The notes below the pieces were generated by a model. That model made no database searches. It saw only the letters and a list, made by a program, of their open reading frames with translations, and was not told the origin of the DNA. Source: Nostoc punctiforme PCC 73102 (GTDB taxonomy: Bacteria; Cyanobacteriota; Cyanobacteriia; Cyanobacteriales; Nostocaceae). Taken from it: a stretch of DNA of 32,000 nt. The translations under genes and the position numbers were made by a program. Location: assembly GCF_000020025.1 (NCBI RefSeq), contig NC_010628.1:1980001-2012000 (forward strand), given 5' to 3'. This document shows, in pieces, positions 1 through 32,000 of the stretch. Positions within the stretch are counted from its first letter, which is position 1. Every line of letters starts with the position of its first letter.

Positions 1-386
1 TGCCTGTTAAAATTTGCTTTCCGGCTTTAGAAGGTTTAGAGTGGAGAATTGTTACAGGATGTGACTCTAAAAACAGGGCTTGGTCTTATCACAACGGTGG
101 CAACTGGCCAGTCTTACTGTGGTTATTTGCATCGGCGGCGCAGAAAGCAGGTCGAACAGAACTTGCTCAAGCAGCGATCGCTATTGCCGAAAGGCGTTTA
201 TTGAAGGATAAATTCCCTGAATATTACGATGGCAACAATGGCCGTTTAATTGGCAAAGAAGCTAGAATCAATCAAACTTGGAGCATTGCCGGATTGTTGA
301 CCGCTAAAAAGTTCGTGGAAAATCCAGATTACTTAGAATTAATCAGTTTTGCAGAGGGTCTTGAAGTCCCAGGCTGTAGCCTGTAG
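1..386 (+). CDS. Alkaline/neutral invertase (GH100 family), C-terminal fragment; the 5' end lies outside the window
   Basis: The frame starting at nt 3 is open from the window edge. It reads [51 protein letters not shown]...[29 protein letters not shown]. The SYHNGGxWP and FPEYYDG blocks are hallmark GH100 invertase motifs. Stop codon at 384-386. Confidence 0.85.
174..181. repeat. HIP1 octamer GCGATCGC (one example of many copies)
   Basis: Exact copies were hand-located at 174, 1809, 2721, 2839, 3823, 4270 and 4319 within the first 4.4 kb alone. Many more occur through the window, for example at 13285. HIP1 over-representation is a known cyanobacterial genome signature. Confidence 0.9.
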
Positions 387-430
387 GTATTTAGCGGTGT
401 CATTATCAGGGTGTCTCTACTAACTATTTT

Positions 431-458
431 CCTAGTCCCCAGCCCCCAATCCCTAGTC
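431..458. repeat. STRR-type heptamer tract (CCTAGTC CCCAGCC CCCAATC CCTAGTC)
   Basis: Four phased 7-nt units are read directly from the sequence. This is the short tandemly repeated repetitive class typical of heterocystous cyanobacteria. Confidence 0.7.
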
Positions 459-595
459 CTTAGACCTCTTATTTAATCATGAGAAGGGAAAAATAACCTC
501 AAATTCTCAAATACTCGATAACTGATACACTATATTGTAAGAGGTATCTGAAGTGTCATACTTAGTAATATCATCAGATAGTCTTTGCATCCTTA

Positions 596-611
596 ACACG
601 TTTTAACGTGT
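596..611. promoter_or_regulatory. Palindrome ACACGTT-TT-AACGTGT 8 bp upstream of the ATG at 619 (candidate operator)
   Basis: 7-bp perfect inverted arms with a 2-bp spacer, overlapping a TATAAC -10-like hexamer. No binding protein is known. Confidence 0.25.
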
Positions 612-618
612 ATAACAC

Positions 619-921
619 ATGAAAACTACTTCAGATTTAATTTCAGAATTTGAACAACTATTCAGACAAAAATTACAACTAAATAATTGTAAACTCAGAA
701 AGAAAAGACAAGAGAATAATTATGAAATTATTACTCCAGCTAAAGACATTTTTTTGATGTATTGGTCTGAATTCCCAGAAGTTAGCTTAATATATCAGGC
801 TGTAGGGGTACGCACTCAGCAGACTAGTGTTTATGAACGTGCTATCCGGTTGCACATTAGTTCTTGTTTGAGTAGTATTCAGGAGAATCCTACCTCCGAA
901 ACACCATTATTGGTAAAATAA
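619..921 (+). CDS. Hypothetical protein (100 aa), no recognisable family
   Basis: ATG-initiated ORF followed by a good intrinsic terminator (954-995). It lies in an AT-rich segment between conserved genes. I recognised no motifs. Confidence 0.45.
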   Translation: MKTTSDLISEFEQLFRQKLQLNNCKLRKKRQENNYEIITPAKDIFLMYWSEFPEVSLIYQAVGVRTQQTSVYERAIRLHISSCLSSIQENPTSETPLLVK

Positions 922-953
922 CTAATACTTAGATAACTCACATAATATTTACT

Positions 954-995
954 AAACTCTCGCCAGTTTTTGTAATATAACTGACGAGAGTTTTT
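954..995 (+). terminator. Rho-independent terminator after the 619-921 ORF
   Basis: AAACTCTCGCCAGTT (954-968) pairs with AACTGACGAGAGTTT (979-993), giving a 15-bp stem with one mismatch and a 10-nt loop. The stem runs into a T tract (991-995). Confidence 0.7.
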
Positions 996-1025
996 CACCT
1001 AAAATCTGTTGATCGAGAGATAAAA

Positions 1026-1499
1026 ATGCAATCTGAAAAAAATCAAGATCGAGATCAGCTAGATTATAAAACCTTGTTAGCCAATGCAAAGCAAGCCTTA
1101 AAACTTGAATATCATAAATCAGCCGCATTAGCTTCCCAACTGCAAACCATAAAAACTCAGTTAGAGCAAGTTCAGGCTGAAAACAAAACTCTCAAGGAAA
1201 GTGCTTATGAAGATGTAGTTAAGCACTTTGAGGCGCGGACTCAAGCAGCAGAAGCACTCGCATTAAAAACAGAAGTACGCCAAAGATTCCTTGAAGCCAA
1301 TGGTTGCAAGGATGATGAGAGCTTTGATACTCTATGGGATAGCATTAAAAATAAAATTCAGATTCAAGACGGGGAAGTGAGAATCGTTGCTCCAAATGGT
1401 ACTCCCAAATTCACCTTAACGGGTAGCATGATGACTTTGAGGGATTTTATTCAATCCCTCAAAAAAGACCCAATCTCGGAAAAATTTTTCTTGAGCTAG
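1026..1499 (+). CDS. Hypothetical coiled-coil protein (157 aa)
   Basis: ATG ORF. The N-terminal ~90 aa are heptad-like and Q/E/K/A/L rich (LASQLQTIKTQLEQVQAENKTLKE). The C-terminal ~60 aa look globular. No family recognised. Confidence 0.5.
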   Translation: MQSEKNQDRDQLDYKTLLANAKQALKLEYHKSAALASQLQTIKTQLEQVQAENKTLKESAYEDVVKHFEARTQAAEALALKTEVRQRFLEANGCKDDESFDTLWDSIKNKIQIQDGEVRIVAPNGTPKFTLTGSMMTLRDFIQSLKKDPISEKFFLS

Positions 1500-1556
1500 A
1501 AAGCCAAATTAATGAAAGGCTTTCGCTATAAGTAGACTAAAAATTGTAGCAGAAAG

Positions 1557-1739
1557 CTATTCATCTTCGTCTCCTGGCGGTCTTTCGCTCTCGCTTTGTT
1601 GGGCGTTCCACTCCAAAATAATGCGTTCCAACATCTCAGACTGCGTACAGCTATTAACATCCGCGTACATTTTAATCAACTGCCTCACTTCGGGACTAAT
1701 GTGACGGATCTCTAGTTGGTTATTTTGTAGCATGTCCAT
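1557..1739 (-). CDS. Small (60 aa) possible ribbon-helix-helix DNA-binding protein with an acidic tail
   Basis: The pattern LEIRHISPEVRQLIKMYADV...CTQSEMLERIILEW fits a strand-helix-helix (CopG/Arc-like) layout. There is no adjacent toxin-like partner. The assignment is tentative. Confidence 0.4.
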   Translation of the reverse strand: MDMLQNNQLEIRHISPEVRQLIKMYADVNSCTQSEMLERIILEWNAQQSESERPPGDEDE

Positions 1740-1862
1740 TAACTTTTAGTGTCTATTACATTATGTTGAACCATTAAACTATGTCTGTTGCAATAAATTT
1801 TGTTAATGGCGATCGCTGTCTATCCCCTGCTATGTAATTATTTTTACTTTATAAATAACCTC

Positions 1863-4800
1863 TTAACCAGGTGGGGCTGCTTCTTCAAAGGGACGAATAA
1901 TTGCAGGGGCTGGTGTTACTTCTGGTTTAAAAATTCCTTGTAAGGCTTGTTCTAAGGTTTGGGCCATGACAATCCGGTTTTCGTAAGCCACAACTACCCG
2001 CACCAAAGTTGGTAGACTATTCTGTGTGGCTTCTAAATAGATTGGCTCAACATAAAGCAGTGATTGCTCAATGGGAATCACTAATAGATTGCCTTGAATG
2101 GCTTTCGAGCCTTGGCGATTCCACAGGGAAATTTGCTGAGAAATTACCGGGTCTTGGTTGATGCGCGCCTCGATTTGCTCTGTACCGTAGACCAGCCTTT
2201 CTTTCGGAAAAGTATATAACAATAACTTACCGTAATTAACACCATCCGATCGCGCCGCTAACCAAGCGATTAAATTAGTCCGTTGTCTAGGAGTATAGGG
2301 TAGAAACAGAATAAACTCTTCTGTACGAGAGGCTGCGCCAACAACAGGTGCAGTGGGTAGACTAGTAATCAAATAGTATGGCTCTACTGGACGAGTTTCA
2401 CTACCATAGATTTCATTAGGAATCTGCCACTGGTCTTCCCGATTGTAAAATACCTGGGGATCGGTCATGTGATAGGTCATCAACCGCTCAGATTGAATTT
2501 TGAAAAAATCCACCGGATAGCGGGTATGACTGCGGAGATTAACAGGCATTGTACTGAGCGGTTTAAACATTTGGGGAAATATCCCTGACCAAGTGGCAAT
2601 GATTGGATCGTTGGGATCGGCAATATAAAAATTGACAGTGCCGTTGTAGGCATCAACTACTACTTTGATAGAATTGCGAATGTAGTTGATCCCATCGCTG
2701 CCAGTGTCTGAGTAAGGATAGCGATCGCTCGTCGTGTAGGCATCAACAATCCAGTAAAGATAACTGGGATTACTGGGGAAATCTTCATTAGCAGCAGCAG
2801 CTACTAAATAGGGATCGCTGTCAAATTTCAAAAAAGGTGCGATCGCTTGAATTCTTTGCTTGACATTTCGCCGCAGTAGCAATTTTGTCTCTGGTAAAAA
2901 GTCCTGCGTCAGCACCATCTGCCAATCTTTCAAATGCATGGCAAATAACCACCGTCGCCATGCTGAACCGATTTCCACGCCACCCAGACCATCGTAAGAG
3001 TTGTAAACATTGTCACTACCACTGGGGTAGTCTAACTCTCTAACTCTTGTGCCAGTCATTACGTAAGTATTTGCTATTTCACCGTAATAAATTCGGGGTT
3101 GACCAATGGGAATGCTTTTACGAATGGCTGCACTAGAAGTTGTGAGGGCACTACTATCATCACTAATATCTTTGACAAAATATTCTGGTAGTCCACCAGG
3201 CCCAACTGTATTAACTGGGCTAACAGTAAACCCGAAACCGTGAGTATAAATTAAATGGCGGTTAACCCATGTTTGGGCTTCCTGTGGTACAGCATTGTAG
3301 TCTAGTTCTCGCGCGGCAATCAGTACTTGCCGCCGTTCTGTTGCTTCAGCAGTTTCCTGTTTAGGTTCTGGTGGGTTTTGGGGCGCTGATGGTCGGCGTG
3401 AAGTTACATCTGTTTTCAGAGTATACCGATCAATATCGGCATCGGGGAACCGATAATATGGCCGAATTTGTTGCAGCTGACGGTTAGTTTCTAACAGAGG
3501 TCGCTGATCCCAAAGGCGGATATTCCGAATTGTCAAGTCATTCCTTTGAATATCAGCTTCAGTCAGTGTTCCTTGAGGGTTGAAGCCTCTAGAATCGATC
3601 GCTTCTAAATCGAATGCTTGGCGAGTCAAGGCGATAGTACGTTGAATGTAGGGTTGCTCTCGCTGCAACTCATTAGGTTGAACAATTAAATATTGGACTA
3701 CCGTAGGTAGAACAACGTCAGCCGCTACAACTAATACTAAATAAATCCCCAACCCGTAAAATACCAAGGGACGATACCGAGATTTGGGTTTCCAGAAAAG
3801 CGTTCGCCAAAGTAGATAAAAGGCGATCGCTACTGCCACAACACATAAAAAGGTATAAGCTGGCAACTGGGTTGTCACATCCGTATAGCTAGCACCATAA
3901 CTTACACCACGGCTAGAATACACAAGTTCATAGCGACTTTGCCAATAACTCAAAGCCACTACCAACATCAATAAACCACCCATACCGAATAAATGACGCT
4001 GCTGCTGGGGCGAAAAACCAGGGAAAATCCCCTGACTTAAACTGTCAGCCGACAAAAGATAAGTGAGAGCAACGGCGACGAAACCATACAAACATAATCC
4101 CATCAGCCAGAGTTCTAGCAGTTCCCAAACGGGTAAGGAAAATACATAAAAGCTGATATCTCGACCAAATAAAGGGTCGGTGCTGTTGAAAGGGGTGGGG
4201 TGGAAATATTGCAGTACCTTTGGCCAGTGTTGGAATAGGATGAATGCAAAACTGGGACTAAATACAACCGCGATCGCAGTTAATAAAAATTGGGGATAGA
4301 TTAAGATTGCGATCGCTACTCCCACAATTAAGCCGACATACCAGACTTGAGAGACAATCTGCCTCAAGAGTTGCCAGATTGTCTCTAGTCGAAATAGGGC
4401 AGGAATGGGTAAAATGCCCTGATTAACTGGAGAATGCCAGTAAGAAAGAGCAATTTGACCATAGTGAGCCAGCATTAATCCAATCAATAGGCTCAGTATC
4501 AGAGTTAGGAGTAATAACCCGCGCAATTTCAATTTTTTAAAGCGTTGCGGCGCAAATGTCTGGGTTTCGTTGCGTCTTGGATAATGAGGGCTGAGAAAAT
4601 TTGTGAATTTACTGGTGAGTTCTGCTTCCTCACGCTTGACTTCCTCTATCTTCAGAGACTGGGAATATTTGAGCCGTTGTGCTAAGGCAAGGTTTAGCAG
4701 TAGATAGGCAGCAGTTACCCCAGCCACAATTACCCACAAAACACCACGAGTCACCACCCTTAACAGAAATACTTGGAGATAGCCGACTTCCTGAAACCAA

Positions 4801-4892
4801 AAAATATCTGCTCCTATGCGGCAACCGAGATCCAAGAGTAGCCCCAGCCCCAAGAATAAAATTAATAGTCTAAAGCCCCATTTCCAGATCAT
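1863..4892 (-). CDS. UPF0182 family integral membrane protein (1009 aa)
   Basis: About 7 N-terminal TM segments are followed by a large soluble domain. Blocks such as [30 protein letters not shown] and [12 protein letters not shown] match my memory of UPF0182 proteins from actinobacteria and cyanobacteria. Confidence 0.8.
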
Positions 4893-5118
4893 TCCTTGGC
4901 AGCCAAATTATCTGCAAAGCCAACCTTACCGCATCAACGAAGGTATTTGATGCTTTCCCAAAAATTATTACTACTTTCCACGATAGCTGAATTCAGCAAC
5001 GCCTCAAAGTTTATATCCGAAAGTCAAAGTTTAATTTACGTGCTTTACAAAATAATTATGTTGTGTATAAGGAAGTGAACGTAAATAATTATCGTTGGGA
5101 TAAGGCAATAGGCAATAG

Positions 5119-5149
5119 ACATCTTGCAAAAGTAACTTTTGCAAGATGT
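5119..5149. repeat. Perfect palindrome ACATCTTGCAAAAGT-A-ACTTTTGCAAGATGT, with a third half-site at 5218-5229
   Basis: 15-bp perfect arms around one central base, read directly. ACTTTTGCAAGA recurs at 5218-5229. The flanks (GGATAAGG ... CCTTATCC / GGTATAAGGG) give it a MITE-like look. Confidence 0.6.
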
Positions 5150-5366
5150 TGGGGTGCATGTTTGCATGTTAGAGAGGAAGGGAAAATTCCATACCTTTAC
5201 CCCTTATCCTTTTACCCACTTTTGCAAGAAGTCTAATAGGTATAAGGGTTTTAGCCTAGTTTATTTTTCTTTACATAGTTTGATTTTATTGTACCAACCA
5301 ACTTAAACGTAAATAGGTAGTTTCAGGTTTTTACCAATCATTCTTTGATAGGAAATATACACCTAG

Positions 5367-5492
5367 ACGCTAGGGGTAATTCATGTAGATGCAAAGCGGT
5401 GAGCCATTCCTGTGGACGGGTTCCTCGGCATCAAGGAACTGGCATTAGCGTACCCCTGCACGTAGGGCTTACCGATTGCCTCTACAACAAAT
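5367..5492. mobile_element. MITE-like imperfect inverted-repeat element
   Basis: TGTAGATGCAAAGCGGTGAGCC (5384-5405) is an imperfect inverted match to GGCTTACCGATTGCCTCTACA (5466-5486). There is a central hairpin GTTCCT..AGGAAC (5420-5439). The AATTCATG / TGTAGAGGCAAT motifs are shared with the hairpin repeat at 30049-30085. Confidence 0.45.
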
Positions 5493-5748
5493 GTGGTTTT
5501 TAAAATCATCCATATTTGGTATTTCCTATAAATGCATAAGTATTATATTATTGTCCAATTTGTGCAAATCAATTCTTCAAAATGCATCGCTTAAGCACAA
5601 CTTTTTTCAAATTATTTAAATTCTTCAATACCTTATGAGGTAAGGACATTGGGGATTTGTATACGATCTCAGTGAGATTAACTAAGAACAGAGATAATAC
5701 TGCATGACTTAAGATGAATATATACTCCCATTTAAATGGATTCCCAGT

Positions 5749-7812
5749 ATGCTCTGTTGTGTGAATCCCGATTGCCAAAAACCCCTAAATCCTGATAAAA
5801 ACAACTATTGCCATAGTTGTAGAGCAGAATTAATACCCCTGCTGGGAGGTCGCTATCGTCCCACTCAGGTGTTGTCAGATGAGGGCGGATTTGGTAGAAC
5901 CTATTTGGCAGAAGATGTACACAAGCTGAATGAATGCTGTGTTGTTAAGCAATTTGCCCCAAAACTTCAGGGAACTGGGCCACTAACAAAGGCCATTGAA
6001 CTATTTAAACAAGAAGCAAGTCGACTACAAGAACTCGCCGAACATCCACAAATTCCAACTTTATTGGCTTATTTTGAGCAAAATGGCTATCTGTTTTTAG
6101 TACAGCAATTTATCGATGGGAAAAACTTGCTTAAGGAATGGGAAAGGCGCGGAAACTATAGTGAAACAGAGATTCGCGAACTTTTGCTAGATTTACTGCC
6201 CGTACTGAAGTTTATCCATGTACGGGGAGTGATTCATCGGGATATCAAACCACAAAATATTATTCGTCGTCAAAGTGACGGGCGATTAGTGCTAATCGAT
6301 TTTGGAGCCTCTAAGCAGCTGACAGTAACAGTGCAGACTAAAATGGGCACTGTTATTGGCTCACACGGTTACACTGCACTTGAACAGATGCAAGATGGCA
6401 AAGCTTACCCAGCCAGCGATTTATTCAGTTTAGGGGCGACTTGTTTTCATCTACTGACTGGAGTTCGTCCATCTCAACTGTGGGTACAACAAGGCTATAG
6501 TTGGGTTGGATCTTGGCGACAATATTTAATCAGTCCAGGTAAAGACGGCGTTTCTGTATCTATAGAGTTGGGTGAAGTTTTGGATAAGCTGTTGCAACTA
6601 GATATCCAAAAGCGTTACGAATCGGCTGATGAAGTCATCGCTGACTTGACACCTGGGCTATCACCATTGCCATCACTGCCCGTAACTGTACTTACATCAA
6701 CATTTGCATCTACTCCAGGTAACAAAAGACCATTTTCACTAAGACTAAATAACACGTTAAAAAGTCAACTGCTGTTAATTTCTAGCATTTCGGTATTGGG
6801 ATTGGCGGGAGTTTGGTATTTCCAGACTCGTCCCCATACAATGAGCGAATATTCTCCCTCTAATTCTCCGCCTACTTCTTTGCCTATTTCTTTGCCCTCA
6901 AAAAGCGATTTTCTACCCAAAGCCTTCAAGGGGCATTCCAGCGATGTGAATTCTGTAGCTTTCAGTCCTGATGGCACAACCCTTGGTAGTGCCAGTGATG
7001 ATAAGACAATCAAGCTATGGAATCTGGCCCGTGGAGAGGAAATCCACACTTTAGAAGGACATTCCAATTGGATTTGGACTGTAGCCTTCAGTCCTGATAG
7101 TAAAACCCTCGCCAGTGGTAGTGCAGACAAGACAATCAAACTGTGGAATGTGGAGACAGGAAAGTTAGTCCGCACCTTAGAGGGAAATACTGACGGAGTT
7201 ACTTCTGTAGCTTTCAGTCCTGATGGCAAAACTCTTGCCAGTGGTACTGCTAGTAAGGATATAAGAATCAAACTGTGGAATGTGAAGACAGGAAAGTTAA
7301 TCCGCACTTTAGAGGGACATACTGATGGTGTTCCATCTGTGGCTTTTAGTCCTGATGGCAAAACTCTGGCTAGTGGTAGCTGGGATAAGACAATTAAATT
7401 GTGGAATTTAAATACAGGCAAGGAAATCCGCACTTTAAAAGGAAATGCAGAGTCGATTCTTTCAGTCGCTTTTGCGCCTGATGGTGTCACCCTTGCCAGT
7501 GGCAGTAAAGACAAAACAATTAAATTGTGGAATCTAAATACAGGTAAGGAAATCCGCACTTTAAAGGGACATAAGGATAAGGTTAATTCTGTTGCCTTTT
7601 TGCCCAGTGGAACTCAAAATGGCCTTACCCTTGTCAGTGGTAGCAGTGACAAGACAATTAAACTGTGGAATCCTTTAACAGGAAAGGAAATTCGCACTTT
7701 AGATACAGGTTCTGGATATATTTATGCGATCGCTATCAGCCCAGATGGAGAAACTATTGCCGGTGGTGGAAGTGGTGAAAACATTCTCAAGATTTGGCAG
7801 CCGATTCACTGA
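5749..7812 (+). CDS. Ser/Thr protein kinase with an N-terminal 4-Cys zinc-ribbon prefix, one TM segment and a 7-blade WD40 propeller (687 aa)
   Basis: Zinc-ribbon prefix: CVNPDCQKPLNPDKNNYCHSCRAEL. Hanks kinase motifs: GGFGRTY, VVKQF, HRDIKPQNII, DFGASK. TM segment: LLLISSISVLGLAGVWYF. This is followed by seven GHxxxVxSVAFSPDGKTLASGSxDKTIKLWN repeats. Confidence 0.92.
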   Translation: MLCCVNPDCQKPLNPDKNNYCHSCRAELIPLLGGRYRPTQVLSDEGGFGRTYLAEDVHKLNECCVVKQFAPKLQGTGPLTKAIELFKQEASRLQELAEHPQIPTLLAYFEQNGYLFLVQQFIDGKNLLKEWERRGNYSETEIRELLLDLLPVLKFIHVRGVIHRDIKPQNIIRRQSDGRLVLIDFGASKQLTVTVQTKMGTVIGSHGYTALEQMQDGKAYPASDLFSLGATCFHLLTGVRPSQLWVQQGYSWVGSWRQYLISPGKDGVSVSIELGEVLDKLLQLDIQKRYESADEVIADLTPGLSPLPSLPVTVLTSTFASTPGNKRPFSLRLNNTLKSQLLLISSISVLGLAGVWYFQTRPHTMSEYSPSNSPPTSLPISLPSKSDFLPKAFKGHSSDVNSVAFSPDGTTLGSASDDKTIKLWNLARGEEIHTLEGHSNWIWTVAFSPDSKTLASGSADKTIKLWNVETGKLVRTLEGNTDGVTSVAFSPDGKTLASGTASKDIRIKLWNVKTGKLIRTLEGHTDGVPSVAFSPDGKTLASGSWDKTIKLWNLNTGKEIRTLKGNAESILSVAFAPDGVTLASGSKDKTIKLWNLNTGKEIRTLKGHKDKVNSVAFLPSGTQNGLTLVSGSSDKTIKLWNPLTGKEIRTLDTGSGYIYAIAISPDGETIAGGGSGENILKIWQPIH

Positions 7813-8255
7813 AAAATGCAATGATTTTTACAGCAATTGATAGATAACACAATACAAATTTTAGTATAAATATTAATTATGGGTATGCACATTTGCAGCA
7901 TTAAATTCCCACACAAAAATGTCAAGTAAAGTCTATAAAATCATCCCGCATTTATTTATTAAGCGTACCTCTAACCAGAATTACTGTATTTTCTGCCTTC
8001 AATTATCAACATCTGTCATAGCTGAAGAGGTAATTTTTTCTTCTGTAATCGAGCTAGTTTTAATGCGATCGCTGACTTCATTATTGCCTAATTTAATAGG
8101 CTCGGTAATATAATCTATACCAAAATGCTTATTTAATCGATCGCAAATGCAACTTTAAGCTGATTTATATTTGCAGCTAAAGATTGATGCTGGCGTTGTC
8201 AAAACTTAATATGCTTTAACTATTAGTTGTAGCAATTCAATTGAGGAATGTGATC

Positions 8256-8555
8256 GTGAAACGCTTTAATGTCTCCAAAATTCTAGGAAGTACTGTTCTA
8301 GCTCTAAGTTTGGCTACCTTACCCACAGTTATGCCTGCTTCTGCTCAGACAACAACAGCTCCTGATGGTACTGTTACAAACACTACTACAGACCGCGCTG
8401 CTACCGATAGAAATTATCAAGATGGGGATTGGGGTTTGTTGGGCTTGCTCGGTTTATTTGGTTTATTTGGTCGCAAGAACCGCAAAGCTGGTGATAATGT
8501 AGCTTATCGTGACCCTAATGTAGTCGGCTCCTCTGGCTCCCGTTCTAACTATTAA
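8256..8555 (+). CDS. Small secreted protein with a WGxxGxxG-type glycine-zipper/hydrophobic segment followed by a basic patch
   Basis: The ORF track starts at TTG 8241. I prefer GTG 8256, which sits 8 nt after a GAGGA Shine-Dalgarno sequence. Signal peptide: KRFNVSKILGSTVLALSLATLPTVMPASA|QT. It is followed by a T-rich linker, then DWGLLGLLGLFGLFGRKNRK. Confidence 0.6.
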   Translation: MKRFNVSKILGSTVLALSLATLPTVMPASAQTTTAPDGTVTNTTTDRAATDRNYQDGDWGLLGLLGLFGLFGRKNRKAGDNVAYRDPNVVGSSGSRSNY

Positions 8556-8604
8556 TAATGAGTTGAATTTTAATTTCGCGTAAGTCTTAAAAATTATTAC
8601 GGGT

Positions 8605-8636
8605 AAAGCCTGCTGATGCAGGCTTTGTTTCTATGT
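8605..8636 (+). terminator. Rho-independent terminator after the 8256-8555 gene
   Basis: AAAGCCTGC (8605-8613), loop TGAT, GCAGGCTTT (8618-8626), followed by the T-rich run GTTTCTATGTTT. Confidence 0.7.
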
Positions 8637-8819
8637 TTAAATAACTCCAACCCTTAGGGAGTAAAAACGTATCAAGTTTCCTTGCTTCAGTTGTTAATTA
8701 GGGATTTTCCAAAAATACAATTGGCGAACAAAACAGCACCCTGACACTTCTAATTTTAGCCATTTTCGTGCAAACTTAGTAAAGTTAGTTAATGGTCATT
8801 AGTTATAATTTAAATAGAA

Positions 8820-9014
8820 ATGGAAGATTCAGTATTTATTATATTTCTTTCCTTTGGATTTATTTGGGTTTTGATGGGAGTTGTAGGTTGGATTGCATTT
8901 CTAAAATCTGAGGGTGAAGAAATTAAGTTTGGTAAATGGGGACTGATAGTTGCTATTCCAATCTTAATTCCAATAATTTTTACTTTGATTATTGGTGTTC
9001 TTTATCAAAGGTAA
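8820..9014 (+). CDS. Possible small two-TM membrane protein (64 aa)
   Basis: ATG ORF with two clear hydrophobic helices (VFIIFLSFGFIWVLMGVVGWIAF and LIVAIPILIPIIFTLIIGVL). A TATAAT lies at 8806-8811, so the mRNA may be leaderless. No family recognised. Confidence 0.35.
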   Translation: MEDSVFIIFLSFGFIWVLMGVVGWIAFLKSEGEEIKFGKWGLIVAIPILIPIIFTLIIGVLYQR

Positions 9015-9067
9015 AAACTGTAATTCTATCGTAATATTTATGTTAATTGCAGGTAAGCCTAAGTAGT

Positions 9068-11719
9068 TCACTTGTGAATTGCACCCCTGACCAAAATCAC
9101 TGTACTTTCTACACCAGAGGCGATCGCTTCGGGAATATTACCTTGAATCGCCTGCTGCAACAATCCCTCGCGGGAAGCTCCCAAAACTACAACATCGTAA
9201 CCCTCGGTTTTCACTAGGTTAATCACACCTTCAGCTACTGAATCAGCTTGCACTGGGATCGCAACTACAGTACTAGATAATTTTCGCCGCCGCATCAACT
9301 GACGGATGGCTTGTTCTGAAATTGACATATCTGGCTTGAGTTCAGATGGATTAAACACCTGTGTCAAGCGAATTTGCGGATCGTTTCCCAATGTAATTAA
9401 AGCAGGTAACAACTTAATCGCTAGGGGAGAATTGGGACCGCCAGCCATTGGAACTAGCCAGCGATTGAAAGAATGCTGAGTCTGGAGTGCTGTTTGCGGA
9501 TAGCTATGATTTGGCTTGTGCTGAGTTTTGCCCAATTTTACCAAAACTACTTCGCAGGTGGCTTGGCGAATTATGTTGTCTACAACGCTGCCAAAAATCC
9601 GACCAGGGGTAGATGTGTTACCTTTCCATCCCATTAAAATTAGGTCGATGTGTTGTTCGTTGATTGTCTCTAAAATTGCTTGGGCGACATCGTGGGTAAC
9701 TCGAATCTGCGTATGCAAGGGGATTTTCCACTTTTTTGCTAAGACTTCTGCCTGTCTTAGCAAGCGGCGACTTTTTGCCGTTCTTACCTGTGTTTCTGAT
9801 GGAGAACTGTGGCGGGGTATCAGCATAACTTGCACGCAATCTATTTCATAATGGCGATCGCGGGCAATAGCTGCTGCCATTTGTAATAAAATACCTGCAG
9901 TATCGGGATTAGCTACTGGTACTAATAATCTACCTCTACCGATGTTGGGCGATCGCGTTTGGTAAACTATGTATGAAGGTTCTGGTTGCAGCTTAGGAGT
10001 TCCATTTCCACAATTGAGATGATCTGCTTCCGCCCGAATAATATCTGCACGGGTAATAATCCCGATAAGTTTCCGTCCATTTACCACTGGTAAGCGACTG
10101 ATTTGATAGCGATCGAGTAAATACAACACATTGCCCAGAGTGTGAGTCGGTGTTACCGTCATCGGGACAGTTGTCATAATTTCTTTTAAGAAAATATCGG
10201 CTAAATTGCGATCGCGAAATGTGTGGTTTGTACTCTCGCGTATTTTCAACAAATCTGATTGCGTCACAATCCCTACTAACTTGCTATCCTCTACCACAGG
10301 AAAACCGCGATGATGGGAACGAGCAAAGGACTGCATTGCTTCTTCTAAGCTCATCTCTGCATCCAGAGTTTCCACTCGTTCTTGCATCACATCTTTTGCA
10401 GTTAACTTGGTTAATGCTCCCTCCATCGGAACTTGTTTGGTGAGAGTAATACCTTTTAACTCCAAAAGTTTCTCATAAAGCGAACCTGATACTACCTTAT
10501 CCGCAACCAGATAAGCTGCTACAGAAACAATCATTAAAGGTAGTACCAGATTGAAATCTGTAGTCATTTCAAACACAATCACAATTGCTGTGATTGGCAC
10601 TTTGGAAACGGCGCTAAAAAATCCACCCATCCCCGCTAGGGCGTAAGTAGTCGGAGAACCAACTCCAGTGATATATAACTCAGCTACACCGATGATATGT
10701 CCTAAACAAGAACCCAAAATCAGACTGGGAGCGAATAACCCCCCCGGCGCTCCTGAACCAAATGCTATAAGTGTGAGGATGAATTGGGCGGTAAAGGCGA
10801 TCGCTGCTACTGTAGGATGGGAACCTCCAGTAATTAAGGATTCTCGTAACCCCGTATTATCCCGGAACGATGGAGGGAGCATAGCCACGACAACACCAGA
10901 AATAAATCCAGCTAAAGCCACTCGCAACGGTAAGCTGATATGTAATCTTCTATAAAATTTAATACTAAATATTAAGCCGCTATTAAACAATGCACCCAGC
11001 AACCCTGCCAAGATGCCTAACAGTACGAAAAAGGGAATTTCTGGGATAGAAAATTGGCTGGAAGATTGCGTTAATTGCAGGTTAAGGTCAAAAGAGCCAC
11101 CACCTAAGAGTCGGGATATCACCCCACCAATAAAGGAGGCGATAATGGCAGTTCCCAGGGTCAATCCTGATAAATCTTGGAGTAACTCCTCAACGATAAA
11201 CAATACACCTGCGATCGGGGCATTGAAAGCAGCAGCCAAACCCGCACCTGCACCGGCTGCAATCATTTGCCGTCGATGATCTGGGGAAGTGGGAACCCAA
11301 CGACTCATCCCTGCTGCTAAACCTGCCCCCACTTGGACAGTAGGGCCTTGCCGTCCTAGAGTCATGCCTGAACCAATGGCGATGATAGCACTGAGTAACT
11401 TCACACCTGCTACCCGCCAGGATAAATTCACAGGTACATTGGCAAGACTAGCTTTAACTTGCGGAATACCGCTACCATAAGCCTCTGGTGCCAATCTATC
11501 CACCAACCATCCAGCTATAAATCCCAGAACAAGACCAATTACAGGTAGTACCAGCCATGCCGGAAAAAGGTGGGTAGTATGTACTCGCCATGTCCCCAGC
11601 CATCCCGATCCTACTTTCAGGAATACCGCAGATAGGGCAGCAACCAAACCGATAACACAAGCTTCGGCGATCGCTAAACCTCTTCTAGGCTGCCACCAGG
11701 TGCGAAAACGCTGATTCAT
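9068..11719 (-). CDS. ClC-family chloride channel/antiporter fused to a CBS pair and two universal-stress-protein (USP) domains (883 aa)
   Basis: ClC selectivity motifs are GSGIPQV, GRQGPTVQ and GGLFAPSL. Two CBS modules follow (VMQERVETL...GIVTQSDLL; IMTTVPMTV...GIITRADII). Then come two USP-like alpha/beta domains (RLLVPVANPD...DLILMGWKG; WLVPMAGGPNS...DVVVLGASREG). Confidence 0.9.
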   Translation of the reverse strand: MNQRFRTWWQPRRGLAIAEACVIGLVAALSAVFLKVGSGWLGTWRVHTTHLFPAWLVLPVIGLVLGFIAGWLVDRLAPEAYGSGIPQVKASLANVPVNLSWRVAGVKLLSAIIAIGSGMTLGRQGPTVQVGAGLAAGMSRWVPTSPDHRRQMIAAGAGAGLAAAFNAPIAGVLFIVEELLQDLSGLTLGTAIIASFIGGVISRLLGGGSFDLNLQLTQSSSQFSIPEIPFFVLLGILAGLLGALFNSGLIFSIKFYRRLHISLPLRVALAGFISGVVVAMLPPSFRDNTGLRESLITGGSHPTVAAIAFTAQFILTLIAFGSGAPGGLFAPSLILGSCLGHIIGVAELYITGVGSPTTYALAGMGGFFSAVSKVPITAIVIVFEMTTDFNLVLPLMIVSVAAYLVADKVVSGSLYEKLLELKGITLTKQVPMEGALTKLTAKDVMQERVETLDAEMSLEEAMQSFARSHHRGFPVVEDSKLVGIVTQSDLLKIRESTNHTFRDRNLADIFLKEIMTTVPMTVTPTHTLGNVLYLLDRYQISRLPVVNGRKLIGIITRADIIRAEADHLNCGNGTPKLQPEPSYIVYQTRSPNIGRGRLLVPVANPDTAGILLQMAAAIARDRHYEIDCVQVMLIPRHSSPSETQVRTAKSRRLLRQAEVLAKKWKIPLHTQIRVTHDVAQAILETINEQHIDLILMGWKGNTSTPGRIFGSVVDNIIRQATCEVVLVKLGKTQHKPNHSYPQTALQTQHSFNRWLVPMAGGPNSPLAIKLLPALITLGNDPQIRLTQVFNPSELKPDMSISEQAIRQLMRRRKLSSTVVAIPVQADSVAEGVINLVKTEGYDVVVLGASREGLLQQAIQGNIPEAIASGVESTVILVRGAIHK

Positions 11720-11817
11720 ACCAATTTTGGATTTTAAATCTTGGATTACAAATCTTTCCTAAAAAGCTGTTTAGTGGAATCTTAGAGGATGGTTTAAAAA
11801 TCTATCTCAAGGCTCAG

Positions 11818-11846
11818 ATCCCCGACTTCTTAAAGAAGTCGGGGAT
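11818..11846. repeat. Dispersed palindromic hairpin ATCCCCGACTTCTT-AAAGAAGTCGGGGAT
   Basis: Near-perfect 12-14 bp stem read directly. It lies downstream of the PmbA-like gene on the minus strand. A related copy lies at 26973-27006. An AATTACG heptamer tract follows at 11896-11916. Confidence 0.6.
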
Positions 11847-11915
11847 ATTGTTATTCACAAATAATTTAGGATCGCTATACAAAAGCACTCTCCCCAATTA
11901 CGAATTACGAATTAT

Positions 11916-13262
11916 TTAATTGCTTCTCCCCGTGGTAGATAGTCCTTCTACTATCAGAGATGGAGTATAACAAGAACCATTCCAGTCACCATCGTTGCCC
12001 AGTGCAACCACTTGCTTCAGGGCTGTGTAAACATTACCTGCAACCATAGTATCCTTAACGCGCCCAATAACTTGACCATTTTGGACGCGGTAGCCTAAAT
12101 CCACGTTGATCGAAAAATCTCCAGAAATACTGCCACCATCACCCAGCATTTGATCCACAATCAAGCCATCATCTAGTTGTTGAATCAAATCTGGTAGCGA
12201 TGTCGAACCTGGCTGGATGAGAAAATTAAATAAACCAGGAGTGGGATAGCTGCCTAAACCAGGGCGAAAACCATTTCCAGTAGTGTCAGTACCCAATTGG
12301 CGGCCGGTGGTGCGATCGCCATAGAAATGCTGTAAAATCCCGTTTTGGATAAATACTAAAGATTGAGTCGGAGTACCTTCATCATCAAAAGGGCAACTGT
12401 AAGGGCCAGCTTCTGGATCTTGGTAGAGAGTGAGACTGGGGGCAACAACTGGGTTCCCTAAACGTTCTGCCCAAGGTGAAGATATTTCTAAGACTTGCTT
12501 GCCATTCAAAGCGGCTTGCACAGTACCCCAAAGCATATCAGCAGCTTTAGAAGTGAACAAAATCGGGACACGACCAGTAGGGGGTGAGACATTTTCTCTG
12601 GCCCAAATTAATCGTTGTAAAATTTGGTTAGCTAATCTCTCAGGGTGAAGTTCCCCCCGCTTGGTTTGACCATCGGCAACACTTAAAAAATCATCGCCAC
12701 GTACCCATTCTGCTGATACATAGCAGTTAAGGGTAGTATCCGTGTAGTAACAATCTAAACCTTTAGTATTGACTATTCTGGTAGTTTCAATATCACATTC
12801 CCAGTCACCATTGCACACAACATCGGGATAAACATCGCGGATGAGTGCGATCGCTTCTTTGCCCCAGTCTACCAAAATCTCTATCGGTACACTTTCTCCT
12901 AAATCTGGGTAGGAGGGCTGAAAGTTAGAGCCTAATTCTACAGTTTCCGGTTCATTCAGGTGGCTTAATGCCAGAGCTTTTTCCACCATCACTTCGGCTA
13001 ATACAGAACCGTAAGCCACCGTCAGCCCCGGACGACCGTTTCGCCAAAGCCGTAGTGCTGTACCTTCAGATTGGTTGGTTTCTAGCTGTTTGAGCCGGTT
13101 TGCCTCAAAAAACACTGGACGAGAAAGCGATCGCGACTGATACACCTCAGCAGCTTCTGCTCCAGATTTTATAGCTAGTTCCAGCAACTGTTCGGCTAGT
13201 GTATCTTGTGACAAATTTTCAGAACCCATGACCCTTAGTGAATTGTGGATTTTGAACCGCAT
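11916..13262 (-). CDS. TldD/PmbA-family metallopeptidase component, PmbA(TldE)-like (no HExxxH motif)
   Basis: Family-typical blocks are AEVYQSRSLSRPVFFEANRLKQLE, PILFTSKAADML, CPFDDEGTPTQ and TTGNGFR, with a C-terminal TPSLIVEGLSTTG. No HExxxH is present, so it resembles PmbA rather than TldD. An alternative start is ATG at 13229 (MGSENL...). Confidence 0.82.
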   Translation of the reverse strand: MRFKIHNSLRVMGSENLSQDTLAEQLLELAIKSGAEAAEVYQSRSLSRPVFFEANRLKQLETNQSEGTALRLWRNGRPGLTVAYGSVLAEVMVEKALALSHLNEPETVELGSNFQPSYPDLGESVPIEILVDWGKEAIALIRDVYPDVVCNGDWECDIETTRIVNTKGLDCYYTDTTLNCYVSAEWVRGDDFLSVADGQTKRGELHPERLANQILQRLIWARENVSPPTGRVPILFTSKAADMLWGTVQAALNGKQVLEISSPWAERLGNPVVAPSLTLYQDPEAGPYSCPFDDEGTPTQSLVFIQNGILQHFYGDRTTGRQLGTDTTGNGFRPGLGSYPTPGLFNFLIQPGSTSLPDLIQQLDDGLIVDQMLGDGGSISGDFSINVDLGYRVQNGQVIGRVKDTMVAGNVYTALKQVVALGNDGDWNGSCYTPSLIVEGLSTTGRSN

Positions 13263-13443
13263 ATCAACGCACCTTGGAGAAAGTGCGATCGCTAAAAACC
13301 AACGATCGGGCTTTCTGCCGATGGACGCAGATAACTATCCAAAAATCATCAGCGTTTCCTTACAGTTACGATTTGGAACCGCAGATCAAAACTGATGGAC
13401 GCAGTTAATTATCCCAAATCATTGTCATGTCTCAACGGATCTA

Positions 13444-13512
13444 GTCATTTGTCATTGGTCATTTGTCATTTGTCATTTGTCCCCATTCCCCGTTCCCTAT
13501 TCCCCATGCCCA
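13444..13512. repeat. STRR heptamer tract: 5 x GTCATT(T/G), then about 4 x TTCCCC(A/G)-like units
   Basis: Phased 7-nt units read directly. The tract is preceded (13246-13435) by two diverged copies of a GAACCGCA(T/G)ATCAA ... GATGGACGCAG(A/T)TAA(C/T)TATCC(A/C)AAATCAT repeat. Confidence 0.75.
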
Positions 13513-13515
13513 TCT

Positions 13516-14376
13516 TCAAAGATTAACCTCTTGCAAAAGCCAAAAACCAGCAAAAGATTGTGCTTTGGGATCGGACTGTATACCAATAAAATGCACTCCG
13601 TTAGCTTTTTGCTTGGCTTCTTCAAAACCTTTAGCCTCTGCCAAGACTTGAGGTTTTTTGATATTTGCCACAATCCAGCTTTCATTAACACCCGTTTCTA
13701 AAAGCAATCTCGCCTCTTCACTGGTGTCAAATCTTAAGAAAGCCAACTCCAAACCAGACATCCAGCCAGCCAAGGGCAAGGCTCTCGGTGAGAAAATCAA
13801 AATACCAGGAATACGGGCTTCGGGTGAAACTTTCGCCAATTCTAAAGGGAAAGCTTCACCAAAACCAATTTCCCACTCTGGCATTTCAGCCAAATCCGCA
13901 GCATCTAAGGTAACAAATACCCACTGTTGCCCTTCCAAAGCATCTGGTAAACGTTGCGGCAAAGGTTTCTCCAAGCGGACTGAGGGATTAGTCCCCCCTT
14001 GATACCCCGGTTCTTGAGGATAGACTTCCTTCATACGCTCTTCTAGCCATTGGTTAAGAACCAAAGTGCGGCGACTAGGCTGGGCGGGAATGCCTACATC
14101 TTGGCAGGCTTTAGTAATCATGTTGTTCATTTGGCGGCGGAAAAAGCGGATTTTAATTGGTGCTTTTCCCGCTTGGGTAATAGCCTCCTGCAATGCTGTC
14201 CGCAACCAGCCCGAGTTTACCTGGGTACTAGGACAATATTGAGCATAACGAAACAAAGAATCTGGTTTTGTGCCTATATCCAAGGGGCTTTCGCAGACTA
14301 AGACTTCCCAAATTTTTTTCTGATTATCGTCCAAAATCGGACGGGAGTAAAAATCGATTTCCCAAATACTGCCCAT
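13516..14376 (-). CDS. Tab2/ATAB2-family RNA-binding protein homologue (DUF1092) (286 aa)
   Basis: The N-terminus WEIDFYSRPILDDNQKKIWEVLVCESP is the signature start of cyanobacterial Tab2 homologues. Length and layout fit. Confidence 0.78.
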   Translation of the reverse strand: MGSIWEIDFYSRPILDDNQKKIWEVLVCESPLDIGTKPDSLFRYAQYCPSTQVNSGWLRTALQEAITQAGKAPIKIRFFRRQMNNMITKACQDVGIPAQPSRRTLVLNQWLEERMKEVYPQEPGYQGGTNPSVRLEKPLPQRLPDALEGQQWVFVTLDAADLAEMPEWEIGFGEAFPLELAKVSPEARIPGILIFSPRALPLAGWMSGLELAFLRFDTSEEARLLLETGVNESWIVANIKKPQVLAEAKGFEEAKQKANGVHFIGIQSDPKAQSFAGFWLLQEVNL

Positions 14377-14440
14377 GTTTTGCGGTAAAAATCTGGCTGT
14401 TATGTTTTCCTGATATCTCGATCATACGAGTGTTGGGGCA

Positions 14441-14475
14441 GCATTGGGCATTGGGAATTTGGAATGGGGCATTGG
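14441..14475. repeat. STRR heptamer tract (GCATTGG-type, 5 units)
   Basis: GCATTGG GCATTGG GAATTTG GAATGGG GCATTGG, read directly. Confidence 0.65.
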
Positions 14476-14580
14476 ACATAGAGAAGAGACAAGGGAGACA
14501 AGGAAGAAACTTGTTCAATAATTCTCCCTTGTCCCCCAATACTGCTCGGTTAAACATTTTTAACTCGGCATTGGGTTTGG

Positions 14581-14652
14581 GGTAAAGGTTAAAGGGTAAA
14601 GGGTAAAGGTTAAAGGTTTTTTCTTTCCCCTTTCCCCCGCCCCTTATCCCCA
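14581..14652. repeat. STRR tract (GGTAAAG/GTTAAAG x5) followed by a complementary C-rich arm, giving a long imperfect hairpin
   Basis: GGTAAAGGTTAAAGGGTAAAGGGTAAAGGTTAAAGG, then TTTTTT, then CTTTCCCCTTTCCCCCGCCCCTTATCCCC. It lies between the phosphoesterase 3' end and the Tab2 5' end. Confidence 0.6.
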
Positions 14653-14722
14653 GAGGGGACCCCACCTTCCCTTTTCCCCAAAACCCGACAAGTATTGCCT
14701 TGTCTCCTTGTCCCCCTGATAT

Positions 14723-15871
14723 CTATTGTTTAGTAAAAAGAGGTGTCATGGGCTTGACTCCTTTAGCTGTATCGCCCGCCAGATTTAGGTATTCGTAGAT
14801 TCCAAAAGCATCCTCAGTGGTTCGCAATAGTGAGTAGTGATTATAGGGTGTTTTATCCACTACACTCCGTGAACCGTGGTTAGTAATTACAATGGTCGCA
14901 ATGTGACCACCACCAAAGTTAGCATTACTCTTGGGGTCAGAACCGCAACAACCTTGAGTGTCTTTTTTGCCGCGTGGATTATTATCTTCATCCCAAGTAA
15001 TGACGATCGCATTATTCCCTGATGCAGCCCAAAGCTTTGAGGTAGTGATTTGTTTGACAACATTACCAATCATCGTGTCACCAGTTTTAATTAGTTTTTG
15101 CAGATCGGGACACTCTTGTAAACCGTGCATTTCATGGCATTGATTAAATATAATATGACTATAATTGGGAACATTGCCGCTTTTTAGGTCAGTAGCAAGC
15201 TGCTCAAAACCCACAATTTTACTTGACAAATTAGGATCGTCTTGTACTTTTTTGAAGTTGATAAAACCGTTATGTTTTGAGGCATACAGCGCTCGGTTTA
15301 GACTAGGAGCAACAACAGCTTTAGAACCTGGGGTGGGAATATCTTCAAAGTATCCCTTCCAAGTTAGACCCTTCTCTTCTAGTTGGTCGATTAAGCTTTT
15401 AGAGGCGATAGTGTGACTAACATAGTCAGATTTTTGAGAATTCTGACAAAACTTGTCAGCACTACCAATCTGGCAATAAAAAGCATCATCATCATGGATA
15501 CCAAAAGTACTACCACCTAACATAGCGACGTAGTTAGCCTCGCTAGGATGAACTTCAGCATAGAAATTGCTAGCAAAACCGTAAGTTTTTGCTAGTTGAT
15601 TGATTATTGGTGCATTGGAGTTGCCAATAATTTGATTGGAGGATTTATTTTCCTCAATAATCACAAAAATACGATCGTATCTAGGGATTGCTTTATCTTC
15701 TTTGGTTGGGACAGAGGCTACTAGTGCGGTATTTTCATTTATGATGGTTTTTTTGCTGGGTTCCGTCTTTGTGAGTACTTGAGAATTTGATGAGCAAGCG
15801 ATCGCAGTCAGGCTTAAACTAAGTAAACAAAGCGCAAAAATAACCTGTTGAGGCGTTTGGTGTGCTGACAT
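14723..15871 (-). CDS. Secreted/lipoprotein phosphoesterase-family enzyme (AcpA/phospholipase-C-type acid phosphatase family) (382 aa)
   Basis: Lipobox-like signal LSLSLTAIAC|SS. The blocks RIFVIIEENKSSNQIIG, HPSEANYVAMLGGSTFG and AIVITWDEDN are typical of the phosphoesterase (PLC/AcpA) family. Confidence 0.72.
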   Translation of the reverse strand: MSAHQTPQQVIFALCLLSLSLTAIACSSNSQVLTKTEPSKKTIINENTALVASVPTKEDKAIPRYDRIFVIIEENKSSNQIIGNSNAPIINQLAKTYGFASNFYAEVHPSEANYVAMLGGSTFGIHDDDAFYCQIGSADKFCQNSQKSDYVSHTIASKSLIDQLEEKGLTWKGYFEDIPTPGSKAVVAPSLNRALYASKHNGFINFKKVQDDPNLSSKIVGFEQLATDLKSGNVPNYSHIIFNQCHEMHGLQECPDLQKLIKTGDTMIGNVVKQITTSKLWAASGNNAIVITWDEDNNPRGKKDTQGCCGSDPKSNANFGGGHIATIVITNHGSRSVVDKTPYNHYSLLRTTEDAFGIYEYLNLAGDTAKGVKPMTPLFTKQ

Positions 15872-15960
15872 AACTAATATTTAGTATTATCAGCTGTTGA
15901 GTATATGCTGTGTTGTGTTTAAATTCGAGAAAAAATAGCGATCGCTAAAGTATCTCCTTA

Positions 15961-16608
15961 TTAACCACGATTGATCCAAACGCCTCTGAGTCCAGCTGCT
16001 TTAGCGGCGTAGTAGTCTTCTACAACGCTATCGCCAATATGCCATGCTGCCTCTGGGGAACATTTATGTTTATCTAAGGCAATAGCAAAAATTTGAGGAT
16101 CGGGTTTAGCTGCACGTACCTGGGTAGCAATGGTGACGGAGGTAAAAAACTCTCTCAATCCCAAACTTTGCAATACTGAATAAATCCGGGAATCAAAATT
16201 GGATAGCACCCCCAAAGTAACTCCCAACCGCCGCCAGTTGATTAAAGCTGGTAAGACATCGGGATAGACAAACCACGGTTCGCCAGTGCCAAAGTGGATG
16301 TAAAGTTCGCTAAAAAAAGCTGAAAAGTCAGAAAATTCTTTGAGAACACCTGCACTTTCAAAAGTGTTCAGGGCAATTATCCGCCACCAATCAAACTCGC
16401 GTTGGGGAATATCTTGGAGTTCTGCATCTGGAAATATCGGCGGCGGGGCTGCTTTAAAGCTTTTGATGAAGGCTTTATTCAATGTTTCGGCTGGAACCGT
16501 CACACCAAATTCCTCAGCTATCTGACTATAAACTTTACCCACACTGCCTTTAACATCGAAGAGTGTACCCACAGCATCTAAAAAAATAACTTTCGGTTGT
16601 TCCATCAA
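15961..16608 (-). CDS. HAD-superfamily hydrolase, subfamily IA (215 aa)
   Basis: Motif I is FLDAVGTLF (DxxGT variant). Later motifs are VLSNFDSR and a C-terminal HIGDSVVEDYYAAKAAG. Confidence 0.8.
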   Translation of the reverse strand: MMEQPKVIFLDAVGTLFDVKGSVGKVYSQIAEEFGVTVPAETLNKAFIKSFKAAPPPIFPDAELQDIPQREFDWWRIIALNTFESAGVLKEFSDFSAFFSELYIHFGTGEPWFVYPDVLPALINWRRLGVTLGVLSNFDSRIYSVLQSLGLREFFTSVTIATQVRAAKPDPQIFAIALDKHKCSPEAAWHIGDSVVEDYYAAKAAGLRGVWINRG

Positions 16609-16710
16609 AGTTTGAAGATTTTGAATGTGGAATTTTAGATTTTGGCTTGTTAAAAGCTTCTGTGGGTAGAGTCTAGCATCTCCTAAGTAAGTTGGCGGAA
16701 ATAAACCAAA

Positions 16711-16750
16711 TCATTGTTACTGGTCATTTGTCATTAGTCCCAATTCCCCA
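16711..16750. repeat. STRR heptamer tract (TCATTGT TACTGGT CATTTGT CATTAGT CCCAATT CCCCA)
   Basis: Read directly. It is followed by a dispersed-repeat hairpin, CGACTGCGC (16802-16810) / GCGCAGTCG (16820-16828). Confidence 0.65.
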
Positions 16751-16868
16751 TACTTCTCTACGAGAGGCTGCGCCCTAAGCGTAGCTATGCCGCAGGCTTT
16801 ACGACTGCGCGGTAGTTGAGCGCAGTCGAAACTCAGTACAAGTTCCCCATTCCCAATTCCGAATTAAG

Positions 16869-18062
16869 TTACTTAGAAAGTGTCTCGATGATTGGACGCA
16901 CTAGCCAATTAAAACCAACTTTGAGTTGATGGTCTAAAGTTGGCAACCTATATAAATAGGCAATCCGACGAGCGACGGATGCCAAGGGGCCATCTAGTTT
17001 AATTCCCAAACCAGTAAGGGTGGCATTGTTTTTACCCAATGTCATCATTTCTCCTAACTGTTGGTAGTGGAAAGGAAGGAGAGGACGATTAGTGAGACTT
17101 GCCCAAATATTCCAAGCAGTATAATCAGCTTGTTGAAAAGCCGCTTGTGCCGTGGCGGGGACTTGCTGTCCTTCAACATCATGACAGTCTGCTAAATCTC
17201 CCAAAGCAAAGATTTCTGGATGATCGATGACTTGTAGATTGGATGTAGTGTTAATTTGACCGCGCTGATTTTGCTTGAGGGGAAGAGATTTCACTACAGG
17301 CGCAACCTTATTTCCCACAGTCCAAATTACCAAATCTACGGGAATCGTGTCTAACTGGTTTTTGTACTCTAGGGTGATGCTATTTTGCTCTATTAATTCG
17401 ACTTTGGTTTCTAAATCTAGAAACACGCCACGGGCATCTAAAGCTTTTTTTGCTGCTTCCCGGTTAAACTCTGGAGAAGTTCGCAAAATTTGATCGGCAA
17501 TTTCAACGATCCGAAAGCGTCCTCTTTCACCGAGTCTGTCGGCTAACTTACAGGCTAACTCTACACCACTGTAGCCAGCCCCAATAATTGCTACCCGAAT
17601 TTTATCAGCATCCGATTCTTCTAAAAATCGCAGGCGTTCTTCTAAGCGATAGGCATCAGAAATTGTGCGGAATGGGTAGCCGTAGGCTGCCGCACCGGGG
17701 ACTAAATCTAGCGGTGTCTCACCTCCTAGTGCCAGTACTAAGCGATCGTAAGGGATTTCTGGCCCTTCATGTATGTCTACCCGTTGCTGCTCAATGTCAA
17801 TTCCAGACACAACCCCTTGATAAAAACGCACGCCTGTGCCTTGTAAAAGTTCTTCAAAGGGTGGGGCAATTTCCCAGGTTTGCAGTTCGCCAGTGAGTAA
17901 TTCGTAAAGTAAAGGGGAGAATAGGAAGCGATCGCTTTGATCTACCAAAACAATTTCGGGTTTTTGCGTAGATTCCCAAGGTAATTGGCTTAAGCGCAAG
18001 GCTGTGTAGAGACCACCAAAGCCTCCGCCAAGGATACAAATTCTAGAATTTTGTTGAGTCAT
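16869..18062 (-). CDS. Type-2 NAD(P)H dehydrogenase (NDH-2) / FAD-dependent pyridine-nucleotide oxidoreductase (397 aa)
   Basis: Two Rossmann dinucleotide folds (ICILGGGFGGLYTA and VAIIGAGYSGVELA) and a C-terminal IFALGDLA motif. Its size resembles the NdbB class of cyanobacterial NDH-2, but I cannot verify that assignment. Confidence 0.85.
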   Translation of the reverse strand: MTQQNSRICILGGGFGGLYTALRLSQLPWESTQKPEIVLVDQSDRFLFSPLLYELLTGELQTWEIAPPFEELLQGTGVRFYQGVVSGIDIEQQRVDIHEGPEIPYDRLVLALGGETPLDLVPGAAAYGYPFRTISDAYRLEERLRFLEESDADKIRVAIIGAGYSGVELACKLADRLGERGRFRIVEIADQILRTSPEFNREAAKKALDARGVFLDLETKVELIEQNSITLEYKNQLDTIPVDLVIWTVGNKVAPVVKSLPLKQNQRGQINTTSNLQVIDHPEIFALGDLADCHDVEGQQVPATAQAAFQQADYTAWNIWASLTNRPLLPFHYQQLGEMMTLGKNNATLTGLGIKLDGPLASVARRIAYLYRLPTLDHQLKVGFNWLVRPIIETLSK

Positions 18063-18244
18063 CGATTTTATCTATAAAAGGATCAATACAAGCTGGGCAA
18101 CTAACTTCAGTCTAGTCAGTTAAAGCGGACTTTTCAAAATCACATCAAGTTTTTGAGAGATTAATCATTAATGGTCACAGTTATCTAACGGTCGATTCGC
18201 TATATTTAACGGTTAACAGGCAACGGCTAAAAGGAGTTGAAGAG

Positions 18245-18868
18245 ATGGAAATTAAGCCAACTGACCCATCGCTAGCACTCATGGAAATTCCCCCTGGCTA
18301 TCTCAACATTATGGGTTACGTCGATCAGTCAGAAGTTAATGGCCCTGGTTGTCGTGCAGTCGTCTGGGTACAAGGTTGTCTTCGTGAGTGTCCTGGCTGC
18401 TTTAATACTAACTCCTGGTCATTTGAGGCTAACCAATTGATTGCTGTTGATACCCTTGCCGAGAATATTCTCAGCAATCCACGCAATATGGGTGTAACAT
18501 TCTCTGGTGGAGAACCATTTTGGCAAGCAACTGCATTGGCATCTTTAGCTCGTAAAGTAAAAGCTGCTGGGTTAAATATAATGTCTTTTTCTGGGTTCAC
18601 TCTCAAGCAACTACAGTCTCAATCTGCGCCGCCAGGTTCTCAAGAATTGTTAGAACAACTTGATATCTTAATTGACGGGCCTTTTGTCCAATCTCTGGCA
18701 ATTAATTCTCCTAACTCTCCAGTTTCTTCTAGCAATCAACGGGTTCGTGTCTTAAACCCGGCTTTCCAAGACCAAATTACTTGGGCTAGCGATCAGATAG
18801 AAGTCCACATCCTCAAGGATGGTGGCCGCATTGTCACTGGTTATCAAGGTGGACTGGAATTAACGTAG
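18245..18868 (+). CDS. NrdG-family radical-SAM glycyl-radical-enzyme activase (anaerobic RNR activating-protein-like) (207 aa)
   Basis: VNGPGCRAVVWVQGCLRECPGCFN carries the CX3CX2C cluster motif in the NrdG context. SGGEPF, IDGPFVQSL and SSSNQRV parallel E. coli NrdG blocks (SGGDP, VDGKFVQDL, GSSNQ). Confidence 0.72.
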   Translation: MEIKPTDPSLALMEIPPGYLNIMGYVDQSEVNGPGCRAVVWVQGCLRECPGCFNTNSWSFEANQLIAVDTLAENILSNPRNMGVTFSGGEPFWQATALASLARKVKAAGLNIMSFSGFTLKQLQSQSAPPGSQELLEQLDILIDGPFVQSLAINSPNSPVSSSNQRVRVLNPAFQDQITWASDQIEVHILKDGGRIVTGYQGGLELT

Positions 18869-18892
18869 AGGCGCAGAAGTAGGTCGATAGGA

Positions 18893-19180
18893 GGGAGTTA
18901 AAACTTGAAAGTTGAGCTTCTGAGGTTCAACGTTCACCTTCTGAGGCTCAACGTTCACCTTCTGAGGCTCAACGTTCACCTTCTGAGGCTCAACGCTCAC
19001 CTTCTGAGGTTCAACGTTCACCTTCAGAAGCTCAACGTTCACCTTCAGAAGCTCAACGTCCACCTTCTGAGGCTCAACGTTCACCTTCTGAGGCTCAACG
19101 TTCACCTTCTGAGGCTCAACTTCCACCTTCAGAAGCTCAACTTTCATCTTTTGAGGCTCAACGTCTAAGTTTTAACTCCC
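18893..19180. repeat. 21-bp tandem array (11 full units at 18926-19156, consensus CTCAACGTTCACCTTCTGAGG) bounded by 24-nt inverted repeats
   Basis: Units were delimited by hand, and four are identical to the consensus. The left flank GGGAGTTAAAACTTGAAAGTTGAG (18893-18916) matches the reverse complement of the right flank CTCAACGTCTAAGTTTTAACTCCC (19157-19180) at 21 of 24 positions. Confidence 0.9.
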
Positions 19181-19201
19181 CTCCCTCCTGCCTAATGCCC
19201 A

Positions 19202-20269
19202 ATGCATCTGTGTTTGAGACGCATTATATTTAAAAAAAATGCATATCTAAATTTGACTAAACCATTTAAGACAATTTTTACTGAACACCGCGTACTTTGG
19301 GCTGTTTTACTCCTTAGTGCAGCACTGGTGATAACACTAGCGCTGTCGCTTTCTCAAGGAGCAGTACCTTTAAGTATGTCGGAATTTTGGCAAGCCATAC
19401 TCCACAAAGGCGATCCGGTTAAACAGACAATTCTTTGGGATTTACGTCTCCCACGCATTACGGCTGCTCTCATTGTCGGCGCAGCTTTGGGAATGTCAGG
19501 AGCATTACTGCAAGGGATGTTACGAAATAGTCTTGCCGATCCATTTATTTTGGGGATTTCTGCGGGTGCTGGATTAATTGTGATTGTGATGATTGTGTGG
19601 CAAATATTCCCGATCGCAATTCCTTTAGCAGCGTGGATGGGGGCAATTTTGACTTCTGCGATCGTTATTTTACTCGGTCGTGCGGGTTCGGGAATTTCGG
19701 TTGAGCGGTTGATTTTAGGCGGTGTGGCGGTGAGTTCTTTGTTTGGTGCAGTACAAAGTACATTGCTGCTTTTAGCTGAAGATGGTCAAATTCAAATTGC
19801 GCTCAGTTGGCTGGTTGGTAGTCTTAATGGACGCGGTTGGCAAGAAATTTCGACGGCTGGCCCTTACATTATTGTTGCATTGATCGGGGGATGCTTACTG
19901 GCGCGATCGGTAAATGTGCTGGCTTTGGGCGATGATTTGGCTGTGGGTTTGGGGGTTTCGTTGACGCGATCGCGCTTGTTAATTGGTGGTGTCGCCACTC
20001 TCTTAGCCGCAGGTGCAGTCAGCATCAGTGGTTTGATTGGATTTGTTGGTCTTGTTGTCCCCCACGGTGTCCGCCTCATTGTTGGTACAGATCATCGCTT
20101 TGTTCTACCGCTTTCCGCCCTTGCCGGTGCATGGTTACTGACTTTTGCAGATTTACTCTCTAGATTAGGAGCAGTAGAACTACCAGTAGGTTCTGTCACC
20201 GCTTTGCTGGGTTCACCGCTATTTATCTGGTTACTTTATCGTCGTTCTGCTGGGTTTAATAAATTTTGA
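19202..20269 (+). CDS. FecCD/BtuC-family ABC transporter permease (iron-siderophore/cobalamin type)
   Basis: About 9-10 TM helices with family blocks [40 protein letters not shown] and [18 protein letters not shown]. The start is uncertain: ATG 19202, or in-frame TTG 19253. Confidence 0.85.
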
Positions 20270-20563
20270 GCTAATCCGCTTAGATTAAAGCCAAAATTGT
20301 TTTCTAGCTTAGGTTGAGACTATAAAATAATATCCTTTACGCCTAAGTGTATAAAAAACCTGCCAAATTGGCTGTATAAGTTTGGTTGTCTTTGGTAAAG
20401 TATTAAAAGTAAATTACTTGTGGGCTATATATACCGAGCTTTACTATACTTTTAAAAGCATTTGGCTAAGTCTGCTCATTTTGCTTTGCTAACGGAATAA
20501 TAAAAATTGCTGGTGTATTCACTACAACAGCAACAAGCAGAATGATCGGCTTTGGTTTATTTA

Positions 20564-20589
20564 CTTCGTCAATTTTAAAATTGACGAGG
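20564..20589. terminator. Perfect palindrome TCGTCAATTTT/AAAATTGACGA between the convergent FecCD and SMR genes
   Basis: 11-bp perfect arms (20566-20587), with a T-run (GTATTTTTATTT) on the plus side. It sits 10 bp beyond the SMR stop codon, and the minus-strand side lacks a U tract. Confidence 0.45.
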
Positions 20590-20598
20590 TATTTTTAT

Positions 20599-20919
20599 TT
20601 ATTTACTTGCATTTATACCAATTACCCCCATAATTATTAGGGCGATCGACAAAACTTTGGTAAATGTAGCTGATTCACGAAACCAAATAATACCAATAAT
20701 CGCAATTAGGACAGTTCCCAACCCAGCCCAGACAGAATAAGCCACGCTTACTTCAAGTCTCTTGAGAGCAAGAGTTAAAAAACTAAAACAAAGTCCATAA
20801 AAAACAAATATTAATACTGAAGGGACTAATTTAGTAAATCCTTCTGATAACTTCATGCAAGTTGTGCCTGAAACCTCAAAAAGTATTGCTGCGATGAGAT
20901 AAATCCAACTTGTTGACAT
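20599..20919 (-). CDS. SMR-family small multidrug-resistance efflux protein (EmrE/QacE-like, 106 aa)
   Basis: Four TM helices. It aligns closely by eye to E. coli EmrE (YLIAAILFEVSGTTCMKLSEGFTKL with the essential Glu; AYSVWAGLGTVLIA). Confidence 0.88.
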   Translation of the reverse strand: MSTSWIYLIAAILFEVSGTTCMKLSEGFTKLVPSVLIFVFYGLCFSFLTLALKRLEVSVAYSVWAGLGTVLIAIIGIIWFRESATFTKVLSIALIIMGVIGINASK

Positions 20920-21226
20920 ATCTTTTGTGAGCGGTTTGTTACCAGTCTTTTATTATCTCCATGAAAACAATAAAATACAACACTTTTTATTGATATTATT
21001 GATTGAGCAAATCCTCTAATACCAATTATTTGTTAAACTGCCCAAAATAATCTGGTTCAAACTTGCGGCAAAATAACCTGATTTAGGAACAATCTAAAAT
21101 GTATTAGGTATATTATTGTTACTAACAAATAGGTTATTAATTCCGATGCTTGGCTTCTCAAATAAGCTAGGTATCTATCTACCTAATATTAGCTTATACC
21201 GTTTTTTTGTGAAGCTGCATATATTT

Positions 21227-21277
21227 ACCCCCCGGCTGTCGCCGTCCCCCCTTGCCAAGGTGGGACTACAGGGGGGT
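21227..21277. repeat. Dispersed C6/G6 hairpin repeat (ACCCCCC...CCCCCCTTGCCAAGGTGGG...GGGGGGT)
   Basis: Read directly. A related CCCCC/GGGG hairpin element lies at 27882-27958. It explains the spurious ORF at 21116-21328. Confidence 0.5.
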
Positions 21278-21373
21278 TTTGTTATGTGCATCTTCATAGA
21301 GAATTGGTATTACAAGCACATTTTATAAATTATAAATTAGAGAATTATTAAATTCAAGTCTCTCTTGTCGAGT

Positions 21374-21424
21374 TTACCGAACCTCTCTAGTTCAGATTAC
21401 CCTACATTTATTGTGGTTCGGTAA
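21374..21424. promoter_or_regulatory. Perfect 10-bp inverted repeat TTACCGAACC ... GGTTCGGTAA upstream of hspA
   Basis: Arms at 21374-21383 and 21415-21424 with a 31-nt spacer. A third half-site-like ACCGAA lies about 21449-21454. The second arm ends 124 bp upstream of the hspA ATG (21549). Confidence 0.3.
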
Positions 21425-21548
21425 TCATCATAAATCATGTGATAAAAACCGAATTTACACCACTTTTATTTTTAAATACTATGAAAAGCAAGGAAACAAA
21501 TCCTCAATTAGTCGAACAGCAAACATACTGATTATACGAGGTAGAAAG

Positions 21549-21989
21549 ATGGCATTAGTACGTTTGAACCCCTGGCAAGAATTGAACACAATACAACGTC
21601 AAATCAATCGTTTATTTGATGAAGAAACTTTACCATCTGCATTTTTAGAGAGAGGCTACTCTAGAGTTCCTGCTGCTGAGTTAAAAGAAACTGAAGATGC
21701 AATTCATCTAAAAGTGGAACTTCCAGGAATTGAGACTAAAGACCTGGATTTGCAAGTTACAGAAAATGCTGTATACCTCAGTGGTGAGCGGAAGTCTGAA
21801 GCTAAATCTGAAGAGAAAGGTGTAATCAAGAGCGAATTCCACTACGGTAAATTCCAACGTGTAATTCCTTTACCTACTCGGATTCAAAATACTAACGTCA
21901 AGGCAGATTATAAAGATGGCATCTTGAACCTAACGCTACCCAAAGCTGAAGAAGAAAAGAACAAAGTCGTCAAAGTTAATCTAGCATAA
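21549..21989 (+). CDS. hspA: Hsp20/alpha-crystallin small heat-shock protein (146 aa)
   Basis: I place the start at ATG 21549, preceded by GAGGTAG. The product MALVRLNPWQELNTIQRQINRLFDE...PAAELKETEDAIHLKVELPGI...DGILNLTLPK is a classical alpha-crystallin domain. The track ORF from TTG 21411 adds an implausible leader. Confidence 0.92.
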   Translation: MALVRLNPWQELNTIQRQINRLFDEETLPSAFLERGYSRVPAAELKETEDAIHLKVELPGIETKDLDLQVTENAVYLSGERKSEAKSEEKGVIKSEFHYGKFQRVIPLPTRIQNTNVKADYKDGILNLTLPKAEEEKNKVVKVNLA

Positions 21990-22037
21990 TCTGGCTAATT
22001 TCTGCTTTATATCTGCTAGCTATTTATTAAACTAAAT

Positions 22038-22069
22038 AAAAAGCGCTCCCTTTTTGGAGAGCGCTTTTT
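22038..22069. terminator. Bidirectional intrinsic terminator AAAAAGCGCTC-CCTTTTTGG-AGAGCGCTTTTT
   Basis: A GC-rich 6-bp core is extended by A/T pairs, with an A-run before and a T-run after. It therefore works on both strands, between convergent hspA and the ferredoxin gene. Confidence 0.8.
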
Positions 22070-22239
22070 AGTGTGACTAACTGAGGCTATATAGATTTAT
22101 TAGGAAAGTGCAAAATTTTAAATCTTGTAGAGTGTGTTATCGCCAAGAGTACGACATTACATCAGATTTTAGGTGCGCTAGGACAAATGTTCTAACTTAC
22201 CTTACAATATTTGCTCTTTATTAAATCTACATTTCTTAG

Positions 22240-22539
22240 TTAACCGTTAAGCTCATCTTCTTGATTGGTTAGGATTACACAGTCAGAAGTTGGCTTGGCA
22301 ACGCAGGTGAGAACCCATCCTGCGTCTATTTGATCGTCGTCTAAGAAGTTTTGATCTGATTGGTCAACTGTACCTGAAATCAGCTTACCAGCGCAGGTTG
22401 AGCAAGAACCAGCATTACATGAATAAGGCAAGTCCATGTCATTTTCTTCGTTAGCGATCTCTAAGATGTAATCATCTTCAGAAACTTCAATAGTTTTTTC
22501 TTCATCTGGAGTCTTTAATGTGACTTTATAAGTTGCCAT
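22240..22539 (-). CDS. Plant-type [2Fe-2S] ferredoxin, divergent paralogue (99 aa)
   Basis: MATYKVTL...[17 protein letters not shown]...[15 protein letters not shown] carries the four canonical Cys ligands. Asn replaces the usual Arg in the CRAGSC motif. Confidence 0.9.
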
Positions 22540-22642
22540 GTAACAATCCCTAGCTAAATCTGAACTACATTGTTGATCCTACGGGTTTATGTGCTGCTAG
22601 TCTAGAGTTAAATGTGGTTGATTACTCTACATCCTGAAGTGC

Positions 22643-23545
22643 TTAGTGTGAATTGGAAGTGAGAGTAAAAAATTCTGCGATCGCTTCAGCAAATCCCTCA
22701 AATGAACTATAGTCCCTAGACACGATGGAGACATTCACACCCAACTTTCGCGCATTGGCAGTTGTATAAGGGCCAAAACATGCAACAATGCAACCTTCAT
22801 AGTCACTTTGCGAGTTGACCATTGTCAAAAAGCTTTCTACTTCCGCCGTGCTACTAAAGGCAATGACATCAATCATTCCTTGATGTATCAGGTTTAATTC
22901 AATACTATAGATACTTGTGTTTAAGCCCTGTGTAATATATGTGGGTACGCGAATTACTTCTGTGCCCAATTGCTGCAAATCCGTAATTAAATTGGGTACA
23001 ACATCAGGCTCAGGCAAACCAACAACTTCTGGTGCAGGTATCAGCACTTTTTTGTTATGAATTTGCGGAATTTTCGCTAATTCCGCCACAATTCCGGCTG
23101 GACTAGATTCTGTTGGAATTAAATCTACCTTGCCACAAAAAGACAATAGGCTTTCTGCATCTTTTCCCAAAGCACATAATTGGCATTTTTCTACCACAGA
23201 TACAGGAATATTTAAATCATTCATCCGGTGAAAAAATGCAGTGATGCCATTTCTACTTGTGAAGACAATCCAATCAAATTCAGCTATATGGTTGAGAGCA
23301 GCATCTAACTTAGCGTAGTTTGATAAATAGCAGGTTTCGATAGTAGGCATGAAAACAGGTAAACCACCTTGTTTGATAATTTGTTCAGATAACCTATAAG
23401 CATAATTTCTCGGTGCTGTTACTAAAATTCTCTTGCCATATAGAGGTAACTCTCTAGATGGAGTAAGTATGTTGAGTTGTTTTGATTGGCTGTGCATTTG
23501 TTTATCAATAAATGATATAAGCTCAACCTTATCCAAAATAAGCAT
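22643..23545 (-). CDS. Uroporphyrinogen-III synthase (HemD/HEM4) family protein with an N-terminal extension of about 35 aa (300 aa)
   Basis: HEM4-like blocks are GKRILVTAPRN, DWIVFTSRNGITAFF, ALGKDAESL, KKVLIPAPE, VIAFSSTAEVESF and CFGPYTANARKLG. Whether it is catalytically authentic cannot be judged. Confidence 0.65.
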   Translation of the reverse strand: MLILDKVELISFIDKQMHSQSKQLNILTPSRELPLYGKRILVTAPRNYAYRLSEQIIKQGGLPVFMPTIETCYLSNYAKLDAALNHIAEFDWIVFTSRNGITAFFHRMNDLNIPVSVVEKCQLCALGKDAESLLSFCGKVDLIPTESSPAGIVAELAKIPQIHNKKVLIPAPEVVGLPEPDVVPNLITDLQQLGTEVIRVPTYITQGLNTSIYSIELNLIHQGMIDVIAFSSTAEVESFLTMVNSQSDYEGCIVACFGPYTTANARKLGVNVSIVSRDYSSFEGFAEAIAEFFTLTSNSH

Positions 23546-23591
23546 TGGGATTTAGATGGGGTTGACAGCAACAGATAAATTCCTGACTTCT

Positions 23592-26500
23592 TCACCGGCA
23601 TCCTCGACTGAGTAGCAACTTTCCATTAGCCAGTCGATAAAGCCCTTCTGCTTCGATAATAGGGTCGCCTTTTTTCCAAGCACGTGATGTTGGTTCAATA
23701 TTACGCACTTTACCAGTAGAATATGCTGAAATTAATCCACTCCCTGGACTATTACGTAAAGCACCAGAACCAGTGATGAAGAATGTACCACCTTGCTTGG
23801 AACTGCGTGAAATGCAACTATTGGCGATGAGTGCATTGGTATCGATGACGTTTGGAGATGCTCCAGTAAAACTGTTTTGAATGGAACTGGTATCGGGTGC
23901 GTTAATATTAGTGATACCTGAAACACCTAATTGAGAACTTGCAGTAATATCACTTTTTTCGGTCAGCTTTGTCCGCGACTCGATACCAAAGATACCTTGC
24001 GAGTTGATTTGGACTTTCCCACCGGAACCAGTGTATGCATTGGCGCTGATGTCGCTGTTTTCTTCGGGGATGGCGACGATAAATCTAGAGTTGATATTGA
24101 TGTTACCGCCATTTCCACCAGCTTGGCTTCTACCTGCGGTGGTTGAAATTAAACCGCGATCGCGCAAAAATAATAAACCATTGATATCGAGGGTGATATT
24201 ACCACCATTACCTGTATTTGTGAAAGAAGCAATACCGCTACCTTTACCAATAATTTCCAGAAAATTAGCCTTAATTCTAATATTTCCAGCGTCACCCGTA
24301 CCGATGCTGCCGGAAACAATTTCAGCATCATCACGTACAATCAGGCGATTGGTAGTAATATCTATATCACCACCTTTACCATTAGCCCCTTCGTCAACTG
24401 ATGATAGTAATCCATCTGCAAACTCACTATCTGAACCAGTCAGGATAATGTTATCAGCTTTTACCGTTAAATTACCTGCGTTTCCATTTCCCTGAGTTGC
24501 TGATGATATCTGTGATTCTTCTTGTACATTTAATAGTTGAGTTTTGATGCTGATATTGCCTGCATTGCCTTTAGCTTCACTGTCAACCTGAGTTCTGATA
24601 CTACTACTTCCGCGTAAATCAATTTGATTGGCATTAATCCCAATATTTCCCGCATTACCTTGACCGAATGTAGAGGCAGAAATTTGTCCGTTATTGCTAA
24701 GGTTTAAGCGTCCTGTTATAACGTCAATGTTTCCCCCAGAACCAATTCCTCGCGTTTGTAATTCGGCAAATAAACCTGATGGTGCTGAACCATTTAATCC
24801 TTCTCCACCAACCCCATTAATATCAATAGAATCAGTAGCATGAACCACCAAATTACCCCCTTGTCCCTGCCCCAATAACACTGAGGTTGATATATTTCCA
24901 CCATTACTCAATCGCAACCTTTCCGTGTCAATAGTTATTGTGCCACCTCGGACATCGGTATTACTTCCAGTAACATTCGAGGATAAGTTACTTATCTCAT
25001 AAAAACCCCCGAACCGAGACAGAATTTCTTGTGTTAGAGGCTCAGACAAAAATTCTTCCGCAGCAACTTGGTCTAGTCTAGCCAACAACTGTTCTTTAGG
25101 TACGAAAATAAACCCATCCAATTCTACATCTTTGGCGCGGATAGTAATATTCCCGGCATTACCACTGCTTCTAGTGGATGTGCTCCTTATATTTCCTCCT
25201 TGACTGACAGTGACTCGCGGTGTTTCAATTGCTACATTACCTCCATTTCCTGAACCAGAAGATGTACTGCTTGATACATTGCTAGAGAAACCGCTAATCT
25301 CTACGTATTCACTAGCTTTAATAAAAATGTTAGCTGCATTTGCACTGCTAGAAGTATCTGTACTGATATAACCCGCATCTTTGAGACTGAGTCGCTGGGT
25401 TTCAATGGTAATATCCCCTGCTGTTGCTTGAGTTGTACTTCCAAATGGTGTAGCAATACCTGTAGATATATTACTTTTAGTCACCTCAACGGCATTCCGA
25501 GCCTGAATGAAAATAGAACCGACATTTCCACCACCAGATCCAGTTGCTGTTACTCCCTCCCCTAATAAATTATTTTGAAGTCGCAAAGTGCCTGTTTCAA
25601 TCCGCAGATTACCTGTTGAACCCGAACTTAAGCTTCCGAGTCTTAAAGAGCCTTTATCAGTGATATTGACAGCATCTGTTGATCGCACAGTCAAGTTTCC
25701 TGCATTACCTGCACCTCCAGACCCAACAGAGACAAAGCCACCATTGATATTAACCGAGTCCGTAGCATTTAAAGTCAGGTTCCCTCCACTGCCTTGGCCA
25801 AAACTCAATGCAGAGAGAATACCGCTATTTTCTGCTATTCCATCTCCAGTAATTGCGATTTTCCCGGCATTGATGCTAATGTCGCCACCCCCACCCGTAG
25901 CAGAAGCGCTACTAGCAGATAAAATCGTACTGCTGTTAGCAAGAGTTACTGCATTGCTAGCTTGAATTTGAATATCACCACCCTTCGCTGTACCAGTAGT
26001 ACCACTCTGAATTCCAGCGCCGTTATCTAAATTCAATTGAGTCGCATCAACAAAAATTGAGCCGCCATTGCTACCAAAAATAAATGAACTATTTAAGCCA
26101 ATCTGACCCCCAAATAATTCAATTGCACTATTTCCAGTTGCAACGATAAAGCTGTCATTTGTTAAGTTGATGGGTGCGCGTCCGAAATTTTCTGGTAATT
26201 TAAAACCCAATGAGGAACCCTTGACATTTAGGCCAACAGTTGTATCTATCCCAACTGCTCCCAATTTAACTTGTCCATTTTGAGTAAACAAATAACTACC
26301 ATCCAAGGTGATTTCACCGCCAATAAGTGCTAGTGTGCTACCAGAGCCAACACGTAAAGCATCAACAATATTTCCCTGTGAATTCAGAATTACTGCTTGG
26401 CTAGTAATATTTCCAGATTGTGAACCAAACTGCAAACCAACAGGTACATTGATACTCAACAATGGCTGCGGTTGTGGATTTGTAGCGCTAAACTCTACCC

Positions 26501-26939
26501 CATTGGGAAAAATTAAACTATTTGCTGTTGTCCCCAAAAAAGAACCTTGTATATCTAAACTGGCATTTTTACCAAACACAATGCCATTGGGATTTAGCAA
26601 AAACAAATTTGCATCGCCTAATACTCCCAATCTCCCAAAAATGTTAGATGAATTACCACCAGTAACGCGAGAAAAAATATTTGTTATCCCGTCTGGATTG
26701 GCGAAATAAACGCCTCGACCAACACCGACGTTAAAATCTTGAAAGCTGTGAAATAGGTTACTACTACGAGCCGCACCGCCATCGATAATGTCATTATTTC
26801 GATCGAAAGGAATGACTTGCGATCGCTCTTTCCCCAAGCTGTTATCGGGAGTTAACTGAGCAAAAGCAGGATGAATAGAAACTGCAACTGCTCCCACGCA
26901 CCCCAACCATCCTGCGACGCTAAACCGCAAAATTTTCAT
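23592..26939 (-). CDS. TPS-domain (filamentous-haemagglutinin N-terminal domain) beta-helix exoprotein, TpsA-like (1115 aa)
   Basis: Signal peptide ...SIHPAFA|Q. TPS domain: NLFHSFQDFNVGVGRGVYFANPDGITNIFSRVTGGNSSNIFGRLGVLGDANLFLLNPNGIVFG (NPNGI motif). More than 20 degenerate GxxGN(I/L)x(I/V) beta-helix rungs follow. The Cys-containing C-terminal region reads CISRSSKQGGTFFITGSGALRNSPG...LLLSRGCR. Confidence 0.9.
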   Translation of the reverse strand: MKILRFSVAGWLGCVGAVAVSIHPAFAQLTPDNSLGKERSQVIPFDRNNDIIDGGAARSSNLFHSFQDFNVGVGRGVYFANPDGITNIFSRVTGGNSSNIFGRLGVLGDANLFLLNPNGIVFGKNASLDIQGSFLGTTANSLIFPNGVEFSATNPQPQPLLSINVPVGLQFGSQSGNITSQAVILNSQGNIVDALRVGSGSTLALIGGEITLDGSYLFTQNGQVKLGAVGIDTTVGLNVKGSSLGFKLPENFGRAPINLTNDSFIVATGNSAIELFGGQIGLNSSFIFGSNGGSIFVDATQLNLDNGAGIQSGTTGTAKGGDIQIQASNAVTLANSSTILSASSASATGGGGDISINAGKIAITGDGIAENSGILSALSFGQGSGGNLTLNATDSVNINGGFVSVGSGGAGNAGNLTVRSTDAVNITDKGSLRLGSLSSGSTGNLRIETGTLRLQNNLLGEGVTATGSGGGNVGSIFIQARNAVEVTKSNISTGIATPFGSTTQATAGDITIETQRLSLKDAGYISTDTSSSANAANIFIKASEYVEISGFSSNVSSSTSSGSGNGGNVAIETPRVTVSQGGNIRSTSTRSSGNAGNITIRAKDVELDGFIFVPKEQLLARLDQVAAEEFLSEPLTQEILSRFGGFYEISNLSSNVTGSNTDVRGGTITIDTERLRLSNGGNISTSVLLGQGQGGNLVVHATDSIDINGVGGEGLNGSAPSGLFAELQTRGIGSGGNIDVITGRLNLSNNGQISASTFGQGNAGNIGINANQIDLRGSSSIRTQVDSEAKGNAGNISIKTQLLNVQEESQISSATQGNGNAGNLTVKADNIILTGSDSEFADGLLSSVDEGANGKGGDIDITTNRLIVRDDAEIVSGSIGTGDAGNIRIKANFLEIIGKGSGIASFTNTGNGGNITLDINGLLFLRDRGLISTTAGRSQAGGNGGNININSRFIVAIPEENSDISANAYTGSGGKVQINSQGIFGIESRTKLTEKSDITASSQLGVSGITNINAPDTSSIQNSFTGASPNVIDTNALIANSCISRSSKQGGTFFITGSGALRNSPGSGLISAYSTGKVRNIEPTSRAWKKGDPIIEAEGLYRLANGKLLLSRGCR

Positions 26940-26972
26940 AATTTTGAACGCCCTATTTTTCTATTACTGCCC

Positions 26973-27006
26973 AGATCCCCAAAAACTTTTACGAAGTTGG
27001 GGATCT
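26973..27006. repeat. Hairpin AGATCCCCAA..AACTT-TTAC-GAAGTTGGGGATCT between the DUF928 and TpsA genes
   Basis: Read directly. The arm sequence (GATCCCC..ACTT / AAGT..GGGGATC) is the same family as 11818-11846. Confidence 0.55.
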
Positions 27007-27039
27007 AAATCATCATTTCTATTCGCAGAATTTTTCCAG

Positions 27040-27771
27040 TTAGCGATCGCTAACAATCTTTTGGAGATATTCGATGCGTTGCTGAGTATTTTTTTGATCT
27101 ACGTCTTTACCTATCAATATTTCGGACTCTGCAAGGTTTTTAACTAAAGTTGCCCCGATCTGCCCTAGTTTACCATTATCAGTTCCTTTCAATGCTTCTT
27201 GGAGTGCTTCATACCATAGATCGTTTTCAGCATAATAATTTACGCTTTCGGAAATGCTAGTAAATTGGTTTTTAGCAAGTGGTTGAGGATCGATAACGGT
27301 AAATTCTGCACGTCTAACAATCGCGCCATTTTCACAGTCAATTGAGATTTGCCATGAATATGTTTTGCCCACTGTGAGTTCGGGGTAGTCGCGGGGAAGT
27401 TCTAGCTTGTTAACCCCGACTATTGTGGGTATTTCTTGAACTTTGCCAATTTGTTTAGGGTTGTTGCTTGAATCAAATTCAGCCAATCGGAATCGCACAT
27501 TTTGGGAACTTGACATATACCAAGCTAACATTGGACGGGTGGAAGTGGTTTTACCAATATATGTCTGAGGTGCAAGCGGTGTCAGAGGTATACTGCCGTT
27601 ACTTGGACATCCACGGGAACCACCTGCACGGGAATGTCCGCTAGCTGGTTTGCGATCGCGTGGTTTAAACTCAGCAAATGCTGGCACTGCTGTCATTAAA
27701 AAAACCATGCCCACAACTAAGCTTGTAAGTCTGCGGTTATTTCGCCAAAATCCAATATGTTGATGACTCAT
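27040..27771 (-). CDS. DUF928-family secreted protein (243 aa)
   Basis: Signal peptide ...TAVPAFA|EF, then FKPRDRKPASGHSRAGGSRGC and LTPLAPQTYIGKTTSTRPMLAWYM. As I recall it, this matches the DUF928 N-terminal pattern (F-x-P-P..GGGSRG..C..L..L.P....G.T....P.F.WY). Confidence 0.72.
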   Translation of the reverse strand: MSHQHIGFWRNNRRLTSLVVGMVFLMTAVPAFAEFKPRDRKPASGHSRAGGSRGCPSNGSIPLTPLAPQTYIGKTTSTRPMLAWYMSSSQNVRFRLAEFDSSNNPKQIGKVQEIPTIVGVNKLELPRDYPELTVGKTYSWQISIDCENGAIVRRAEFTVIDPQPLAKNQFTSISESVNYYAENDLWYEALQEALKGTDNGKLGQIGATLVKNLAESEILIGKDVDQKNTQQRIEYLQKIVSDR

Positions 27772-27881
27772 GGTAGATGTTGTTGATTGTAGGGTTATCT
27801 GAAACTTTTTAAATTCTTAATTTTTTCCCATTTCTATGAGAGATTGTTTTAAAAGTTGCTAGTTATGTATCAAATAGTTTT

Positions 27882-27958
27882 AGATCCTCCTAAATCCTTC
27901 TTAAAAAGGAGGACTTTGATTGCTTATTCCCCCATTTTTTAGGGGAGATAGGAGGGAT
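27882..27958. repeat. Dispersed intergenic hairpin repeat (TCCTCC...AAAAAGGAGGA ; TTCCCCC-ATTTTTT-AGGGGAG)
   Basis: Two adjacent short stem-loops read directly, downstream of the CHASE2 kinase gene. Confidence 0.45.
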
Positions 27959-28016
27959 AGTGATACAATTTGGTACTTTTTAAACATTCTCTGAGCTGAA
28001 TCATGAATATAAAGTT

Positions 28017-29909
28017 TTAAAACTCAAATTCTCTCTTAAGTTTCCAACTAAGTTCACAGATAGTCCCGCAAGGAGAAAGTGATTCGCGTCGAAATTCTCC
28101 TCTTAATTGTTGAGCAAGTATTTTAGAATGCTTTGTGCCTTTATTTTCTAGTTTTGATGTGATTCCCGAACCATTATCTTTGACGGACAATTTATAGTTA
28201 TTTAAACTACAAACACCTGATGCTTCTACACGCTTGACTCCTTGGGCATGTTTGCCAACATTACACAAAGCTTCTTCCAAAAAAAGGCAAACTCCGCGTT
28301 TGTCTTCCATACTTAAATATTTATCATCAATTGGGTCAAAATTGCGAATTTTAACTTTTAATGTTTTAAAATTTTCAAAATCCTTCCGTTCTAAGGTACT
28401 AGAATAAACTTCATATAACAAATCGTGAAGTGGTCGATTCAATTCAAGAATTAATCCGCTACCTAAACGCAAACTCTCTTCTGTAGTTAATGCTTCGAGT
28501 TTGAGAAATTCGCCAATCTCTCTAATCTCCCGATCGAGTTTTTCAAATTGTCCTAGCAATTGCTCGTAGGAGATATCTTTAGCACGTAGATGCTTTAATC
28601 CATAAGCGAGGGTTTGCAAAGGGCCATTATGAATTACGGTAAAAGTGTTTTGAATGGTGTTTTGACGTTCGTGAATTTGCGATCGCAAGAATTTATCATG
28701 CTGATAAAATGCAAAGGCACTCAAACCTACGCCATTTACGGCTAATACAAGCAAACCCGGTGTTACAGGAATCCATACACCCCACACCCACAGCATTATA
28801 TACCCGCAGCTAAACAGACAAAATCCCGCTACACTCACACTCAGTATATTTTTCCAAACAGATTGGGTCAGCCGTCCGATCGTAATCGGCAAAAACCCCC
28901 AAATCAATATCCATGTATACTCTCCAATATCTCCCCAACTGTGCAACATTGGGCGACCATCCATTACAGTACTCAAAATTTGACTGATAACATGAGCGTG
29001 ATAGTCAATGCCATAAATTTGACCGCTTAATTTTAAGCCAGGCAAGGCAGATGTATAAATAGCATCTCCTGTACTCAGGTTGCGGTTGCCAACTAACACA
29101 ATGCGATCGCGCAGCAATTCTGCATCAACTTGACCATTGAGAATATCGCGTAGCGACACAACATTAAAAGGTTGCTCACTGTTGCGGAAGTTCATTAAAA
29201 TTGACAATCCCCCATCATCAACCCTGACGTATCCGCCAAAATTATGGGTAATTCGAGGTAATTCAATCCCACGGAAGTTGATTGTATTCGGGTCATTTTT
29301 CCCCGTTTGCAACTCAATTCCTTTTGCATTTAAATACTTAGTAACTAACCGTAATGCTAAAGAATATTTATCTTCGTTGATATTTTTAGGATTCGGCGTA
29401 TACAACAAATAGCGTCGATTTTTGCTATCCTCATCATTAGGTAAATCAACAAACCCAACTCCTTCGGGTCGCAAGCTCTGGGGTGGTGAAGTTTCTGCCG
29501 GGGGTAAAATTTTTTCAATGCCAATAATATTAGAATTTGACCGTAATATATGCGCTAGTTGTTCGCCACCAGGTTCAACAGGAACATTTTTGAAGATATC
29601 CAAACCAATAGCTAGGGGTTTATAAGTTTCCAGCTTGGTGAGCAACTCTGCAATCTTCTCATCTGGAATTGGATACTGCTTAATCCATGCAATATCCTTT
29701 TCATCGATACCCACAATTACTACACGTTCATCAAGTTTTTCTACCGGACGTAGACGTAACATCGTATCGAGAAGCATCCATTCCCAAGATTGCATTCCCC
29801 CAGTTATTCGGATCAACATCACCACAAATAGGACTATAATCCCTGGAGGTGCAGCCAGCGACCACAACCCAAATTCTTGGCAAATACGATTCCAGATTCC
29901 CCTTCTCAT
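28017..29909 (-). CDS. CHASE2-domain sensor histidine kinase (HisKA_3/NarX-type transmitter) (630 aa)
   Basis: An N-terminal TM segment is followed by an extracytoplasmic CHASE2-like region (RVVIVGIDEKDI...YPIPDEKIAELLTKLETYKPLAIGLDIF...IVLVGN). Three TM helices follow, then an H-box-like VIHNGPLQTL, an N-box EEALCNVGKHA and a G1 box VKDNGSGI. Confidence 0.82.
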   Translation of the reverse strand: MRRGIWNRICQEFGLWSLAAPPGIIVLFVVMLIRITGGMQSWEWMLLDTMLRLRPVEKLDERVVIVGIDEKDIAWIKQYPIPDEKIAELLTKLETYKPLAIGLDIFKNVPVEPGGEQLAHILRSNSNIIGIEKILPPAETSPPQSLRPEGVGFVDLPNDEDSKNRRYLLYTPNPKNINEDKYSLALRLVTKYLNAKGIELQTGKNDPNTINFRGIELPRITHNFGGYVRVDDGGLSILMNFRNSEQPFNVVSLRDILNGQVDAELLRDRIVLVGNRNLSTGDAIYTSALPGLKLSGQIYGIDYHAHVISQILSTVMDGRPMLHSWGDIGEYTWILIWGFLPITIGRLTQSVWKNILSVSVAGFCLFSCGYIMLWVWGVWIPVTPGLLVLAVNGVGLSAFAFYQHDKFLRSQIHERQNTIQNTFTVIHNGPLQTLAYGLKHLRAKDISYEQLLGQFEKLDREIREIGEFLKLEALTTEESLRLGSGLILELNRPLHDLLYEVYSSTLERKDFENFKTLKVKIRNFDPIDDKYLSMEDKRGVCLFLEEALCNVGKHAQGVKRVEASGVCSLNNYKLSVKDNGSGITSKLENKGTKHSKILAQQLRGEFRRESLSPCGTICELSWKLKREFEF

Positions 29910-29975
29910 TTAATTTAATTTAGGATTAATTTTCCCTATATTTACAGCATATTTAAAGTATTTGAACGAAATTTG

Positions 29976-30085
29976 TTGTAGATGCACAGCAATGCTATAC
30001 CTCTAGCATGTAGTCTATTTACAGCTATTTTCAGATAAATAGACCAGCCGTTGTAGAGGCAATTCATGAATTTCCCCTACAACGG
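29976..30085. repeat. Three consecutive hairpin repeats in the RR-HK intergenic gap
   Basis: ATGCTA-TACCTC-TAGCAT, then GTCTATTTA-(14 nt)-TAAATAGAC. The third is CCGTTGTAGAGG-CAATTCATGAATTT-CCCCTACAACGG (30049-30085), whose loop contains the palindrome AATTCATGAATT. Confidence 0.6.
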
Positions 30086-30130
30086 ATGTGGTTCAGATAC
30101 ATGCAGTGCTGTGAGTGAAAATAGCTGTAA

Positions 30131-30853
30131 TTAATCAATTAAACCTTCTTCACGGGAACGAATTTCGGTGAGGATTCGCATATTCTTACCACTTTGCTTG
30201 CAGTCTTCAGGATACACCCCCAAAACATCCTGAATCTTCGTCCAGTAAGTACGTACCGCTCGCTCCGATTTATACATTCTGTCTGCGATCGCCTTATCTG
30301 TTAAACTCTCTTCAAAAGCCAAACGCAACACATCCAACCATTCCGGCTTGAGTTCGATTCCTGTTTTGATGTCTTTGGTGTGAGTTGCACCTTGGAGTGC
30401 TAAATTAACCCGCATGAGCATTTCATCTTCGGGTAATCCTTTATCTGCGATCGCAAACCCACCTTGATGATTATCAATCTCGTGTTTAATTCTGACTAAT
30501 GCCTTCACATAACTAGTTTGCACTATGAAATTCTGATGGGGATATTCTTTAAGCAAAGTTTGCAACAGCTTAATTCCGGTATCAATTTCTGCTGTCTCCC
30601 CTTGGCGATCGGGAATTGATAAATCCATCACAATCAAGTCAAACTGGTAACATTGCACTTGAGAAAATGTATCTTTTGCCGTCTGAGCCTTGATAATAGT
30701 AGCTTCAGGATACTTTCGACTTAAGACATCAAGAGTACCAGTCAAAATTAGTTGGTGGTCATCAACAACAAGAATACCGAGCTTCTTTTCCATTCTTAAA
30801 TGCCCATAAACTTGATGTTCTTTCAAACTTTTCATCACCATATTTTTATCCAA
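30131..30853 (-). CDS. Response regulator: receiver domain plus divergent LuxR/NarL-type HTH output (240 aa or shorter)
   Basis: Receiver: ILVVDDHQLILTG...FDLIVMDLSIPD...IVQTSY. C-terminal LTDKAIADRMYKSERAVRTYWTKIQDVLGV follows the LuxR HTH spacing. The start is uncertain, with in-frame Met codons at MVMK and MEKK. Confidence 0.8.
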   Translation of the reverse strand: MDKNMVMKSLKEHQVYGHLRMEKKLGILVVDDHQLILTGTLDVLSRKYPEATIIKAQTAKDTFSQVQCYQFDLIVMDLSIPDRQGETAEIDTGIKLLQTLLKEYPHQNFIVQTSYVKALVRIKHEIDNHQGGFAIADKGLPEDEMLMRVNLALQGATHTKDIKTGIELKPEWLDVLRLAFEESLTDKAIADRMYKSERAVRTYWTKIQDVLGVYPEDCKQSGKNMRILTEIRSREEGLID

Positions 30854-31094
30854 ATTAAAAGTTTTTTATGCTTTACTACTCAATACTTGGCTATTGCAGG
30901 TAATATTTAAAACAGCACTCTTTTAAATGTCCTCTTTAAACTCTCCGCCTATTTTAATTTGAGATGAATGCCCTACCTATGCAGAAAAGTGCAAATAATG
31001 CCGAGAGGAGATTGTTCATCACTACTAGCTTATTTTTAATTCATGCACTGAGAAGGTTCTGGGGATCTGGATATTGTAGTATGATTTATTGACG

Positions 31095-31953
31095 ATGACA
31101 AAACCCGCGGATGTCAGCACCAAACGCTTAATTAGCCTTGCACCCGACAACTGGTGAGATGGGTAACTCAAATTCCTGACATTACAGTTGGGGAAATTCT
31201 TAACTCGGAATTTCAATGGATAAGTAGGGAAAGTGATGTTTTAATCCGCGTTGAAAGTCCCCTAAATGGAGAATTTCTAGTTCTCACCGAATTACAATTA
31301 CGCTATAACTCCAAAATGCCCCGCCGAATGCGCGCGTATGCTTCCTTAGCGGAAGAGAAGTATAATTTACCGATTTATCCTGTACTAATCAACATTCTAA
31401 AAGTAAGCGACACGCAAATTCCCACAACCTACACATCGAATGTTGCAGGTTTACAATCACGTCAAGATTATCGCGTCATTAATTTGTGGGAAGTTGATGT
31501 GAATATTGTTTTTGAACAACCTTTACCATTATTGCTTCCCTTTGTACCAATTCTCAAAGGTGGCGAGAATGAATCCATAATCCGGGAAGCATTGCAAATT
31601 TTGCGTAGAGATGAACAATTAAACCAACTAGAAACAGTTTTGCTACTTTTGTACTAGAGAGTGCCTTAGTTCAGGAAATCATGAGGTGGGATATGGCTGT
31701 GTTGCGCGAATCACCTTGGTATCATGAAATTTTACGCGAAGGAGAAGCTCTTGGGGAAGCCCGTGGGGAAATTCGTGGAGAAGTCTGTGGAATTCAGACG
31801 GGTCTTGAGACGTTATTAGAGATAAAATTTGGCAATCCTGGCTTGGAATTAATGCCAATTATCTATCAAATTAAAGATTTACAGCAATTGAAAGCAATTC
31901 AACAAGCCATCAAAACCGTAAATTCCGTTGAGGAATTGAGGCAGCTTTTATAG
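31095..31953 (+). pseudogene. Rpn-family recombination-promoting nuclease / putative transposase (PD-(D/E)XK N-domain plus DUF4351 C-domain), interrupted by two 1-nt frameshifts
   Basis: Three consecutive frames together spell one protein. The first segment, MTKPADVSTKRLISLAPDNW, stops at 31155-57. The second, from 31154, reads VRWVTQIPDITVGEILNSEFQWISRESDVL...ETV. The third, open from 31615, reads FATFVLESALVQEIMRWDMAVLRESPWYHEIL.... The shifts sit at a GG run (~31153-31154) and a TTTT run (31638-31641). Confidence 0.7.
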
Positions 31954-32000
31954 TATAATTACTTGGTTATCAAGGTAGCAAGTTGCAGCTTCCTTCTCAG

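Follow-up and report, generated by a model that had tools for sequence, protein, structure and literature searches.

A CHASE2 kinase, DUF928 and two-partner secretion exoprotein gene module of Nostoc punctiforme PCC 73102 that is conserved across cyanobacteria

Introduction

In CDI, toxins are delivered by two-partner secretion (TPS) proteins (CdiBAI), and in Bordetella the fhaB and fhaC genes adjoin their regulator genes, bvgAS. CHAT proteases are common in abortive-infection and programmed-death systems. Among anchored proteins, CdrA is held in CdrB via a C-terminal cysteine hook and is freed by the periplasmic protease LapG (PMC7616799, PMC4694147, bioRxiv 10.64898/2026.07.13.738186). CHASE2 is generally held to be a receptor domain whose ligands are unknown (PMC10581220, PMC8195603), and an apoptosis- or immunity-like system has been predicted for the class that combines EACC2-caspase(CHAT)-CHASE2 with DUF1822 (PMC8195603). 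The four genes described here are the N. punctiforme copy of an uncharacterized envelope module conserved across cyanobacteria.

Materials and Methods

The window, that is, the whole stretch of DNA analyzed, was 32 kb from Nostoc punctiforme PCC 73102, and positions are given in window numbering. For comparison, 80 DUF928 loci from different species of Nostocales, Coleofasciculus, Moorena, Symploca, Microcoleus, Pleurocapsales, Chroococcidiopsidales, and Leptolyngbyaceae were picked via a C-terminal peptide pattern, so the sample covers orthologs and near paralogs of one subfamily rather than the whole DUF928 family (1251 clusters at 50% identity).

Results

Four ORFs at 23592-30853 were confirmed, encoding in transcription order a response regulator (RR), a CHASE2 sensor histidine kinase (HK), a DUF928 protein, and a TpsA-type exoprotein (Table 1). 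The intergenic gaps of 100 bp (TpsA/DUF928), 245 bp (DUF928/kinase), and 221 bp (kinase/RR) are those given in a first-pass annotation of this DNA, whose TPS, DUF928, CHASE2, and Response_reg assignments were confirmed using Pfam and NCBIfam. HemD begins 46 bp downstream of the TpsA gene. In GenBank, the CHASE2 kinase is called as 586 aa (ACC80316.1). The regulator start in GenBank and RefSeq lies 12 nt downstream of the one used here, giving a 236-aa protein (ACC80317.1) annotated "LuxR family."

Table 1. Features of the module in window numbering
Feature	Position	Strand	Basis
TpsA-type exoprotein, 1115 aa, ACC80314.1 / B2J0U7	23592..26939	-	ORF; Pfam/NCBIfam
Conserved C-terminal domain of TpsA, aa 996-1115 (~110-120 aa)	23595..23954	-	Conservation in 56 TPS proteins
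TPS secretion domain of TpsA, aa 27-265, with NPNGI motif	26145..26861	-	Pfam PF05860 1.9e-55
DUF928 protein, 243 aa, ACC80315.1	27040..27771	-	Pfam DUF928 4e-27
CHASE2 sensor histidine kinase, 630 aa, WP_041565268.1	28017..29909	-	Pfam CHASE2 5.6e-62
Response regulator, 240 aa from TTG start	30131..30853	-	Response_reg 5.9e-9
Conserved non-coding block, ~60 bp, ATTTGCACTTTTCTGCATAG...ATTCATCTCAAATTAAAATAGGCG, ~85-145 bp upstream of regulator gene	30936..30996	-	16 Nostoc loci

The kinase gene lies directly upstream of DUF928 on the same strand in 62/74 loci and the regulator gene upstream of the kinase in 58/60, counts that describe conserved synteny and not a number of independent events. 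TPS genes and/or genes for signal-peptide TPR-CHAT proteins are found within 10 kb downstream in 57/62 loci (47 each), and TpsB is present in 15/62. The 271 downstream genes of the 57 RR-HK-DUF928 loci include 50 TPS, 46 CHAT, and 12 TpsB genes, versus 1, 2, and 1 among the 246 upstream genes of the same loci; the co-localization is far above chance and polar (downstream). Pfam searches of the neighbors confirmed ShlB+POTRA_2, TPR+CHAT, and one TPS-CHAT fusion, and no further gene family is present in more than 12 of the DUF928 loci. The fullest module comprises the RR, CHASE2 kinase, DUF928, and TpsA genes on one strand, a convergent signal-peptide TPR-CHAT gene, and TpsB. The 80 loci bear out the statement of the first-pass annotation that DUF928, CHASE2, and TPS genes recur together in cyanobacterial genomes, often alongside CHAT and ShlB-type genes.

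As that annotation stated, no ShlB/POTRA protein is encoded among the ORFs of the 32-kb window, every unassigned ORF being too short. The transporter is kept elsewhere in the same genome, ~110 protein accessions from the module, as the ortholog ACC80204, which shares 92% identity with the TpsB encoded inside the module in the close relative Nostoc sp. P9121; the absence of TpsB from the window reflects a local rearrangement. The CHAT gene that had been expected is likewise not in the window; it lies just past the right end, where it is fused to CHASE2 and accompanied by a further DUF928 gene and DUF1822, and the CHAT domain of this fusion belongs to a different subfamily on the cytoplasmic side. 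Around the module, N. punctiforme and its closest relatives (L007, L009, and L010) showed no TPR-CHAT gene, and N. punctiforme has no member in the 90%-identity clusters to which the TPR-CHAT proteins of three relatives belong. At this site, N. punctiforme has lost TPR-CHAT and TpsB, and a protease step may not apply to this genome.

The TpsA sequence is identical to that of the N. punctiforme PCC 73102 protein and runs from a Sec signal peptide (aa 1-27, ...PAFA|QL) through the TPS domain (TIGR01901 match at 3.4e-25; LLNPNGIVFG present in the translation) and a region of repeats to a conserved C-terminal domain, with 12 G-x-x-G-N-[ILV] repeat motifs. Its only cysteines are C14, C1042, and C1114, of which the mature protein keeps the last two. 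What had been described as a short Cys-containing tail is the conserved C-terminal domain, with the motifs IDTNALIANSC ... F.ITG.G ... WKKGDPI.EP.G.YRL..G.L.LSREC, common to 56 TPS proteins of related loci and 21 further cyanobacterial sequences; both of its cysteines are near-invariant. No Pfam family matches this domain, and its AlphaFold model is of low confidence (pLDDT 40). Pfam and NCBIfam searches found no toxin domain in TpsA, and the window ORFs include no small immunity-like ORF 3' of it, in agreement with the earlier description.

The kinase has an N-terminal transmembrane segment, a periplasmic CHASE2 domain (aa 26-340, nt 28890-29834), a transmembrane block (~aa 354-401; hydropathy windows 12-42 and 354-401), and a divergent, HisKA_3-like core (aa 403-630, nt 28020-28703) with H426. 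The proposed core type found partial support: the HMM search gave no HisKA_3 match and a sub-threshold HATPase_c match (E 0.009), but the H-box (IHNGPLQTLA) is invariant and the N-box and G1 box are conserved in 65 kinase orthologs. The kinase also has a weak DosT match in PDB. The regulator has a receiver (aa 27-117) followed by a helix-turn-helix of divergent LuxR/NarL type. HMMs back this helix-turn-helix in part (GerE E = 0.083; Sigma70_r4 E = 0.0016), but the protein as a whole aligns over residues 27-213 to NarL-class DevR/DosR (3c3w, 2e-9). D31/D32, D76, and the helix-turn-helix are conserved in 64 orthologs.

The DUF928 protein carries a signal peptide (aa 1-33, ...PAFA|EF) and a flexible, conserved N-terminal peptide with an R53-G-C55 motif. 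Its AlphaFold model (pLDDT 79, pTM 0.76) has a 7-strand beta-sandwich (aa 73-159) and four C-terminal helices (aa 173-241, LWYEAL motif), and Foldseek returned nothing other than generic Ig/FnIII-like matches. In the family alignment, C55 and C146 are invariant in A2 and nearly invariant in A1 and A3, and R53 is invariant or nearly so. The distance-matrix partial correlation between DUF928 and the periplasmic CHASE2 domain was 0.61, a value reached by 0/999 permutations, with 0.52-0.69 in half-samples. The positive control, kinase core versus regulator, gave 0.65; the remaining pairs among DUF928, CHASE2, transmembrane block, kinase core, and regulator gave -0.16 to 0.30, and CHASE2 versus periplasmic TPR-CHAT gave -0.01. 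The DUF928-CHASE2 signal is subset-dependent (0.34 in 26 TpsA-carrying loci, mostly Nostoc, and 0.18 in a 14-locus set) and could stem from rate shifts common to periplasmic domains instead of from contact.

The non-coding block is the sole well-aligned part of an otherwise unalignable region upstream of the regulator gene in the 16 Nostoc loci. Its 18-mer occurs once in the window versus 0.03 expected and, in 21 loci, once per locus and always upstream of the regulator, which makes the block a candidate promoter/operator of the module. Promoter-like sites were not enriched, and the gaps between the genes of the window exceed those of relatives, so that co-transcription of the four genes is only putative.

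Discussion

DUF928, TPR-CHAT, TpsA, and the CHASE2 domain all lie outside the cytoplasm, as indicated for DUF928 and TpsA by their signal peptides and for TPR-CHAT by an N-terminal signal or anchor in 47/47 proteins of related loci, in which the catalytic His and Cys are conserved. The second CHASE2-DUF928 pair beyond the window and the partial correlation argue that DUF928 is likely the periplasmic partner of the CHASE2 sensor, as co-sensor or protein ligand. The CHASE2 kinase probably phosphorylates the NarL-type regulator, which would then control transcription of the module. TpsA might use the remote TpsB to cross the outer membrane and display its Cys-free beta-helix at the surface, while a C1042-C1114 disulfide would close its C-terminal domain, which could stay periplasmic as an anchor or handle; this idea draws on the conserved position of both mature cysteines in that domain and on the CdrA precedent. 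In relatives, the periplasmic TPR-CHAT cysteine protease may process the TpsA anchor and/or DUF928, and the state of the surface protein could reach the kinase via DUF928. The reading as a whole, with DUF928 as CHASE2 co-sensor and a periplasm-anchored exoprotein that is processed in relatives, is given an even chance. The functional tie between the CHASE2 kinase and extracytoplasmic proteins suggested in the first-pass annotation gains support from the gene order kept across cyanobacterial orders and from the DUF928-CHASE2 co-variation.

A possible but rather doubtful alternative is that the CHASE2 kinase, with DUF928 as an accessory, detects a small molecule from outside or an envelope cue that has nothing to do with the exoprotein, and that TpsA, TPR-CHAT, and TpsB are mere targets without feedback. 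The two-component genes do come first with the exoprotein genes downstream, RR-HK-DUF928 occurs without nearby TPS or CHAT in L029, L033, L038, L069, and L071, DUF928 does not co-vary with the TpsA C-terminal domain (~0.02), and a receptor role for CHASE2 is the accepted one (PMC10581220, PMC8195603). However, DUF928 adjoins TPR-CHAT/TPS without a CHASE2 kinase in L040, L043, L055, L062, L064, L065, L083, L086, and L088, which ties it to the exoprotein/protease side too, and its co-variation with TPR-CHAT is 0.66 in the small 14-locus set.

CHAT proteases are frequent in conflict systems and TPS proteins carry toxins in CDI, and TpsA could be a CDI-like contact-dependent effector, or the CHAT/caspase parts an abortive-infection or programmed-death system triggered by the CHASE2 kinase; either is improbable. 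The module adjoins an EACC2-caspase(CHAT)-CHASE2 and DUF1822 pair of the class predicted to be apoptosis/immunity-like (PMC8195603), but the TpsA C-terminus is conserved rather than polymorphic and gives no toxin domain match, HemD follows TpsA in place of an immunity-like ORF, PADLOC models match the components only at generic receiver and TPR domains, and the locus is stable and vertically conserved, not a variable island. It is very improbable that the site is a decayed remnant in which TpsA is unsecreted or the four genes no longer cooperate. TPR-CHAT and TpsB are absent locally from the window and from L007, L009, and L010, and repeat-like insertions have enlarged the spacers (224/248/103 bp as extracted for this comparison vs 30/46-94/26 bp in relatives), but all four reading frames remain intact, with 87-97% conservation in strains of the N. 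punctiforme group, TpsA is tandemly duplicated in L009 and L010, the TpsB ortholog elsewhere in the genome is intact and 92% conserved, and the conserved upstream block is still present.

The module ties a CHASE2 kinase and its regulator to DUF928, a secreted beta-helix protein, a periplasmic protease, and an outer-membrane transporter. Regulation in one direction would liken it to Bordetella, with fhaB/fhaC beside bvgAS. From CdiBAI, TpsA differs in its conserved C-terminus without toxin domain or immunity ORF, and the proposed C1042-C1114 disulfide anchor would be comparable to the cysteine hook of CdrA.

Materials and methods

Genomes were scanned with a DUF928 alignment, using a pattern built from 18 closer DUF928 sequences (a 61-sequence alignment was too diverse), which gave 80 loci (L handles), one per species-level genome, all cyanobacterial and from several orders. 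The ORFs of the loci were clustered by BLASTP, domains were labelled with profile searches within the dataset, and representatives were checked with Pfam. All 80 loci belong to a single DUF928 subfamily, as orthologs or near paralogs; the counts therefore describe conserved synteny over deep divergence and not independent events. For co-variation, pairwise distance matrices over 55 loci were prepared for DUF928, periplasmic CHASE2, the transmembrane block, the kinase core, and the regulator, and were compared by partial correlation as an exploratory analysis.

Results

Gene order across cyanobacteria

Only six families recur broadly in the 80 loci: DUF928, the CHASE2 histidine kinase (HK), the NarL/LuxR-class regulator (RR), the TPS proteins, a TPR-CHAT protein of ~900 aa, and the ShlB/POTRA_2 transporter TpsB. 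The kinase gene lies directly upstream of DUF928 on the same strand in 62 of the 74 loci with enough flank, the regulator gene lies upstream of the kinase in 58/60, and a TPS and/or TPR-CHAT gene follows within 10 kb downstream in 57/62 (47 each); TpsB is found in 15 of the 62. With the two sides of the 57 RR-HK-DUF928 loci as an internal control, the 246 upstream genes include 1 TPS, 2 CHAT, and 1 TpsB, against 50 TPS, 46 CHAT, and 12 TpsB among the 271 downstream genes, which shows a polar arrangement. A conserved module of extracytoplasmic proteins is coupled to a two-component system in these genomes, and the recurrence of DUF928, CHASE2, and TPS with CHAT and ShlB genes in cyanobacteria, which the first-pass annotation had mentioned, now has measured counts on 80 loci. 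In loci that lack the kinase, DUF928 still adjoins TPR-CHAT or TPS genes, and in a few loci RR-HK-DUF928 stands on its own.

Two other families were seen near the module. In ~12 of the 80 loci, the gene of a serralysin-like metallopeptidase (Peptidase_M10 + M10_C, cluster c5) is interspersed with the TPS, CHAT, and TpsB genes (one example is in the table below; others are in L042, L045, L052, L059, L080, and L086); its product is a possible accessory component. WD40 proteins (cluster c6) recur beside DUF928 in 11 loci (e.g., L064, L065, L070, and L078), a Ser/Thr kinase-WD40 protein is encoded in the window, and a survey of WD40 proteins pointed out that CHASE2, DUF928, and WD40 cluster together in N. 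punctiforme (PMC5587647).

Features of the module and its surroundings (window coordinates unless a locus handle, i.e., a compared contig, is given)
Feature	Position	Strand	Accession	Remarks
Ser/Thr kinase-WD40 protein	5749-7812	+		
TpsA, 1115 aa	23592-26939	-	ACC80314.1	
Hairpin in the DUF928-TpsA spacer	26974-27005	-		9-bp stem, GATCCCCAA-N14-TTGGGGATC; no T-run behind
DUF928 protein, 243 aa	27040-27771	-	ACC80315.1	
Sequence just upstream of the DUF928 start	27772-27813	-		…AGATAACCCTACAATCAACAACATCTACC-ATG; conserved in 16/17 Nostoc loci
CHASE2 kinase, 630 aa	28017-29909	-	ACC80316.1 / WP_041565268.1	
Nested repeats in the RR-kinase spacer	30016-30133			18-nt inverted arms 30016-30033/30116-30133 around 44-nt palindrome 30045-30088
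Regulator, 240 aa	30131-30853	-	ACC80317.1	Source annotation 'LuxR family'
Conserved block upstream of the regulator gene, ~60 bp	30936-30996	-		
18-mer core of the block	30977-30994			TTGCACTTTTCTGCATAG
GGGGATC-containing sequence	31053-31070			Upstream of the regulator; related to the hairpin in the DUF928-TpsA spacer
Small ORF, 167 aa	31154-31657	+		
Small ORF, 90 aa	31681-31953	+		
Second module	L001:952-5348	- in locus		
DUF1822 protein, 322 aa	L001:4380-5348	- in locus		DUF1822 8.8e-88
CHAT-TM-CHASE2 fusion, 781 aa	L001:1867-4212	- in locus	ACC80319.1	CHAT 6.3e-18, CHASE2 3.2e-66
Second DUF928, 278-300 aa	within L001:952-5348	- in locus	ACC80320.1	
Serralysin-like metallopeptidase	L024:13381-14541			Cluster c5
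TPS-CHAT fusion, 1630 aa	L075:4789-9681			N-terminal TPS secretion domain, C-terminal CHAT protease domain

The two-component system

Exact protein matches assign the window to the 8,234,322-bp chromosome of N. punctiforme PCC 73102 (ATCC 29133). ORF calling recovered, at the same coordinates, the four consecutive minus-strand ORFs of the first-pass annotation; the intergenic gaps are 100, 245, and 221 bp from the TpsA side to the regulator side. Its domain assignments held in part when checked with HMMs: the TPS, DUF928, CHASE2, and receiver domains were matched, but HisKA_3 gave no match in the Pfam profile search of the kinase, and HATPase_c and GerE stayed below threshold. The CHASE2 domain of the kinase (Pfam 5.6e-62, aa 26-340) is extracytoplasmic and flanked by hydrophobic windows at aa 12-42 and 354-401. 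The start of the kinase differs between records, with 586 aa in GenBank (ACC80316.1) and 630 aa in RefSeq (WP_041565268.1); the 630-aa form includes the N-terminal transmembrane segment required by the CHASE2 topology. For the kinase core, HATPase_c (E 0.009) was under the cut-off and matches to the PhyK and DosT ATPase regions were weak, while the H-box IHNGPLQTLA, the N-box FLEEALCNVGKHA, and the G1 box KDNGSGI are kept in at least 90% of 65 kinase orthologs. The regulator has a receiver domain (Response_reg 5.9e-9) with DD 31/32 and D76 conserved in 64 orthologs; its helix-turn-helix scored under the Pfam cut-offs (GerE E 0.083, Sigma70_r4 E 0.0016), is LuxR-like, and is conserved across the 64 regulators. 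Residues 27-213 align to the NarL-class regulator DevR/DosR (3c3w) at E 2e-9. This alignment, together with the boxes, acidic pocket, D76, and helix-turn-helix conserved in orthologs, backs the kinase and regulator assignments of the first-pass annotation; the profile scores show divergence in the kinase core and in the DNA-binding domain.

The remaining window ORFs encode UPF0182, Ser/Thr kinase-WD40, ClC channel, PmbA, Tab2, phosphoesterase, HAD, Pyr_redox, Fer4_12, FecCD, SMR, HSP20, ferredoxin, and HemD proteins, which are of housekeeping type and unrelated to the module.

DUF928 and TPR-CHAT proteins

The window DUF928 protein matched PF06051 at 95.6 bits (gathering cut-off 26, E 4e-27), and 1251 representative clusters are related to the family at E ≤ 0.001; a look-up of one distant representative (P0240) gave only 2-3 kb contigs, with no gene context. 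The protein consists of a signal peptide, a conserved flexible N-terminal peptide up to R53-G-C55, a 7-strand beta-sandwich, and four helices. Foldseek with the AlphaFold model (pLDDT 79, pTM 0.76) returned generic Ig/FnIII-like folds only. C55 and C146 are both conserved and could form a disulfide.

All 47 full-length TPR-CHAT proteins have a positively charged start, a hydrophobic stretch, and an A-x-A-like site, and the catalytic His and Cys are retained; with this export signal and catalytic pair, they are exported and probably active cysteine proteases. The 90%-identity clusters of the relatives' TPR-CHAT proteins, which were the clusters examined, held no N. punctiforme member.

TpsA and its putative, unlinked transporter

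TpsA begins with a Sec signal peptide (MKILRF...HPAFA|QL) followed by the TPS domain (Pfam TPS 1.9e-55, aa 27-265; TIGR01901 3.4e-25) with the NPNGI motif in LLNPNGIVFG and a repeat region with 12 G-x-x-G-N-[ILV] motifs. The first-pass annotation described the C-terminus as a short Cys-containing tail without a toxin; the cysteines are there and the Pfam search of this region matched no toxin family or any other, but the region is a conserved domain of ~120 aa and not short. It is shared with 56 TPS proteins of the loci and 21 further sequences at 47-98% identity among homologs, and a homolog search with it gave 24 short fragments, all cyanobacterial. C1042 (LIANSC) and C1114 (terminal SR(E/G)C), the only cysteines of mature TpsA, lie in this domain and are conserved across the TpsA family, which makes them a candidate pair for a periplasmic plug as in CdrA. 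AlphaFold gave no confident model of the domain (pLDDT 40). The gene that follows is hemD, after 46 bp, in agreement with the earlier statement that no immunity-like ORF follows.

Among the loci, TpsA is tandem-duplicated in L009 and L010, the closest non-punctiforme relatives (1110+1132 aa and 1116+1104 aa), and is single copy in the window. At L075, a TPS domain and a CHAT protease domain are fused in one protein, which would make the protease itself a TpsB cargo in at least one genome.

No POTRA/ShlB or CHAT protein was found among the window ORFs, which confirms the claim that the 32 kb holds no TpsB. The loci L011 and L013, with DUF928 proteins 86-87% identical to that of the window, carry RR, HK, DUF928, TpsA, TPR-CHAT (convergent), and TpsB; the same site in the N. 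punctiforme group (the window, L007, L009, and L010) is without TPR-CHAT and TpsB, and hemD directly follows TpsA. Nostoc sp. C052 is another example of a relative with the full module. With the L011 TpsB as query, PCC 73102 yielded a protein of 92% identity (P0278, ACC80204.1) with POTRA_2, ShlB, and Omp85 domains; its identity to the in-module TpsB of Nostoc sp. P9121 is 92%. Its gene is isolated, ~110 protein accessions from TpsA, and adjoins a divergent REC+GerE regulator of 231 aa (L089/L092); the same isolated arrangement is found in Nostoc sp. LEGE 12450. An absence of TpsB from the genome was therefore rejected, as the intact ACC80204 elsewhere means that the transporter is separated from the module and not lost. 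An Npun_R1517-family gene, ndhM, a PP2C phosphatase, and an FHA-CHAT protein are also encoded near the orphan TpsB.

Upstream regions and spacers

The ~60-bp block upstream of the regulator gene is the sole conserved stretch across 16 Nostoc loci, with unalignable surroundings. Each of 21 Nostoc loci has a single copy of its 18-mer core, always at this place and nowhere else; the core is absent near the orphan TpsB. The block is a candidate promoter/operator of the module. Spacers in the relatives are short, at 30 (30-34 between RR and kinase), 46-94, and 26 bp, lengths that would fit an operon; those of the window are longer, with hairpin or repeat-like insertions. The nested repeats in the RR-kinase spacer look like a small inserted hairpin element. 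A TACAAT box ends 15 nt ahead of the DUF928 ATG, and the conserved sequence there may act as an internal promoter or in the control of translation. A scan for consensus promoters and terminators found sites not enriched over shuffles and was uninformative on operon structure, and Rfam gave no match on the window.

Co-variation of DUF928 and CHASE2

The partial correlation of DUF928 with CHASE2 was 0.61 (0/999 label permutations as high; half-samples 0.52-0.69) and 0.59 with close Nostoc loci left out. The kinase core and the regulator, a known interacting pair, gave 0.65, and all other matrix pairs fell between -0.16 and 0.30. For CHASE2 and the periplasmic TPR-CHAT, the value was -0.01 (n = 28), evidence against a simple compartment effect. 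DUF928 gave ~0.02 against the TpsA C-terminal domain (n = 26), and 0.23 (n = 28) and 0.66 (n = 14) against TPR-CHAT; in the two smallest subsets, the DUF928-CHASE2 value drops to 0.34 and 0.18.

A second CHASE2-DUF928 pair

Two contigs with the exact window DUF928 protein (L001 and L002) extend past the right end of the window, where three divergently oriented genes (DUF1822, a CHAT-TM-CHASE2 fusion, and a second DUF928) lie beyond the two small ORFs. In six Nostoc genomes, the accession numbers of the fusion and the DUF928 protein follow one another directly. The genome thus holds two adjacent CHASE2-DUF928 pairs that differ in output domain. EACC2-caspase systems predicted by Kaur, Iyer, Burroughs, and Aravind in 2021 have an N-terminal constant region and a caspase/CHAT domain fused to a variable C-terminal sensor (including CHASE2), beside a DUF1822 gene, and the paper makes no mention of DUF928, TPS, or ShlB genes (PMC8195603). 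The neighboring DUF1822 and CHAT-CHASE2 proteins match this class by the CHAT, CHASE2, and DUF1822 models, whereas the window module has its output through a histidine kinase and contains no caspase. The 10 kb examined showed no ECF sigma factor gene. The two small ORFs between the modules are found in the N. punctiforme group only, have no Pfam match, and are apparently unannotated in GenBank, since the accession numbering leaves space for fewer than two; they may resemble a split Rpn-like nuclease/DUF4351 gene.

Discussion

We infer, fairly strongly, that DUF928 is the periplasmic partner of CHASE2 and that the kinase and regulator control the module. More speculatively, TpsA would be exported via the unlinked TpsB, and its C-terminal Cys-loop domain would be kept in the periplasm as an anchor for the beta-helix, as is the CdrA cysteine hook (PMC7616799, bioRxiv 10.64898/2026.07.13.738186). 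The caspase-like TPR-CHAT could take the role that LapG has for CdrA (PMC4694147), or that of the proteases removing ExoR or CpxP, by processing the Cys-loop domain and/or DUF928; DUF928 might relay the outcome to CHASE2. The joint reading, with DUF928 as a protein ligand or co-receptor of CHASE2 domains, the module as a surveillance circuit for a surface protein, and the kinase reading the result and resetting cell-surface or filament-adhesion gene expression in multicellular cyanobacteria, is offered tentatively and is rather unlikely to hold as a whole.

One rival of the inferred mechanism is a module regulated in one direction only, with no feedback, as at Bordetella bvgAS-fhaB. A second, a conflict system, is disfavored by the conserved TpsA C-terminus, by the lack of an immunity gene after TpsA, and by PADLOC, which gave no defense-system match; the first two points also led to rejection of a CDI-type toxin. 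That the module is a decayed remnant is likewise disfavored, as its genes are intact and conserved.

N. punctiforme PCC 73102 is amenable to genetics and serves as a model of multicellularity, motility, and symbiosis, so knockouts, exoproteomics, and binding assays are feasible. Should the circuit govern a surface adhesin, it would matter for how filaments adhere and for the formation of sheaths or colonies in many cyanobacteria. CHASE2 is found in kinases, cyclases, diguanylate cyclases, and caspases; its ligands were still described as unknown as late as 2023 (PMC10581220); DUF928, as a conserved, co-varying periplasmic partner, would be a concrete testable candidate. Each family was already known, and the apparent novelty is their combination, in which a TPS system is joined by a CHASE2 two-component system of its own, a proposed periplasmic co-sensor, and an exported caspase-like protease. 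In the searchable literature (subscription journals lie outside it), DUF928 was found in the WD40 survey only (PMC5587647), and neither a CHAT domain combined with two-partner secretion or filamentous hemagglutinin nor a description of the whole combination was found.

Comparison with known systems

The Sec signal, TPS domain, and long beta-helical TpsA are common to CDI (CdiB/CdiA/CdiI), but here the C-terminal domain is conserved where CDI has a polymorphic toxin, there is no immunity gene, and TpsB is not adjacent. The Bordetella bvgAS-fhaB-fhaC locus has a two-component system beside a TPS adhesin under its control, and the C-terminal prodomain of FhaB remains periplasmic and is proteolytically processed. 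Both systems have a periplasm-sensing kinase and a NarL/FixJ-class regulator adjoining the TpsA gene; the BvgS sensor consists of Venus-flytrap domains in place of CHASE2, Bordetella is without a DUF928 or CHAT equivalent, and the FHA prodomain is far larger than the TpsA C-terminal domain and unrelated in sequence. In ExoR-ExoS/ChvI and CpxP-CpxA/DegP, a small secreted protein encoded with or near the kinase binds its periplasmic domain, and removal of this accessory protein by a periplasmic protease switches signaling. DUF928 is proposed to act in this way with CHASE2 and TPR-CHAT; there is no relation in sequence or fold, DUF928 being an Ig-like beta-sandwich with four helices.

CdrA of P. 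aeruginosa is a TPS-secreted fibrillar surface protein with a C-terminal "cysteine hook" held in the CdrB pore (PMC7616799, PMC4694147, bioRxiv 10.64898/2026.07.13.738186). Common to CdrA/CdrB-LapG/LapD and the module as proposed are a TPS-secreted surface protein with a C-terminal cysteine pair, a periplasmic cysteine protease able to act on the periplasmic end, and an inner-membrane signaling protein through which a cellular signal reaches the system. The protease here is the caspase-like TPR-CHAT, none of which lies beside the module in this genome, whereas LapG is transglutaminase-like; at the membrane, a CHASE2 histidine kinase paired with a DNA-binding regulator stands in place of the c-di-GMP receptor LapD. 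Neither a LapG-type (BTLCP) protease nor a LapD-type receptor was found in the window or the 80 related loci, and the module differs further in having no TAAG site, an extra periplasmic DUF928, and an unlinked TpsB. By this analogy, the module may operate like CdrA/LapG while not being a member of that family.
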